IMG/VR virus record: IMGVR_UViG_3300042868_012858
Coordinates: 1 to 64,000 of that record
Length of the DNA: 64,000 nt
Origin: a virus
Reading direction: 5' to 3' (one strand)
Shown here: piece after piece, positions 1-64,000 of the stretch
Layout: every line of letters begins with the position of its first letter
Numbering within the stretch: the first letter of the stretch is position 1
The notes under the pieces: model-generated
Database searches by the model: none
What the model was told of the DNA's origin: nothing
Seen by the model: the letters and a program-made list of their open reading frames with translations, nothing else
Position numbers and translations under genes: made by a program

Positions 1-1457
1 CTTGCTGTTCCAGAGAAAGTTATATTATTAACAAATGGAGAGCTAGCTAAATTTATAATCGGATTATTTTCAGTTCCCCCTGTTGTAATATTTGTTCCAG
101 GTTGTACTCTTGTGACATCATTTCCTTCTGTGGCCGTTAGGAATATATCGTACAAGTTTGTGGATCCTGAATATAAAGTATTTGCTGATAAACTATTGTT
201 AACATAAACAGCTCCACTAATTGTACCGCCCGATTTATCGAATTTTGTATCTAAAGAGTTTTGTAAGTTTACAACTTGAGATATAGGATGTGTATGACCT
301 GAATTTAGCAAATTCAAACCATCACCTTGCAATATAATTCTAGCAGTAGAACCTGTAAGGCCAGCAGCCCAATACCCATCTGTTTCTTGCCAAGTTAACG
401 CTGCGGTTGTACCAGAATTTCTCAAAACTTCTATACCGCTATTTATTGGAAGTGGCGCAGTATTTCCTGTAGCATTACTATTGATAGTAATAACATTATC
501 CTCAATGCTTAGAGTTTCGGTGTTTATAGTTGTAGCAGTTCCTAGTATAGTAACATTCTTTGTTATAAGAACATTTCCGTCTACATTTATATCTCCATTA
601 AATTGCGTTCCTGAATTAACAGTAAGACCTGTTATTGTAATACTAGAAAAACTATTAATTGTTGAAGTTAAATCAGGTTGACCTTCGTTTTGTTTTATGG
701 TCAATACATTTGTGCTTGGATTATATGTAAACCCTGTAGCGTAAGTATCAGCAGTTGTTAAAGCACTAAGATTTAATGTATAGCTTCCACCATCATTTCT
801 ATTAAATGTTGCTACTTTTGTTGGGGCGTTAAATGTTGACCCAGTTGTGTAGTAATCATTTGCAGAAAAAATATTATACAAATTTGTAGAGCCTGAATAT
901 ATAGTTGCGGCGCTTAAAGTATTTGCCGACAAGTTACCACCTATTGCTGTTCCAGAAAAAGTTATATTATTAACAGATGGAGAGCTTACTAAGTTTATTA
1001 CTGGCTCGCTTTCAGTACCTCCAGTTGTAATATTAGAACCAGGTTGTATTTTTGCGCTTCCACCGCTGGTGTTGGCAATATTATATATTATAGACTCTAA
1101 AGAAGTCCCAGCTGAGTAAAACCCAGTTGTAGCTGATATGTTTGTTGCTATCGAATCACCACCTATAGAAATACCTGAATAGTTAATGTTTTCAAAAGAA
1201 GGAGAATTTACTACTGATATTTGGTAGTCATATCCTGTTTGTTGCAGTGATACATTTGAACCTTGTGATAGTGTTGTTGCAGATAGTAGAGCTGATGTTA
1301 AAAAAATGTCTCCTAAATCTGTAGACCCAGAATACAAAGTGCCTCCAGATAAATTATTGGCATAAAGTCCTTGGGTGAACACTGTATCCCCTGTAACCGT
1401 GCCACCAGAAAGGTTTAAAAATTCTCTTTTTATGGGTTGAAAATAGCTACCTGACAT
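1..1457 (-). CDS. Ser/Thr/Gly-rich repetitive tail fibre-like structural protein (partial, runs off window start; absent from ORF track)
   Basis: ATG at 1457-1455, manual translation MSGSYFQPIKREFLNLSGGTVTGD...; internal repeats (YSGSTNLYxIF; QPGxNITTGGTExxPxINLxSSPxVNNITFSGTA); TATTTATA motif 16 nt upstream. Confidence 0.7.
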   Translation of the reverse strand, partial: MSGSYFQPIKREFLNLSGGTVTGDTVFTQGLYANNLSGGTLYSGSTDLGDIFLTSALLSATTLSQGSNVSLQQTGYDYQISVVNSPSFENINYSGISIGGDSIATNISATTGFYSAGTSLESIIYNIANTSGGSAKIQPGSNITTGGTESEPVINLVSSPSVNNITFSGTAIGGNLSANTLSAATIYSGSTNLYNIFSANDYYTTGSTFNAPTKVATFNRNDGGSYTLNLSALTTADTYATGFTYNPSTNVLTIKQNEGQPDLTSTINSFSSITITGLTVNSGTQFNGDINVDGNVLITKNVTILGTATTINTETLSIEDNVITINSNATGNTAPLPINSGIEVLRNSGTTAALTWQETDGYWAAGLTGSTARIILQGDGLNLLNSGHTHPISQVVNLQNSLDTKFDKSGGTISGAVYVNNSLSANTLYSGSTNLYDIFLTATEGNDVTRVQPGTNITTGGTENNPIINLASSPFVNNITFSGTA

Positions 1458-1541
1458 TTAATTTTTTCTTTTATATAAATAGAAACTAAAAATAAGTATT
1501 GAATAAAAAGCTCAATATTTATAGCATTTATAAAATAACAG

Positions 1542-1580
1542 AAAAGGGAGTCGTATACACAACTCCCTTCTTATTTTTTT
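1542..1580. terminator. Intrinsic terminator after tail sheath gene
   Basis: Stem aagggagt(1544-1551)/actccctt(1562-1569) flanked by A and T tracts. Confidence 0.7.
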
Positions 1581-1593
1581 ACCTAATCAAAGA

Positions 1594-4278
1594 TTAAAAA
1601 TCTTCGAAGTTTGCTCCAGTAGGAAGAACTTGGAATGTCAAGTCTATGAATTCTGCTGTTCTTGTTGGTTTAAGCTGAATCTTACCTACTAATGTATTTC
1701 TATCAATTGTTTCATTAGTATTGTTTGTATCATCCATAACCACTTTGAACGCAGTCAAACCTCTTTGATTTTGGATTTGCAACAAGATAGGCTCTACTCT
1801 TGCCAAGAATTGATCTCTCAATGTTTGGTCGTTTTGTTCGAACACTAAAGTTTGAGATGCAGCCGCAACCAATCTTCTAACTTGTAGTAACAATCTTCTA
1901 ACATTGATTCTATCAAGAGCAGATTGTCTAACTTGAAGAGTTTTTTGACCATCAATTTTAACACCAACTTGAATTGAAGTTGCGATTGGGTTTACTCTAC
2001 CTTGATACAATGTATCTCTATCTGTTTTCTTAAGCTTAACATCAGCTCTTACAACATTTGCTGGCGCAAGACCTCTAAGTTCACCTGCAGGTGCAATCCA
2101 AGGAGCTGCAACATTATCTGTGTAAGCCATACTTCTAACTACCATGAATGTAGGAGGTTGGTATGTATATTTTCCACTTGTTGGATCTTGTAATTGAACC
2201 CATGGCCAATAAGTTGTAGCGTAGTTTGAATCGATTCCTGTAGACTCAAGGATAGAAACAACCTCATCTGCAGTACCTTTTTCAGTACCAACTGTTAATC
2301 TTGGCGCATCAATGATATATAATGTATCCGCTCTATCTTCTATAATCTCAAGAGCATAGTTGATGATTGAATCATTATTTGAAAAGTCAATACCAGGTGT
2401 TGCGAACAAGTTGATATCTACTTCTTCAGGACTAGCCATCAAATCAATACCTGCTTTGAAAGCATTTACATTATCTAAATAAGCATCTGTAAATTCTTCG
2501 TATAAATTCTCGTATTGTTTGTATTTATCCCATCCATCAAAACCTCCAGCAGGTGCAACAGTAAATTTAAGAAGCGCTTTGTCAATTAAAGTTCCAGCCG
2601 CATTTGTATATGCTGTTAAGCTATTTTTATTACCACTAACGAAAGATGTAGCATCGGCTGTATTTTCCATGTGGAAACCTTTAATTGAAGTCATTCCAGA
2701 AGCAACTCCTCCATCGTATGCAAACAAATCAAATTCTAAAGATTTAACTGAATTTCTTACAGATATTTGGCTTTGAGTTAAACTTGTGTATCCAAGCTCA
2801 GAAAGACCAAGGTAAGTTTTGAATTTAGAATCTCCAGAGAAATATTCAGTTTTGTAGTAAACGTCTGTTGAAGTGATACCGCTAATTCCTGAGTCTCTCA
2901 ATGAATAACCTTCGAATCCTGCAGGTACGGTATTTACAGGGTGATTTTCTTCCATGTCAATTGTAATAAACATTGATCTTCTTGGGTAAGACTCATCAGT
3001 TGTACCGATTATTTTCGCAATATAGTTAGGTTGATCAGGATTCAATGATACGTTTGACCATCTTTCCAATGCTGTTGAAGAAGCTGTTGCATCAGTATCA
3101 AAGTAATTTCTAACAATTAAATCAAATGTGTAGTTTACAATATCAATATTTGCAATAGATATTTTTACTTCATTTGAAGATGCGTCACCATCAGAAATTG
3201 TTTGAACTCTAAACAATCTTCTTACATTAGAACCGATTACTCTAGAAACAATCCAAGGAGTAATTGCATTCGTGTAAGAATCTTCAAAATCTTCGTAAGC
3301 AGCTTCTGTAGAATAAATAATTTCAGGGTTAATTCCTGTAATTTCTTGTCTAGCTGCAGCTTCTCTTACAAAGTGAGGATAAATTCTTTCAACATAGAAA
3401 TTAGGATTTCCGCTTGTTACTTCAGGGCTTTTTCCTAATATTTTAACGATATAATCATCACGTGTCTCATCTAGAGAAATTGTGTATCCGCTATTTGTAG
3501 CCGCAGTTAATGGTCCAGTTGAAGCCGATAGTGTGAATGGTGCTAAAGCAGAAGTTTGATTTCCAATTGTAATTTCATCTTCAGAATTATAGTAAAAACC
3601 TCCTGAAATTTGATTTCTTTTACTTCTAATTATTGCTAATGTTGACCCTGACTTAGACCCTCTTACCTCTACGTTTGTAGCAGCAAGTGTAACTGTAGAT
3701 GCATTGATTAATCCAGTGTTTCCTCCAGTTGCACTAATTCCTAATGCAGTAAATCCAGCAGAAGCAGTAAGACCAGTTAATAACTGATAAGAACTAGTAT
3801 TTCCTGTGTTTGAAAAACCAACATAAGTATCATTACCTACTGTTGTAGCTGTAATTGTACCAGCTGTACCAGCTGCTCCTGAAAGAACAACGGTGTAAGT
3901 TGTTGGCGAAGCAAGTGAATTAATACTGAAAGTAATACCAGTTGCAGTAGTAGATCCTTCGTATTCAGTAGACATGTCTGCAGCAATAATCCAAGCAGGT
4001 GAGTTTTGAAAACCAGTAGTACCCAAAATTCTTACCACATTCAATTCATTTGATTGTGACAAGAAAGAATTAGCAACATAAGGCATAGGATATTTTACAT
4101 TAGTACCCCCAAATCTTAACAGGAACTCATCTGTACTTGTAACTTTTACGCTTTCAAATGCAGGTCCTTTTAGGGTTTTACCAACCAATCCTAATCTAGT
4201 GATACCAATTCTAGATGCAAAAACTGAAAAGTCTTGTTCTTTTGTGTATACACCTGGTGAAACGAATATTGTAGCCAT
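1594..4278 (-). CDS. gp18: Contractile tail sheath protein (T4 gp18-like)
   Basis: N-terminal SPGVYTKEQDFS; C-terminal YATTYWPW, PWIAPAGELRG, RVNPI, GQKTLQ, ALDRINVRRLL, LKPTRTAEFI motifs. Confidence 0.95.
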   Translation of the reverse strand: MATIFVSPGVYTKEQDFSVFASRIGITRLGLVGKTLKGPAFESVKVTSTDEFLLRFGGTNVKYPMPYVANSFLSQSNELNVVRILGTTGFQNSPAWIIAADMSTEYEGSTTATGITFSINSLASPTTYTVVLSGAAGTAGTITATTVGNDTYVGFSNTGNTSSYQLLTGLTASAGFTALGISATGGNTGLINASTVTLAATNVEVRGSKSGSTLAIIRSKRNQISGGFYYNSEDEITIGNQTSALAPFTLSASTGPLTAATNSGYTISLDETRDDYIVKILGKSPEVTSGNPNFYVERIYPHFVREAAARQEITGINPEIIYSTEAAYEDFEDSYTNAITPWIVSRVIGSNVRRLFRVQTISDGDASSNEVKISIANIDIVNYTFDLIVRNYFDTDATASSTALERWSNVSLNPDQPNYIAKIIGTTDESYPRRSMFITIDMEENHPVNTVPAGFEGYSLRDSGISGITSTDVYYKTEYFSGDSKFKTYLGLSELGYTSLTQSQISVRNSVKSLEFDLFAYDGGVASGMTSIKGFHMENTADATSFVSGNKNSLTAYTNAAGTLIDKALLKFTVAPAGGFDGWDKYKQYENLYEEFTDAYLDNVNAFKAGIDLMASPEEVDINLFATPGIDFSNNDSIINYALEIIEDRADTLYIIDAPRLTVGTEKGTADEVVSILESTGIDSNYATTYWPWVQLQDPTSGKYTYQPPTFMVVRSMAYTDNVAAPWIAPAGELRGLAPANVVRADVKLKKTDRDTLYQGRVNPIATSIQVGVKIDGQKTLQVRQSALDRINVRRLLLQVRRLVAAASQTLVFEQNDQTLRDQFLARVEPILLQIQNQRGLTAFKVVMDDTNNTNETIDRNTLVGKIQLKPTRTAEFIDLTFQVLPTGANFEDF

Positions 4279-4289
4279 ATTTCTATTTA

Positions 4290-4574
4290 TTATTTATTTT
4301 TTGTTTTTACTTTTTTTGTTTCTTCTGCCGAATAACTTTCAGCTTCTTTTTTTGCTTTTTCTAATGCACTATTAAAAACTATTTTTTCACTTTTACTTTC
4401 CTCAACCAATTCAAACCATCCTCTTTTAAAATCTTGTTTATTTACAATCTGATTAAAATCAGTCAAATCAGTCAAATTAACCACTGAACCTGCAGGAATT
4501 ATTTCAGATTTGGCAACACCCGCAAGCTTGTAAGCTATTGTGTTTGTACCATTTCTTCTATTCCTTACTTTCAT
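4290..4574 (-). CDS. Small putative virion protein
   Basis: 94 aa directly upstream of sheath; TATTTATA motif upstream; weak similarity to 20034..20306 and N-terminus of 17565..18188. Confidence 0.6.
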   Translation of the reverse strand: MKVRNRRNGTNTIAYKLAGVAKSEIIPAGSVVNLTDLTDFNQIVNKQDFKRGWFELVEESKSEKIVFNSALEKAKKEAESYSAEETKKVKTKNK

Positions 4575-4611
4575 CTATTTCAAGTTTTATTTATAAATAT
4601 TAAAAAAAATA

Positions 4612-5331
4612 TCATTTCCTACTTTTCTGTTCAGAAATTTTAATTGAAACCTTATTAATTGTATTAACTCTCTCAAATGTTGATGGATCTAAAAGTTTTC
4701 CATGAACAGTTATTGGAATTGTTACTTGATATAACTTTTCAGAGGCTAATTCTTCTTGTAAAGTTTGTGATGGATCTGATATTTTTGAAGCTATATGGTG
4801 ACCATTTATGTTTAAATACCCCTGCCCATTTGAATATCCGTCTCTTAAAACTTTTTCATAATAAGCATTTACATCTACCATGTAATACGCAGCTAAAATC
4901 ATATCATATTCTACATCAACCCAAGTTGGTTGTGGGATTTTATATAGATAATAACCTTTAAGAGTTCCATCAAATGTTGGAACTTTAACAAATTTAAATT
5001 GTTTTTTTACTGGAATTGTTCTTTTTAAGGGTGAAGTTCCAGGTTTTACAGTCTTTCTTGCAATTGCAATAAATGGTCTAGATAGCTCTTCTCCGTACTC
5101 AAATCTAAAATCTTTCCAATTCATTTTTCTTTCAGCCCACAATTCTTGAGCTAAAAATATTACAGGAACGGTTTTTTGATTACCTGTTTCATCTTCAACA
5201 GTTAAATTAAGGTTTTTTATATAATCTACTATCGCTAGATCAATATCTTCTAAAAAAATTCCCTGGGGAAGATAATTGTGATTTTCAAAATCTTTATCCA
5301 AATTTTTCCCTACGTTATCTAGGATTGACAT
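4612..5331 (-). CDS. Tail completion/terminator protein (gp15-like)
   Basis: Position between neck genes and sheath; DIDLAI...VPVIF...ERK, PFIAIAR and PxWVDVEYD patterns typical of the family. Confidence 0.6.
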   Translation of the reverse strand: MSILDNVGKNLDKDFENHNYLPQGIFLEDIDLAIVDYIKNLNLTVEDETGNQKTVPVIFLAQELWAERKMNWKDFRFEYGEELSRPFIAIARKTVKPGTSPLKRTIPVKKQFKFVKVPTFDGTLKGYYLYKIPQPTWVDVEYDMILAAYYMVDVNAYYEKVLRDGYSNGQGYLNINGHHIASKISDPSQTLQEELASEKLYQVTIPITVHGKLLDPSTFERVNTINKVSIKISEQKSRK

Positions 5332-5369
5332 ACTTTCACAAGTTATTTTAAATAAATAGTCTTAAAAAA

Positions 5370-5401
5370 CTTGTAATAAAGAATTCTTTGTTTTATATTT
5401 G
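5370..5401 (+). promoter_or_regulatory. Bacteroidota-type -33/-7 promoter driving a non-coding transcript
   Basis: CTTG(5370-5373)-N20-TATATTTG(5394-5401); consensus TTTG-N19-21-TAnnTTTG. Confidence 0.65.
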
Positions 5402-5404
5402 CCA

Positions 5405-5683
5405 AGGATTTTTTACTTCATATCCCGTTTTTCTTAGGGGCGTTGATTTCGGATATGAAGGTTTTGCACTGGAAAGATGGTAGTTTCATCAGGTGAAAAA
5501 TTTAAAAACAACTCTCTCTTATCTCTTTGTTGTTTATTCAACAAATCTGTAGTAGCAGACAGGATTTTAAAAGTCTTGGGGGGTAAGGGGGGCGTTCAAG
5601 TTTTTGAATTTTTTCCCTAAAAATCTGGTAGTAAAATACCCACTTCTAGTAAAGTATATTACTATTAGTAAGGTGTTTTTTTT
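5405..5683 (+). ncRNA. Candidate highly structured non-coding RNA (class not recognised)
   Basis: Nested helices: 5406-5413/5619-5626; 5416-5425/5451-5460; 5496-5509/5600-5613; 5510-5525/5580-5596 enclosing three abutting hairpins; many G·U pairs valid only on + strand; ends in stem plus T8. Confidence 0.65.
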
Positions 5684-5692
5684 AAAGAAGTA

Positions 5693-6262
5693 TCATCTTC
5701 CCTGGAAAATATCCTCATCAATCTCAACAGCTTTTATAGTGACGAAAAATCTTCTGTCACCAGCCCAAGAGAATTCATTTGAAATTTGAGAATAACCATC
5801 ATCAACAATCTTATAAAATTGTCCTTTGTAACCAATAAAGTGACCCATTTTAATACCAGAAACAATAACGTTTGTACCTTCTTGTCTTGTTATCAATCCT
5901 AATTCGTCTAATTGGTCTATATAGATATGCGCAGTTAAATTTCCTAGTCCTTTCTTCTCGATACCACCAGCCACTTGATATGTAGGGTCCTGAGTCTCAA
6001 CGTTTATTCTTCCAAATATTTGAATTTCAGGAAGCCAAACTTTTCTTTTTGACTCGCCATATAATTTATGTGTCTTTGTTTTTTGAAGGTCTATTCTATA
6101 TAATAAAAAGCTTTCTTGAAGAACACTTTCAGTAATTTCTCTACCAGCAGCAGAAAAGAAATTTCTTTCTTTTTCGCCAAAAAAAAGTTTGATTCCTTTT
6201 GGAATCGCTTCATGAGAATTAAAATTCTCAGGATTTTTACCTATTTCTGTTAAATCTGACAT
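5693..6262 (-). CDS. Neck / head-closure protein (gp14-like)
   Basis: Follows gp13-like gene; LYRID..KTKTHKLYGES..K motif. Confidence 0.65.
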   Translation of the reverse strand: MSDLTEIGKNPENFNSHEAIPKGIKLFFGEKERNFFSAAGREITESVLQESFLLYRIDLQKTKTHKLYGESKRKVWLPEIQIFGRINVETQDPTYQVAGGIEKKGLGNLTAHIYIDQLDELGLITRQEGTNVIVSGIKMGHFIGYKGQFYKIVDDGYSQISNEFSWAGDRRFFVTIKAVEIDEDIFQGR

Positions 6263-6268
6263 CTAAAA

Positions 6269-7462
6269 TTAAAATATTGATATCCCCATAGGTCCAAAAC
6301 CTAAAGTTTTATTAATTGATTCTTGCATCATAGCTCTCTTCTCTAAAATCTTTTCATAAGATAACTCAGCCAATTGAGCAGTAAGCTCTTCTATTAGCTT
6401 TGATTGATCATCTCTACCTGTATTAATCAAATCGTCCTTATTTAGCGTTAATTCAGCTCCAGGTATAGGTAATTGACCATTAAACTTTCCTCTAATACCT
6501 AAACCTAGTATTTCTTTACATAAAGCAAGAGCATATCTCTTAACCCATCTTTGAGCCACAGAGTTAAGTTGATCCCAAGTTATAAAGTTTAATTGGACAT
6601 CAGCAGGCGAAGAAACCAATCCGTTACCCTGATGGCCTGACATACTACCTGAGTATCCACTAAATCCTGGATTTGCAGTATTTCCACTATATAATGGGTT
6701 TCCATAATAATTTTCTTTATCATAGTAGTAGTAAAAAACAGTACCAGGAGTTCCAAAACCACCACCAATACCTAAATTTGCTCCAGATGTTGGATTTGTA
6801 GGATAAGGAATAGGCAATAATCTTAGTGTTTTTGTACCATTTGCACCTGGTTTAAGTATGTATGAATATTCAGAACCTCTTACTCTGTTTCTTAATTCAG
6901 CCGCTTGCGCAGTTAAAAGTGTGTCAAAAACTGGCATTACGTGATATAAAGTATATCCCGCAAAAGAAGCGCCGAATTCTGTAAATGCAATATTTGTATT
7001 TGCAAACGGATCTAAACCAAATAAGTTTACAAAACTAGGAGTAAACCAAAGAACTTCATTCACTTCTCTTCCTGATGGAATTGTATAGTCTTGAGTTCCA
7101 GCTGTAAGAACAATTGAGCCCATTTTAGATTCTCTTACACTATCAGCACCCAAACCTACTTGTTCTCCGTAAGAAGTTGCAAATGATTTTTCGAAATATA
7201 AACTATTTGAAACATATTTTAGGGTAAAATCATATTCAGAAGGCAAACCTAACATCTCGCCTAACCTATTGTTTATCACCCAGTTATTTATAAATGTAGA
7301 ATATTCTTCTATAGCCATACAAATAGCTTCCTCGACTTGTTCGTCGTCGAGCTCGACACCCATAACAGGCTCACCAAGAAAACGTCTTATTCTTCTAATA
7401 AGCTTAGCTCTGTCTGCCTCAGGCATTCCATCTAAGCAGCCATCTGCACAAAATACTCCCAT
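6269..7462 (-). CDS. gp13: Neck / head-tail adaptor protein (gp13-like)
   Basis: LGEPVMGVELDDEQ and WVKRYALALCKEILG..RGKF...PIPG..LTLN motifs. Confidence 0.85.
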   Translation of the reverse strand: MGVFCADGCLDGMPEADRAKLIRRIRRFLGEPVMGVELDDEQVEEAICMAIEEYSTFINNWVINNRLGEMLGLPSEYDFTLKYVSNSLYFEKSFATSYGEQVGLGADSVRESKMGSIVLTAGTQDYTIPSGREVNEVLWFTPSFVNLFGLDPFANTNIAFTEFGASFAGYTLYHVMPVFDTLLTAQAAELRNRVRGSEYSYILKPGANGTKTLRLLPIPYPTNPTSGANLGIGGGFGTPGTVFYYYYDKENYYGNPLYSGNTANPGFSGYSGSMSGHQGNGLVSSPADVQLNFITWDQLNSVAQRWVKRYALALCKEILGLGIRGKFNGQLPIPGAELTLNKDDLINTGRDDQSKLIEELTAQLAELSYEKILEKRAMMQESINKTLGFGPMGISIF

Positions 7463-7474
7463 AAAAAATAATTA

Positions 7475-7753
7475 TTAACCAAATAAAGGACCTCTACTAT
7501 CTAATTTTGATCTAAAGCCCATATAAGTACCAGAATTAACTATAACTTGCTGAACCATACAATCTAAAGTTTGCCCTGAAGTCATACTTACTGTTGCTTT
7601 TCCTCCACCTCTAGCTGTTATTGTGATTGAACCGTTTGTTAGACAATAAATTTGATGAACTGTCGTAGCAGTAAGACCATCACCTAATGTATCAACATTA
7701 TATGTTCCAGATGTAAGATTTACTATACCATAATTTGCATTAAAAGTTGCCAT
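7475..7753 (-). CDS. Small beta-rich putative virion protein
   Basis: 92 aa, Thr/Gly/Val-rich, late motif upstream, in structural operon. Confidence 0.55.
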   Translation of the reverse strand: MATFNANYGIVNLTSGTYNVDTLGDGLTATTVHQIYCLTNGSITITARGGGKATVSMTSGQTLDCMVQQVIVNSGTYMGFRSKLDSRGPLFG

Positions 7754-7773
7754 ATTTTTTTATTATAAATAGT

Positions 7774-8433
7774 TTAAAATATTGATTTGATTGACTCTAT
7801 TTCTTTCAAATTATCTAGTGAGCCTATCTTGCTCAGTATCAATAATAATTGTTGTTTATCATCTTCATCTGGATATGAATCATCTATATATAACTGAGCC
7901 TCTGACTTTTCCTTAAAAAGATTTGGCAATTCTTTCTTCAAATCATCAAAATAAGGATCCATACAAGAATTTAATTTATCATAAATCTTTTTTATTTTTT
8001 CAACCATCTCAAATATTTCATTATCTAGTTGAATTTTATTATTATCCTTGTAATTATTGAAAGAAAATAGCGTATTATGATTTAAGTTATAGTATAAATC
8101 TTTTTCCATAGCTTCTATAGATTCAAAAGGACCAAATTGCAAGTCAAAATCTTTACCTTTTCCACTAGTAAAATCATTTGTATGTGTTTTCCAATAAACA
8201 AAAAACTTATAATACCAATTACCACTCAATGTTTTTGCTATAAAAACATTGAAAATATAATCATTATCTTTTCTATTACTAGTTCCGCTTTTTATTGATT
8301 TTGAGTACTTCCAAATAACATTATTATTTGCATCATTTTTTTTGTTTACAAAATCAAACCCATCAATTTGAAATAATTGATCCGTCCCTGTAATATTTTC
8401 TATATTTTCTCTTATTAACTTTCTAAGATTCAT
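7774..8433 (-). CDS. Hypothetical protein, possible head-internal protein
   Basis: N-terminal LRKLIRE helix; own late motif. Confidence 0.5.
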   Translation of the reverse strand: MNLRKLIRENIENITGTDQLFQIDGFDFVNKKNDANNNVIWKYSKSIKSGTSNRKDNDYIFNVFIAKTLSGNWYYKFFVYWKTHTNDFTSGKGKDFDLQFGPFESIEAMEKDLYYNLNHNTLFSFNNYKDNNKIQLDNEIFEMVEKIKKIYDKLNSCMDPYFDDLKKELPNLFKEKSEAQLYIDDSYPDEDDKQQLLLILSKIGSLDNLKEIESIKSIF

Positions 8434-8491
8434 AACAACACATTCTCCTTATAAATAGAGAGGAAAAAGTCATTTTTCTAAAATATATAAT

Positions 8492-8530
8492 AAAAAAAAG
8501 AGGCCACATCCCGTGACCTCCTTCTTTTTT
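8492..8530. terminator. Intrinsic terminator after major capsid gene
   Basis: gagg-c-cac / gtg-a-cctc imperfect stem between A8 and T-rich tracts. Confidence 0.6.
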
Positions 8531-8550
8531 ATCGTTTCTCAACTTACTTA

Positions 8551-10212
8551 TTAGTAAGTGTTGATGTTGTCGATGTAGATAACTCCGTAGAATCTGTTGT
8601 TAACCATTTTCTTAGCGTAACGAGTCATGATACCTTTTCTAGGTGTGAAATCGTTAGGATCGTAAATAGTTTGAGTCAACTGAAGAGGAATGTATGGTGC
8701 GTAGATATAACCAGCTTCCAAGAAAGTATTACCTTTGTGACCCAACAATACAATTGGAGCAGGTAGATAAGGATCTTTGTAAACTACATATCTTGAACCA
8801 AGATTACCAATTTTCTCAACACCCAAGTTGTATTTTTCAGACTCTGGTTGAGCTGAACCATCAACGTGGAAGTACTCAAGATCATCAAAGATAGCACCAG
8901 CCTCAGCAGAACATACGATCCAGTTAGCACCACCTCTAAGAGTTGATTTGTGGATTTGAGCTGAAAGTTCGTTTACTCTTGTGATAAGAGTTTGGTTCCA
9001 GTCTTTTTGAGTTCCGAAGAAGTTAGCGTTGTTAGAAAGACCTTTGTAATCCCATCTTGCTCTGAATGGAGCCTCATTGATAAGGTCGATGATGATTTCT
9101 CTATCAATCTCTGCAGCGATGTGCTCAGAAAGAAGAGCTGTCAACTCAGCCTCAGCGTCAATTGAGTGGTATGCTTCAAGATCTTGAGCTAATTCTGGAG
9201 TCCAGTGTGCTCTCAATTTTCTTGTTTCAGTGTTAACTGTAACAGAAGAGAATCTAATAGTGATCTCACCCATTTCAGACTTAGCCTCAAGGTTTGTGTA
9301 TACTTCGTATGCAGGAGAGAATAAAACTGGGCACAATGCACCAAATTTTCCAGCTCCGTCATTCACCATTGCAGTGTTGAAGTCTGTTCCGTAAACACCA
9401 GCTGGTCTCAAATCAAGAACAACTCTAGCGTTTCCGTTTGCAAACAAGTCACTTGCGTAAGTTTGAATTTGAGAGTAGAAAGGAATTCTTCCACCAGCAG
9501 CAACAATAAGAGTGTTTCCGTTTGCACCTGAATAGTAAAGGTTAGTTGCAGCAGAGAATCTTAAAGATGCAGAAGATTGAGAAGTTGAAATATCCCATCC
9601 ATTTCCTAAAGCAAATGATCCAGCGTAGATACCATTTGAGAAAGAGTTTGCTGACAACGTAGTAACATAAGTACCAGCTACAGTGTAACCTGTTCCGAAA
9701 GAAAGGTCAAAACCTCTGTTGTTGTAGAATCTCTCATATGCAGATGTATCTGCGAAATCAGGACCAGCTTGTCCGTTAGCAGTATTAGCAGGAGCTACTT
9801 TGCTATAAGAACCAGCACCTGAGTTATCAGGGAAGTTAGGGTAAACTGGATTGTTTAATGTTGTATCAGTTCCGTTGAAAGATACTCTAGCATCCATGTA
9901 GAAAAGTAAACCAGAAGGTAAAGCAAGAGGTTGTACAGATACAATCTCGTTAGCTAACAATCTAGAGAACACTCTTCTTACGATAGGGAAAGCAACTGTA
10001 TCGAATCTACCAGCAGATGAATCAAGAGTTACCTCGTTCAACATTGCTTGTGCTTGATTCTCCATCAATTGCGCAGTGTTTGCTTTTTTCATACCACGAA
10101 GACCCTCAAGAAGACCTGAATCATCCCAGTTTCTTACGATGGCTTGTCTTTGTTCAGCAAGGTTTCTAAATACTGTTAGACCTACCTTACCGCTGTTTAA
10201 AAGTTCGCTCAT
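8551..10212 (-). CDS. gp23: Major capsid protein (T4 gp23 family)
   Basis: LMENQ, FPIVRRVF, VSVQP, TRKLRAHWTPELAQDLEAYHSIDAEAELT, YAPYIPL, FTPRKGIMTRYA motifs. Confidence 0.97.
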   Translation of the reverse strand: MSELLNSGKVGLTVFRNLAEQRQAIVRNWDDSGLLEGLRGMKKANTAQLMENQAQAMLNEVTLDSSAGRFDTVAFPIVRRVFSRLLANEIVSVQPLALPSGLLFYMDARVSFNGTDTTLNNPVYPNFPDNSGAGSYSKVAPANTANGQAGPDFADTSAYERFYNNRGFDLSFGTGYTVAGTYVTTLSANSFSNGIYAGSFALGNGWDISTSQSSASLRFSAATNLYYSGANGNTLIVAAGGRIPFYSQIQTYASDLFANGNARVVLDLRPAGVYGTDFNTAMVNDGAGKFGALCPVLFSPAYEVYTNLEAKSEMGEITIRFSSVTVNTETRKLRAHWTPELAQDLEAYHSIDAEAELTALLSEHIAAEIDREIIIDLINEAPFRARWDYKGLSNNANFFGTQKDWNQTLITRVNELSAQIHKSTLRGGANWIVCSAEAGAIFDDLEYFHVDGSAQPESEKYNLGVEKIGNLGSRYVVYKDPYLPAPIVLLGHKGNTFLEAGYIYAPYIPLQLTQTIYDPNDFTPRKGIMTRYAKKMVNNRFYGVIYIDNINTY

Positions 10213-10294
10213 TTTTTTTTGTTTTTAAGGTTTTTTTAAATTGTTTTAATAATTATTCACAAATTTTCTGTTTTCCAGGTTTTTGCGAATTTTT

Positions 10295-11758
10295 TTAGTC
10301 TTCGAGACGCTTTGTCATCCCTGCAAGCTGTTTCATTCTTCTTGCCTCTTCGCTTTCATACAGAGGTTTTGATTCTGTACTTACTTTAGCTGTATGAGTA
10401 GTAGAAGCTTTAATTTTATTAGAAGCATCACCTACTTTAATATTATTTTCTTTAATAATACTTTTGTAAATTTTTTCTGCTTCCTCTATCGTATCAGCAC
10501 CATCAAATTGTTCGCAAACAGTAAGTTTTTGATCAAATGATAATCCACCATTCATTAACAACTTGTTTACAAGCGCTAGCTTTCCGTTGAAAGTTTGCAT
10601 TTCGTCAAATTGTTCTCTTAGTTGAATAAAAGCATCCTCAAACTCTTTTCTTTCAAGTTTTAGAGACTTCAATTCAGTTTGTAAACCTTTGTTTTCCTGT
10701 GTGAGCTCGCCTATTTTAGACTCATATTGAGCTTTTATTTTTTTACTTTCGTTTAATTCATGTCTGTGTTCAACACCTTGTCTTGGTTGTTTACCTAGTG
10801 TATTAGAATGTCTAAGATTGTGTCCAACACCTTGCACTTCTTCCATTCCCCAACCTTCTTGAGGCATTTCATCTTCGTCAACTATTTCAATAGTCTCTGT
10901 ATTATCTTCATCCAAATTTATTATTATTTCCTTTGGAGGGTTTGGCAATTGATTTGGGTCATTTTCATTACCCATTGTGTAGTCTACATCTTCACCACCT
11001 TCCAATTCGTCAATAATTTCTAAAAGATCATTACCTTCTTCAAATTCTTCAATTTCAAATGTCATATCTTCTTGAACTGTTGCTGCAGGAGCAGCAGGCG
11101 CTTCAGCTGCAGGAGCAACTTCAGCTTCATCATCAACAACTTCAAATTCTTGCTCTCCAGCTTGTTGGTCTGCAGAAACACCTTGTTGTTGCATTAATAC
11201 ATTTATTAATGTATCCATTTTAGAAACTAATTCTTCAATATCTTGCTCTAATTTATCTCCACCTTCTTCAGCTACAGGTTCTTCAGCTACAGGTTCTTCA
11301 GCTACAGGAGCTTCTGGCATAGGAGCTTCTGGCATAGGAGCAGCAGTTGGTTCAGCAGCAGGCGCTGCAGGAGCAGGAGCAGCCGCAGGAGCAGCTTCAG
11401 CCTCATTAGTCATTCTATTCATTTCTAACATATTTTCATTTTTTTGTTCTTCATCGGATACTTCAATTTCTTCTTCATCATCAGAAACTTCTATAAATTC
11501 ATCTTCTGGATCAACATCTGTTTCTTCATCATGTTCTGAAGAAGTACTAGTAGTAAAAACTTCTTCTCCGTCTTTTTCAACTTCAACATTTCCGTCTTCA
11601 TCAACAGAAATATTAATTTCTTCGTTAATAACTTCTAAGATTTTTTTATCAACTTCTTCTTGAAGTTTAGATTCTATCTGTTGCTGAGCAAATCTTCTGA
11701 TTTCTTCAAAATCAGCTTTGGCTTGTTCTAGCGATGACTTTCTAACATTATTGCTCAT
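10295..11758 (-). CDS. Prohead core scaffolding protein (gp22-like)
   Basis: Very acidic with coiled-coil C-terminus ending RMKQLAG; lies between protease and MCP. Confidence 0.75.
   Translation of the reverse strand: MSNNVRKSSLEQAKADFEEIRRFAQQQIESKLQEEVDKKILEVINEEINISVDEDGNVEVEKDGEEVFTTSTSSEHDEETDVDPEDEFIEVSDDEEEIEVSDEEQKNENMLEMNRMTNEAEAAPAAAPAPAAPAAEPTAAPMPEAPMPEAPVAEEPVAEEPVAEEGGDKLEQDIEELVSKMDTLINVLMQQQGVSADQQAGEQEFEVVDDEAEVAPAAEAPAAPAATVQEDMTFEIEEFEEGNDLLEIIDELEGGEDVDYTMGNENDPNQLPNPPKEIIINLDEDNTETIEIVDEDEMPQEGWGMEEVQGVGHNLRHSNTLGKQPRQGVEHRHELNESKKIKAQYESKIGELTQENKGLQTELKSLKLERKEFEDAFIQLREQFDEMQTFNGKLALVNKLLMNGGLSFDQKLTVCEQFDGADTIEEAEKIYKSIIKENNIKVGDASNKIKASTTHTAKVSTESKPLYESEEARRMKQLAGMTKRLED
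11264..11341 (-). repeat. 15-bp coding tandem repeats (APMPE x2, PVAEE x3) in scaffold linker
   Basis: ttcttcagctacagg x3 and agcttctggcatagg x2 on + strand. Confidence 0.8.
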
Positions 11759-11812
11759 ATCGTATGAAAAGATTTATTAATAAATATTTGAAAATTTCTA
11801 AAAACCGAATTA

Positions 11813-12481
11813 TTAAATATTTTTCCAAAAATCTGAATTAGCAAGCTTGTGCAATTTTGTATAATAATCGTACTGCTCTTTAAGATTTTCGTTGTCTAAT
11901 TTTAATACTTTACCACTTTCTTCTTTTAAAGGAATCATTCCTTTTCTCGCCATATCCCTACCTTCTTTAAAAAGATAAGCTCCAGGAGTTGACGGAGAAG
12001 AAACAAAATCGAATGCAATCAATTCAAAATCTTCTTGCACTAAATCTTTTCCGCTTACATTTTTTACAGAACCTACTCCTCTAGAAGAAATTCCTAGCAT
12101 AAATCCTGCTTTTAATAAACCTTTTAAAGTGCTACCAGCTTTTGTTTCTTCAGCAATCAAGACTTTACCATACAAGTCTTTTCCTTGCCACCACATATCT
12201 GTAACTCTATGAGATACATTTGCAAGAGAAACAACTGCAGAATCAGGGTGATCTAATTCACCACCAGCAGTTCCACTTTCTACAAGCTCCATATATTTAT
12301 CAACCTCTCTTTTAAGAATATCATATGGATAAACTCTACCATTTCTATTTAATGTGTCAGCCTTCTGAAGAATACCTGTCATAACCAAAGGTTTATTCTT
12401 CTCTTCAGATTCTTTTATTAATTCAGGACTAGCCTTAAACTCATAAAATTCTGTAATGATGCATTTACCGCTATTAATCAT
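11813..12481 (-). CDS. gp21: Prohead core protease (gp21 family)
   Basis: NRNGRVYP, GELDHP, GISSRGVGS, DFVSSPSTPGA motifs. Confidence 0.95.
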   Translation of the reverse strand: MINSGKCIITEFYEFKASPELIKESEEKNKPLVMTGILQKADTLNRNGRVYPYDILKREVDKYMELVESGTAGGELDHPDSAVVSLANVSHRVTDMWWQGKDLYGKVLIAEETKAGSTLKGLLKAGFMLGISSRGVGSVKNVSGKDLVQEDFELIAFDFVSSPSTPGAYLFKEGRDMARKGMIPLKEESGKVLKLDNENLKEQYDYYTKLHKLANSDFWKNI

Positions 12482-12540
12482 TTCTTAAAAAATTAGATTT
12501 ATTAATAAATATTTAGTTTTTTTATTTTTTCTCACTAAAT

Positions 12541-12569
12541 AAAAAAACCCCCAAAAAATTGGAGGTTTT
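12541..12569. terminator. Intrinsic terminator
   Basis: aaaacc-c-ccaa / ttgg-a-ggtttt stem with A7 tract. Confidence 0.55.
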
Positions 12570-12589
12570 ATATAAAATATTTAAATTAA

Positions 12590-13183
12590 TTATCCTGGTA
12601 AAATAAAAAATGTTCCAGCGTCATATGATTCTACATAATAACCCATAGATTTAATGAAATCATTAAAAGGTTTATATACTTCTAATTCATAATTTTCATA
12701 ATCATCTGTGTATGGGTCAAACAATTTCATTCTATCGTTTGAATAACTTCCTTCACCAGTCCAAATTGTATCTTCACTATAATCAGAACCGAAATCTTCA
12801 CCTGGTTTAAACCAAGCTTTAGGGTATTTTTCTTTGAGCATAGTCATCAAAGTATCTCTGTCAACTTCAACACTTTCGTTTATCTTTTTTTTCTTAGGTT
12901 TATCAGGAACTTTTAAACCTTTTCTTTTAGCTGTATTAATAGCAATGGCCACCTTTTGGTCTTGAGGCATTTTTTCGTCAGCCATTTTACTTAGCTTTGC
13001 GGAAATAACTTCTTTAGCTTTTTCAGAATACTCACTTTTCTTCTTTTTACCCTCTTCTAGAATTTTTAAATCTTTATTTATTTTTTCCTTTTCTTCTTTT
13101 AAAGTTTGTAACTTATAAAGATTTGTTACTTGCTCTTGGATATAAGAAACAAGATTTTGTTTTGTTAATTTATTAGAAGCCAT
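12590..13183 (-). CDS. Hypothetical protein, paralogue 1 (MASNK N-terminus)
   Basis: First ~45 aa nearly identical to the next gene. Confidence 0.6.
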   Translation of the reverse strand: MASNKLTKQNLVSYIQEQVTNLYKLQTLKEEKEKINKDLKILEEGKKKKSEYSEKAKEVISAKLSKMADEKMPQDQKVAIAINTAKRKGLKVPDKPKKKKINESVEVDRDTLMTMLKEKYPKAWFKPGEDFGSDYSEDTIWTGEGSYSNDRMKLFDPYTDDYENYELEVYKPFNDFIKSMGYYVESYDAGTFFILPG

Positions 13184-13214
13184 ATTTTTTTAGTTGTTAG
13201 TTTTTGTGAATTAA

Positions 13215-13619
13215 TTAATGACCATAATCAAAAGCAAAATATAATTTTTCGCCATTCGACAAATCAACTTTTTGTGAAACAATTCCACAACACATATGAC
13301 TTACTTCATCATTAATTTTATCTTCACTTTTTGTTATAATAAAATTACCATTGTATTCATACATCTCATTATCCAAAAATTCATCAATTGGCAAACTTCT
13401 TTCTAGTTCATCTAATTCATTATCGGAAATATTTTCAGAAGAATCTCTTACCATCCATCTTAATCTGTGATTACCTGAATCACTTACTTCTTTTAAGATT
13501 TTTAAATCTTTATTTATTTCTTTTCTTTGTTCTTTTAGAACTTGTAATTTATAAAGATTTTCGACTTGCTCTTGTATGTAATTAACAAGACTCTGCTTTG
13601 TCATTTTATTGGAAGCCAT
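13215..13619 (-). CDS. Hypothetical protein, paralogue 2 (MASNK N-terminus)
   Basis: Start moved to ATG at 13619, which matches the paralogue and lies 11 nt after TATTTATA. Confidence 0.6.
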   Translation of the reverse strand: MASNKMTKQSLVNYIQEQVENLYKLQVLKEQRKEINKDLKILKEVSDSGNHRLRWMVRDSSENISDNELDELERSLPIDEFLDNEMYEYNGNFIITKSEDKINDEVSHMCCGIVSQKVDLSNGEKLYFAFDYGH

Positions 13620-13648
13620 ACTTTTTTTCTTATAAATAGAAGAAAAAA

Positions 13649-14158
13649 TCAATTAGACTTGCTATATACAATAAAGTTTTTGGAATTTGAGAAAATATCA
13701 GATTTGCTTATAATATCACTAAGTCTAATACATTCATCAAATAATTCTGTATTCTTTTTATAGCTCAATGGTAATTTTTCTTCTGAATTTATATTTAAAG
13801 TATGAAGATATAACTCTATAGAAACATAATTTCTTTTTCCGTTGTAATTTAAATTTTCAGGAATGTTTTTTATGAATATATTTTCATTTTCTAATGGAAA
13901 ATACTTATTTGATTTTAACTCTTTAGATAAATTATTTGAATATATCTTATGAAGATCTCTTTCAAGAATTTCTTTTAAATCCTTCTGATCCTTGTTTTCA
14001 TTTTCTTTAGTAGGTTCTAACCAAAAACTAGCAAATATATAAATTGTTTCTGGAGCTTCCCTGTTTTCGACAGTTCCAATTTTTATGTTTATATTTTTGC
14101 TAGATAACTTATCTGTATCTACTTTTATTTCCCTTGCGGTTCTTTTACTTTCAATCAT
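13649..14158 (-). CDS. Hypothetical phage protein
   Basis: 169 aa ORF; degenerate TTTG-N20-TATATTTT promoter upstream. Confidence 0.55.
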   Translation of the reverse strand: MIESKRTAREIKVDTDKLSSKNINIKIGTVENREAPETIYIFASFWLEPTKENENKDQKDLKEILERDLHKIYSNNLSKELKSNKYFPLENENIFIKNIPENLNYNGKRNYVSIELYLHTLNINSEEKLPLSYKKNTELFDECIRLSDIISKSDIFSNSKNFIVYSKSN

Positions 14159-14210
14159 GTAATTTAAAAATTATGATGAAAAAATATAATAAAAAAATAG
14201 TTTTATTCCA

Positions 14211-14243
14211 AAAAAAAAGTCCTCACTTAAAAGAGAGGACTTT
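14211..14243. terminator. Intrinsic terminator
   Basis: aaagtcctc / gaggacttt stem with A-tract. Confidence 0.65.
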
Positions 14244-14261
14244 AATTATTGTGTTTTAGTT

Positions 14262-15089
14262 TTATTCGTTGATATAAGATTGCAATTCTAAATTAGATAA
14301 AATATACTCGTCAATATTCACAAAATTAACATTTTGCATATTCATCAATTTATTTTTAAAATTTTCCAACAATTCTTTTGAATCAGAATCTAAATCAGAT
14401 TTTGTTTCTAAAATTTGAGAAATCATTTTAAGGTTTTGTTGTTTAACCTCATTCAAATAAGAAATTTTTGTTTTTTCATCAGAAACTAATACGGAGAAAA
14501 CTTTCTTTTCTTCTTCATTTAAATGCTCATATCTATCATTAAAATTATTTACAGCAACTTTTGTAATAAATTTCCAAGACTCATTTAGTTTAGGATTATC
14601 TTCTTTTTCTTTTGAGTATTCAGATTCATTAACTGTTCTAGTAAGATATTTTACAACATAATCATATGCCTCAACTTCTCTTTCTATTTCTTTTCCTAAA
14701 TTTGAGTGAACTGCGTTTGAATTAAACTCAATCAAAGTGTTTATACTTTCAGCTAATTTATTGTCTACTCTAGACTCTATATGCATATCATCTAAAAGTT
14801 CTTTTCTAACTCTTTTATTTTCTGATGTAATGTTATTCCATTTTTCGTTTTTAAACAATTGCATATTTTGAGCAATAAATCTTTCCGCCAATCTTTCTTT
14901 GGTAAAAGGTTTAGCATTCTCAATGTTTTTAAAAACAAATTGTTGTTTTGTTAGAACAGGACTTTGTTTGATTTCTTTTAGGAATTTTTCAAGAGTAATG
15001 CTTTTTTGTTCTCTTACTAGTTCTGCTGCTGATAATCTAGTAACCGTATCTCTTATTGCTCCGAAGTTGAAAGATATATTTTGTGCCAT
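14262..15089 (-). CDS. Hypothetical helical phage protein (head module)
   Basis: 275 aa; late motif upstream; adjacent to head genes. Confidence 0.55.
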   Translation of the reverse strand: MAQNISFNFGAIRDTVTRLSAAELVREQKSITLEKFLKEIKQSPVLTKQQFVFKNIENAKPFTKERLAERFIAQNMQLFKNEKWNNITSENKRVRKELLDDMHIESRVDNKLAESINTLIEFNSNAVHSNLGKEIEREVEAYDYVVKYLTRTVNESEYSKEKEDNPKLNESWKFITKVAVNNFNDRYEHLNEEEKKVFSVLVSDEKTKISYLNEVKQQNLKMISQILETKSDLDSDSKELLENFKNKLMNMQNVNFVNIDEYILSNLELQSYINE

Positions 15090-15145
15090 CTTTTTTTTAT
15101 CTATAAATAATTTAAAAAAATGTAATTATGTTTATTTTTTTATAA

Positions 15146-15153
15146 TATATTTG
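15146..15153 (+). promoter_or_regulatory. Bacteroidota-type -7 promoter element
   Basis: TATATTTG 25 nt upstream of vWA gene ATG; no clear -33 box. Confidence 0.5.
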
Positions 15154-15178
15154 CAAAGGTAAAAATAATCCAAATTAT

Positions 15179-17494
15179 ATGATTAAATATTTAAAAATTA
15201 AAGACAACTTGTATTTAGCACAACAAGTTGTTAGACCTGAACAACAAAAAGAACAAGTTGTTGATTTATCTACACAACATATCTTTGTTATAGACTGCTC
15301 TGGATCTATGTCAGGTGAACTTTCTACTATTAGAAAGGATTTGTTTAACAAAATTTCTACAATTTTAAAACCATCTGATTCTGTAACTATTATTTGGTTC
15401 TCTGGAAGAAATCAATATGGAGTTATTTTAGAAGACTACACTGTGCACAGCAATATCGCACTAGAGAAGGTTAGAGAGACTATTAATAAGTATTTAACTC
15501 CTCAAGGGCTAACAGCATTCAAACAGCCTTTAGAAGAAGTAAAAGCCGTTATTGAAAGAGTTAGAAGCAATAATTCTAATATGCTTCACTCTATGTTTTT
15601 CTTAACTGATGGTTATGATAATCAATTTTCTACAAAAGAAATTTTGAAAGCTACCACTGAGTTAACTGATTATCTAAATAGTGCAACTATTGTAGAATAT
15701 GGTTGGTATTGTAATAGAGAGTTGCTTTCTCAAATGGCTCAAGAAATTGGTGGAGTTCACACTTTTAGTCAAAACTTCCAAGATTATGAACCATATTTGA
15801 CGAAACAATTTACTTCTGACAATAGAGGAAAAAGAACTTACATCGAATTGGCTAATGCTCCAAAGTTTGACATGGTTTTCAATGTTGTTGATGGTGATGT
15901 TGTTATGTATAAAACAAATGAAAACAACGAAATCCTAATCAATGTAAATGGGGACACAAACATTTTCTACTTTACAGATTCTTCTGTTGTTGAAACAGGA
16001 AATTACAACGTTCACAACTTGGAATATATAAAAGAATATTTTAACAATAGAATTGAGTCTGAAATGATTCAAGGAATGTATGCTTCATTATTTGCTTTCA
16101 GTAGAAAATCTGACTATGGAATGGTATCTGAAATCCTAAAAGCTTTAGGTGATGCTTATTTCATTACAGAAAAAGCAAATACTTTTGGGACTCAAAAAAT
16201 TAATGAGTTGGAAGCAAAATTCTTGGATGCTGTTAATGATTCTTCTAAAAGATATATTGATGGGTACAATCCAAATCTAGAACCTGCAGAAGATGCTTAT
16301 TGTGTTTTAGATATGATGCAAGACTTGATGACTCAAGATGGAAATTATTGGTATCCACAGCACGAGGCCTTCAACTACAAAAGAATTGGAAGCAAGACTA
16401 TTGCTAAGATGACTGATTTATCTGAAGAAGATAGACAAAAAATTGATGATTTATTGGATAGCAAAAAACTAGACGAAGCTCAACAACTTCTTGAAGAGAT
16501 TAAGAAAAATCAGCCAACTCAATTAAAGTTTCATTACTTTGGAACATTACAGGCGTTCCCTTTTTATGATCTTGTTTGGAACGAAACTAGAGCCAATCTA
16601 TCTGTTCAAGTTAATTATAAAGGTCATGTTGAATTGCCTGAAAACCAATTCGGTCTTCCAGTTCAATTCCCTACAAACCAATTCAGAAACTACACTTTAA
16701 TTAAAGATGGTATTGTCTATAATTATACATTACCAGTTTCTTTGGGTAGAGAAACATTTGACAAACTTCAGGCGAATGGTTTATTAGATGGTGAGTTTTA
16801 TGAAGAAAATAAAATTTATGTTTTAGATTTTTCTAAACTTCCTGTTATAAACAGAAAAATGGTTAGTACATTATCAGCAAAAGAATTGTTCACAAACGAA
16901 TGGGAATTATTGAAATTAAAATCTTCAAACGCTGTTTATAATTACTATAAAAAGCTTAAGTTCCAAAATACAAGCAAAGGTTTTGTAGAACAATTTGGAA
17001 AAGAGGCTACTGAGTGGTTAGCTACATTTGGATTAAAAGATTACGGATTTAATCCGCCAAAAACTGTTGAAAAGCAGGGTGAGCAAATTGATGTTAACGT
17101 TCTTGAAGTGAAAATTGATAAAATGAGCACAACACCTGGAAAGAAAGAGATAGAATCTGCGGAGAGAAAAATTAACGCAAGTGAATCTCTTACTCCTAAA
17201 GAAGCTCTTGTTGAAAATGCTATTAAAGAAGTTAATCAATTTACAGGATTAATTAAAGAAGTGACCAATCAAGACAAAATGTTAGAAGATTGGTTATATC
17301 AAAAATCTAAATTTTTCAGAACAGAAAAAAATAGATTAATGTCTGAAATTTCTAAAGCAAAATTTTTAACAATTGTTGGAAAAAGTTGGTTTACAGAATT
17401 TGCCGATAGAAGTCAAAACGAAATGACTTTGAATTTAGATTCTCAAGATGTAAAATTCAAGGTTGAGGATAAAATAGAGACTATTACAATTTAA
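15179..17494 (+). CDS. von Willebrand factor A (MIDAS) domain protein
   Basis: FVIDCSGSM (DxSxS), GLTAF, FFLTDG. Confidence 0.85.
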   Translation: MIKYLKIKDNLYLAQQVVRPEQQKEQVVDLSTQHIFVIDCSGSMSGELSTIRKDLFNKISTILKPSDSVTIIWFSGRNQYGVILEDYTVHSNIALEKVRETINKYLTPQGLTAFKQPLEEVKAVIERVRSNNSNMLHSMFFLTDGYDNQFSTKEILKATTELTDYLNSATIVEYGWYCNRELLSQMAQEIGGVHTFSQNFQDYEPYLTKQFTSDNRGKRTYIELANAPKFDMVFNVVDGDVVMYKTNENNEILINVNGDTNIFYFTDSSVVETGNYNVHNLEYIKEYFNNRIESEMIQGMYASLFAFSRKSDYGMVSEILKALGDAYFITEKANTFGTQKINELEAKFLDAVNDSSKRYIDGYNPNLEPAEDAYCVLDMMQDLMTQDGNYWYPQHEAFNYKRIGSKTIAKMTDLSEEDRQKIDDLLDSKKLDEAQQLLEEIKKNQPTQLKFHYFGTLQAFPFYDLVWNETRANLSVQVNYKGHVELPENQFGLPVQFPTNQFRNYTLIKDGIVYNYTLPVSLGRETFDKLQANGLLDGEFYEENKIYVLDFSKLPVINRKMVSTLSAKELFTNEWELLKLKSSNAVYNYYKKLKFQNTSKGFVEQFGKEATEWLATFGLKDYGFNPPKTVEKQGEQIDVNVLEVKIDKMSTTPGKKEIESAERKINASESLTPKEALVENAIKEVNQFTGLIKEVTNQDKMLEDWLYQKSKFFRTEKNRLMSEISKAKFLTIVGKSWFTEFADRSQNEMTLNLDSQDVKFKVEDKIETITI

Positions 17495-17512
17495 CAAACA
17501 ACAAATAGTGGC

Positions 17513-17544
17513 AAAAAAAAAGGAGGCTAAATTAGCCTCCTTTT
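17513..17544. terminator. Bidirectional intrinsic terminator between convergent genes
   Basis: aaaaggaggcta / tagcctcctttt perfect inverted repeat. Confidence 0.8.
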
Positions 17545-17564
17545 GTATTTTATAGTTATATTAT

Positions 17565-18188
17565 TTACACTAATCTTTGAAGATAGGTATAGTAATTAAC
17601 TAAAGGAGGGTTCGTAGTTGCTGACAATGTAAATGAAGACGCACTAAGAGCTGTAGAGTTACCGCCTGTTGTTGTAATTCCAAGAGCAGTGTATCCAGCG
17701 TTAGCTGTAAGACCTGTAACAAATTGAGCAGATGTAGTAGGAGCTTTAAATGCAACGAAAACATTGTTTCCAACTGTTGTAGCAGTAATCAATCCCTGAG
17801 TACCATTTGTGTTAGCTGTTAGTGTAAATGTGTAGTTAGTAGGAGTAGAAACATTACCTTTGCTAAATGTAGCACCCGAAACAGTTGTAGTTCCTGTATA
17901 GCCTAAATCAACTTGAGAAATAGTAGACTGCTTCACATTGTTACCTACAAATATAAAAGGCAAATTGCTATAAGAAGCGCCATTATTGTGATAATAAGTT
18001 CCTCTTTCATAATCATAAATCGTAACTCCTTGTCTTGCAAGTTCCGCACGATTTGTAATTTGTTCAGAAACTCTTAAGCCTTTCATAGCAACAATTTTAT
18101 TGCTAGGAATCGCCTTTACAAAAGCCTGAGACCCATCTCTGTATTGAATTTTAAAAGGGTTGTTTGAGAAGTTTACAAGAATTACCAT
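17565..18188 (-). CDS. Putative virion decoration protein sharing a ~90-aa domain with the tail sheath
   Basis: ITATTVGN...TGLTAxAGxTALGI..TGGN shared with sheath aa ~106-202. Confidence 0.6.
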   Translation of the reverse strand: MVILVNFSNNPFKIQYRDGSQAFVKAIPSNKIVAMKGLRVSEQITNRAELARQGVTIYDYERGTYYHNNGASYSNLPFIFVGNNVKQSTISQVDLGYTGTTTVSGATFSKGNVSTPTNYTFTLTANTNGTQGLITATTVGNNVFVAFKAPTTSAQFVTGLTANAGYTALGITTTGGNSTALSASSFTLSATTNPPLVNYYTYLQRLV

Positions 18189-18300
18189 TTTTTTATGTGT
18201 TTAATTGTTTAATGTTTATTTTTATTAATAAATATAAATCCTTTTTTTGAAACTAATCTTTTTAAAAAAAAAATTTTTATTTATAAGAAAAACAAATAAA

Positions 18301-18369
18301 ATGAGAGAGTTTATCACAACACCAAAAAGAATGCATAGACTTCCTAGAAGATGTAAAAGCGGATGCTGA
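18301..18369 (+). CDS. 22-aa Cys-containing micropeptide MREFITTPKRMHRLPRRCKSGC (not in ORF track)
   Basis: ATG 15 nt after TATTTATA (18278-18285) with A-rich leader; stop overlaps ATG of next gene. Confidence 0.5.
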   Translation: MREFITTPKRMHRLPRRCKSGC

Positions 18370-18641
18370 CGTTTCTAGAGTTTATTCTTTCTACGATTGG
18401 TTTTACAATAATTGTAACCCAATCTAAGTTATTTGAACCAATAAGAAAAGGTGCAGGTAAAATACATAACAAATTAGAATATCTTCTAAATTGTCCAATG
18501 TGTTTTGGAATGTGGTCTGGAATTTTGGTTTATATACTACAAACCCATAAAGTAGATTTTTTACTTTATGGGTTTATTGGAAGTTTTGTCTCCTATTTAG
18601 CTTATTTGCTAATTCATCCACTAATGGATAAATATGATTAA
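18363..18641 (+). CDS. Small membrane protein with CPMC motif (DUF1360-like)
   Basis: Hydrophobic helices and LLNCPMCFGMWSG. Confidence 0.65.
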   Translation: MLTFLEFILSTIGFTIIVTQSKLFEPIRKGAGKIHNKLEYLLNCPMCFGMWSGILVYILQTHKVDFLLYGFIGSFVSYLAYLLIHPLMDKYD

Positions 18642-19901
18642 GCAGTCAATTCTGCTTTTTTAGCCGTTTTTTCTTTAATTAGGGCTTTGTAAATTTCAGC
18701 ACGTTGAGCTGTTACATTTTTTAAATCATACTTATCTTTAACAAAGTTATGTAGATTATCAGCCAACATTTGTCTATATTCAGGATCTTGAATAACTTTT
18801 TTCATAGCTTTATACCAACCATCTTTGTTGTCCTTAATTAGGATTCCTGTTTCTCCGTCCTTTAATAATTCTTTATAAATTCCAAAATCTTGAGCAATCA
18901 AAGCTTTCTTTTTCATACCAGCTTCGATAATTTTTAATTCTGATTTAACTTCGTTGAAGTAATTTACTCTATTTATTACTTGACCTTTTTCTGTTCTATA
19001 TCTATCTATTCCGTCAATAGGAGCTAAACAAACATCACAATAATCATAATGCTTTCCGTATTGAGTTAAAGGTAGAGTCCATCTCCTAACATAGTTTTTT
19101 GTGTATTGATTAGGATAGTCTTCTCTTTTAATTTTACTCAACCATTTGAAATATTCTGGATCTTTACTTGTTTCTTTGTAGTTTGCTGTAAATATCTCTT
19201 CAAACTTCATCCAAATAGTTTCATGAGGCTGAATGTGTCTTGTGTTTTTCGAACCATCTGGTCTGATTTCTGTAATTGTACCTCTAGTATCAAATCCACA
19301 CATTACAAATTGAAACTTATCTTCAAGCTCTTTGTTTGAGTAAAGATTTTAAGTCATGAAAATGAGAAGACCCCCCAATCCAAGAAATTCTACATTTATC
19401 AGTCTCATTAGGCATTACCTCTGATTTCCACATTTTATCATCCATATTTAATGCATTTGGAATTACCAAAACATTAGGATTCAATTTCTCAACGTGTTTA
19501 GCAAAAATATTTGTTGTTGTTGTTACGTAATCTGCTTTCTTAACGACTTCTTTTATTTTTTCTGTCAAACCTTCTTTTCGAACGATTTCAAACAAAGGGT
19601 GTGTTGTTGGTGGCTCCCAAAAATCATCAATGTCCATAATAAGAGTAACTCCTGCAGCTCTTAGTGTCGCAAATACTTCATCCATTTTTTCATGAGGACC
19701 AAAATGACGATGAAAATGAATAATATCAAATTGTTTTAAGTACTCAATATTATCTACATTTGGTTGAAGATTTATTTCCACATCAAACTCGTCTCCATGA
19801 TACTTAGAAAGTGCTTGCGCTGGCCAAATATTTCTAAAATGGCCTACACCTTGATTGTCTGACGGAGCCATAAGAATCTTTATTCTATTTTTTTCACTCA
19901 T
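18638..19901 (-). pseudogene. GT-B glycosyltransferase split by a frameshift near 19323-19351
   Basis: N-half (GVGHFR..P, MDIDDFW, WIGGSSHFHDL) stops at TGA; the +1 frame is open from 19348 (NLYSNKELEDKFQFVMCGFD...KSELKIIEAG) and completes the fold. Confidence 0.7.
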
Positions 19902-19956
19902 TATTTGAAATTTTTAAAAAATATATTTCTATAAAAAAATAAAGTAAAGTGAAAAC

Positions 19957-19987
19957 AAAAAAACCTGTCAAAATATTGACAGGTTTA
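19957..19987 (-). terminator. Intrinsic terminator
   Basis: aaacctgtcaa / ttgacaggttt stem, A-tract on + strand. Confidence 0.75.
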
Positions 19988-20033
19988 CAAATTTCCCGTG
20001 TTGTGCTAACAGGTAGGTCCTGGTACTTTTTGA

Positions 20034-20306
20034 TTATCCTTTATATTCCTCTGCTCTTTTTCTAGCTTCATCCAATTCAGAAAGATTATACGCCTGACAT
20101 AATTCCAATCCTAAATCATTTTTATAATCTTGCTCTATTGCAATGAATTTTCTTTTTGTTTGTGCATCTACAGAAGAAGTCATTCTAGAGTCTGTAATAC
20201 AAAATTGATTTGGTTCTAATATCACACCTATTGTAGTAACATTATTTTTAGCTACAGCAACTTTAATATTTTGTGCTGGATTTGAAGTATTAGTTATTTT
20301 CCACAT
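20034..20306 (-). CDS. Small hypothetical protein (similar to 4290..4574)
   Basis: Ends LDEARKRAEEY, compared with LEKAKKEAESY in 4290..4574. Confidence 0.55.
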   Translation of the reverse strand: MWKITNTSNPAQNIKVAVAKNNVTTIGVILEPNQFCITDSRMTSSVDAQTKRKFIAIEQDYKNDLGLELCQAYNLSELDEARKRAEEYKG

Positions 20307-20350
20307 ATTTTTTTTTATTTAAATGTATTAGAATCTCAAAATAATATCAA

Positions 20351-21493
20351 TTAGTTTTTAAAAACATAACCTTTGTTTTTTGATATTCTATTTTTTGGCA
20401 AGAAATAAGACGTGCCATCAAAATGCCATTCTTCTACTTCTTGATTTTCGTTTTTCAAAAATTCTCTATCCCCAGATCCTATATGCTCTTTTAGCGATTC
20501 AGGAAGTTCAGCTTTCATAAAAGAACCATTATCATCAACTAGTTTAGCCATATTCAAATCAAAATAATCAGCAACATCATTTATTTCATCTATATCTCCT
20601 CCTGATTTAAACATTCCACGGGCGGCATAACCTGGTACAGATTCCTCCATTGGCTTTACTGCTTGTGATTTATCATATCCATAAGATTCTTGTGGTAAAT
20701 CAGTCGTAATTCCTTTTTTTATCAAGTCCATTACTATATTTTTCACAACTCCTTCTAAATCTACTGCTGTAGAAATCTGATTCATAACATTTGATTGAGC
20801 CTCAACTGACTTCATTGCGTTATCTGCAGCGTATGGATTTTCTCTATATGTTGCTTGAACTGCAAAGTCAGGATCAAATCTTTTTTCGTCAAATCTAGTT
20901 GTTCCGTTTGCGTAGTTAAAATCTAAACATCCAATTTTTTCTAGTTTAACAATGTATACATCTGCCTTTCTTTTCCCTTCATCAATCCATAAATCATTCA
21001 TAGATTTTTTAACATCAGGATTTTCAAAAGTTCTAAGAGGTTTATGAGATAGGTTTTCTCCTCCTTCGCTTAGTTCATTCATATCAAAAACTATAACCTT
21101 AGCGGGTTCAATTTTATCCATAAAAGAAGGAAGCGCAGGTTCATATGAAGGTATGTTTCCAGATGTACTTTGATCTATTTGATTTGGGCTATTTGTAGTA
21201 CCTGTACCAAAATCATCCAAACCATTGCCAGGATTAAAATATCTAGCTGTAGGTACAGCATCTTCTTCTGGCTTCGGCATAGAAACAGCACTCGTAGCCA
21301 TTGCAGGAGCTTCTGTATTTTCAGGTATTACATCAGGTATTGCATTAACTGCATCATCTCTCTTGTGTTTACTTAAAATATTTCTAGCAATCTCTTCAAT
21401 GTTTGCACCATCCAAAACTTCATGTAGATTTTCGTTTTTTATCTGATTTGCAATCATTACTTTTAATTCATCGATATTTATTTTCTCGGCCAT
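20351..21493 (-). CDS. Hypothetical acidic protein, possible head-internal protein
   Basis: KINIDELKVMI N-terminal helix; late motif upstream. Confidence 0.55.
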   Translation of the reverse strand: MAEKINIDELKVMIANQIKNENLHEVLDGANIEEIARNILSKHKRDDAVNAIPDVIPENTEAPAMATSAVSMPKPEEDAVPTARYFNPGNGLDDFGTGTTNSPNQIDQSTSGNIPSYEPALPSFMDKIEPAKVIVFDMNELSEGGENLSHKPLRTFENPDVKKSMNDLWIDEGKRKADVYIVKLEKIGCLDFNYANGTTRFDEKRFDPDFAVQATYRENPYAADNAMKSVEAQSNVMNQISTAVDLEGVVKNIVMDLIKKGITTDLPQESYGYDKSQAVKPMEESVPGYAARGMFKSGGDIDEINDVADYFDLNMAKLVDDNGSFMKAELPESLKEHIGSGDREFLKNENQEVEEWHFDGTSYFLPKNRISKNKGYVFKN

Positions 21494-21582
21494 ATTAATT
21501 TTCTTTATAAATATCTAGTTTTTTTGTTAATTAAATTATTTACATTATTTAGAATAAAGCTTATTATTTAAAAAAAGTATTT

Positions 21583-22359
21583 ATGGCTATAAAGAAAAGA
21601 GAAGGGAAAAGAACTCCTAGATATGCTCAAGAAGACATGGACTCTATAGGTTCTATGCAAAGAATCGCTAAAGAATTTATGCGAATGAAACGTCTGAAAT
21701 TTAGTTTAACAGACAAACAAAAAGAGTTAGTAGAAATACTCCAGTCAAATAAGATAATTACAGTTACAGGCCCTCCAGGGACATCAAAAACATTTATCGC
21801 TTGTTACGCAGCAATGCAGATGTTTTTATCTGAAGAAAGACAAAAGATAATCCTTTCGAAGCCAACAGAGGTTTTATCAGGAACAAAAGATTTAGGCGCT
21901 CTACCAGGCTCACTTGAGGAAAAGCTAAAAGAGTATGTTGAATCATTTACAGATGCATTTGACGAGTTTTTAGAAACAAAAGATTTTAGACATCTTTGGG
22001 CTGAAAAGATGATAGAGTTTAAGCCAGCTCAATTCTTAAGAGGAAGAACTCTAAAAGATTCTTTCATTATTATTGATGAGTTCCAAAACTTCGATATCAA
22101 AGCACTAAAAAGTATTGTAACAAGACTTGGTAGAAATAGTACAATAGTTTTTATGGGAGATACAAAGCAAAATGATATCGGAAAAAGATATGTAGCAGTT
22201 GACTTCTTTAATGAAGTTATAAAAGATATTCCAGGGTGTGCGTCTTTTGAATTTAAAAGAGAAGATATTGTAAGGGAAAAAATACTTATTGATATTATTG
22301 ATAGGTTTGAAGAATTGGAAGCCGCAGGTAAAATGCCTGACACAATGAAAAATACTTAA
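21583..22359 (+). CDS. phoH: PhoH-family ATPase
   Basis: GPPGTSKT Walker A, LGALPG, FLRGRT, IIDEFQN, TRLG, GDTKQND. Confidence 0.92.
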   Translation: MAIKKREGKRTPRYAQEDMDSIGSMQRIAKEFMRMKRLKFSLTDKQKELVEILQSNKIITVTGPPGTSKTFIACYAAMQMFLSEERQKIILSKPTEVLSGTKDLGALPGSLEEKLKEYVESFTDAFDEFLETKDFRHLWAEKMIEFKPAQFLRGRTLKDSFIIIDEFQNFDIKALKSIVTRLGRNSTIVFMGDTKQNDIGKRYVAVDFFNEVIKDIPGCASFEFKREDIVREKILIDIIDRFEELEAAGKMPDTMKNT

Positions 22360-22393
22360 AATTTTATACTATTTATCTATAAAATAAAAAGTT

Positions 22394-22594
22394 ATGAACA
22401 ATCCTAATGAATTAAAACCAGAAGGTAAGAAGTTTGTTAACGAGCTTATGAACCCAGATCAAGCGCTTAAAGAAGTTTTTAAACAAAACAATCTGAAGAG
22501 ACCGAAAGCTGGAATGGTAGAAAAAGCTAATTCGCAACTACTTACAAATGACGGAAGAATCGTTTTAAATGAAGATAGCGAACAGAAGTCATAA
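22394..22594 (+). CDS. Small hypothetical protein
   Basis: 66 aa; TATTTAT upstream; terminator downstream. Confidence 0.55.
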   Translation: MNNPNELKPEGKKFVNELMNPDQALKEVFKQNNLKRPKAGMVEKANSQLLTNDGRIVLNEDSEQKS

Positions 22595-22624
22595 AAAAAG
22601 CCCTCAATTTAGAGGGCTTTTTTT
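22593..22624. terminator. Bidirectional intrinsic terminator
   Basis: aaaaaaagccctc / gagggcttttttt. Confidence 0.8.
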
Positions 22625-22641
22625 ATTTAATCTTATTTATT

Positions 22642-23277
22642 TTATGAAGGGTTTTTAACTATCTCAGTAACATTATTGAACTTCATAGATTTAAGCTCAT
22701 CAAATCTTTCTCCAATTTTTCTATAAACAGTTACTTGACCAGATCCACCAACTTTCATATCTGAAATTTTTAGAAAATCTCCAGGTTCTAAACCTGTTAT
22801 GTTTGATTCTAAAACATTGTATGTGTTATTTTCACTTACCTTTTCTGCTTTAAAATGTTTAGCTGAACCTGCAATTTTAACTTTTGTACCTTTTGTAAAA
22901 TCTTCGTTTTTAAACTCGTCTAATTTTTTATTATCAAAAACACCTCTGCCTTTTGTTCCAACTTCATTAGCATCGCCCTTAATTTCGTCTCCAATCTTAT
23001 TTAGTATTTCTACTTTTTTCTCATAAAATTTAATCAACTTATCAAGAACTTCTGCCTGCTCATCTTTAATCTTCTTTAGTTCAGAAAACTCTTCGTCTGC
23101 CACAGCCTTTTCTTCATCTTTCTTTAGTTTGTCAAATTTTTTCTCATATAAATCAATAAGACCTTCATCTATGTCTTCAATAGTAGATTCAAGCTTTTCT
23201 AAAGTTTCAGATTCGTTCATCAATCTCAATCCTTCTTTTTGTATATATTCTTTTAAAATATTGATGTTTACTTTCAT
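22642..23277 (-). CDS. Hypothetical coiled-coil protein, possible head-internal protein
   Basis: MKVNINILKEYIQKE N-terminus. Confidence 0.55.
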   Translation of the reverse strand: MKVNINILKEYIQKEGLRLMNESETLEKLESTIEDIDEGLIDLYEKKFDKLKKDEEKAVADEEFSELKKIKDEQAEVLDKLIKFYEKKVEILNKIGDEIKGDANEVGTKGRGVFDNKKLDEFKNEDFTKGTKVKIAGSAKHFKAEKVSENNTYNVLESNITGLEPGDFLKISDMKVGGSGQVTVYRKIGERFDELKSMKFNNVTEIVKNPS

Positions 23278-23309
23278 GTTATTTTAATTTAGAACTTGTT
23301 ATTAACATA

Positions 23310-23334
23310 AACACCCGCATAAATAGCGGGTGTC
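23310..23334 (-). terminator. Hairpin, probable terminator
   Basis: acacccgc / gcgggtgt stem. Confidence 0.55.
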
Positions 23335-23365
23335 TAATATTTTATTTTATTTTCAAGAGTAGATA

Positions 23366-24106
23366 TTAGTCGTTGTTACCCAATCTCGCCAATCTTCTCA
23401 TTCTTTCAATTTCGCTTTCTAAAGCATTTTGTCTTCTTGAGTCCATTCCTTCAGAAAGAACATTAAGGTATTTTTTGTTTCTTCTAGAAGTCGATTCGTT
23501 TATAGACTCTTTTGGCATATCGTGAGTTGTTGTAGAACTTCCTTCTTCATCTGCTTGAACAGTTTCTCTGTATTCATTTACAGCATCTTCATCTTCTTCA
23601 GTAGGCTCCTCATCTTCTTCATTAGGCTCTTCTTCAACCTCAACCTCTTCAAATTCTTCATCGTCTCCTTGAGTTTCTTCTTCAGAAGCCTCAGAGTCTT
23701 CGTGATCTACACGACCTAATGCAGCCATAATTTTTGCTTCGATAGCAGCTCCAAGTTCAGCAAATTCATCAGCAAGATTAATTTCTTCATCTCCTTCTTC
23801 GTCGTCACCAACTTCGATTTCATCATCTTCTAAAAGATGAGAACCTTTGTGTTCAAACTCAGGAGTCCATTTAGTATCACCATCCTCTTCACCAGTCCAA
23901 GCATGAGATCTAACTTTCATTTCGCCCCCAGCTTCAACTTCTTCTAAGTTTTCGTCTTTCATAAGAGAAGTGTCTTCGTCTTCCATCAAAGCCAACTCTT
24001 CGTTGATTTGTTGAATTCTGTTTTGAATATTTTTCTTCTCCATCACTCTTTGGAATTCTTCCTTAATGATTTGATTTACTTCTGTCCAAGTTGTTTTGAT
24101 AGCCAT
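23366..24106 (-). CDS. Acidic scaffold-like / head-internal protein
   Basis: Glu-rich; N-terminal VNQIIKEE; C-terminal RMRRLARL resembles scaffold RMKQLAG. Confidence 0.55.
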   Translation of the reverse strand: MAIKTTWTEVNQIIKEEFQRVMEKKNIQNRIQQINEELALMEDEDTSLMKDENLEEVEAGGEMKVRSHAWTGEEDGDTKWTPEFEHKGSHLLEDDEIEVGDDEEGDEEINLADEFAELGAAIEAKIMAALGRVDHEDSEASEEETQGDDEEFEEVEVEEEPNEEDEEPTEEDEDAVNEYRETVQADEEGSSTTTHDMPKESINESTSRRNKKYLNVLSEGMDSRRQNALESEIERMRRLARLGNND

Positions 24107-24125
24107 AGCTCTTTATTTTAAGTTT

Positions 24126-24482
24126 TTATTTTTTATTTTTTAATTCTTCGTTCTCTTTTTTAAGAGCTTCGATTTCTTCTTTTAATTTAGTCATTTCATC
24201 AACTGTATCTTCTTGAATCATTGACTCCTCAGCTTGCATTTCTCTTTCTAGTTCTGCAATATGAGATATGTTTTGGAAATCATTAACAAATCCAGTTTTT
24301 GTTTTGCTTGAATTGTCTGAAGGACTTTGAAAACCAAATGTTCCAACCCAGCTAACTTCGTTTAGTTGAGCCAATCTATTATTAATGCTTTTAGCATTTT
24401 CATAAAGTTGTTTTTTTTCCTTTCTTTTTAAAGCCTCCTCAACAATAGCAGCTCTGATGTCCGATGGGGTTATTTTTTTCAT
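24126..24482 (-). CDS. Hypothetical protein, possible head-internal protein
   Basis: MKKITPSDIRAAIVEE; late motif upstream. Confidence 0.55.
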   Translation of the reverse strand: MKKITPSDIRAAIVEEALKRKEKKQLYENAKSINNRLAQLNEVSWVGTFGFQSPSDNSSKTKTGFVNDFQNISHIAELEREMQAEESMIQEDTVDEMTKLKEEIEALKKENEELKNKK

Positions 24483-24582
24483 ATAACTTTTTTATAATAA
24501 ATATTCCAAAAATTTGATTTTCGAAAGTATATTATATAAATTTCTTTCGAACTCATTAATAAATAAGTAAAAAAAAAAGAAT

Positions 24583-24900
24583 ATGGAAAATTTCATAGTT
24601 GGGAATAAAGAAAATTTTAAAGAATTAATTTCCTCAGACAAAATAACAATAGTAGATTTTTGGGCAGAGTGGTGTGGGCCATGCAGAACACAACTTCCTA
24701 TATTAGAAAATTATGCTCAAAAAAATGAAGACATTCAGGTTGTAAAAGTAAATGTAGATCAAAACTCTGAATTAGCGTCTGAGTATGGCATTAGAAGCAT
24801 TCCTACAATTTTATATTTCAAAAAAGGCACAATTCAAAATAAAACCGTCGGTGTTCAACAGGAAGATCAATTAAATGAAATAAAAAAACAAATTTTATGA
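24583..24900 (+). CDS. trxA: Thioredoxin
   Basis: DFWAEWCGPC and IRSIPT. Confidence 0.95.
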   Translation: MENFIVGNKENFKELISSDKITIVDFWAEWCGPCRTQLPILENYAQKNEDIQVVKVNVDQNSELASEYGIRSIPTILYFKKGTIQNKTVGVQQEDQLNEIKKQIL

Positions 24901-25700
24901 TTAATGCAATAATCTTTTCAAAAGATAGAGCATCACAATTAAGGTTGCTTCTTTATAGTATTCAAAAAAACGCACCACATGCATTTAATTTGAATGTAAT
25001 ATATACTTCTTCTAATGAAGAATTTAAAAAAGGATATGAAAAAGTAAAAGGCGAATTTTCTAGCTTGTGTAATTTTGTAGAGCAAACAGATAATTTCAAA
25101 GAAGATGTTTTGACTCTCTTAAATTCTGAGAGTGAATTTAGCTGTTTCTTTACAGACGATGATATTATTTACCAACCATTTGATGTAGAAAGCGTAAAGA
25201 ATTCTATAAGAGCAGATGATGATGTTTTTTGCTTCTCTTTAAGATTGGGAACTAATGTTACTTTCTGCTATACTATGAACACGGAAAACGTTCTTAAAAA
25301 CTATGAGGATTTAGATGAGTTAATAAAATGGAATTGGTCTTTGCACTACCTAGACTTTGGATATCCATTATCAGTTGATGGGCATATATTTAGAACGAAA
25401 GATATTTTAAAGCTTACCAAAAAAGTATCATTTACCAATCCTAATCTTTTCGAGGGCAATCTTCAAATTTTTGATACGTTTCCTAAAGAAAAAATGGTTT
25501 CTTTTAAAAGTAATGTACTAGTCAATACTCCAAATAATATCGTAAATTCAACACACCCAAATAGACATTCTGCTGATTTCGGAATTGGAGTAAAGCAATT
25601 AAATGATGAATATTTGTCTGGAAAAATTATAGACTTGGAGTCTATGGACTTTTCTAATATTGTAGGGTGTCATCAAGAGATAGAATTTAAATACAAATAA
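24897..25700 (+). CDS. Putative GT-A glycosyltransferase
   Basis: IIFSKDRASQL, FFTDDD (DxD-like), YPLSVDGHIF. Confidence 0.6.
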   Translation: MINAIIFSKDRASQLRLLLYSIQKNAPHAFNLNVIYTSSNEEFKKGYEKVKGEFSSLCNFVEQTDNFKEDVLTLLNSESEFSCFFTDDDIIYQPFDVESVKNSIRADDDVFCFSLRLGTNVTFCYTMNTENVLKNYEDLDELIKWNWSLHYLDFGYPLSVDGHIFRTKDILKLTKKVSFTNPNLFEGNLQIFDTFPKEKMVSFKSNVLVNTPNNIVNSTHPNRHSADFGIGVKQLNDEYLSGKIIDLESMDFSNIVGCHQEIEFKYK

Positions 25701-26354
25701 ATGTCAAAGCATTATATTATAGAAAGGGCTAAATCTAGATTGGGAAGCCCTACGATGAATTTAGAATTGGATGATAAAATTGTAGATGCGTTATTTGACG
25801 AAGCATCATCAACATTTTTATATTACTACCAACTTTCTAAAGCAAAGGAAAATAGTGTTTTTCAAAATATAACTGACAATAGTCTTAGTAAAATAGAAAC
25901 CTCTTGGGTTTGTAGATATTTTACTGCATTACTAAAAGAGGCCCTTGGAAATGTAAGAGGCAAGTTTGGTGGTGAAATTAATGTTCCTGGCGGACCATTT
26001 AAATTAGAGTATTCGCATTTACTTAGAGAAAGTGAATCGGAAAAGATATCTCTTATTAAAGACATATATCCTCATCACGAATATAGCGCTTCTCCATTTG
26101 CGCTACTTGGTGTTTATGTAAATATTGGAAATTTAGATACAAAAGATGCAGAGGCAATAATGGATAAAGTGTCTCACTCTTTTTCAGAAACACTTCCAAA
26201 GTATATCAAAACAGTCATTATGCCTTCTAGGGTAGAAAGTAAAATAGAAGTAGTTTATTCAAATAATTCAAATAAAGAAATAGATTTTGAGTTATTAGAA
26301 CAACTTAAAGACTTAGACAAAGAATTAGAAAAATACATTAAAGATGAAGAATAA
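25701..26354 (+). CDS. Short paralogue of neck protein gp13 with unrelated C-terminal domain
   Basis: LGSPTMNLELDD and WVCRYFTALLKEALGNVRGKFGGEINVPG match both conserved blocks of 6269..7462. Confidence 0.7.
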   Translation: MSKHYIIERAKSRLGSPTMNLELDDKIVDALFDEASSTFLYYYQLSKAKENSVFQNITDNSLSKIETSWVCRYFTALLKEALGNVRGKFGGEINVPGGPFKLEYSHLLRESESEKISLIKDIYPHHEYSASPFALLGVYVNIGNLDTKDAEAIMDKVSHSFSETLPKYIKTVIMPSRVESKIEVVYSNNSNKEIDFELLEQLKDLDKELEKYIKDEE

Positions 26355-27087
26355 CATAAAAGTAATTACCCCTTTTTATAATCCAGGGGAATTTTTAGAA
26401 ACTTGCGTTAATACGCTTATGTCTCAAAAATATGACAACTTTAAAGTATTATTTGTTGACGATTGTTCAACAGATGGTTCATTTGAAAAACTGCCTCACG
26501 ATAATGAAAAGGCAGTTATTATTAAAAATGAAACTAGAAAAACTGCTTTAGAAAACATACACGATGCTATTATGAATCATTGTGATCCTGATGATATTGT
26601 TGTTTTGATTGATGGTGATGATTGGTTGCCAAATAAAAATGTGCTTTCTTATATAAATGACTTTTATAATCAGAATGATTGTTGGATTATGTATGGTCAA
26701 GCCAATTGGACAGATGGCCGTAGAGGTTTTGCGTCTGCATATTCTGCAGAAGAATTTAAAAACATCAGAAAGTCACCGTTTAGAGTATCTCATTTACGAA
26801 CTTTTAAGGCAGGTCTTTATCAAAAAATAAAAGAACAAGATTCTGAGTTTTCCTGTATGAAAGATTCTGATGGAGATTTTTATAAAATGACATATGATGT
26901 CGCTATTATGTTCCCTATTCTAGAAATGGCTGGCGTAGAAAAAGTTGCATTTAATGATACAATTCTGTATATTTACAACAGAAATAATCCAATTAGCGAT
27001 GATAAAGTAAATCAGCAGCTTCAGTGGAATATTCATACAGAAATATCAAACAAAAAATCTTTTAACAAAATAGAAGATTATAAATAA
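26344..27087 (+). CDS. Glycosyltransferase family 2
   Basis: VITPFYN, VDDCSTD, IDGDDWL. Confidence 0.88.
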   Translation: MKNNIKVITPFYNPGEFLETCVNTLMSQKYDNFKVLFVDDCSTDGSFEKLPHDNEKAVIIKNETRKTALENIHDAIMNHCDPDDIVVLIDGDDWLPNKNVLSYINDFYNQNDCWIMYGQANWTDGRRGFASAYSAEEFKNIRKSPFRVSHLRTFKAGLYQKIKEQDSEFSCMKDSDGDFYKMTYDVAIMFPILEMAGVEKVAFNDTILYIYNRNNPISDDKVNQQLQWNIHTEISNKKSFNKIEDYK

Positions 27088-27828
27088 ATGGAGAATTTTT
27101 TTACCATAGCCATAGACACTTGCAATCATAAAGATTGGATTGAAAGGTGTCTAAATACTTGTCTTACTCAAAAATATGACAATTATGAAGTTGTATTGGT
27201 TGATGCATTGTCTGATGATAATACTTTTGAAATTGCCGAGCGATATGCAAAAGAATTTCCTAGATTAAAAATTTACCAAAACGAAGTAAGAATACCTCAG
27301 ATAGCTAATTTTTTGTGGCTTACAGAATTATCTAGACCAAACTCAATAGTTGTATCGGTGGATGGTGATGACTGGCTTAAGCACGGAAAAGTACTTAGTA
27401 AGTTAAATGATGTTTATAACTCTGGAGATGTATGGATGACTTATGGTACATATGAAGAATTTCCATATAGAGACGTTTCTTCAATATATCAGCCATATCC
27501 ACAGGAAGTAGTAGAAAATAACTCGTTCAGGGAATATAGATGGTTGGCATCTCATTTAAGAACCTATAGACGAGAGTTATTTCTTAAAATTAATTTAGAA
27601 GATTTTAAGAGAGAAGATGGTGAGTGGTTGGATACAGCTGGAGATCAAGCTATGATGCTTCCTATGTTAGAAATGGCTTCAGAAAGAAGTAGACATATTT
27701 CAGAAGCATTACTTGTGTATAATGTAGCTAATGTTACAAGAGATGGTGCTTTAAATGAATCAAGACAAGTCGAACTTGCTAACTATGTGAGGTCGAAAAA
27801 TAAATACACTAGATTAGAAAGTTTATAA
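27088..27828 (+). CDS. Glycosyltransferase family 2 (paralogue of previous gene)
   Basis: VDALSDD, VDGDDWL and SHLRT shared with neighbour. Confidence 0.85.
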   Translation: MENFFTIAIDTCNHKDWIERCLNTCLTQKYDNYEVVLVDALSDDNTFEIAERYAKEFPRLKIYQNEVRIPQIANFLWLTELSRPNSIVVSVDGDDWLKHGKVLSKLNDVYNSGDVWMTYGTYEEFPYRDVSSIYQPYPQEVVENNSFREYRWLASHLRTYRRELFLKINLEDFKREDGEWLDTAGDQAMMLPMLEMASERSRHISEALLVYNVANVTRDGALNESRQVELANYVRSKNKYTRLESL

Positions 27829-28529
27829 TGGTTATAGGAAATGGAATGTTGGCAAAGGCTTTTGGTTCATATATAAAAAACGAAAACGTTATTATATATG
27901 CATCTGGTGTGTCCAATTCCGCTGAAAATTCCGATGAAAACTTCCAAAGAGAAATAAATTTACTAAAAAGTTGTATTCAAGAAAATACAAATAGTTTAAT
28001 AATATACTTTAGTACGTGTAGTGTGAACGATGATAGTTTAAAAGATACTAAATATGTTCAACATAAAAAATTCATAGAAGATTATATTCAAAAAAACGCA
28101 CAAAAGTTTATTATTTTCAGGCTACCGATAGTAATTGGACATACAAAAAATAATTTCACGCTATTCAATTTTTTAAAAGAAAAATTATCTTCAAACCAAG
28201 ATGTGTTCATTCAAAAAAATGCATATAGATATTTAGTTGATATAGAAGATATTTCAAATGTTTTATCTAGAGTTATAGATTCTGGAGAATTTTCAAATTC
28301 TATAATTGATGTTAATTTTAGCAAGAAAATCAGTGTATTGGAAATATCTAATATTATCAAAAAAGAACTACAATCAAATTCAAAAATTAGCATAGTAGAT
28401 GGTGGCGGTTCTTATTATGTAAATGATTCACAATTAAATGGTTTTATTTCCAATAAAAAAATAAATTTTCCTGAAACATATAACGAAGAAGTATTAAAAA
28501 AATATTTAAAAAAAACAATCGAAGTATGA
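27828..28529 (+). CDS. NAD-dependent epimerase/dehydratase-like protein
   Basis: IGNGMLA, ASGVSNS, YFSTCS, YVQHK (YxxxK). Confidence 0.75.
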   Translation: MVIGNGMLAKAFGSYIKNENVIIYASGVSNSAENSDENFQREINLLKSCIQENTNSLIIYFSTCSVNDDSLKDTKYVQHKKFIEDYIQKNAQKFIIFRLPIVIGHTKNNFTLFNFLKEKLSSNQDVFIQKNAYRYLVDIEDISNVLSRVIDSGEFSNSIIDVNFSKKISVLEISNIIKKELQSNSKISIVDGGGSYYVNDSQLNGFISNKKINFPETYNEEVLKKYLKKTIEV

Positions 28530-29413
28530 TTAATCAATTGAAGTTTAAGATAAATGAAAACAAAATAGACTATGAGTCTATAAAATCAAACGCAATAATC
28601 AACTTGCTAAATGATGAAGAGTTTGATGTCAATATTATAATTGGTTGCAGAGGAAGAAAGAATTTTACTATGCCACTAATAGAGAGTTTTGAAAATGCGA
28701 TAAAAAATACTCCAAATAAAAAAATCACTATTACGTTTGTGGATCATAATACATTTCCAGAGCATATGAAGCTTGTGAAAGGAAGAGCTAGTTATATGTG
28801 GACAGAAGGTAATGTGTCCGACCAATATAGTAGAAGTTTTGCTTATAATTTTGGTGTTAAATATGGAAATAATGCTAAGTTCTATTTACTGCATGACTTG
28901 GACATTTTAGTCAAGGAAAACTTTTTTAACGAGCTTTTTGAAAACCTAGGAGAACAAAAGTGTATACAGCCATACGGAGGTAGAAGAGTTCTATATATGT
29001 CTGAAAGCTTAACTAAAAGAGTTATAGAAAAAGAAATAGATTATAACAATTTCAATCAAGATTCTCCAGAAGTTAGCTTACCTATGTTTAATGGTCAACC
29101 TGCGCTTGGGTCAAAAGGCGGATCAATCTTTATAGAGAGAGAATTGTTTGAAGAGGTTGGTGGTTTTGATCCTGAGTTATTTTGGGGGTATGCTGCAGAA
29201 GACCAATTTTTTTGGGAGAAAGTTAACGCTGTTTCAAAAGTCGGGTTTGCAGATAGTCCTTTAGTAGATATGTTTCACATGTGGCATCCACCTTCTTATG
29301 TTACAAATCCATTGCTTCATATTATGGAAAATGATTGGATTATGTTTAAGAATTTAAACACAGAAGAAAAGATGGAAATAATTAATCTAAAAAAGAAATT
29401 ATATGCAGAATAA
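28526..29413 (+). CDS. Glycosyltransferase (GT2/GT7 C-terminal type)
   Basis: RSFAYNFG, HDLD, GGFDPELFWGYAAED, HMWH. Confidence 0.8.
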   Translation: MINQLKFKINENKIDYESIKSNAIINLLNDEEFDVNIIIGCRGRKNFTMPLIESFENAIKNTPNKKITITFVDHNTFPEHMKLVKGRASYMWTEGNVSDQYSRSFAYNFGVKYGNNAKFYLLHDLDILVKENFFNELFENLGEQKCIQPYGGRRVLYMSESLTKRVIEKEIDYNNFNQDSPEVSLPMFNGQPALGSKGGSIFIERELFEEVGGFDPELFWGYAAEDQFFWEKVNAVSKVGFADSPLVDMFHMWHPPSYVTNPLLHIMENDWIMFKNLNTEEKMEIINLKKKLYAE

Positions 29414-30296
29414 GGCTTTTATATTCACAGAATCTTATGGGTGTGGTCTAATATTAAAAAAATGTTTAGAATCTTTTTTTAGGCATCATCCCGATACTAT
29501 AGTTCACGTATTTGGTACTCACAAAGACTTTAAAGAGTTGGGTAAATTCAAAAATGTAGAATATATTGAACTGAGTGAAGATTTGGAGCTTAAAGAATGT
29601 TTTAAGCATGGTCACCTAGGAACTGCTCACATAGGAGCTAGGGTCATAAAAGAATTTTCAAAAGGATTTGATTACATCATTCATTTTGATAGCGATGTAA
29701 TATTTCAAAAAGAATCTCTTTCTTTGTTGTACGATAAAATTGATGAAGGATACGATTTAATAGGACCTGTTAGATGTTATAAAAATAATATGAATGGTAG
29801 AACAGATTTGTCTGAATTATCAGATGTTTCTCAAACATATTTTTATGCGTTTAACAAAACAAAAATAAGCGACTATAGTTTTGTTGATTTAAGAAATATG
29901 ATTGTTGGTTTTCACAATCCTTTGAATCATCCAATATTAGATTACTTTGATCCTGTTTCTTTTGATATTTTAAAAAATGGAGGTAAGTCTTATTTTCTAA
30001 ATGTAGATTTGGTTGGAGGTTTAACTCTTGAGGGAAACAGAAAAAATAAATATGAAGAATTGAATAGCGACATGGATTTCGGAGAAAACCTAATGCATTT
30101 TGCTGGAGTCGGATCTGGAATGAAATTTCATTTTCAAGGGGCAGAGCAAACAAATCAATCATATGTAGATTGGGCTCTTAAAAGATTTGCTTTGTATTAC
30201 AAATTATTTTATGGAATTTCTATAGATAATGTTGAGGTTGATGATAAAAAGTTTGAATTACTAAAAAAAGAAATCGATGAAACAGCTAATTGTTAG
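29403..30296 (+). CDS. Putative GT-A glycosyltransferase
   Basis: IIHFDSDV (DxD), late HFAG motif, operon context. Confidence 0.6.
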   Translation: MQNKAFIFTESYGCGLILKKCLESFFRHHPDTIVHVFGTHKDFKELGKFKNVEYIELSEDLELKECFKHGHLGTAHIGARVIKEFSKGFDYIIHFDSDVIFQKESLSLLYDKIDEGYDLIGPVRCYKNNMNGRTDLSELSDVSQTYFYAFNKTKISDYSFVDLRNMIVGFHNPLNHPILDYFDPVSFDILKNGGKSYFLNVDLVGGLTLEGNRKNKYEELNSDMDFGENLMHFAGVGSGMKFHFQGAEQTNQSYVDWALKRFALYYKLFYGISIDNVEVDDKKFELLKKEIDETANC

Positions 30297-31077
30297 CAAT
30301 ATAGATCCGTCTTGGCCTAATATAGAAGTAGAATACGCTAAACCTATAGAATTGTTTATTGATAGTCTTAATGGATATAATCCAGCTAAAAATTCTTTTA
30401 AGATTTTATGGGTAAAAGAAATGGAGGCTATTAGTAATTTTAGGAGCACAGCTATAGATAATAAAGATAAGTTTGATGCTATTCTGACTTATGATGAGGA
30501 AATATTAAAACAATGTGAAAATGCACACCTGATGTTATTTGGAACATCCTGGGTGCACAACTATAATTTTTCTGATAAAAAATTTCAAGTATCTCATCTT
30601 ACTGGTCATAAAAACTATGCAGTCGGACATAAACTTAGACAAAAAATTCATTATAAACAAAATAGTATAAAAACGCCAAAGGATTTTTATATTAGTAAAT
30701 ATGGAGGTGTGGAAAATTTTGCTAATAACAAAATCTTGGGTGAACAAAAAGAGCCTTTGTTTGATTCTCAGTTCCATATTTGTATAGAAAATTCTCAGCA
30801 GTCCAATTGCTTTACTGAAAAAATTATGGATTGTTTTGTAACTAAGACAATTCCTATTTACTTTGGTGCGCCAAATATCGACAAATACTTTGACATAAAT
30901 GGCGTTCTTGTGGTGAATAATTTTGAAGACATTTTAAGCGTATGTAATTCATTGACCGAAGAAGATTATATTAGTAGGATATTTTCTGTAGAAAAAAACT
31001 TTGAATTAGCTCAAAAATATATTACTATTGTTGATAGACTTAAGAGCGTAATAATTAATATAATTGAAAAAAAATAA
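30277..31077 (+). CDS. GT10-like (alpha-1,3-fucosyltransferase-type) glycosyltransferase
   Basis: FHICIENS..N.FTEKIMDCF...TIPIYFGA motif. Confidence 0.8.
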   Translation: MKQLIVSNIDPSWPNIEVEYAKPIELFIDSLNGYNPAKNSFKILWVKEMEAISNFRSTAIDNKDKFDAILTYDEEILKQCENAHLMLFGTSWVHNYNFSDKKFQVSHLTGHKNYAVGHKLRQKIHYKQNSIKTPKDFYISKYGGVENFANNKILGEQKEPLFDSQFHICIENSQQSNCFTEKIMDCFVTKTIPIYFGAPNIDKYFDINGVLVVNNFEDILSVCNSLTEEDYISRIFSVEKNFELAQKYITIVDRLKSVIINIIEKK

Positions 31078-31083
31078 AATAGT

Positions 31084-31800
31084 ATGGACAAAAATAAGCC
31101 TTTAATAACTATTATTATACCTTGTTATGAGATGAGAGGTGAGGGTGTGTCGTTTTTAAACTTTTCTCTTGAAAAAATCTACTCACAAAGCTATAAAAAT
31201 ATAGAAGTGTTGATTTCAGACCAATCAAATAATTCAGATATTTTTGAAGCCGTTAAAGCTTGGGATAAAAAATTAAACATCAAATATTTTTTGAATACAG
31301 GATCAGAGAAGAGTTCATCATCAAACTTAAATTTTGCCCTGAAAAAAATATCCGAAGAAACAAAGTATGTCAAATATTTATTTCAAGATGATTTCTTGTT
31401 AAACGAAGAATCAATTCAATTGACAATAGATTCTTTAGAATTAAATCCAGATAAACATTGGCTTGTAAGCTCTTGCTACCATAGTAATAATGGTCAAGAC
31501 TTATATTATCCTTTTGAACCGTATTTTTATGAAGACATATTTTTGGGAGAACCTAATTCTATTAGCGCACCATCTGTATTAACGGTAAGAAGAGAGGCTG
31601 CAATAGATTTTGATAAAAATTTGATATGGCTAATGGATGTTGACTATTATAGACGACTTTATGATGAGTTTGGAGAGCCAATTATATTAGATAAACACAC
31701 TGTAGTAAACAGAACTTGGGGAGGTCAAGTTGGAAACAATGTAAGTGCAGAAACACAAGAAATAGAAAAAAATATTGTAACAGAAAAATTTAAAAAATAA
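31084..31800 (+). CDS. Glycosyltransferase family 2
   Basis: IIIPCYEM, ISDQS, LFQDD, LMDVDYY. Confidence 0.8.
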   Translation: MDKNKPLITIIIPCYEMRGEGVSFLNFSLEKIYSQSYKNIEVLISDQSNNSDIFEAVKAWDKKLNIKYFLNTGSEKSSSSNLNFALKKISEETKYVKYLFQDDFLLNEESIQLTIDSLELNPDKHWLVSSCYHSNNGQDLYYPFEPYFYEDIFLGEPNSISAPSVLTVRREAAIDFDKNLIWLMDVDYYRRLYDEFGEPIILDKHTVVNRTWGGQVGNNVSAETQEIEKNIVTEKFKK

Positions 31801-31802
31801 AA

Positions 31803-32372
31803 ATGGAAAAAATTGAAGACATATTCAAACAAAAATGCTTAATAAGTAATGATATAAATGAGCATTTACCTGTATTAAAAAAATATACAGAGGATTGTGA
31901 TGTAGTGGTAGAAGCTGGAGTTAGAAGTATTGTTTCTACTTGGGCTTTTTTAGCTGGCAAACCTAAAGAGTTAATATCAGTAGATATAATACACCCATCT
32001 ACCTACATTAACCACGACCCTAGTGGTTGTAACATTAATTTAGTAGAACAATTGGCGCACGAAAATGACATTAATTTTAGATTTATGTTAGGTAGTACTC
32101 TAGAAATTGAAATTCCTGAATGTGACCTTTTGTTTCTAGACACTCTCCATAATTATAGCCAGTTAAAAAAAGAGCTAGAACTGCACTCAAATAAGGCTAA
32201 AAAATACATCATACTGCATGATACAGAAAGTTTTAAAGATAAAGGAGAAACCAATAATGAAGACGGCATAGGAAGAGCTTTAGATGAATTTTTAGAAGAG
32301 GGAAATTGGGTAATTAGAGAAAGGTTGACAAACAACAATGGTTTAACTATTTTAGTTCCAAAAAATGCTTAG
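31803..32372 (+). CDS. Class I SAM-dependent methyltransferase (Methyltransf_24-like)
   Basis: VVEAGVR, DLLFLDTLH, IILHDT. Confidence 0.8.
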   Translation: MEKIEDIFKQKCLISNDINEHLPVLKKYTEDCDVVVEAGVRSIVSTWAFLAGKPKELISVDIIHPSTYINHDPSGCNINLVEQLAHENDINFRFMLGSTLEIEIPECDLLFLDTLHNYSQLKKELELHSNKAKKYIILHDTESFKDKGETNNEDGIGRALDEFLEEGNWVIRERLTNNNGLTILVPKNA

Positions 32373-32997
32373 TCTGAAAAATGTAACTTTAGTGGCAGTA
32401 ACCTCAATAAAGATTGATGAAACAATAAATGCGTTAGAAAAAAGTTGTCAATTTATTGATTTTTATGATGTAAAATTAATTACAGATAAAAATATTGTTC
32501 ACGAAAAAATAAAAACAGAAAAATGCAACCCTATCAATAACATAGATGAATATAGTAGATTTATGATATATGACTTAAAAAATCATATAGAGACAGATTT
32601 TGTATTAGTGATTCAATATGATGGATTTGTAATAAATCCAGAGTGTTGGGATGATATTTTTTTTGAATATGACTATATTGGAGCTCCGTGGCCTAAAAAT
32701 AAGTTTTTTAATGATGACAATGTAAACATAAGAGTTGGAAATGGCGGTTTTTCTTTTAGGAGTAAAAAACTTTTAAACCTCCCGTCCGAACTTAAAATTC
32801 CATTTCTCCCCTATAAAGGGTATTATAATGAAGATGGGTTTTTAACAGCTGCCCATAGAAAAACATTAATAGAGAACGGAATTAAATATGCACCAGTTGA
32901 AATTGCTGGAAAGTTCTCAAAAGAACTAGAATGTGATGATGTGCCTAATCAGAAAACCTTTGGTTTTCATAAAGAAAACTTAAACTTGTATTTATAA
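32365..32997 (+). CDS. DUF5672-like glycosyltransferase-fold protein
   Basis: IQYDGF, YDYIGAPW, VGNGGFSFRS, NED, FGFH. Confidence 0.8.
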   Translation: MLSLKNVTLVAVTSIKIDETINALEKSCQFIDFYDVKLITDKNIVHEKIKTEKCNPINNIDEYSRFMIYDLKNHIETDFVLVIQYDGFVINPECWDDIFFEYDYIGAPWPKNKFFNDDNVNIRVGNGGFSFRSKKLLNLPSELKIPFLPYKGYYNEDGFLTAAHRKTLIENGIKYAPVEIAGKFSKELECDDVPNQKTFGFHKENLNLYL

Positions 32998-32998
32998 A

Positions 32999-33619
32999 AT
33001 GTCAATAACAAAACAAGAAATAAAAAACCTAATAAATAACAGCGCTCCTGTTATTTTTGAAATAGGGTGTGCAGACGGGATAGATACTTTGGAATTTATC
33101 AACACATTTAATGAGTCATCTTTTAAACTATTTTGCTTTGAACCAGATCCTAGAAACATAGAAGAGTTTAAAAAGAGAGTAAGTGATTCTAGGGTGTTTT
33201 TGCATGAAATAGCAATTGGAGACAAGGACGGCTTAACAACATTTAACCAATCCTCTACAATATATTCATCATCTTTAAAAAACCCAAATATAGAAAATAT
33301 TCAAAAAACATGGCCTATGATAAATTTTGAAAATAGTTTTGATGTAATTGTTACAACTATAGATAGTTTTATCAAAGACAACTCAATAGAAATTGTAGAT
33401 TTTATTTGGGCGGATGTGCAAGGCGCTGAGGATTTAATGATATCGGGAGGGAAAAATTCTCTCATTGATAAAGTTAGATATATGTATACAGAATATAGCA
33501 ATGTAGAATACTATGAAAATGAACCAAGTCTAAATAAAATCATTGAACTTATGGGTGATAATTGGGAAGTTGTACAAGTTTTTGCAGCAGATGTTCTTTT
33601 AAAAAACAAAAATTTATAA
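32999..33619 (+). CDS. FkbM-family methyltransferase (NoeI-like sugar O-methyltransferase)
   Basis: FEIGCADG, FEPDP, WADVQGAE. Confidence 0.85.
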   Translation: MSITKQEIKNLINNSAPVIFEIGCADGIDTLEFINTFNESSFKLFCFEPDPRNIEEFKKRVSDSRVFLHEIAIGDKDGLTTFNQSSTIYSSSLKNPNIENIQKTWPMINFENSFDVIVTTIDSFIKDNSIEIVDFIWADVQGAEDLMISGGKNSLIDKVRYMYTEYSNVEYYENEPSLNKIIELMGDNWEVVQVFAADVLLKNKNL

Positions 33620-33623
33620 AACC

Positions 33624-34328
33624 ATGATACTATACGATAGCAGTAAATTAGACCGATTAAAATACAAATTTGAAGGGTGCGAAACAATAGATAGAAATTA
33701 TTCGCAAGCTTATCAGGATATGTTTGTATTAACAATGTTAAACGGTAAAAAGAATGGAACATATTTGGAAATAGGCGCTATGGATGCCGTGTTTATTAAT
33801 AATACATTTCTCTTAGAGAGTAGGTTTGGATGGAGAGGTCTATCTGTAGATATAGACCCGTCATCTAAAGATACGTTTGTAAACAATGGCAGAAAAAATG
33901 ATTTCATACTAGGAGATGCCCTTGAAGTAGATTATGATAAATTCTTTCAAGATAATAATTATGGTAGCCGAATAGATTTTCTCCAAGTTGATGTCGAGCC
34001 ACAATCTCAAACATTAGCTTGTTTAAAGAAGTTGCCTTTTGACAAATATAGATTCTCTGTAATAGCATTTGAAACAGACTTTTATGATAACTCAAATGGA
34101 GAAGAAGAGTCTCTTAAGAATAGGGAAGAATCAAGAGCATTCTTAAAGTCTCATGGTTATGAACTGATAGTAGGTAATATAGCTAATATTGGTCCGCTTG
34201 GAACTGATGATTTATCTCCGTTTGAAGATTGGTATGTGGATCCAACAGTAGTTGATTCTAATTTAATCAATTTATTTAAATCATCTTCTGAGTTTAATAA
34301 ATCAGCAGAGGATTTTATGTGTGATTAA
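33624..34328 (+). CDS. FkbM-like methyltransferase
   Basis: YSQAYQD, YLEIGA, NNT..LE, IDFLQVDVE, FEDWY. Confidence 0.75.
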   Translation: MILYDSSKLDRLKYKFEGCETIDRNYSQAYQDMFVLTMLNGKKNGTYLEIGAMDAVFINNTFLLESRFGWRGLSVDIDPSSKDTFVNNGRKNDFILGDALEVDYDKFFQDNNYGSRIDFLQVDVEPQSQTLACLKKLPFDKYRFSVIAFETDFYDNSNGEEESLKNREESRAFLKSHGYELIVGNIANIGPLGTDDLSPFEDWYVDPTVVDSNLINLFKSSSEFNKSAEDFMCD

Positions 34329-34330
34329 TT

Positions 34331-35272
34331 ATGATTGTAACGGAATTGTATAATGGTCAAGGCTTAGGCAATCAATTATGGTGTTATGCTGTAACTAGGG
34401 TTATTGCTGCTGATAACGATTTTGGTTTTGGTATAATATCTCCTGAAAAATTCAAAGGCAATAATATATTAAATTTAGATTTCGGTAAGCAGGTTATTGG
34501 AGGTAAATCCCCAGAGGGAGGACCTCCAATAACTCTTCCGAATGGAATAGCTTCTTATTACAGGGAAAAGTACGAACAACACCCTTATTTTAGATGTGAT
34601 ATCTCACCATTAGACTTAAACTTAGTTAGTGTGTGCGATAATACTAAAATAGAGGGCGTCATGCAATCTGTAGGTTATATCCATCATAGAAAAGATGACA
34701 TATTAAAATGGCTGAAAATAAAAGATGAGGGTAATGTTGACAATACGCATTTAGGTGAAAATGTATGCGTTGTTCATATACGTGGAGGTGATTTTAGAGG
34801 AGTTTCAGACACTATATTACCGAAGAGCTATTTTATTAATTCTATGGAAAAAATAAAGCTAGTTAATGAAAAAATTGAATTTGTAATAGTAACAGATGAT
34901 GTTCAATATGCCAAGAGTATACTGCCTGGTGTAAAAATAATAGGATCATCAGAGTTTAGTGCAGAAGATTCTTTCAAGGCTAGTCATCATTTAGGAGGAC
35001 CGATTGAACACGACTACTCTATAATAAACAAAGCAAGGTATTTGATATTATCTAACTCTAGCTTTAGTTGGTGGGCAGCTTATACAAATGTTGATTTGCA
35101 ATTTTTAATAGCTCCTAAATATTGGGCTAAACACAATATTTCAGATGGGTTTTGGTCAACTGATGACATAATGACTCCAGGGTGGAACTATATTGACAAA
35201 GAAGGTAATCTTTTTAGTTATGAAGATTGTAGAAAAGAACTTGATGAATATAAAAAAATTAAAAATGAGTAA
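34331..35272 (+). CDS. GT11 (alpha-1,2-fucosyl/colitosyltransferase-like)
   Basis: GLGNQL, VHIRGGDF, SNSSFSWWAAY. Confidence 0.87.
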   Translation: MIVTELYNGQGLGNQLWCYAVTRVIAADNDFGFGIISPEKFKGNNILNLDFGKQVIGGKSPEGGPPITLPNGIASYYREKYEQHPYFRCDISPLDLNLVSVCDNTKIEGVMQSVGYIHHRKDDILKWLKIKDEGNVDNTHLGENVCVVHIRGGDFRGVSDTILPKSYFINSMEKIKLVNEKIEFVIVTDDVQYAKSILPGVKIIGSSEFSAEDSFKASHHLGGPIEHDYSIINKARYLILSNSSFSWWAAYTNVDLQFLIAPKYWAKHNISDGFWSTDDIMTPGWNYIDKEGNLFSYEDCRKELDEYKKIKNE

Positions 35273-36152
35273 ACCAAAAGTGTATGATTGTTTTATTTTT
35301 TTTAATGAACTTGATTTATTAGAAATAAGACTAAATATAATGAATCAGTTTGTAGACTATTTTGTTATAGTGGAATCAAACAAAACATTTTCTGGAAAAG
35401 ATAAATCGTTTATACTAGAAGAAAACATGCATAGATTTTCTTCTTTTAAGGATAAAATAATTTACAAAAAAATAGAAGATACTCCAGAAGATTTTGTAAA
35501 TATCAAATCTTGTTTTGATGAAAAAAATTACAAATTTGACAACCCTAAAGAACTTGAGGTTATTAAAAACATAGCATCTTATATAGAAAATACTACTTAT
35601 TGGCCGAGAAACGAAACACAGTGGGGTAGGGAAATATTTCAAAGAGAGTGTATGTTGAGGTGTTTAACTAATTGTGATGATAATGATATAGTAATGTTAT
35701 CAGATTTAGATGAAATACCCAACTTAAACATTTGTAATTTTGAAGATATTTTATTAGATTTACCTATAACTTCTAAACAGCATATGTTTTATTATTTTTT
35801 GAACTACAGATTAGATGAGATTTGGATTGGAACAAAAATATGCAGATATAGATATTTAAAAAAAGATTTTGTAAACGAAGTAAGAAGATTAAGGGAGACT
35901 GAATACTCATTACCTAATTTAGGTTGGCATTTTTCTTTCTTGGGTGGCATCGAAAAAATAAAACAAAAAATAGAAGCTTTTTCTCACCAAGAATACAACA
36001 ATGATTCTATAAAATCAAATATAGAAGAAAATGTAAAGAGCGGAAACGATATATTTGGTCGAGGAAAAAGTGTACGAAAAGTGGAGGTTGATGATTCATT
36101 TCCTCTTTTTCTAATAGAAAATAAAACAAAATATAATAAATTTTTTATATAA
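35265..36152 (+). CDS. GT17 (beta-1,4-GlcNAc transferase-like)
   Basis: VYDCFIFFNELDLLEIRL, VESNKTFSG, SDLDEIP, GWHFSF; start moved to ATG at 35265. Confidence 0.87.
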   Translation: MSKPKVYDCFIFFNELDLLEIRLNIMNQFVDYFVIVESNKTFSGKDKSFILEENMHRFSSFKDKIIYKKIEDTPEDFVNIKSCFDEKNYKFDNPKELEVIKNIASYIENTTYWPRNETQWGREIFQRECMLRCLTNCDDNDIVMLSDLDEIPNLNICNFEDILLDLPITSKQHMFYYFLNYRLDEIWIGTKICRYRYLKKDFVNEVRRLRETEYSLPNLGWHFSFLGGIEKIKQKIEAFSHQEYNNDSIKSNIEENVKSGNDIFGRGKSVRKVEVDDSFPLFLIENKTKYNKFFI

Positions 36153-36157
36153 AAATC

Positions 36158-36937
36158 ATGGAAAACAATAAAATTAAATTAGATTTTTTAAAAAGGGTAT
36201 TAACCGATACAGTTTATAATGATGAGGTGAGAAACTCTTTTTTTGATACAAAAGAATTCCCAGGTGTTGATGTTATGAATAGCATTATAAACTCTTCAGT
36301 GGAAGAGAAAAGAATGGGTGGTATGGATTGGCCAGAAAGAGCTCATACTATGGTGGGAGTTAAGAGATTGAATAATTTACACGAAACTTTAGATTATATA
36401 AGAAAAAATAATATAGACGGAGACTTTATAGAAACTGGCGTGTGGAGAGGAGGGGCTTCTATATTTATAAAGCTATATAATGATTTGTATTCATTAAATA
36501 GAAATGTGTTTGTAGCAGACTCTTTTGCTGGACTACCACCTCCTGATTCAGATAAATACCCAGTAGATGAAGGTGACATCCATCACACTATACCATATCT
36601 TAGTGTTTCATTGGATCAAGTTACAGAAAATTTCAAACTATACAACGCTCTTGATGAATCTGTAATTTTTCTGAAAGGTTGGTTTAGTGACACTCTAAAA
36701 AATAATGATAACATAAAAAATTTAGCACTACTAAGGTTTGATGGAGATATGTACGGTTCTACTATGGATGTGTTTGAAAATTTATACCACAAGGTTAATT
36801 CAAAAGGGGTGATTATTGTTGATGACTACTGCCTGCCAAACTGTGTAAAAGCAGTAACTGATTTTAGACAAAAGAATAATATAACAAATGAAATAAAAAC
36901 AGTTGATTCATGCGGGGTGTATTGGATTAAAGATTAA
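36158..36937 (+). CDS. TylF/MycF-family sugar O-methyltransferase
   Basis: AHTMVG..RL, IETGVWRGG, DSFAGLP, KGWFSDTL, LRFDGDMY, IVDDY. Confidence 0.9.
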   Translation: MENNKIKLDFLKRVLTDTVYNDEVRNSFFDTKEFPGVDVMNSIINSSVEEKRMGGMDWPERAHTMVGVKRLNNLHETLDYIRKNNIDGDFIETGVWRGGASIFIKLYNDLYSLNRNVFVADSFAGLPPPDSDKYPVDEGDIHHTIPYLSVSLDQVTENFKLYNALDESVIFLKGWFSDTLKNNDNIKNLALLRFDGDMYGSTMDVFENLYHKVNSKGVIIVDDYCLPNCVKAVTDFRQKNNITNEIKTVDSCGVYWIKD

Positions 36938-36950
36938 ATCTATGTAAAAT

Positions 36951-37601
36951 ATGAAAACATTAGACGAAATAGCCATAGAACATAAAACAGATAAATCTAG
37001 TATATCACATAATTATACAGAACATTACGCAAATCATTTTGAAAAAATAAGATTTAATAATCTGAAAGTTTTGGAAATAGGAATCCAAAATGGTTTCTCA
37101 TTAAAAATGTGGAAAGAATATTTTGAGAACTCTACAATAGTTGGTATAGATTTAACGGATTTAACTCATCTAAAAGAAGATAGAGTGGAAATAGAAGTTG
37201 GGAATCAATCAGATGAAGATTTTTTAAAAAGAGTTAGCGAACAATATGGACCATTTGATATAATAATTGATGATGGAAGCCATAAAAGTATAGATATTAG
37301 AAAAAGTTTTTATTGTTTATTCCCACTATTAAAAAATGGAGGGTATTATGTAGTTGAAGATTTACATACAAATTATTGGGAAAGAAATAACATCACAGAA
37401 GGTTGGTTTATTAATGAAAATTATGATACTTTCATAAATGACATTAAATTGTTTATCGACTATTCTAATTCTAATGGTAAAAGTGGTTATGCCAATAGAA
37501 AAATGGATGATACACACGCTTTTCAAGAAATGAATTATTGGGAAAAAAATATATACTCCGTGCATTCCTATAGAAGTATTTGCTTCATAAATAAGTGCTA
37601 A
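36951..37601 (+). CDS. SAM-dependent O-methyltransferase (MycE/TylE-like)
   Basis: TDK..HNY..Y, LEIGI, DIIIDDGSH, GGYYVVEDL. Confidence 0.82.
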   Translation: MKTLDEIAIEHKTDKSSISHNYTEHYANHFEKIRFNNLKVLEIGIQNGFSLKMWKEYFENSTIVGIDLTDLTHLKEDRVEIEVGNQSDEDFLKRVSEQYGPFDIIIDDGSHKSIDIRKSFYCLFPLLKNGGYYVVEDLHTNYWERNNITEGWFINENYDTFINDIKLFIDYSNSNGKSGYANRKMDDTHAFQEMNYWEKNIYSVHSYRSICFINKC

Positions 37602-37613
37602 TTATATTTTAGA

Positions 37614-38795
37614 ATGAATGCAACGAATAATCAAATAACCTTAGTAAAAGACACAATTAACAATAATGATATAGACAATTTGATATCATGGTTAGAGACG
37701 TACCCTAAATTGACTAAAGGTGAAAAGACGATTGAATTTGAAGAAATGTGGTCAAAGTGGATGGGGTGTAAATATTCTGTATTTGTTAATTCAGGATCAT
37801 CCGCAAATCTACTGATGTTCTATGCATTGAAAGAACTTTATAAGTTAAGGAATAATAAGATTGCGATACCAGCATTGAGTTGGGCTACAGATTTATCGCC
37901 AGCAATTCATCTAGGATTTGAACCAATATTAGTAGATTGTAATCTAGATAATTTATCTGTTGATTTAAAGCATTTAGAAGAGCTTTTTAAAGAAGAAGCT
38001 CCGTCTGCTCTAGTTTTAGTATCTGTGTTAGGGTTAGCTCCTGAAATTGATAAGATTGTAAGTTTATGTAAAAAATACGATGTTATTTTATTGGAGGATA
38101 ATTGTGAAAGCCAAGGCACATCAGTAAACGAATTGAAATTGGGTAATTTTGGATTGATGTCTTCTTTTTCAACTTATTTTGGGCACACTATGAGTACAAT
38201 AGAGGGTGGTATGGTGTGCACTAACGATAAAGCTGTTTATAATATGATTAAACAGCTTAGAAGTCATGGGTGGGATAGAGATTTGGATGTTGAAACGCAA
38301 AGAAAACTACGAAATGATTGGAATGTAGATTCATTTTCATCTCTTTATACTTTTTATGTACCAGGATTCAATTTAAGATCTACTGACTTGCAAGCTGTTA
38401 TAGGAATAGGGCAACTCAAAAAGATTGATGATATGATTTCAAAAAGAAACGAGAATTTTAAAAAATTCTCTGACTTATTAAAAGGTCATACTTGGTTTCC
38501 AAAAGAAACGGACAATAGCTTCACATCTAGCTTCTGTATTCCTATAATTGCAGTAAGTTCTGAACAAAAAAAAAGAATAGTTGACAAATTAATAAATAAT
38601 GGTGTTGAGTGTAGACCTTTGATATGCGGCTCTATGGGGACTCAGCCTTTCTATGTAAAAAAATACGGAAGAAAAGAATTGCCAAACGCTTCAATTGTTG
38701 ATTCTTGTGGTTTGTATGTTCCAAATCATCCAAATCTTACAGATGAAGAAATTGAAAGAATTTGCAATTGCATATTAACTTCATTAATAAAATAA
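37614..38795 (+). CDS. colD: DegT-family PLP enzyme, ColD type (GDP-4-keto-6-deoxymannose 3-dehydratase)
   Basis: VNSGSSANL, EDNCES; SFSTYFGHTMSTIEGG has His where aminotransferases have Lys; RSHGW; adjacent to gmd and fcl-like genes. Confidence 0.72.
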   Translation: MNATNNQITLVKDTINNNDIDNLISWLETYPKLTKGEKTIEFEEMWSKWMGCKYSVFVNSGSSANLLMFYALKELYKLRNNKIAIPALSWATDLSPAIHLGFEPILVDCNLDNLSVDLKHLEELFKEEAPSALVLVSVLGLAPEIDKIVSLCKKYDVILLEDNCESQGTSVNELKLGNFGLMSSFSTYFGHTMSTIEGGMVCTNDKAVYNMIKQLRSHGWDRDLDVETQRKLRNDWNVDSFSSLYTFYVPGFNLRSTDLQAVIGIGQLKKIDDMISKRNENFKKFSDLLKGHTWFPKETDNSFTSSFCIPIIAVSSEQKKRIVDKLINNGVECRPLICGSMGTQPFYVKKYGRKELPNASIVDSCGLYVPNHPNLTDEEIERICNCILTSLIK

Positions 38796-38798
38796 TTT

Positions 38799-39716
38799 AT
38801 GGAAAATAGAATTATTGTCACAGGCGGTAATGGACTATTAGGTAGTGCTGTTAAAAATAAAATTGAAGCTTTCACTTTTAGTAGCTCAGAATATAATCTA
38901 GAAAAAGATAGTTTTTCAAAACTACTTTCTTTACCAACAAATCAATCGGTAGATACAATTATACATTGTGCGGCAAAAGTGGGAGGTGTAGGTGCAAATA
39001 TGAACGCAAACTTTGAGTTCTTCCAAAAGAATGTAAAAATTGACCAAAATGTATTAAATTCCTGCTTAGAGCATAGAATAGAAAATCTTGTAACAATATT
39101 ATCAACTTGTGTATTTCCTGATAAAGTTGAATACCCGCTTACTGCAGATAAAATTGATTTAGGTGCGCCACACTTTTCTAATTATGGATATTCTTACGCA
39201 AAAAGACTATTGTATTACCAAACTAAGATGTATAGAAATGTGGTTGGTAAAAATTGGATTTCGGTCATACCAACAAACTTATATGGAGCTAACGACAACT
39301 TCAATTTAGAAAATTCTCATCTTATTCCAGCTTTAATAAGAAAAGCTCACGAAGCATCTATAAGCGGTGAAAATTTTGTCGTTTGGGGAGATGGTTCTCC
39401 ATTGCGTCAATTTGTTTATTCGGAAGATATGGCAAAGATTATTCTTTGGGCTGTAGAAAATTGGAAATCAGAAAGTCCTTTGATGGCTGTAAATGAAAGA
39501 GAGTATTCCATCAAAGAAGTTGCTATGATTATTGCGGATAGATTTGGAATTTCTGAAAATAAAATTATATTTGATAAAACCAAGCCTAATGGTCAATTTA
39601 GGAAGCCAGCAAAGTCGGATGTGAATTGGTTCGAATTTACACCACTTGACGAAGGTATAAATAAGACAATAGATTGGTTTGTTGAAAATTATAATAAAAA
39701 TAATATAAGACTTTAA
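38799..39716 (+). CDS. fcl: GDP-L-fucose synthase / ColC-like epimerase-reductase
   Basis: TGGNGLLG, AAKVGG, LSTCVFP, YSYAKR, PTNLYG, SHLIPAL, WGDGSPLRQF. Confidence 0.88.
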   Translation: MENRIIVTGGNGLLGSAVKNKIEAFTFSSSEYNLEKDSFSKLLSLPTNQSVDTIIHCAAKVGGVGANMNANFEFFQKNVKIDQNVLNSCLEHRIENLVTILSTCVFPDKVEYPLTADKIDLGAPHFSNYGYSYAKRLLYYQTKMYRNVVGKNWISVIPTNLYGANDNFNLENSHLIPALIRKAHEASISGENFVVWGDGSPLRQFVYSEDMAKIILWAVENWKSESPLMAVNEREYSIKEVAMIIADRFGISENKIIFDKTKPNGQFRKPAKSDVNWFEFTPLDEGINKTIDWFVENYNKNNIRL

Positions 39717-39717
39717 A

Positions 39718-40776
39718 ATGAAAAAAGCGCTGATTTTTGGAATCACAGGACAAGATGGGAGTTATCTTGCTGAGTTGTTGTTGGAGAAAGGGTATGAGGT
39801 TCATGGGGTGATAAGAAGATCTTCGTCTTTTAACACTGGTAGGCTTGAACATATATTTAGTAAGTTAGTACTTCACTATGGAGACGTTACAGACCCTTTA
39901 GCTGTGACAAATATAATCTCGCAAATCAAACCTGATGAAATTTATAATTTATCAGCTCAATCTCATGTTAAAGTTTCTTTTGAGATGCCGTATTATACAG
40001 GAATGGTTGATTCATTAGGTACAATGGCTGTATTAGAAGCTATGAGAGCTCATTGCCCAACTTCAAAATTCTATCAGGCATCCACTTCTGAGTTATATGG
40101 AGGAATGGAACATAATAGACCTGAAACTGGTTATACTGAAGAGTCTCCTTTTCACCCAAGAAGCCCTTACGGTGTTGCTAAAATCTATGGATTTTGGGCT
40201 GTAAAAAACTATCGAGAAGCATATAATCTTTATGCGTGCAACGGAATTCTGTTCAATCACGAATCACCTAGAAGGGGTGGTACTTTTGTAACAAAGAAGG
40301 TTGTGGATGCGCTTGTTGAAGTTAAGTGCAATAACGGAAAGCCTCTAAAAATAGGAAATTTAGAAGCTAAAAGAGATTGGGGTTACGCAAAAGAATATGT
40401 TGAAGGTATGTGGCTTATGCTACAACAAGATAAGCCTGAAGACTTTGTGTTGGCTACAGGAGAAGTTCATGCAGTTAGAGAACTTGTTGAAGTTACCGCA
40501 ACTCATTTGGGTTATGAAATAAAATGGGAAGGTGAAGGTGTAGAAGAAAAAGGATACGATTCAAAAACAGGTAAACTTCTTGTTGAAGTAGATTCTCAAT
40601 ATTTTAGACCATCTGAAGTTGATTATTTATTGGGTGACCCTAAAAGAGCTCAAGAAATATTGGGTTGGGAACCAAAAACAAAATTTAAAGAATTGATTAA
40701 CATTATGGTAGATCACAGATTGTGCAACTACCCTTCTCATTCTGTTGATTTAATTAAAGAAGTTAGTGAAAAATAA
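39718..40776 (+). CDS. gmd: GDP-mannose 4,6-dehydratase
   Basis: GITGQDGSYLAE, AQSHVKVSF, YQASTSELYG, PRSPYGVAK, NHESPRRG. Confidence 0.96.
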   Translation: MKKALIFGITGQDGSYLAELLLEKGYEVHGVIRRSSSFNTGRLEHIFSKLVLHYGDVTDPLAVTNIISQIKPDEIYNLSAQSHVKVSFEMPYYTGMVDSLGTMAVLEAMRAHCPTSKFYQASTSELYGGMEHNRPETGYTEESPFHPRSPYGVAKIYGFWAVKNYREAYNLYACNGILFNHESPRRGGTFVTKKVVDALVEVKCNNGKPLKIGNLEAKRDWGYAKEYVEGMWLMLQQDKPEDFVLATGEVHAVRELVEVTATHLGYEIKWEGEGVEEKGYDSKTGKLLVEVDSQYFRPSEVDYLLGDPKRAQEILGWEPKTKFKELINIMVDHRLCNYPSHSVDLIKEVSEK

Positions 40777-41755
40777 AAAGGTTTTAATTACTGGAGGTTT
40801 AGGTTATATCGGAAGTCATACAATTGTTAAACTATACGAGAATGGGTATGAGCCGATTATAATTGACAACCTTTCAAATTCAAATATATCAGTACTTGAT
40901 AGTATTGAAGAGATTGTTGGTACTAAACCTTTGTTTTATGAACTAGATATTGAAAGAGATGTTGCTCAAATATGTCAAATGTTATTAAGAGAAAAGGTAG
41001 AGTATGTCATTCATTTCGCAGGATATAAATCTGTTAAAGAATCAGTCGTAAATCCTATAAAGTATTTTTCTAATAACATAAACTCTACTACGCAACTTCT
41101 ATACGCCCTTCAGATATCTGGTGTTAAAAAATTAATTTTTTCTTCTTCTGCAACAGTTTATGGGGAGGCGGATTATTTTCCAGTTACCGAAAATACTCCT
41201 AGAAAAAAGCCAACAAACCCTTATGGTGAATCTAAATATATTTGTGAAGATATAATAGAAACAACCTGTAAGTTCACTGACTTATCCGCAGTATCATTAA
41301 GATATTTTAATCCAATAGGAGCTCATCCATCTGGTAAGATATTTGAAAACCCAAAAGGCATTCCAGAAAATTTAGTACCATATATCCAAAGAGTAATAAG
41401 TGGTGAGTATGAAAAGCTTACTATTTTTGGAAATGATTACGACACAATAGACGGAACGTGTATTAGAGATTATATCGATGTAAATGATTTAGCTCAAGCT
41501 CACATAAATGCACTTAATGTTTGTGAAAATGGCTATAAGTTTTACAATATAGGATCTGGAAGTGGTTACTCTGTATTGGAATTAATAAACGAATTCAAAA
41601 AACAATCAATAGATGTTCCTTTTATTTTTGCAAGTAGAAGAAGTGGTGATGTTCCGAAAATATATGCAGATATTACCAAGGCAAAATTAGAAATGAATTG
41701 GAGTCCATCTGTGTCAATAGAAGAAACAATTAAATCTATAATAAATCTAAAATAG
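40766..41755 (+). CDS. galE: UDP-glucose 4-epimerase
   Basis: TGGLGYIGSH, FSSSATVYG, YGESK, LRYFNPIGAH, RDYI. Confidence 0.92.
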   Translation: MKNKKVLITGGLGYIGSHTIVKLYENGYEPIIIDNLSNSNISVLDSIEEIVGTKPLFYELDIERDVAQICQMLLREKVEYVIHFAGYKSVKESVVNPIKYFSNNINSTTQLLYALQISGVKKLIFSSSATVYGEADYFPVTENTPRKKPTNPYGESKYICEDIIETTCKFTDLSAVSLRYFNPIGAHPSGKIFENPKGIPENLVPYIQRVISGEYEKLTIFGNDYDTIDGTCIRDYIDVNDLAQAHINALNVCENGYKFYNIGSGSGYSVLELINEFKKQSIDVPFIFASRRSGDVPKIYADITKAKLEMNWSPSVSIEETIKSIINLK

Positions 41756-41762
41756 TTAATAT

Positions 41763-41793
41763 TTTGGATTTTTATTTTTTTTAACTAAATTTG
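41763..41793 (+). promoter_or_regulatory. Bacteroidota-type -33/-7 promoter
   Basis: TTTG(41763-41766)-N19-TAAATTTG(41786-41793), full consensus match. Confidence 0.7.
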
Positions 41794-41817
41794 GTCTCAA
41801 GAAAACAAACAACATAA

Positions 41818-43404
41818 ATGAAGTTCAAAGATTTAACTCAAGAACAGATTGAATACGCACAAAAAGTATATTCCAATAAAAGCATAAGCTGGGATGATAG
41901 AATGAAATCTCTAATGGAATTTTTTGGCAAATCTGAAAGAACAGTAAGAAAGTGGTGCTCCGAAAAATTAAAGTTCAAAGAAAAAACTGACCAAGAGCCA
42001 GAGCAGTACGTAAAAGCAAAAGAGAGAAAGCATGATAAATCTAAAAAGAGATTTATTATAACTTGGGCACAAAACAACACTCCAGTTCATAATGGATTCC
42101 TTTCCAATATAAAATCATATGCTGATTATATTGGAGCTGATTTGCATGTTATCGCTGGAAGGTATAAAAACCCAACATCTGTTTGGACTGACCAACAAGA
42201 AAAAGAAGAGTTTTGGGATGATAGCGTTGTTCCTTATTTAGATGCAAACAGACATGATATACATAAGTTTGTATCTATATTGTCTGATATAAAAATACAA
42301 CCTACTGCTGTAAATCCTATGACGGGAATGCAAGGTGTAAGCGGAATTAACTCTTGTATATTTGGTAGCCCAAAGGTGCAATTGGAAATGATTCCTGTAT
42401 TAGAGGGCTGTGCTCCCAAGATGATGGTTACTACTGGCGCTGTTACAAAGAAAAATTACACAGATTCAAAAGCTGGAAAAAAAGGTGAATTTCATCACAC
42501 GTTTGGCTTCGTAATAGTAGAAATAAAAGATGAGCAAACATTTTTTATAAGACAGGTTACTGCTGATGATAAAAATGGTAGCTTTAGTGATTTATATTAT
42601 AGAGTTGAGAACGGAGAAGTATTTGATGTAAATTCTATTTCCGCAATCGTATTGGGTGATTTACATTATGGTCACCACGATGAAGATGTTTTAGATTCTA
42701 CAATAGATTTAATGCACGAATTAACACCCGACCACGTTGTTTTACATGACGTATTTGATGGTAATTCGATAAGTCACCACGAAATGAAAGACCCGTTCAT
42801 TCAATACGGAAAAGAGATATCTGGAAAGAATGATTTAGGTAAGGAAATTGATGAAATGCTGGAGGGTCTAAATAGATTCAAAGATTTTAAAAATGTTGTT
42901 ATCGTAAGAAGTAATCACGATGATTTTTTAGACAGATGGCTTAAGAATGAAGATTGGAAAAAACAGCCTACATTTAAAAACTCTAGGTTGTATATGAAAT
43001 TCAGTGATTTACTTTTAGAACAATATGGTGAAAACCCTTATAATGTAAAAGGTGTTATTCCATCTCTTATAAATGATAGATTTCCTAAATTTATAACATT
43101 AGGCAGAAGCGCATCTTACAAAGTAAAGGGGTGGGAGCTTGGTCAACATGGAGACATAGGTTCAAATGGAAGTAGAGGGTCTCTTTTGCAATTTAGGCAA
43201 TTAAACACAAAAGTTATAGTTGGTCACTATCATAGCCCTGGAAGAAAAGACGGGGCAATAGCAGTAGGGACATCAACTAAACTTCGTGTAGGATATAATA
43301 AAGGCGCTAGTGGATGGCTTCAATCTCACGTAATAATTCACACAGATGGAAGAGCACAACACATTAACTTTATAGATGGAGAATTTACAACTTTTAAAAA
43401 ATAA
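41818..43404 (+). CDS. T5 A1-like protein (HTH plus calcineurin-like metallophosphoesterase)
   Basis: KRFIITWAQNNTPVH..FL.....A..IGADL resembles T5 A1 as recalled; GDLH, HDVFDG, SNHD, HGD, GHYHS metal motifs. Confidence 0.75.
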   Translation: MKFKDLTQEQIEYAQKVYSNKSISWDDRMKSLMEFFGKSERTVRKWCSEKLKFKEKTDQEPEQYVKAKERKHDKSKKRFIITWAQNNTPVHNGFLSNIKSYADYIGADLHVIAGRYKNPTSVWTDQQEKEEFWDDSVVPYLDANRHDIHKFVSILSDIKIQPTAVNPMTGMQGVSGINSCIFGSPKVQLEMIPVLEGCAPKMMVTTGAVTKKNYTDSKAGKKGEFHHTFGFVIVEIKDEQTFFIRQVTADDKNGSFSDLYYRVENGEVFDVNSISAIVLGDLHYGHHDEDVLDSTIDLMHELTPDHVVLHDVFDGNSISHHEMKDPFIQYGKEISGKNDLGKEIDEMLEGLNRFKDFKNVVIVRSNHDDFLDRWLKNEDWKKQPTFKNSRLYMKFSDLLLEQYGENPYNVKGVIPSLINDRFPKFITLGRSASYKVKGWELGQHGDIGSNGSRGSLLQFRQLNTKVIVGHYHSPGRKDGAIAVGTSTKLRVGYNKGASGWLQSHVIIHTDGRAQHINFIDGEFTTFKK

Positions 43405-43407
43405 AAT

Positions 43408-44166
43408 ATGAAAAAAATAGGAATTAACATAGATGGAATCATCAGAGATTCATTCAATAAATTTGACATTCAATATAGAAAAGTTTTTATTCATAACCCT
43501 TGTTTGGTTGCTATGAATGAAAATGATATGACTATGAGAGAGTTTACTAACGAAGAAATGGATGAAATCGATAGAAAAATAGAAGAAAAGGAATCTGAGA
43601 TGCTAGTTCTTCCTATGGACTCATCTGATTTCTTAAATCATTACAAGTTTGAGCAAAAAGAAATTCCAATGACTGCTGAGAAGTTTTTGGTTCACAATGG
43701 AGAAGTTTATGATGACGCCCCTCAAGAAAACATCATAATTAGCCCTGAAAAAGCGTTGCATAACTTTATGTATGAAGATTACGCACTACAAATCTTTGGT
43801 CAAACTGAAGAAATTGGAAATGCAATGGATATTGTAAATAGGATTCAGGGAGTTGGAATGGAAGAAGGTTCTTTTGAGGTTGTATTACTTACTACATGTA
43901 AAAGAAAAGCAATTCCTGCAACTTATTCTTTTTTAGCATTAAAAAACTGCAGAATCAAAAACTTGGTATTTGTAGATGAAGATTATCAAAAATGGGATCA
44001 TTGTGATATTCTAATTGATGTTATGCCTGAATCTATTCAAGCAAAACCAAAAGGAAAGGTTGCGATAAAAATAAATCAAGATTTCAATAAGTGGGATGAG
44101 GCTGATTATTCTTTTGATAACATTAAAGAAGTTTACAATAAAGAGTTCTTGGTTAGTTTATTGTAA
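43408..44166 (+). CDS. HAD-fold 5'(3')-nucleotidase-like protein
   Basis: IGINIDGIIRD (first Asp replaced by Asn), K..CDILID. Confidence 0.6.
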   Translation: MKKIGINIDGIIRDSFNKFDIQYRKVFIHNPCLVAMNENDMTMREFTNEEMDEIDRKIEEKESEMLVLPMDSSDFLNHYKFEQKEIPMTAEKFLVHNGEVYDDAPQENIIISPEKALHNFMYEDYALQIFGQTEEIGNAMDIVNRIQGVGMEEGSFEVVLLTTCKRKAIPATYSFLALKNCRIKNLVFVDEDYQKWDHCDILIDVMPESIQAKPKGKVAIKINQDFNKWDEADYSFDNIKEVYNKEFLVSLL

Positions 44167-44189
44167 ACAACGAATTGCCAATTTCTATT

Positions 44190-44220
44190 AAAGCCGATTA
44201 TTTAAATAGTCGGCTTTTTT
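44190..44220 (+). terminator. Intrinsic terminator
   Basis: aaagccgatta / tagtcggcttt followed by T-tract. Confidence 0.75.
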
Positions 44221-44296
44221 ATTTTTTTTAAAAAAACTATTTACATTTTTTTGCATACCACATATATTTAATTCGAATTAACTGAATAAAATATAT

Positions 44297-45520
44297 ATGG
44301 AAAAAGAAACAGCAACCGTAGCAGTTGATGACAAGCAAATGAGTCATAACGAAATTATAGATTCATCTATTGCAAAACTCCAAAACAACGATTTCAGAGT
44401 TTATTTTTATTGTCCTCCTGTTAATTTTGCAAGTGGTGGTATGGGTACATTACTCAGACTTGCAAAAAACCTTAAAGAAGATGGTTTTAATGTAAAGTTG
44501 GTTTACCAACCTAGATTAGACCAAAGAGCTTCTTATGAAGATTCTATGAGAGAGTCTCAAAAACAAAAGAAACAAGTTCAAATTCATGTTTTTGAAAAAT
44601 TTGAACCTACTTGGATGGATTTTGATTTAGACGGAATCGAAATAATTCCTTTGGGTGAAGGGGAAATTACATTCAATGATCAAAATAGAACTAAGGCTCA
44701 AGCTCAAGCGTTAGCTGTGCTTCCTGAAGATTTATTGATTATTCCTGAAGGTTTTCCTGATGTTATGCAAAAAACAATGCAAACAGCATGCAAGAGAATC
44801 GTTCTTGCTCAAAGCTGGTTCTATGTATTAAATGCAATGCAGCCAGGTCAAACTTGGCAACATTTCGGAATTCAGGATGTTGTTTCTGTTTCAGATGCTA
44901 TTACTGAATATTTGGGATCTATTATGCCAGGTTTAAAGGTTAAAAATGTTAAACAAGGAATCAATAGAGAACTTTTTAAAGTTCCAGAAAAAGTATCTAA
45001 AAAAGCACCAGTTATTGTTTATAGTGCAAATAGAGGACAAGAAAATAAACTAAAAACAATCAACCTAATCAAAACTTTCTATATGTTCTATCCTCACTTA
45101 AGATGGATAAGATTCGTAGAGCTTGCAGATATGTCAAGAGAGGAGTTTGCTGATAGAGTAGCATCTAGTGCTTTTGCTCTTTATACAGATGATATAGCAG
45201 GTTTTGGAACATTACCACTTGAAGCAATGGCTTGCGGTACACACGTTGTTGGTTGGGCTTCTTTTGGAGGAAAAGAGTATATGAACGAAAACAATGGTTT
45301 TTGGACAAACAACGGAGATATTTTCCAAACTGCTGAACTTTTAGGTATCGCCGTAGACAAATGGTTGAATGGTGAACTTGATAACCCTACTGTACAAGAG
45401 GCTTATGAAGAAACTTTATCTCACTACACTTTAGAAGGAGAAAGAAGTCAGTTTTTAAATGTTATTAACGAATACAAAAAAGAAAGAATCAATGAGCTTG
45501 AAGGAATCAAAACAAAGTAA
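44297..45520 (+). CDS. GT-B (GT4-like) glycosyltransferase
   Basis: SGG N-terminal loop, IIPE, GFGTLPLEAMACG. Confidence 0.8.
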   Translation: MEKETATVAVDDKQMSHNEIIDSSIAKLQNNDFRVYFYCPPVNFASGGMGTLLRLAKNLKEDGFNVKLVYQPRLDQRASYEDSMRESQKQKKQVQIHVFEKFEPTWMDFDLDGIEIIPLGEGEITFNDQNRTKAQAQALAVLPEDLLIIPEGFPDVMQKTMQTACKRIVLAQSWFYVLNAMQPGQTWQHFGIQDVVSVSDAITEYLGSIMPGLKVKNVKQGINRELFKVPEKVSKKAPVIVYSANRGQENKLKTINLIKTFYMFYPHLRWIRFVELADMSREEFADRVASSAFALYTDDIAGFGTLPLEAMACGTHVVGWASFGGKEYMNENNGFWTNNGDIFQTAELLGIAVDKWLNGELDNPTVQEAYEETLSHYTLEGERSQFLNVINEYKKERINELEGIKTK

Positions 45521-46427
45521 ATACCTGGTAGGTATTTATCTTGACCAACTAGAAAAAGATAGTAACTTAGCATCTTGTTTATATAGTCTAGCAAATCAAA
45601 CACTTCCAGTGGATGTAGTTTTATTTGCAAAAGGATTGAGTGCTGAAAATATTTCACACCTTAAACAATTAGCTGAAAAACCATTTGCTTCATATATAGA
45701 AAGAGATGAGCAAAGCCAAGTTGTAGATCGAAGAATAGACTCTGAAAGAGGCGTTAATTATACAATTATCGAAACTTCTGAGGTTATGAATTTGTCAAAA
45801 ATATTTAACACGATTTTTAACTTAGCTTTGGAAAATGGATACGAAGCCATTTCTATTGCTGAGCCAGAAGATGGATACTCTGTTAAGTGGTTTGAAACGG
45901 CTGATAGATACATGGTTGAAAATCCTGACATCGCTATCTTTACACCAATTATTAGAAATATCGTAAATGGTGCTTTCTCTGGAGTTATGAATGAATCTCC
46001 TTGGGTAGAAGGCATGTCTGAAGAGGCTGGTAAATTTGACCTTAATCTTTTGCAGAGATTTAATTGCGCAAACCCTCTTGGTGCTGTTTATAGAGTAGAA
46101 TCTATAGATGAGTATGCAGAGAAAAAAGATGACGAGTCTAAGCCAATGAAGGAAAGTATGAAACTTAGCCATTACTATGAGTTCTTTTTGAGAATGATTT
46201 ATGATGATGTTAAAATCGTGACAATTCCTAGAATCGGGTATGAAATTAAAATGGTAAACAAAGACTATTTTACAGATTCTAGTTGTAAAGTTCCTCAAAA
46301 CTTGGCTATAATCCCTGAGGACAAAGGTGGTATGAGTTCTGAAGAAGCTAGATTTTGGTTTGAGCTTGCCAAAAAGGAGTTTTTCTATGACGATGATAGA
46401 AACAAAGTCTATGAATTATCTGCCTAA
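45492..46427 (+). CDS. GT-A (GT2-like) glycosyltransferase
   Basis: CLYSLANQT, EPEDGY, YEFFLR; probable start at ATG 45492. Confidence 0.6.
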   Translation: MSLKESKQSKYLVGIYLDQLEKDSNLASCLYSLANQTLPVDVVLFAKGLSAENISHLKQLAEKPFASYIERDEQSQVVDRRIDSERGVNYTIIETSEVMNLSKIFNTIFNLALENGYEAISIAEPEDGYSVKWFETADRYMVENPDIAIFTPIIRNIVNGAFSGVMNESPWVEGMSEEAGKFDLNLLQRFNCANPLGAVYRVESIDEYAEKKDDESKPMKESMKLSHYYEFFLRMIYDDVKIVTIPRIGYEIKMVNKDYFTDSSCKVPQNLAIIPEDKGGMSSEEARFWFELAKKEFFYDDDRNKVYELSA

Positions 46428-47445
46428 TGAAAATACAGACAATAGTTTAAATCTAGATAAAAGTTTACACAACGAGGAGCGGGACATAAACAATCCCGCT
46501 TCTAGTTATGACTCTAATGGTGCAGATTTAAATAATCCCTCGGAAAATGAAAATAGCGAGGAACAAACTGTTGTATCTTCTGGTACTGATGTTGAAATTC
46601 TAGAATTAGAAAAAAAACGTAAAACATATTGGACCGAAGATACAGAAAAAGCAGTTATTGAATTTTTAAATAATGATTGTAATTACTTTCAAGTAAAATT
46701 AGAAAAATATTTTGATGAATGTAAAAAGAAAAAATTAGAGCCAGATTACGAATACATAGAACAATTACAAGAAAAATATGAGTGGGCTTGTGGGTCTGAA
46801 ATTATGTTTAAAAAAGAATTAATATATAAAAAACATATTCATAAACCACTTAATAGACTCATTGAAAATATTATATTCAATTTCAAGCTTTTTAGACCTG
46901 GTGTTGACATTAAAACAATACAATCAGATTGCCTTTCTTTTGTGTATGGAAAATTCGCAAATTTCAATCCAGATAAAAATGCAAAATCATTTTCCTTTTT
47001 TGGAACAATAGCAAAGCATTATTTGATGGGTGAAAAAAAGGATATCGATAAAAGTCAACAAGTAAATCTTGACTATGATGATCATAAAGAAGAAGCTGAT
47101 AGAAAGGATGTTGTAGAATTAGGCGAAAAGAGTGATTTGGATACGTCTTTTAGTCTTTTTTCTTTCGTGATAAATAGCTTAGAGGGTGAGATTGAGAAAA
47201 AATTAAATAACCCCGATGAAAAGAAAGGTTTGTCTGATAATGACTTAAAGGTTGCAGACGCAATAGTTCAAATTTTTAAAAGTCATGAATTATTAGGAGC
47301 CTACAATAAAAACCATGTATATCATTTAATCAAAGAGTATACAGGTCTACAAACAAAAGACATTACATATTCACTGGCGAGGTTTAGAGTTTTCTACAGA
47401 CTGCTCAAACAAGATTTCATAAAAGATAGTCAAAATGAAGATTAA
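46411..47445 (+). CDS. Phage late-transcription sigma factor (T4 gp55-like)
   Basis: YWTEDTEKAVIEF, LIENII, FNPDKNAKSFSFFGTIAKHY region-2-like block; probable start at ATG 46411. Confidence 0.72.
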   Translation: MNYLPNENTDNSLNLDKSLHNEERDINNPASSYDSNGADLNNPSENENSEEQTVVSSGTDVEILELEKKRKTYWTEDTEKAVIEFLNNDCNYFQVKLEKYFDECKKKKLEPDYEYIEQLQEKYEWACGSEIMFKKELIYKKHIHKPLNRLIENIIFNFKLFRPGVDIKTIQSDCLSFVYGKFANFNPDKNAKSFSFFGTIAKHYLMGEKKDIDKSQQVNLDYDDHKEEADRKDVVELGEKSDLDTSFSLFSFVINSLEGEIEKKLNNPDEKKGLSDNDLKVADAIVQIFKSHELLGAYNKNHVYHLIKEYTGLQTKDITYSLARFRVFYRLLKQDFIKDSQNED

Positions 47446-47447
47446 AT

Positions 47448-47478
47448 AAAAAAGCAGTTCTATTAAGGGCTGCTTTTT
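47448..47478 (+). terminator. Intrinsic terminator
   Basis: aaaaagcagttc / gggctgcttttt. Confidence 0.7.
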
Positions 47479-47498
47479 ATATTTTTTTTTGAATAAAC

Positions 47499-47506
47499 TA
47501 TTTATA
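47499..47506 (+). promoter_or_regulatory. Putative late promoter TATTTATA (representative of 19 copies)
   Basis: 12 nt upstream of ATG 47519; same motif in sense orientation before 18 other genes. Confidence 0.65.
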
Positions 47507-47518
47507 AATAAAAAAGTT

Positions 47519-47905
47519 ATGGCAAGAGAAATTAAAATGAATGAAGATTCTTATTTGATGCTTTTAAATAAGGTTCTTACAAATAAAGAAGAAGAGAGAG
47601 AATTAGCTTTAGATAGATACAGAAAGGCGGACGAAAAAATGGAAACTAATGACCACTTTGTGGTTATGGGTAAAAACGCAGTATCATATTTAAGATTAGC
47701 TTCAGACACAACAAATGATATGTTTAATGTTGCCAAAGAGATAAAAAGTGTAATCTATAAAGATGACTCACAAGCAGGATCAACATTAGCTATTAATGAC
47801 GAAACTATGAAAATGGTTATCGACCAAATTAAACAATCAGAAGATGCTGAATTTGGAAGTGATGATAAGAGTCAACTTTTGGATGATGATATAGAAGATT
47901 TATAA
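47519..47905 (+). CDS. Hypothetical protein
   Basis: Start moved to ATG 47519, downstream of the late motif. Confidence 0.55.
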   Translation: MAREIKMNEDSYLMLLNKVLTNKEEERELALDRYRKADEKMETNDHFVVMGKNAVSYLRLASDTTNDMFNVAKEIKSVIYKDDSQAGSTLAINDETMKMVIDQIKQSEDAEFGSDDKSQLLDDDIEDL

Positions 47906-47907
47906 AA

Positions 47908-49224
47908 ATGCCAATAAATCCAAATACATACTTTGCTCCAGCTTTAACGGATTTGCAATCTGAATTGACCGCAAAAATAGGGTCAATGAAAAGTATATTG
48001 GCTTTACCAAACATAAAAAAGCCAAACATACCGAAAGACCAGCAAATTTCTACTATGGATTATCTATTAAAGGTATTTTCATCTTTAGGTATAGATCCTC
48101 AGGTTATATTTAATGCGTTTTTATCTAGTGTTCTTGATGAATTCACTCCAAAATTAGAAGAATTTGTACTTAAGGCAATAGGTGATGCTTTTGGTCAAAA
48201 GGGAATACAAATTTCTCCTTACATAAATAATCCATTAGCTAATAGCGCACAGATACAAATTTTTAAAGATGAAAACTATAAGTTTCTTAAAAATTTAATA
48301 CCTGATACATTTCTACAAACAGCTAAACAAAAAATTGTAAGGGATTTAATGATTATGATTTTTGGCCCTAAAGATGGTCCTGCAGCGGAGGCGTTAAACC
48401 CAAATGCAGCAGAAAGAGAATATTTAATAAGTAATGCTGTTTGTGGACTTGGAATGTTCGCCATTTCAAATGATCCAGAGTTAAAAAATTCTGATATAGA
48501 ATATACTAGAATAAAGAAAAGACAGGAATTAGAAAAGGGTCAAGTTGTTTATGAAATATCTTGTCAGGATGTAAAAATTACTTTACCTGAAAATCCTACT
48601 ATTCTTTTTCAGGGAGGTGGTGTAAATTCAGTAGGTCAAAATTTACCACTAACTCCATATCAAAGTATTGTACAGATAAATCAATATGTAGTTAATCAGT
48701 CTCAAAAAATAAACAACGAGAAAAACTCAAATAAAGTAGGTAAGTCATTTTCTCAAATATTAGTAGAAAGTTTGATTAATGCTATGTCTACTTTAATTCA
48801 ACCATATTTGCCTAGTGTTTTTTCAACAATAGAAGCTGCCGTAGCTGTCGAAAACAATCTACCTGCTGGTTCTGTTAGTTTTCCTACGATAGATTTTGTT
48901 TCTAGTATGTGTGAGATTAATAATCTGACCAACTCTAATGATACCGAATCACAAAAAACGCAAAAAAAGGAATTTGTTAGAAGCTTGCTAAATTCTTTAC
49001 TTAAAGATTTAATAAAACTACTTTTGGTTTTTGCAATAAAAAGATTTAAAAAGTTCGTAAAACAATACTTTGCAAAAAGAGCAGTAGAAAGACAGAAAAG
49101 AAAAGCAGAAAAAGCTAGGCTCAAGTATGAGCAAATATTATCTAAAGTAAAAGATACTCAAGATAAGGTTGAAAAATACCAAGCAGCAATTAGTATATTA
49201 ACCAATTTCTTAGGAGCAATATAA
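47908..49224 (+). CDS. Hypothetical protein (tail/baseplate module)
   Basis: 438 aa in operon with spike gene. Confidence 0.5.
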   Translation: MPINPNTYFAPALTDLQSELTAKIGSMKSILALPNIKKPNIPKDQQISTMDYLLKVFSSLGIDPQVIFNAFLSSVLDEFTPKLEEFVLKAIGDAFGQKGIQISPYINNPLANSAQIQIFKDENYKFLKNLIPDTFLQTAKQKIVRDLMIMIFGPKDGPAAEALNPNAAEREYLISNAVCGLGMFAISNDPELKNSDIEYTRIKKRQELEKGQVVYEISCQDVKITLPENPTILFQGGGVNSVGQNLPLTPYQSIVQINQYVVNQSQKINNEKNSNKVGKSFSQILVESLINAMSTLIQPYLPSVFSTIEAAVAVENNLPAGSVSFPTIDFVSSMCEINNLTNSNDTESQKTQKKEFVRSLLNSLLKDLIKLLLVFAIKRFKKFVKQYFAKRAVERQKRKAEKARLKYEQILSKVKDTQDKVEKYQAAISILTNFLGAI

Positions 49225-49225
49225 T

Positions 49226-49642
49226 ATGGAACAAATACCTGTAGATTCTAATTTAAATATCGCAGAAGAGATAGCATCGTTTTTTCTTTTCTTATTAAAT
49301 GAAGATAGAACAATAACACCAAGACTATCTCTTAAGCAGATACTTACAGCAAAGGCAAGACCTGGTTTAAGTTCTGATATTTTGGCTACATCAATAATAG
49401 CTAGATTTCCAAGAATAGGAATACCTAATGGACCATTGGTCGGTGGGGCGCCAAATGTTATGGAGGAATTTGTTAAGGTTTTGTGTGAAGAAATAATTGA
49501 CGCAATTCAAAATGAAATGAGAGTTGACATTGCTTTGGATCCAGGGGCAACTGTAACAGCCGCTGGGGGAAATGCTGGAGGACCTGTAACTGTTGTTGGA
49601 GCTACAGTTGCACCTCACTCAGGAGTGGGTGTTGCAAGTTAA
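49226..49642 (+). CDS. Hypothetical baseplate-associated protein with Gly-rich C-terminus
   Basis: AGGNAGGPVTVVG tail; upstream of spike gene. Confidence 0.5.
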   Translation: MEQIPVDSNLNIAEEIASFFLFLLNEDRTITPRLSLKQILTAKARPGLSSDILATSIIARFPRIGIPNGPLVGGAPNVMEEFVKVLCEEIIDAIQNEMRVDIALDPGATVTAAGGNAGGPVTVVGATVAPHSGVGVAS

Positions 49643-49653
49643 TTTTATTTATT

Positions 49654-49875
49654 ATGAAAAAGACAAAACAACAATTAATAGAAGAAGCTAATGTTCTAGC
49701 AGAAGAACATCAATTCAAAAAAGATGTTATTGAAAAGATGCTTAATAGTTTAGATGAAAAAAAAGGTTTGACACCTGAGCATTTAGAAGCTATGGGTATA
49801 ATACAAAACATTTTAAATGAAATGGATGATATAGAAAAAAATCATCAAGAAATAATAAAACAAATAAAGAACTAA
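49654..49875 (+). CDS. Small coiled-coil hypothetical protein
   Basis: 73 aa, tightly packed in operon. Confidence 0.5.
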   Translation: MKKTKQQLIEEANVLAEEHQFKKDVIEKMLNSLDEKKGLTPEHLEAMGIIQNILNEMDDIEKNHQEIIKQIKN

Positions 49876-49876
49876 A

Positions 49877-50872
49877 ATGGCTGGTATTAACGACTTAGCG
49901 GCTTCTATTCTGCAAATGAATAATCAGGCTAATTTTGCATCACTTGGAAACAATAGTGCTAGGGGTGTATATCCTGCTATTGTTGTTAGTACTGATGACC
50001 CAACAGGTCAAAATAGAATTAAAGCTAGAATTGTTACGTTAGACAATGAAGGAAATGTTTCAGGAGGTAAAGATAGAGATAAGTTAGATAAAGACTTGGT
50101 TTATTGTTATCCTTTAATTCCAGAATTTTTCCACGTAAGACCTATAGCTCAACAATTAGATAATTCTGGAAAGATAATTTCACAAGGTGAAATGGTTTGG
50201 ATTATTTTAGAAAATTCTTCAGACGATTCTGCTCCTAGATATTGGGTAGGTCCAATAATTTCATCTCAATTAAAGTTAAAATTTCAAGCATACGCTGAAG
50301 CGGTAAAAATGACTGACATAACCCCGTTCAACGTAAACATAGCAACAAATAATGATTTTAAAGTTGACAATCTTCTTCCTGGATCAGCCGATGTGGCAGT
50401 GCAAGGTAGAGATGATGCTGATTTGATTTTAAAACCTAGACAATTAATTTTATCATCAGGAAAATTTAAGCCCAATTCTATTATACCAAATGATGTATCA
50501 CCTTCAAACCTTACATTAACTCAGTTTGATAACAATAAGATAGGTCCGTTAAAGACTTTTTCTCAAGCAAACATTCAATCATCAAATGTAAATATCTATT
50601 CTCCTATAGGAAAATTTAGAGATAAAAATTTGGCTAAATTTGAGGTAAATGAAAACCTAAAATCATTTGGAAATTTAGCAGACTCTTTACATCCAGCTGT
50701 TTTAGGAGACGAATTAGTTAAATTGTTAGATTTAATCATTAGGGTTTTACTTACTCACATTCATACACCACAAAATCCTTTATTGCCAACTCCAGATTCA
50801 GACACACTATTAGATTACACCGTTCAAGGTGAATTGCAAAATATAATATCTAACGTTGTAAGAATTAATTAA
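49877..50872 (+). CDS. Baseplate central spike (gp5/VgrG OB-fold type)
   Basis: AIVVSTDDPTGQNRIKARI OB-fold start; C-terminal PAVLGDEL...THIH (HxH apex). Confidence 0.75.
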   Translation: MAGINDLAASILQMNNQANFASLGNNSARGVYPAIVVSTDDPTGQNRIKARIVTLDNEGNVSGGKDRDKLDKDLVYCYPLIPEFFHVRPIAQQLDNSGKIISQGEMVWIILENSSDDSAPRYWVGPIISSQLKLKFQAYAEAVKMTDITPFNVNIATNNDFKVDNLLPGSADVAVQGRDDADLILKPRQLILSSGKFKPNSIIPNDVSPSNLTLTQFDNNKIGPLKTFSQANIQSSNVNIYSPIGKFRDKNLAKFEVNENLKSFGNLADSLHPAVLGDELVKLLDLIIRVLLTHIHTPQNPLLPTPDSDTLLDYTVQGELQNIISNVVRIN

Positions 50873-52293
50873 AAACTTCTTAAAACTTTAAATTTAATTT
50901 TTTCATTCTGTATTCTTGCTGTACCCAATTCTTTTACTCTAAATTGGATTTCATATGTTTGATTATGTAATAGCCAATTTGTCTGTAAATCAAAATAGTT
51001 AGAAGGACATCTATCTATTACAGCTTGATTTATTGGAGTCCAAGGAATCACCTCAACTTGATTATTCATAACCATTTTATACTCTATAGCATAGTTTGTT
51101 TTTGGAGCATTAGTAGAGAAATTAACTCTAAGGTCACAATATATTCTTATGTTTTCTTCTGTACTAATAATTGAGCCATTATCTATTCCATATGTTGTCA
51201 GTGAATACGCATTTACTTGTGGCGCATTTCTCATATAATAATTGTCTTGAACAACAAAATATTGAGTATAATCTTGCTTATCAAACCCAGGGTTAAAAGT
51301 AACTCCCTCCCAAATATCTTTGTATTGTTGACCTCTAGTTGCAGCGCTCATCCAAACATCTACGAAATAAACTCCTTTATCTATTCTAGTTGGAGTCAAT
51401 CCAGATTGAACTATTGCATTTGCCGAGTTTCTTATTGTAACTGTTGATGAAGAGAAAAAGTTTGCAGCGTCATTACCGCTGAATGTATATAAAAATAACC
51501 TGCAAGTTCTATTGTTGTTTATATTTAACCTATCATCAATAAAAGATTGATTATAATTAACTTCTATATAAGGTTTAAATGCTGTATTTGTGTTTTCTGT
51601 ATAAAAAGAAGCAATATATCTAGTATCTGTACTTAATAGTTCGTAATATCTACTATATGCAACTCCTATACCATTATTTGTTGTCCCTCCAGTCAACCAA
51701 TCTAACACAATATTAGTTATATCCATATCAATATCTTCATCGCCTATGTCAAAATGTTGTGAAGCATATTGAGTAACTGCTGTAGAAGCTGTAGGGTTTG
51801 AAAATACGCCAGGTTCATCCCAAGTGTTAACTTGCGTTGCATAATCCCAATTTGAGTAGCCTGTAATTAGAGGATTTTCGCCTAGGGCTCTTACTGTGTA
51901 AAAAGATTTTGTTAAATCATAACCTCTTCCTTGATCCCAATTTTTATTAATCGGAAAGCATATTAGGTCAAAAGATGAAGATATTTTTTTATCCAAAACG
52001 TCATATTCATACTCTGGCTCTAAAACCTTGTTTCTAGGAATACTATTTGTCAATTTTAATTTAAAAGAAGAAACATAATCAACAATTATTTCTCCATTAT
52101 TAATTTTATTTTGTAAATCGGACAAATCAAATTTTAAGATATATCTACTATAAGAATTTCTCTTCTCTGGGGATGTATCAGTTCCGCCACCACCATACCA
52201 AAGGTCAGTGATACTATTTTGTCCACTATTGAAATTTTTATACAATCCAGAGGCGATAGTGTTACTTTTTGAGGGGTATATACGAAATATCAT
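50869..52293 (-). CDS. Putative virion structural protein
   Basis: SRYILKFDLS, WDQGRG, DMDITNIVLDWL..NNG beta-sandwich-like motifs. Confidence 0.55.
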   Translation of the reverse strand: MIFRIYPSKSNTIASGLYKNFNSGQNSITDLWYGGGGTDTSPEKRNSYSRYILKFDLSDLQNKINNGEIIVDYVSSFKLKLTNSIPRNKVLEPEYEYDVLDKKISSSFDLICFPINKNWDQGRGYDLTKSFYTVRALGENPLITGYSNWDYATQVNTWDEPGVFSNPTASTAVTQYASQHFDIGDEDIDMDITNIVLDWLTGGTTNNGIGVAYSRYYELLSTDTRYIASFYTENTNTAFKPYIEVNYNQSFIDDRLNINNNRTCRLFLYTFSGNDAANFFSSSTVTIRNSANAIVQSGLTPTRIDKGVYFVDVWMSAATRGQQYKDIWEGVTFNPGFDKQDYTQYFVVQDNYYMRNAPQVNAYSLTTYGIDNGSIISTEENIRIYCDLRVNFSTNAPKTNYAIEYKMVMNNQVEVIPWTPINQAVIDRCPSNYFDLQTNWLLHNQTYEIQFRVKELGTARIQNEKIKFKVLRSF

Positions 52294-53408
52294 AAATTTA
52301 TTTTATTTAATTTATTAATTACTTTTTCATTAAATTTAATTCTTAATAGTTTAATTTCATTTTTTTTACAAAATTCATTTTTAATACTATCTCTATAAAT
52401 AGTCAAATTATATCCAATCTCCCCTCCAAATTTTTTTATTGGCTTAAAATGTTGCATTCCATCATATTCAATACATAGGTTATGGTTTGGTAAATAAAAG
52501 TCAAATCTTAATTTCCTTCCAGTTTTTGGATTAATACATTTATCAAATGTTTTTTGTTTAGTAAAAAATATATTATTTTTTTTTAAAAAATTATTAATCT
52601 CTTTTTCGCCTTTTGACTCCCTACAATGCGGACATCCTTGTTTTTGATTTAAGTGCGCATCTGGAGTTTGTGTAAATTCCCCATGCTCTAAACATATAAT
52701 TTTAATTTTTGTAGAGTTATTTTTATAGTCAACCAAGGAATAATCATATTTATCACCATGTATTTCTTTTGCTCTAATTATTAGTGAATTAATTGTTGGT
52801 TTGAATTTGCCACTACATTTAGAGCACCCATTTTTTGCTGATATATGATTGTTAGGGTTTTGTTCAAAAATCCCGTGTTTTGGGCAAATAATTTTAATTT
52901 TTGTTGAGTTATTTTTATAATCAACTAAGGAATAGTCATATGCATTACCATGTATTTCTTTTGCTTTCTTTGTAAAATCACCTACGGTTAAAGTTTTTGA
53001 TTTAATTAAATACTCTCTTGCACATTTATCACATCCGTGCTTAAGTAGATGATTTGACGGCACTTGTATAAATTCCCCGTGTTTTGGGCAAATAATTTTA
53101 ATTTTTGTTGAGTTATTTTTATAATCAACTAAGGAATAGTCATATGTATTACCATGTATTTCTTTTGCTTTCTTTATAAAATCATCTGTAGTTAAAGTTT
53201 GTCTTTTTGCTTGTTCTATTGCGGCGCATTTTTTACAACCGCCACCATTTAGGTGAACGCCTGCATTTTGCTTAAAACTTCCATGTTCGTTACAGATAAT
53301 CTCAACACTTTTTCTATTTCCTTCGTACACTGTATCAAAATAATCATATTTATGTCTATGAATTAAATTAGCTTTTTTTATAAACTCTTCTGTTGTCAAT
53401 TTTTTCAT
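52290..53408 (-). CDS. Free-standing homing-type endonuclease: four Zn-ribbon (DUF723-like) repeats plus PD-(D/E)xK nuclease
   Basis: HG.xYDYS.V.Y.N..TKIKIICxxHGxF.Q.P..H....GC..C x4; LRFDFYLP...IEYDGMQHF; start at ATG 53408. Confidence 0.8.
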   Translation of the reverse strand: MKKLTTEEFIKKANLIHRHKYDYFDTVYEGNRKSVEIICNEHGSFKQNAGVHLNGGGCKKCAAIEQAKRQTLTTDDFIKKAKEIHGNTYDYSLVDYKNNSTKIKIICPKHGEFIQVPSNHLLKHGCDKCAREYLIKSKTLTVGDFTKKAKEIHGNAYDYSLVDYKNNSTKIKIICPKHGIFEQNPNNHISAKNGCSKCSGKFKPTINSLIIRAKEIHGDKYDYSLVDYKNNSTKIKIICLEHGEFTQTPDAHLNQKQGCPHCRESKGEKEINNFLKKNNIFFTKQKTFDKCINPKTGRKLRFDFYLPNHNLCIEYDGMQHFKPIKKFGGEIGYNLTIYRDSIKNEFCKKNEIKLLRIKFNEKVINKLNKINL

Positions 53409-53541
53409 ACTTATAAATATTCGAAAAAAACATTGTTTCATTTTGTAGGATATGTTGTAAATGTGTTCATTGCTTTTTTCTATAAATAGATTTTTGTTTA
53501 TTTTTTTTACTCATCTATTTATATTTAAAAAGAATAATTAT

Positions 53542-53931
53542 ATGGCTGTAGGAGTAAGATTCCCATTTCAAGAAACCAACGAAGGGGGTGTATTTAGATA
53601 CACAAAATCCTCTGAGGAGGCAATTAGAACAAATTTAATTTCTCTTTTGACTACTAAAAAGAAGCAAAGGGTGATGAACAACAATTTGTATTCACCTCTT
53701 TATGAGCAAATTTTTGAACAATGGGATGAGGTGGCTCAAGATTCTTTAGATGGTAAACTTAATGATGTAATAAATAGATACATCCCAGAGATAACAATTA
53801 TAGATATACAATATACTTTTGACGAAACAACTTATGTTTTAACAGTTAAAGTTATATATTCTATAGATTATTTACCAGGCACTCAAAGTTCTGTAGAAGT
53901 TGGAGTTGCTCTACAACAAAATGTTTTATAA
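53542..53931 (+). CDS. gp25: Baseplate wedge protein (gp25-like)
   Basis: GVRFPF, AIRTNLISLLTTKK.QRVM, IFEQ, INRYIPEI; start at ATG 53542. Confidence 0.82.
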   Translation: MAVGVRFPFQETNEGGVFRYTKSSEEAIRTNLISLLTTKKKQRVMNNNLYSPLYEQIFEQWDEVAQDSLDGKLNDVINRYIPEITIIDIQYTFDETTYVLTVKVIYSIDYLPGTQSSVEVGVALQQNVL

Positions 53932-53940
53932 TACTAGAAA

Positions 53941-55797
53941 ATGGAAAATAATATTCAAGTAAACTACATAAGTAGGGACTATACTTCAATAAGACAAGAT
54001 CTTATAAATTATTTGAAGACTTTTTTCCCTGACCAATGGCAAGATTTTAATGTGGCATCGCCTGGTATGGCTATGGTTGAATTAAATGCTTACGTTGGGG
54101 ATTTGTTATCATACATTGCAGACAAGAAGTTTAATGAAATGTTTTTGGATGGTCTTACAGAAAGAGTATCTGCATATAGAATGGCTAAAACATTTGGATA
54201 TAAAATTCCAGGTGTTAGACCTGCAATATCATTAGCTGATTTATCGATAGAAGTGCCTGTTACAGCAGATGGTCCAGATGTAAATTATACACCCGTACTT
54301 AGAGAGGGAGTTCAAGTTAGAGGCGCTGGTCAAATATTTGAAACAATTAGTAGTATAGATTTTTCCAATGATTACAATGAAGAAGGTGTGGCTAATAGAA
54401 TTATAGAGCCAATACTAAATGGTAATCAGGATATTATTAAATATAGGATTACTAAAAGAGAAAAAATAAAAGCTGGTGCAACTAAAATCTTAAAAAGAGA
54501 AGTTTTAACAGCAGACGCCACGCCATTTTATCAACTAAATCTACCAGAGCCTAATGTTTTGGAAGTTTTAAATGTAATTGTATATGAAGGGCAGTTAGGA
54601 ATAACATCAACTCCGACATATCAACAATTTAACGATCCTGATCTTAGATTTTATGAAGTGGATTATCTGCCAACAAATAAAATATTTATGGTAGATGATT
54701 CTTCTATTAGAGTTGGAGGTTATTATGTGGGTAAATACGTAGAAGTTGAGAAAAGATTTGAAAAAGAATTTTTACCTAATGGTTCTTGTACTCTTACTTT
54801 TGGTGGAGGTCAAAAAGACTATGATGCCTATGATGCTTTTTTGACAAATTTATCAGGAGAAAAATGTCAAGGTACAGATTTGGATATATCTAAAATATTG
54901 AACAATACAGCATTGGGAGTTGTTGTTCCGCCTAACTCTACAATATTTGTCAAATATAGAATTGGGGGTGGTAATTTAAGTAACGTAGGATCAAACGTGT
55001 TAACTGATGTTTCTAATGTGGACGCTCAAATGGTTGGAACAAATGCAGTCACTAAACAGCAAGTTGTAGCGTCATTGAGGGTTACGAATCCTATACCAGC
55101 AATTGGGGGAAATGCACTACCTACAGTTAATGAGCTTAGAAAATATATTGCAGCAAATTACGCTGCTCAAAATAGATGTGTAACCATAGAAGATTACATA
55201 TCGAGATGTTATCAGATGCCAGGTAAATTCGGTTCACCGTTTAAGGTTTATGGTACAGTTGAGGATAATAAAGTTAAACTTTATGTACTTACAAGAGAAG
55301 CAAGCGGAAGATTAATAACAAGCTCTACTTCTGATATAAAGAGAAACTTGTTAAGATATATTACTCCTTACAGAATGGTAAATGACTTTGTTGAAATTAA
55401 TGATGCAAAAGTTGTAAACGTACAAATTGAAACTGACTTATATGTAGATAAAAGCTATAATATAAACGAGGTTAAAGCCAATGCTATTCAAGTGATTCAG
55501 AACTTTATGGATGTAGATAATTGGGAAATGAATGAGAATATCTATATTTCTCAAATTGTTGACCAATTAAGAGAAGTGCCAGGTGTAATAAATGTCGTAG
55601 ATATTAGATTCTATAATATGGAATCTGGAGGATATTCAAACACTGTTCATTTTCAAGCTACAGCAGATAGATTTTTATTATCTACAGGAGGTTTTAGAAC
55701 GCAAATAGAATATATTGATAATACTATATTAGGAACGCCTTTATCAATGTTTGAAGTGAAGTATCCAGATCGTGATATTTTAGTGAGAGTGGCTTAA
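53941..55797 (+). CDS. gp6: Baseplate wedge protein (gp6 / baseplate J-like)
   Basis: YISRDYTSIRQDL, AYVGDLLSY, YRIGGG..SNV, AQNRCVTIEDY. Confidence 0.88.
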   Translation: MENNIQVNYISRDYTSIRQDLINYLKTFFPDQWQDFNVASPGMAMVELNAYVGDLLSYIADKKFNEMFLDGLTERVSAYRMAKTFGYKIPGVRPAISLADLSIEVPVTADGPDVNYTPVLREGVQVRGAGQIFETISSIDFSNDYNEEGVANRIIEPILNGNQDIIKYRITKREKIKAGATKILKREVLTADATPFYQLNLPEPNVLEVLNVIVYEGQLGITSTPTYQQFNDPDLRFYEVDYLPTNKIFMVDDSSIRVGGYYVGKYVEVEKRFEKEFLPNGSCTLTFGGGQKDYDAYDAFLTNLSGEKCQGTDLDISKILNNTALGVVVPPNSTIFVKYRIGGGNLSNVGSNVLTDVSNVDAQMVGTNAVTKQQVVASLRVTNPIPAIGGNALPTVNELRKYIAANYAAQNRCVTIEDYISRCYQMPGKFGSPFKVYGTVEDNKVKLYVLTREASGRLITSSTSDIKRNLLRYITPYRMVNDFVEINDAKVVNVQIETDLYVDKSYNINEVKANAIQVIQNFMDVDNWEMNENIYISQIVDQLREVPGVINVVDIRFYNMESGGYSNTVHFQATADRFLLSTGGFRTQIEYIDNTILGTPLSMFEVKYPDRDILVRVA

Positions 55798-55857
55798 AAT
55801 ATTATATAGAACATCCTTTATTTTTTTATGTATCATATTTATATTTAGTAATTAATT

Positions 55858-58800
55858 ATGATACAACAAGAAGAATTACATATCAAACAATTCACTACGG
55901 GTGTTACTTTTTATATCTTTAGTGATGCTATTTATAATGATTTACCAGAAAGTCCTGATGAATATGAAGGACCTTTTCTTAGTTATGTCCTTTTTGATAA
56001 TCAAAATGAAATTTATTCATTAAATTATTATTCAGGAAGCACCATATGGACTAGAAATGATAAAAACAATTATATCCCAATTGGTGAGACAGGTTGGAAT
56101 TATAAAACTGGATATACTATTGTTACAACAATTGCATCGAATCTTTCTCAAGAAAATATTGACAATATGACTAGTTTAATGCTAAGTAGGCTGTCCGACC
56201 CAACAAGACCAGGGACGCCTCCTTCTGCATCAGCTGCAACTAACTATGTATTTTACAGAAAAAAATTAATAGACGATTTTTATGTTGACCTAAAGATTGA
56301 GAGAAGCTACAACTCTTTAGATACATTAAAAATAAACAATAATTTACTAAATAATTTCCCTGAACAAAATTCTCCTACAGGAGTTGTTTTTGGAAGATTA
56401 ATGGCAATACAAAAGATTAAAGATGAAAATGGTCAAAATATAAGAATACCACTACAAAATGTGCCATTAGGAGTTTTTAATCCTTCAGATGATTATCCTG
56501 AAACATTTTCTACAGATGATAACGGGGACAGATTAACATTAAACATAAAAGAGTCTGCAACTCCTAGTGATTACTTTGATAATTTAAGTTATTACACTGA
56601 CTACGACAACTATCTTAGATCGGCAGAGTCTTTTTCTGCTGTCCCAGCTCAATATAAATATATTACCAAGACAAATGAAAATGGTGAATTTATATTGTAT
56701 GATATACCAGTTGGTCAACAAACAGTGATTTTTGAAGTTGATCTTTTTAAACAAGGATTAACCAAAGACGAAATTGCGTTAAATTTTTTCCCTTTTCCGC
56801 CAACTGACCAACCAAATATAGATACTTTGCCTAGTTTTGTTTACAAGCAAGTACCTATTGATGTTGTGCCTGCTTGGGGGCTTGGTCAAACTGGTTACAC
56901 ATCTTTAGATATAAACATAAATCTAGATTTAAGAAAGTGGGTAACATATATATTGCCACCAGCAACATATTCTAATCAAAGATTGGATGTAACAACATCT
57001 CAAAGTCCAACAAAATCTTTGAAAGTTGATATTAGAGATATGACTGCCCCTGATTTTGTAAAAAGACCTATAGAAATAGTACAAATTCCAAACGATTTAG
57101 ATAGAGATTTAGGAGCTCAATACATTTGGTTTAATGAGTTTTCTCAAAAAAAGACTTCTATACAATTTACTAATTTTGGATGTCACGTTTTTAAATTACC
57201 AGCAAATATTTATGACCCATCTGGTTATAGAACTGATAAAGATGGAAACCCCACAACAAAAAAAGGTGTTTGGTTAGCTTCGTATCAACTTAATGTTTAT
57301 ATAGATAAGATATTTTCCCAAAGAAGCACGGGCGCTGTAGCTTACCCTACATCAAGCGGAAATTTTACAAGAAGTCATTATCATTTAAATTATGTGAGTG
57401 GAAATCAACTACCTGAAAGTTCAGATAGTGCTCCTCCTCAAATAGGCACTTTCCCTTATGAAAAACCTTGGTCTGCCACATATCCGAATAAATATTCTAT
57501 TCCAAAAAAACCAACACAAAAACGTGTTGAGTGGGGACCAGATAGATTATTATATCCAACAAGCACGGCATCAAATCCGATATATTATGCGGATGAACCA
57601 GCTTATTCTGATGGAGATTTAGTCGGAAACCCAGTATACGGATCAATAGGAAATGTTGGAGGCTTCGGCGTACAATATTTTGGAAGCACTTGGTTTTATA
57701 ATAGAATATCAAATGTAGCCACTAAGACCTATATGTATAAATATGAAAAAGATGTTTCTTGGTCTGAAACCTATGCAAACGGGTATGAGCCATATTGGAC
57801 ATCTGCAAACCAACCTTATACAAATCAAGAATTTCCTTTTGCTCAAATTTCTCAAGTTGTTGATGGTGAAAAATATCAAAGACTAGAATGTGGATATGGT
57901 TATTTTTTAAGACCTCAAGGGTGGATTACGATAGCTAGAGCGCCATGGGCTGGGGATGTTCCTATTGATTCTGATTTGCTAGCTGGATTTGGTTCTTCTG
58001 AAAATCCAGGGCCTGTAAGTATTTCTAGCGGAGTGCAAGGCGGTTGGTATTATAAAAAACCACACCCTCTCACTATTTATAATATAGAAAATCAAAATTT
58101 TGCATTACATTTAGGAGGGGGTAGTTTAATAAAAGAGGGTACTTTGGATTTTTATAGAGTTGTTGAATCTGGCCCTGACAAAGATGGTAATTTTCAAAAC
58201 ATTGCAGCAAATGAGACTTTTTTTATACCTACATATGTGCGTTTAAATATAGAAGGCGCCTTTTTGTGTTTTAACATAGAAATTAAAAATATAGGCGAAA
58301 TACCAGCTTCAATAAAAAACCCATATAGAGGAGCAGTTCAGGTGGATAATAACGGAAATATTGAATATTTCCCATCTGGAGCAGATTTTACTTTAGAAAT
58401 AGGCGGTAAATTTAGAATGGCAGATTCACCAGCTTCTGTTTTTATGCCAGATTTAGGAACTAATACTTTTGAGACGTATTTTTATGATGGAAGGTCTAAT
58501 TTTAGACAAGTTAGTGGCGACGGAGATTCAATGTGGGTAAGAGACACGGTAAGCTTTACATCGTTATTACTTCCTGGAAATGCTAATGTATCAGATGATA
58601 ATCAAAATATTTTTACAACAGCCAAATACGAAGTAAGCGTACTTTATTATAGAAGATATAATAGCTCAATTGACATTGAGGTTTCTAACCCATCAAGCTC
58701 TATAGATGGCGCCACTCAAACAATTCCTATTGTTGGAAACAATTATATAGGTATTAATCCTTATGATGCATTAACTTCTAGTAATAGAACTTTTTCTCAA

Positions 58801-59139
58801 GATTATGCCACCTATGAAATACATAGTATAGAAAATGATAATCAATTAATAAACGCCAGCACTGTCACTCCAGGTGGATATATAAAAAAGACTAAAACTT
58901 TATTAGGAACTGCAACCAGTAGTGGCGGTAATCTTTATTATATACGCACCGAAACAAATGGAGGTTCGCATGGTATAATACATGAAGGGATTGGAAAGTA
59001 TTTCTTTTATGGAGATGATGATTATTGGGACGATGAAGACTATACATTATACAATATGACAATAGAAGGTCCAACCAATAATTTATGGGGTAATTTTAAC
59101 GATGGAAATGAAGATTATGGATATGGCAGATTTGCTTAA
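55858..59139 (+). CDS. Large baseplate/tail structural protein
   Basis: Follows gp6; GVVFGRL..IPLQNV and TKTNENGEFILYDIPVG (prealbumin-like fold); late motif upstream. Confidence 0.6.
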   Translation: MIQQEELHIKQFTTGVTFYIFSDAIYNDLPESPDEYEGPFLSYVLFDNQNEIYSLNYYSGSTIWTRNDKNNYIPIGETGWNYKTGYTIVTTIASNLSQENIDNMTSLMLSRLSDPTRPGTPPSASAATNYVFYRKKLIDDFYVDLKIERSYNSLDTLKINNNLLNNFPEQNSPTGVVFGRLMAIQKIKDENGQNIRIPLQNVPLGVFNPSDDYPETFSTDDNGDRLTLNIKESATPSDYFDNLSYYTDYDNYLRSAESFSAVPAQYKYITKTNENGEFILYDIPVGQQTVIFEVDLFKQGLTKDEIALNFFPFPPTDQPNIDTLPSFVYKQVPIDVVPAWGLGQTGYTSLDININLDLRKWVTYILPPATYSNQRLDVTTSQSPTKSLKVDIRDMTAPDFVKRPIEIVQIPNDLDRDLGAQYIWFNEFSQKKTSIQFTNFGCHVFKLPANIYDPSGYRTDKDGNPTTKKGVWLASYQLNVYIDKIFSQRSTGAVAYPTSSGNFTRSHYHLNYVSGNQLPESSDSAPPQIGTFPYEKPWSATYPNKYSIPKKPTQKRVEWGPDRLLYPTSTASNPIYYADEPAYSDGDLVGNPVYGSIGNVGGFGVQYFGSTWFYNRISNVATKTYMYKYEKDVSWSETYANGYEPYWTSANQPYTNQEFPFAQISQVVDGEKYQRLECGYGYFLRPQGWITIARAPWAGDVPIDSDLLAGFGSSENPGPVSISSGVQGGWYYKKPHPLTIYNIENQNFALHLGGGSLIKEGTLDFYRVVESGPDKDGNFQNIAANETFFIPTYVRLNIEGAFLCFNIEIKNIGEIPASIKNPYRGAVQVDNNGNIEYFPSGADFTLEIGGKFRMADSPASVFMPDLGTNTFETYFYDGRSNFRQVSGDGDSMWVRDTVSFTSLLLPGNANVSDDNQNIFTTAKYEVSVLYYRRYNSSIDIEVSNPSSSIDGATQTIPIVGNNYIGINPYDALTSSNRTFSQDYATYEIHSIENDNQLINASTVTPGGYIKKTKTLLGTATSSGGNLYYIRTETNGGSHGIIHEGIGKYFFYGDDDYWDDEDYTLYNMTIEGPTNNLWGNFNDGNEDYGYGRFA

Positions 59140-59153
59140 TACGAATTATAAAA

Positions 59154-61856
59154 ATGGATGAAAGATTAAAGATATTATTAGGAAGTGAAGATATTATCGC
59201 AAGAGATAATGAAGATTTATATATTAATATAAACTTAAATAGATCTTTCTTTGAATATAAGCGAGAGAAGTACGATAATGATTTTGATTTGGCTCAGCAA
59301 TTTGACAAAGAAAGAAATCTTTCTAGAAATTTTAGGATTTATGGAATTGTGGACTCCAATGTTGTAGATACTAATAATATGCTAATTAAGGCTTATTATG
59401 ATTCTGGGACTACCAAATTAGCAGCTCAAACCTCCACATCTTCAATGAATTTTAATAATAGCATAAACGTCTTCAATAAAAAAAAAGGTAAATACTATTT
59501 TTCATTAAATAATTATTCTGGAAGTTCTGTATTTATACAAATACAATCAAACAACAATAATATTGCAACTCAAACCTTTGAACAAAAATTAGTTTTTTAT
59601 GATTTTGATGGGGATTTTATTCCATATGGCACAGAAACTATTGAGATAGATAACAATTTAAACACAATTGACATAAATAATAACTTTCCTTTTTTTTATA
59701 ACAAGCATTGGGTTAAAAAAAACATATCCCTACAAGAAACAAAATATCCTATTGTAAATTTCTCTGGATCTAGCGAGACTATTTTCGAAGGTCAATTAGC
59801 TAGTATTATTGTTTATTTAGATAAACCTAGCCCTTTTGGAAGTGAAAAAGTTGATTTTGTTTTTGATTCTGGTACTGCAGATACTTTTGAGTTTTTAGTA
59901 TATTTAAATACACCATCAAACTCTTTTCCAGGCACCGTCCAATTAAGTTTTTCTCCAGGCGAACAATATAAGAGAATTTTTTTCAGCGCATCTACTGATA
60001 ATATTGTAGAGGTTCTAGAAAATTATAAATTTAGATTAGATAATTTTATTAACGTAAAACCTGGAAGCTCGCTAGTATATACAATGCAGATAGAAAATTC
60101 TGAGCCAAGAAAATATGCTATTTACGAAATTCCAAACTTATATGAAAATAGAACCCCGTATGTGGGTTTATCTGCCATAACCACATCTCCAGGTATTTCA
60201 TATTCAACACCATCAATATTAAGAAATGGTCTTTATTATGGTGGTTTACAAAATGAATTTTACCCTGTTGATGAAGTGGAAGTAGATATAGCTAACTTTT
60301 CTCAAAACACCGTGTTAGTACCGCCAAATCCAACATTTGGAAATATTGAAGATGAGTTATTAGTCCCTGGTGCAGTTAAAACATTTACAATTAGACCTAA
60401 TTATACATTAGGCTCTTTAAATCAAGTAAGTATATATTTACCGCCTTCATTAAATGATGTTATTACCACTTCTCCTGATCCTGAAACTAACATACAGCAA
60501 TCTATTGCCTATGTGTTAGGAAATATTAGTATAAATGGTTTTGTAATGGAATATACAAATGGTGTTTATCCTGTAGTAAGCACTATACCTACCGACGAAA
60601 GTGCTTCATATGAGGCGCTAAAGAGGATGTTAGGTAATGGGACTTTTGATATTTATAACATTAAAGATATATATAAGCCATTTACCATTACAACTGATGA
60701 TGCAAACTATAAAATAAACATAAAGGCAAAAAGAACTTGTACTAGATTAGATGTTAAAACAAATTTAAGAAATAATTTGGGTGTAGATTCGATTGCCACC
60801 GCTACAACAACTACTCAATATTCTTATCCAAAACAAAATCCTGTCAGATTTACTTTATTAGGAAATGAAAATAATGGAGAAATAGCAAGTTATAGATTTA
60901 GATTTAGAAAAAAAGGTTACAGAGATTTAAATATATTAAATGCAGCATCTGCTAGTGCAGAAGGTCAAATAAATTATTTAGTCACGTCAGTAAAAAACGT
61001 GCTTCATAATTGGGACACTCCAAATAATACACCTATTGCTTTTAGTGGAAGCCCGATAAAAGGAAATTTTTTGCCAAACACATATTTTTTACCTAAAAGT
61101 GAAGCTTTTTATCCTGGCTTATTATTGTTGAATAATTCAGATACGTCAAATCCAACAGCATCTAATCTAACAACATACGGATCAAATGCTTTCACCACTT
61201 CAACATCCCCTCTTTTAGTGGACTCTGGAAGATGGTTTCAATTCCCACTGAATGTTATTCAAAAAACATCTATTAACATTTCAAACGAGGATATATCACA
61301 AGTTACGCTATTAAAAATTAATACTCCTGCAGCAACTACCACTGCATCAAATTTAGACTTCTATTCTTTTAATTATAGAAATGGAACCACTGGCGCTTAT
61401 ACTACTTTTTATTGGAACGGAGCTAATAATGCAAACTTGTTAACAAATTCAGGTAACGGATTAAAGGTTAGTGGATCTACCACACCTAGGGATTCTCCTG
61501 GGTTAAAATATGAACTAGATCAAGGTGTAATATATTTAGGGCAGACAATACCAGTTGGACCTATTAATGTAGACTTTCCAGGATATAACACATATGAATT
61601 AGCAGGCACTAATTTTTATTCTCCTTATTATCCAACAACATCGACTAATAACAACATAAATTATCAAGGAAATGGAACTACTGAAATTTTGTTAACGGCA
61701 AAATCTCCAGGTACTCCTTTTGAAATAGCTGATATTGTAAATAACAATCCAAGTGCAGAAATTGTTGCAATGACTGTTGTGTATAATCAAAAAGACGGAG
61801 TTACTTCTAATCCGTATAATAACAGAATGGGAGGTTTTTCATTAACTGCTCCATAA
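59154..61856 (+). CDS. Tail/baseplate protein with Calx-beta-like domain
   Basis: VNFS.S...EG, LSFSPGEQYKRI....TDNIVEVLENY.FRL; Ser/Thr/Asn-rich C-terminus. Confidence 0.6.
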   Translation: MDERLKILLGSEDIIARDNEDLYININLNRSFFEYKREKYDNDFDLAQQFDKERNLSRNFRIYGIVDSNVVDTNNMLIKAYYDSGTTKLAAQTSTSSMNFNNSINVFNKKKGKYYFSLNNYSGSSVFIQIQSNNNNIATQTFEQKLVFYDFDGDFIPYGTETIEIDNNLNTIDINNNFPFFYNKHWVKKNISLQETKYPIVNFSGSSETIFEGQLASIIVYLDKPSPFGSEKVDFVFDSGTADTFEFLVYLNTPSNSFPGTVQLSFSPGEQYKRIFFSASTDNIVEVLENYKFRLDNFINVKPGSSLVYTMQIENSEPRKYAIYEIPNLYENRTPYVGLSAITTSPGISYSTPSILRNGLYYGGLQNEFYPVDEVEVDIANFSQNTVLVPPNPTFGNIEDELLVPGAVKTFTIRPNYTLGSLNQVSIYLPPSLNDVITTSPDPETNIQQSIAYVLGNISINGFVMEYTNGVYPVVSTIPTDESASYEALKRMLGNGTFDIYNIKDIYKPFTITTDDANYKINIKAKRTCTRLDVKTNLRNNLGVDSIATATTTTQYSYPKQNPVRFTLLGNENNGEIASYRFRFRKKGYRDLNILNAASASAEGQINYLVTSVKNVLHNWDTPNNTPIAFSGSPIKGNFLPNTYFLPKSEAFYPGLLLLNNSDTSNPTASNLTTYGSNAFTTSTSPLLVDSGRWFQFPLNVIQKTSINISNEDISQVTLLKINTPAATTTASNLDFYSFNYRNGTTGAYTTFYWNGANNANLLTNSGNGLKVSGSTTPRDSPGLKYELDQGVIYLGQTIPVGPINVDFPGYNTYELAGTNFYSPYYPTTSTNNNINYQGNGTTEILLTAKSPGTPFEIADIVNNNPSAEIVAMTVVYNQKDGVTSNPYNNRMGGFSLTAP

Positions 61857-61882
61857 ATTTAATATAGAATATTTATTATTAA

Positions 61883-62401
61883 ATGATATTTGATACTGAC
61901 ATAAATAAATATGAGTTGTATGCACAAACAACCCCTCTTAGTTCTAATACGCTAGGATATGGATTCGTACATACCGATAGGAATGTATATCCAAATGTGG
62001 AATTTGATGTATTTTTACCTGTTTTCTTGCAAAAAACATATGATTATTATGAATATGTAGATGTAAAAAGAGACGATACAATTGTCGCATTAAATAGACA
62101 GGAAGTCAACCCATATTTTATAGAATTATCTTTTTTTGACCAAGTTCAAAGAGTCGGACTTCAAAGCGGATATCAACTCACAAATTCAATGGTTGCGTTT
62201 ATTAGAACTAGAAGAAGTGATTTATCGAATATGACGGACCAACAAGTTAGAGAATGGTTTGATAAATACGGGTTTTATGAATTACCTTGGAATAAAGGTC
62301 AAGCTAATGAAACTACCTTAGCAGAAATAGAAACACAAGGAATTTTACTAAACACAATAACAGGAAGAGCTCAAATATTTAACATAACAATAAATACATA
62401 A
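61883..62401 (+). CDS. Hypothetical tail-module protein
   Basis: 172 aa; late motif upstream. Confidence 0.5.
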   Translation: MIFDTDINKYELYAQTTPLSSNTLGYGFVHTDRNVYPNVEFDVFLPVFLQKTYDYYEYVDVKRDDTIVALNRQEVNPYFIELSFFDQVQRVGLQSGYQLTNSMVAFIRTRRSDLSNMTDQQVREWFDKYGFYELPWNKGQANETTLAEIETQGILLNTITGRAQIFNITINT

Positions 62402-62402
62402 A

Positions 62403-63041
62403 ATGCAACGTCACATTATTTTGATTAATAAAAAATTTAGTGCGGATACGCAACCTACCACTATCACGTTGACAGGTGGCGGTCAGAGCTTTTTAGTTAA
62501 TCAAGATAGTTATTATTTAAATAATGTGGGCGGATTAAATTTAGGCATTGTAAACCCAACAAACATTAGAGCTTATTTAAATGATTCTGCAAACGAATCT
62601 ATTATAAACGACTTCTTTTCTTATTTAACAGGAAACACAAATCAGGATCAGTTTAGGGAAATTTTTTATAGTGACCAAAAATTGTCCAATGTATTTAATA
62701 GTTATTATTCACAGTCGGTTTTCTCTGGTCAACCCTCATCGACATATTATATTTCTCAAGAATTAACAGGTACGACTACTATATCAACAACTTATACGAA
62801 TTTTAATTGGAATGGATATGCTCCACCAAAAAATCCGTTCACTGGAGTAACGCAAGAAATTTATGGTGCATCTAGATTTTACGAACAATCAACTGCAACA
62901 TATTCATATACACAAGATGAAAGTTATTATATACCTGTTTTTATAAAAAGGCACTATCAAGGCACCGCTAGAGACACTTTTGATGTTTGCGACAGAACTA
63001 TTAATACAATATTAAACCCTAATTATTCAATTGAACTTTAA
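62403..63041 (+). CDS. Hypothetical tail-module protein
   Basis: 212 aa, Thr/Ser/Tyr-rich. Confidence 0.5.
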   Translation: MQRHIILINKKFSADTQPTTITLTGGGQSFLVNQDSYYLNNVGGLNLGIVNPTNIRAYLNDSANESIINDFFSYLTGNTNQDQFREIFYSDQKLSNVFNSYYSQSVFSGQPSSTYYISQELTGTTTISTTYTNFNWNGYAPPKNPFTGVTQEIYGASRFYEQSTATYSYTQDESYYIPVFIKRHYQGTARDTFDVCDRTINTILNPNYSIEL

Positions 63042-63043
63042 AT

Positions 63044-64000
63044 ATGCCAACATTTAATTTCACAGTATCATCGCAATCAATCAAGGATGTTGTAGAGAGA
63101 GATAGACCACCTGCAACCATTCACACAATAGAACAATGTTTTGTGGATTTAAACCTTGAATTAAATGAGAATTTTAATACTAATATTCCTACAAAAACAG
63201 CAAATTTTAAATATTCTACAATTAGCGTAAGTGAAGGTTATGTTGGTAAGATTTATGTAGAATTAAATTCTCCAAGCACTTTAGGCATAGAGGAATTAGA
63301 TGTATATTTTACAGGAACAAACTCAACAGGAGCAACTATTAATGATGATATTTTATTTGGATTTGACACCAATCAACCATTAAGAATTGCTTGGGATGTT
63401 GGAGAAAAGGAAAAAGAAATATCTTTTACTGCTAAAACAGATTATGTATTGGATGGAATTGAGCAATTTAATTTTAAATTAGATCATTTTATTAATTGCG
63501 TACCTGGGACTCCATCACAGACTACTGTGTCAGTAACAAATACTACAACATTGCCTTCTGTGGCAATAGAGTCGACAAACGGATCTTACGTTAAAAACGC
63601 AGAGGGAATTTATAAATTAAACTTCGGTATAAACGAAGGCGACAATAAAGATATTAAAATAGCTCTTTCCTACCCATCAATTTCAGGTCAAGAGGCTATT
63701 AGTGTTGTATTTGTGAATCAAAATACCAGTAATGCAGATTATCAAACGTCAATTCAACAACCTATAAATTTAACTTGGGGAGTCGGAGAGCAAGTAAAAA
63801 TAATAAATGTATCTGCTGTATTAGATTCTCAATTATTCGAAAGCTCAATAGAAACAGTATTAATAAGGCTTCAAAACCCAAGTAATGTAATTATACAACC
63901 AGAACCAATCACAATACCTTCTACTGGTATTGGTAGATTTCCTTTTTCCACTGTGCAAATATATAATGAAGCTCCTATATTCGAATACGCAAGGCTTTAT
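63044..64000 (+). CDS. Calx-beta-like repeat tail protein (partial, runs off window end; absent from ORF track)
   Basis: ATG 63044, MPTFNFTVSS...; two repeats VSEG/INEG ... WDVGEKEKEI/WGVGEQVKII ... TDYVLDGIEQF. Confidence 0.65.
   Translation, partial: MPTFNFTVSSQSIKDVVERDRPPATIHTIEQCFVDLNLELNENFNTNIPTKTANFKYSTISVSEGYVGKIYVELNSPSTLGIEELDVYFTGTNSTGATINDDILFGFDTNQPLRIAWDVGEKEKEISFTAKTDYVLDGIEQFNFKLDHFINCVPGTPSQTTVSVTNTTTLPSVAIESTNGSYVKNAEGIYKLNFGINEGDNKDIKIALSYPSISGQEAISVVFVNQNTSNADYQTSIQQPINLTWGVGEQVKIINVSAVLDSQLFESSIETVLIRLQNPSNVIIQPEPITIPSTGIGRFPFSTVQIYNEAPIFEYARLY

Follow-up and report, generated by a model that had tools for sequence, protein, structure and literature searches.

The window analysed here is a 64,000-nucleotide stretch of viral DNA (IMG/VR record IMGVR_UViG_3300042868_012858, positions 1–64,000), in which two minus-strand neck/tail genes are separated by a gap of 361 bp (5332–5692), given as 360 bp in an earlier note made by reading the sequence. 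The proteins of both flanking ORFs have no match in Pfam, PHROGs or PDB sequences, and the names ‘gp14-like’ and ‘gp15-like’ that they received in the earlier note are based on gene position only. The gap holds an RNA gene that is surrounded by head-completion, neck and tail genes and lies on the plus strand, antisense to the neck/tail genes and converging on gene 5693–6262 (Table 1). No RNA-binding family was found among the small neighbouring ORFs. All of the sequence stretches on which the earlier note had built its description of the gap were found at the coordinates it gave.

Table 1. Features of the RNA gene and its surroundings, in window coordinates
Feature	Position	Strand	Remarks
Minus-strand ORFs bordering the gap	4612–5331 and 5693–6262	−	
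(C/A)TATTTAT-type motif	5350–5360	−	Belongs to gene 4612–5331; outside the RNA gene
Promoter, host-type	5370–5401	+	TTG 5371–5373 and TATATTTG 5394–5401
Conserved RNA core	5404–5638	+	Covariance-model match, model R1, 254.4 bits
P1 closing helix	5406–5413/5619–5626	+	ggattttt/aaaaatct; U-run against A-run
Domain 1 hairpin	5416–5460	+	P2 outer stem and inner U-G-rich helix
P2 outer stem, 10 bp	5416–5425/5451–5460	+	Inside domain 1
First motif copy, GGGGCGUUGA	5437–5446	+	Within the domain 1 hairpin
Conserved single-stranded linker	5461–5475	+	GUUUU(G/U)(C/A)ACUGG, from alignments
P3 hairpin	5476–5490	+	gatgg/tcatc; holds variable-element copy 1
Variable element copy 1	5478–5484	+	UGGUAGU; in P3
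Domain 2 (P4 arm)	5491–5617	+	P4a, P4b, three apical hairpins and second motif
P4a, A/U-rich, 14 bp	5496–5509/5600–5613	+	Part of the P4 arm
P4b, pyrimidine-run:G-run, 16 bp	5510–5525/5580–5596	+	Part of the P4 arm
Three apical hairpins	5526–5545, 5546–5559, 5560–5578	+	Top of the P4 arm
Second motif copy, GGGGCGUUCA	5589–5598	+	In domain 2
3′ tail	5619–5638	+	P1 3′ strand (5619–5626) and variable-element copy 2
Variable element copy 2	5626–5632	+	UGGUAGU; in the 3′ tail
AU-rich hairpin and U8, likely terminator	5633–5683	+	U8 run 5676–5683

Upstream of the RNA gene, CTTG (5370–5373) is followed after a 20-nt spacer by TATATTTG (5394–5401). The consensus for Bacteroidota sigma-A has TTTG near −33 and TAnnTTTG near −7, and TAnnTTTG is here what we take to be the Bacteroidota −7 box. 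Both boxes lie where the earlier note had placed a promoter of this type, are properly spaced and are kept in relatives, with the TAnnTTTG letters invariant and TTG nearly so in an alignment of 10 sequences. A sigma-70 scan picks the same site (TTGTAA-17-TATATT), and a loose form of the promoter pattern has 19 occurrences in the record compared to 9.5 in shuffles. The promoter differs from the (C/A)TATTTAT motif that precedes structural genes; by reading of the upstream stretches, motifs of that type were found 10–45 nt before 13 of 25 gene starts on the minus strand and 2 of 12 on the plus strand, and the example in the gap (TAAATAG on the plus strand, 5353–5359) is kept in relatives. As the promoter is host-type, transcription of the RNA is probably early, this being the single feature from which early expression is predicted, and the 5′ end would lie near 5406. 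From the promoter type, the host is likely to be a Bacteroidota of freshwater or sediment.

The minimum free energy of 5400–5690 on the plus strand was −86.9 kcal/mol (ViennaRNA; shuffle mean, −60.66; sd, 4.87; z, −5.39), a value matched by 0 of 200 shuffles, while the energy of the minus strand, −53.6 (z, −2.48), was equalled or bettered by 5 of 200. The P4 arm alone (5494–5620) reached a z of −6.30. The minimum-energy fold of 5400–5690 (+) contains all of the helices that had been folded by hand in the earlier note, and when 5404–5638 is folded the linker pairs with 5624–5637. The length of the RNA is put at about 230–280 bases. In the family alignment, G-U cells outnumber A-C cells (348 vs 54), which points to a plus-strand RNA and, together with the better folding of that strand, bears out the assignment previously made from G·U pairs.

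Compensatory changes were found in relatives, with 64 of the 88 pairs changing on both sides and 81.0% of cells pairing, compared to 47–54% with partners slid (family alignment). The covariation score of 0.410 (0.188 in shuffles) was reached by 0 of 500 shuffles. For a sequence-only alignment the corresponding values were 67.0% paired (44–55% slid) and a score of 0.231 (0.171 in shuffles; 0/500 shuffles reach it), and RNAalifold reported changes on both sides in 13 of 31 pairs. Among individual helices, both sides change in all 10 pairs of P2, as sequence-only alignments also show, and in all 5 pairs of P3 (72% paired), and the helix between the linker and 5624–5637 was 72% paired with 8 of 13 pairs changing on both sides in the alignment fitted to structure. 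In the inner helix of domain 1, two pairs are U-G in all 24 sequences and a third is U-G in all but one, and in P4b the G strand is constant as G, its partner alternating between C and U. Most of the helices drawn in the earlier note covary, with the exception of the P1 closing helix (69.0% paired; both sides changed in 1 of 8 pairs; 472 of 500 shuffles scoring at least as high). A candidate pseudoknot between UUAGGG (5434–5439) and CCCUAA (5615–5620) was rejected, with 76.8% paired vs 76.5% in shuffles and no change on both sides. A column-pair scan of a MAFFT alignment was dominated by pairings of U runs with G runs.

Among 34 loci reached via the flanking 189-aa protein the RNA was found at 32 (one RNA copy is cut by a contig end; L006, which has an alternative RNA, and L037 are without it). 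A DNA motif scan gave nine new loci, five of which match the model, and each of four larger related records holds one copy. Besides the window, 23 loci match model R1 full-length at E ≤ 4.5e-5. Across related phages, the RNA stays between the same two neck/tail genes, once per genome. The clade of carriers consists of uncultured T4-like phages, probably of ~300 kb; neither the DNA nor the 189-aa flanking protein has a match in GenBank phages. Two cultured relatives keep the gene order without the RNA: in Mel-JY01 the genes abut with no gap, and in Flavobacterium phage immuto the best model hit has an E of 0.91. In bacterial contigs, the motif scan returned 71 stretches in unrelated contexts, where model R1 found the motif alone in five and one longer hit of 13.9 bits; these six hits (E, 0.027–0.98) were read as chance matches, and bacterial homologues were rejected.

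The RNA belongs to no catalogued family, as no Rfam 15 model matched at gathering level in nine related loci and the best Rfam scores on the window were 17.6 and 17.4 bits (E > 1), where the thresholds are 50 and 100. The earlier note had found no likeness to tRNA, tmRNA, 6S, RNase P or a riboswitch, and neither Rfam nor ARAGORN produced such a match: ARAGORN reported 0 genes in the whole window, Rfam gave no tRNA or tmRNA match, and the 6S and pRNA models had no match even at E ≤ 10 (296 bases). By reading, no conserved ORF was seen, the longest ATG ORFs (5–58 aa) not matching in sequence or length across members. No description of the RNA was found in the literature searched, where unnamed motifs in supplements are possible. 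Fold, conservation, covariation, promoter and the lack of a conserved ORF agree with the non-coding, stand-alone structured RNA proposed in the earlier note, and we are highly confident that 5404–5638 (+), with its promoter, is a genuine RNA gene and represents a new family.

A feature newly recognised here is that the RNA comprises two homologous domains. Each domain has, in order, an outer stem, a pyrimidine-run:G-run helix, the motif GGGG(C/U)GUUGR running into a bulge and the returning stem strand, after which come a U/A-rich linker and a 5–13-nt element. In each domain the G run is paired with a pyrimidine run and the domain has its own covarying outer stem; the domains thus resemble each other in fold and not only in sequence, which fits one ligand bound twice better than mere sequence identity. 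The element varies between clades (UGGUAGU, UGGUAAU, GCAAUAUAUC, UGCUGA, UGCAA, CGGUAUA and others) and is identical across both domains within one genome, the shared elements occurring at matching positions and being up to 10 nt long. For the four members in which the script picked the element, it lies 38–41 nt after the first motif and 33–36 nt after the second. With the constant motif left out, the similarity of the two domains was −2.83 within genomes compared to −5.09 across genomes (n = 23), and 1 of 2000 permutations equalled the observed within-genome similarity.

The matching of the elements could in part represent alternative intramolecular pairing, since copy 1 is partly paired within P3 and in several members the tail is predicted to be an equally good partner for the strand 3′ of P3. 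In L035, L026, L010 and L030 the tail pairs with this strand better than copy 1, and the tail element of the window has the 3′ arm of the terminator hairpin as a further possible partner. Such pairings, the convergence on 5693–6262 and the absence of a clear U-tract terminator from most relatives are what would be expected of a cis-acting antisense device, in which transcription from 5406 would run against the late neck/tail genes, pause or termination hairpins, or a switch, would meter antisense RNA into 5693–6262, and the matched elements would be competing strands of the switch. This explanation is quite improbable, however, as the alternative helix (5489–5494/5623–5628) is unsupported by covariation (59.3% paired vs 58.1% slid by one column), the matching letters of the window-type element exceed what pairs with the shared strand, and the elaborate, deeply conserved fold exceeds the needs of a terminator. 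Further, no internal complement of the element is common to members, and L008 and L029 have none at all.

The 3′ hairpin itself has an energy of −12.9 kcal/mol (z, −2.27) on the plus strand and −14.8 kcal/mol (z, −2.59) on the minus strand, and it probably also ends the converging gene 5693–6262. A simple terminator scan did not report the hairpin of the window. From the printed 3′ tails of relatives, the hairpin is present, mostly without a U-tract behind it. Of the terminator described in the earlier note as a stem plus T8, the plus-strand hairpin and U8 are thus present in the window, but the hairpin is weak and the terminator is not conserved in relatives. Within the structural model, P1 and the terminator have the least support.

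For the mechanism, we tentatively favour a bivalent trans-acting RNA, at a probability of roughly 35–40%. Host RNA polymerase would transcribe the gene early from the Bacteroidota-type promoter, and the RNA would work in trans as a bivalent binder whose two like-folded domains grip either a dimer or two copies of a single partner. The shared handle would be the constant motif, and a clade-specific contact would be set by the matched elements, with either a base-paired nucleic acid or a fast-evolving protein, such that the partner would be sequestered or scaffolded. CsrB/RsmZ protein sponges, phage anti-sRNAs and RNA anti-CRISPRs are multi-site decoy or sponge RNAs, and the RNA described here may resemble them as a mobile-element RNA, acting in trans, that carries a repeated recognition unit on a stable scaffold. 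Unlike these, it has two units only, both of them large folded domains and not short hairpins, and it bears no likeness to Rfam CRISPR-repeat families. That nearly all relatives carry it at one site is more suggestive of a core function than of an accessory decoy. Among candidate protein partners, Ro/TROVE (PF05731), the protein associated with Y RNAs, had no match in five records (fragments 16–52% complete).

The elements could instead be seeds for one host or phage RNA, with the scaffold only displaying them, as in a base-pairing sponge or regulator. An element free to vary in sequence between clades yet matched within a genome is easier to achieve by base pairing than by protein recognition. 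Against this, no recurring complementary site was found in two larger related records (G001 and G002), where exact complements of the element were confined to the RNA gene itself and one site within an ORF; these records are 29–52% complete, and the host may carry the target. Complementarity to a Bacteroidota 16S or 23S rRNA was no better than in shuffles (longest, 8 and 9 nt; shuffle means, 8.5 and 9.1), and rRNA antisense or mimicry was rejected. The elements are also short, copy 1 is partly paired, and the invariant GGGG(C/U)GUUGR motif would be left unexplained. A sponge of this kind seems improbable. A tmRNA-like 5′ end, mimicry of a tRNA D-loop or anticodon loop, CRISPR-repeat mimicry, a tetraloop receptor and T-box-like acceptor pairing were all dropped, either because the element varies by clade or because Rfam was blank.

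A host-type promoter in a phage whose structural genes have another upstream motif would suit a 6S-like RNA sequestering the host's sigma-A holoenzyme to assist the change to late transcription, and the position among head-completion, neck and tail genes would suit a neck assembly RNA of the phi29-pRNA type. 6S RNA, which binds the sigma-A holoenzyme and serves as the template of short product RNAs, is a long rod, mostly double-stranded, that opens into a large bubble at its centre, and phi29 pRNA has two loops that are complementary between molecules and covary across relatives. The RNA may be compared with 6S RNA, including the Flavobacteria form in Rfam, in its size (~200 nt), its stable structure and a possible action on transcription. 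However, no Rfam 6S or pRNA model matches, and both the minimum-energy fold and the family consensus are multi-branch, with two hairpin domains and P3 rather than a rod with a bubble. A partner as conserved as RNA polymerase would leave the clade-specific elements unexplained. With repeated elements that are identical rather than complementary, and no internal complement common to members, loop-loop rings of the pRNA type are impossible, and we regard either role as very improbable.

The main rival to the bivalent trans-acting reading, though itself unlikely, is a primer RNA of an early transcription-dependent origin. In ColE1 RNA II and at T4 oriF/oriG, a promoter-driven folded transcript forms an R-loop. 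By analogy, host polymerase would start at 5406 and the 3′ end of a lasting RNA-DNA hybrid would prime DNA synthesis. Domain 1 repeats letters found in the 3′ half of domain 2, namely the G-rich motif, the U run and the variable element, and could thereby pair with the template strand beneath domain 2 and anchor the hybrid. The RNA shares with these systems its promoter-driven, folded transcript, its G runs and its upstream letters repeated downstream: the same G-rich letters (GGGG(C/U)GUUGR and the element) occur twice, in upstream and downstream segments that evolve in concert, and both G runs are strictly G on the RNA strand, the partner drifting between C and U. Retention of G on one strand and identity of the upstream and downstream segments are thus also predicted by the primer model, to which the host-type, probably early promoter, the presence of one copy at a constant position in almost every relative and the lack of a conserved intrinsic terminator can be added. 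However, both G runs lie in RNA-RNA helices maintained by selection, which compete with formation of a hybrid, and domain 1 repeats the fold of domain 2 too, which gripping the template does not need. Unlike ColE1 RNA II, no antisense regulator is visible, and the unit in the window ends in a hairpin and U8 that would release the RNA. In Mel-JY01 and immuto, both cultured relatives, the gene order is preserved and the RNA is absent. The cumulative GC skew does not turn near 5.5 kb, which is weak evidence because skew here tracks gene direction.

A programmable version of the bivalent RNA is doubtful: a duplicated scaffold with the GGGG(C/U)GUUGR handle would display two identical guide-like segments of 5–13 nt, retuned together in each lineage, that direct a conserved partner to a lineage-specific nucleic acid. 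Candidate targets would be an RNA of the host or, were the RNA to prime replication, the template DNA of the phage itself.

Large uncultured Bacteroidota phages are abundant in lakes and sediments and, to our knowledge, almost nothing is known of their infection strategy. A conserved RNA gene within the structural block would point to an RNA-based step of infection that protein-centred annotation has missed, and the combination of a constant motif with matched elements provides a concrete functional handle through the swapping of one element or both. Were the RNA a primer, decoy or guide, it would represent a new RNA mechanism in phage biology and possibly a compact programmable scaffold; were it only a regulatory antisense unit, it would still be a new Rfam-grade family.

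Among known phage-associated RNAs are GOLLD and ROOL, of which phages may make occasional use, according to one report (PMC5737381). Like these, the RNA described here is phage-carried, intricately folded, conserved, non-coding and recognised only through covariation. It differs from them in having no match to their models and a much smaller core (~235 nt), in occurring only in a single phage clade and at a single syntenic position, with its own Bacteroidota-type promoter, and in its two-domain build with matched variable elements. The arrays of UG27 ncRNA found in prophages, some from Bacteroides strains, accompany a reverse transcriptase (10.64898/2026.09.22.753630). Unlike UG27 arrays and the RNAs of retrons and DGRs, the RNA of the window neighbours structural genes, and RVT_1 (PF00078) had no match in the window's record and four related ones (G000–G004; fragments 16–52% complete). 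With the UG27 arrays (10.64898/2026.09.22.753630) it shares a phage-borne, tandemly repeated structured unit in which structure is conserved and sequence diverse.

The gap between two minus-strand ORFs of the phage holds a real, single-copy, syntenic + strand gene for a structured RNA, with a conserved promoter of host type and a duplicated architecture. The stretches of sequence quoted in the earlier note, which had proposed a structured non-coding RNA gene here, are all present at the positions it gave, and its helices recur in the computed + strand fold of 5400-5690 (-86.9 kcal/mol; shuffle mean, -60.66; sd, 4.87; z = -5.39; 0 of 200 shuffles equal), compared to z = -2.48 for the minus strand. 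The long arm alone gives z = -6.30.

Coordinates of the RNA gene, its surroundings and related features (window positions unless a locus is named)
Feature	Position	Strand	Remark
Tail sheath	1594-4278	minus
Flanking ORF	4612-5331	minus
RNA gene promoter	5370-5401	+
RNA, conserved core	5404-5638	+
Helix P1	5406-5413/5619-5626	+
Conserved linker	5461-5473	+
Long arm	5494-5620	+
Tail	5624-5637	+
Flanking ORF	5693-6262	minus
Head-tail adaptor	6269-7462	minus
gp23-type capsid protein	8551-10212	minus	PF07068, E 1.6e-71
Prohead protease	11813-12481	minus
Genes near host-type boxes	15179-17494, 41818-43404	+
Starts behind (C/A)TATTTAT(A/T)	1457, 4574, 5331, 7753, 8433, 11758, 12481, 15089, 18188, 21493, 23277, 24482, 53441, 55858, 61883
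Mini member	L139:2552-2838	minus
Different RNA at the site	L006:2349-2936	minus
Extra ORF	L030 ~3065-3600	minus	own TATTTATAAATA-type motif
Extra ORF	L133:13062-13532		own TATTTATAAATA-type motif

The source virus, whose record spans 73.6 kb (CheckV completeness, 23%), is a distant T4-like myovirus. Since the proteins flanking the 361-bp gap match nothing in Pfam, PHROGs or PDB sequences, their earlier labels, 'gp14-like' and 'gp15-like', reflect position only. The order adaptor, small protein, ~240-330-aa protein, small protein, sheath also occurs in Microcystis phage Mel-JY01.

Using the 189-aa flanking protein as query, 11 related loci were recovered from IMG/VR and 23 from a metagenome collection (50-98% protein identity). 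By reading and by R1, a covariance model derived from 12 close members, the RNA element was found in 32 of the 34, all but L006 and L037, always at this site and in this orientation; a contig end cuts one of the carriers, and some loci duplicate one another. Full-length R1 matches at E <= 4.5e-5 number 24 sequences, scanning IMG/VR for a DNA motif brought in nine new loci (five of them further members), and each of four larger related records carries one copy.

Ahead of the RNA, relatives keep the TTG and TAnnTTTG boxes with little or no change and a sigma-70 scan selects the site as well, bearing out the promoter that had been read there; by its boxes it is host-type, and we infer early transcription by the host polymerase. 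A separate signal, the conserved AAATAAATAG, lies immediately upstream; read on the minus strand, it is the (C/A)TATTTAT motif seen ahead of many structural genes and is predicted to serve the flanking gene 4612-5331. Within the window, many structural genes have (C/A)TATTTAT(A/T) 10-45 nt ahead of their start; this motif is probably a phage late promoter, distinct from the TTG/TAnnTTTG promoter. A pattern scan placed the sole other intergenic host-type promoter of the window before 41818, and a TATATTTG box precedes 15179; the two + strand genes may be expressed together with the RNA.

The proposed helices covary in relatives. In the model-based alignment 81.0% of cells pair, compared to 47-54% with partners slid by 1-3 columns, both sides change in 64 of 88 pairs, and the covariation score is 0.410 (shuffled, 0.188; reached by 0 of 500 shuffles). 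Because this alignment is fitted to structure, 26 sequences were also aligned plainly with MAFFT and counted again under the window's own fold, giving 67.0% paired (slid, 44-55%) and a score of 0.231 (shuffled, 0.171; 0 of 500), while RNAalifold on a sequence-only alignment of 12 sequences showed both-sided changes in 13 of 31 pairs. Covariation is clearest in the P2 stem (10 of 10 pairs change on both sides, model-based alignment). G-U cells far outnumber A-C cells in the family alignment (348 vs 54), so the structure belongs to the + strand, as had been proposed; pairing would be 66.2%, against 81.0%, were the opposite strand the RNA. The longest ATG ORFs of the members (5-58 aa) match, by reading, in neither sequence nor length, and the element is therefore non-coding, also as claimed.

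Two homologous domains make up the RNA. Domain 1 runs from P2 through a U-run:G-run helix, GGGGCGUUGA, the returning strand and a GUUUU linker to UGGUAGU, and domain 2 from P4a through the pyrimidine-run:G-run helix P4b (capped by three variable hairpins), GGGGCGUUCA, the returning strand and a CCCUAAAAAUC linker to a second UGGUAGU. In neither G-run helix does the G strand ever flip; its partner varies between C and U. The short terminal element varies by clade (variants include UGGUAGU, UGGUAAU, UGGUAGUAUA, GCAAUAUAUC, GCAAUAU, UGCUGA, UGCAA, GCAG, GGAAG and CGGUAUA, by reading) and is identical, at matching positions, in both domains of any single genome. With the constant motif, GGGG(C/U)GUUGR, excluded, domains are more alike within a genome (-2.83) than across genomes (-5.09; 23 genomes), a likeness reached by 1 of 2000 permutations.

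The reading preferred here, at a probability of roughly 0.4, is a bivalent trans-acting RNA, whose two like-folded domains would each display the constant motif and a matched variable element and bind either a dimer or two copies of a single partner. The main rival is a primer RNA of the ColE1 or T4 kind, with domain 1 gripping the template DNA beneath domain 2. This is unlikely: it accounts for the fixed G strand and for why the two segments are identical, but leaves unexplained why domain 1 also copies the fold of domain 2 and why the G runs are retained in RNA helices. The bivalent trans-acting reading is favored over it because the domains resemble each other in fold and not just in letters. 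The matched elements could also be the two seeds of a base-pairing sponge, which we consider quite unlikely; complements of the variable element form no recurring site in two larger relatives.

Minus-strand member L139 is a 'mini' RNA that keeps the two domains with their matched elements (CGGUAUA) and has a single small hairpin in place of the three apical ones, so the apical junction is dispensable. Five larger members (L008, L027, L029, L035 and L036) carry 60-100 nt extra in this junction. By eye, a pattern recurs there, with an inner hairpin between CUACC..CUG and ACUCA.GUAGACG strands, and the insert may be an added sub-domain.

The closing helix P1 gained no support from the alignment. 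Its two strands are a run of U and a run of A. Of its cells 69.0% pair, but both sides change in only one of eight pairs, as high a score is reached by 472 of 500 shuffles, and a one-column slide scores equally. Folding of the trimmed RNA instead paired the conserved linker with the tail (72% paired, 8 of 13 both-sided changes, in the fitted alignment only), a helix that breaks down in members with a differing tail element. In some members the tail competes with P3, as a cis antisense or switch device might have it, a role that is nonetheless improbable. The stem and T8 proposed as the end of the gene are present in the window but modest (-12.9 kcal/mol, z = -2.27), and there a simple terminator scan did not report them, but most relatives keep the hairpin and lack the U-tract (by reading); the converging gene probably ends at this hairpin too. 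The alignment lent no support to two further pairings, a pseudoknot between a loop and CCCUAA and a helix between the P3 flank and the tail.

Rfam, tRNA and tmRNA searches placed the RNA in no known class, in line with the earlier note. Roles like those of 6S RNA or pRNA are most improbable. Rfam 15 does not contain the family, literature searches at the level of titles and abstracts did not turn it up, and GenBank phages lack it, including Mel-JY01 and Flavobacterium phage immuto, the closest relatives in culture. It is a new family among the orphan structured phage RNAs, where its two-domain design with matched elements is unusual. Neither a reverse transcriptase nor a Ro-type protein was found in five incomplete records. 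Complementarity or identity to one Bacteroidota 16S or 23S rRNA was no better than in shuffles, and 71 motif matches in genome contigs, considered as bacterial homologues, were read as chance, which leaves the family with no bacterial homologue there. The motif scan also caught an unrelated repeated element in Paenibacillus genomes (L044, L047, L050, L060, L061, L087, L091, L101, L103, L104 and L109), with at least 7 copies with identical flanks in one genome.

The gap seems to accept swapped RNA cassettes. In L006, whose flank is 79% identical, a different, longer structured RNA (~480 nt, z = -4.53) stands at the same site behind the same promoter type, sharing with the family only a GGGCGUUGA stretch near the 5' end; its best Rfam match, Betaproteobacteria-1, is sub-threshold (26.3 bits vs 49.4). 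Between the RNA gene and the gene for the 189-aa protein, two members have an extra ORF (~156-170 aa); that of L133 has no Pfam match, and that of L030 looks, by eye, like a free-standing HNH-type homing endonuclease.
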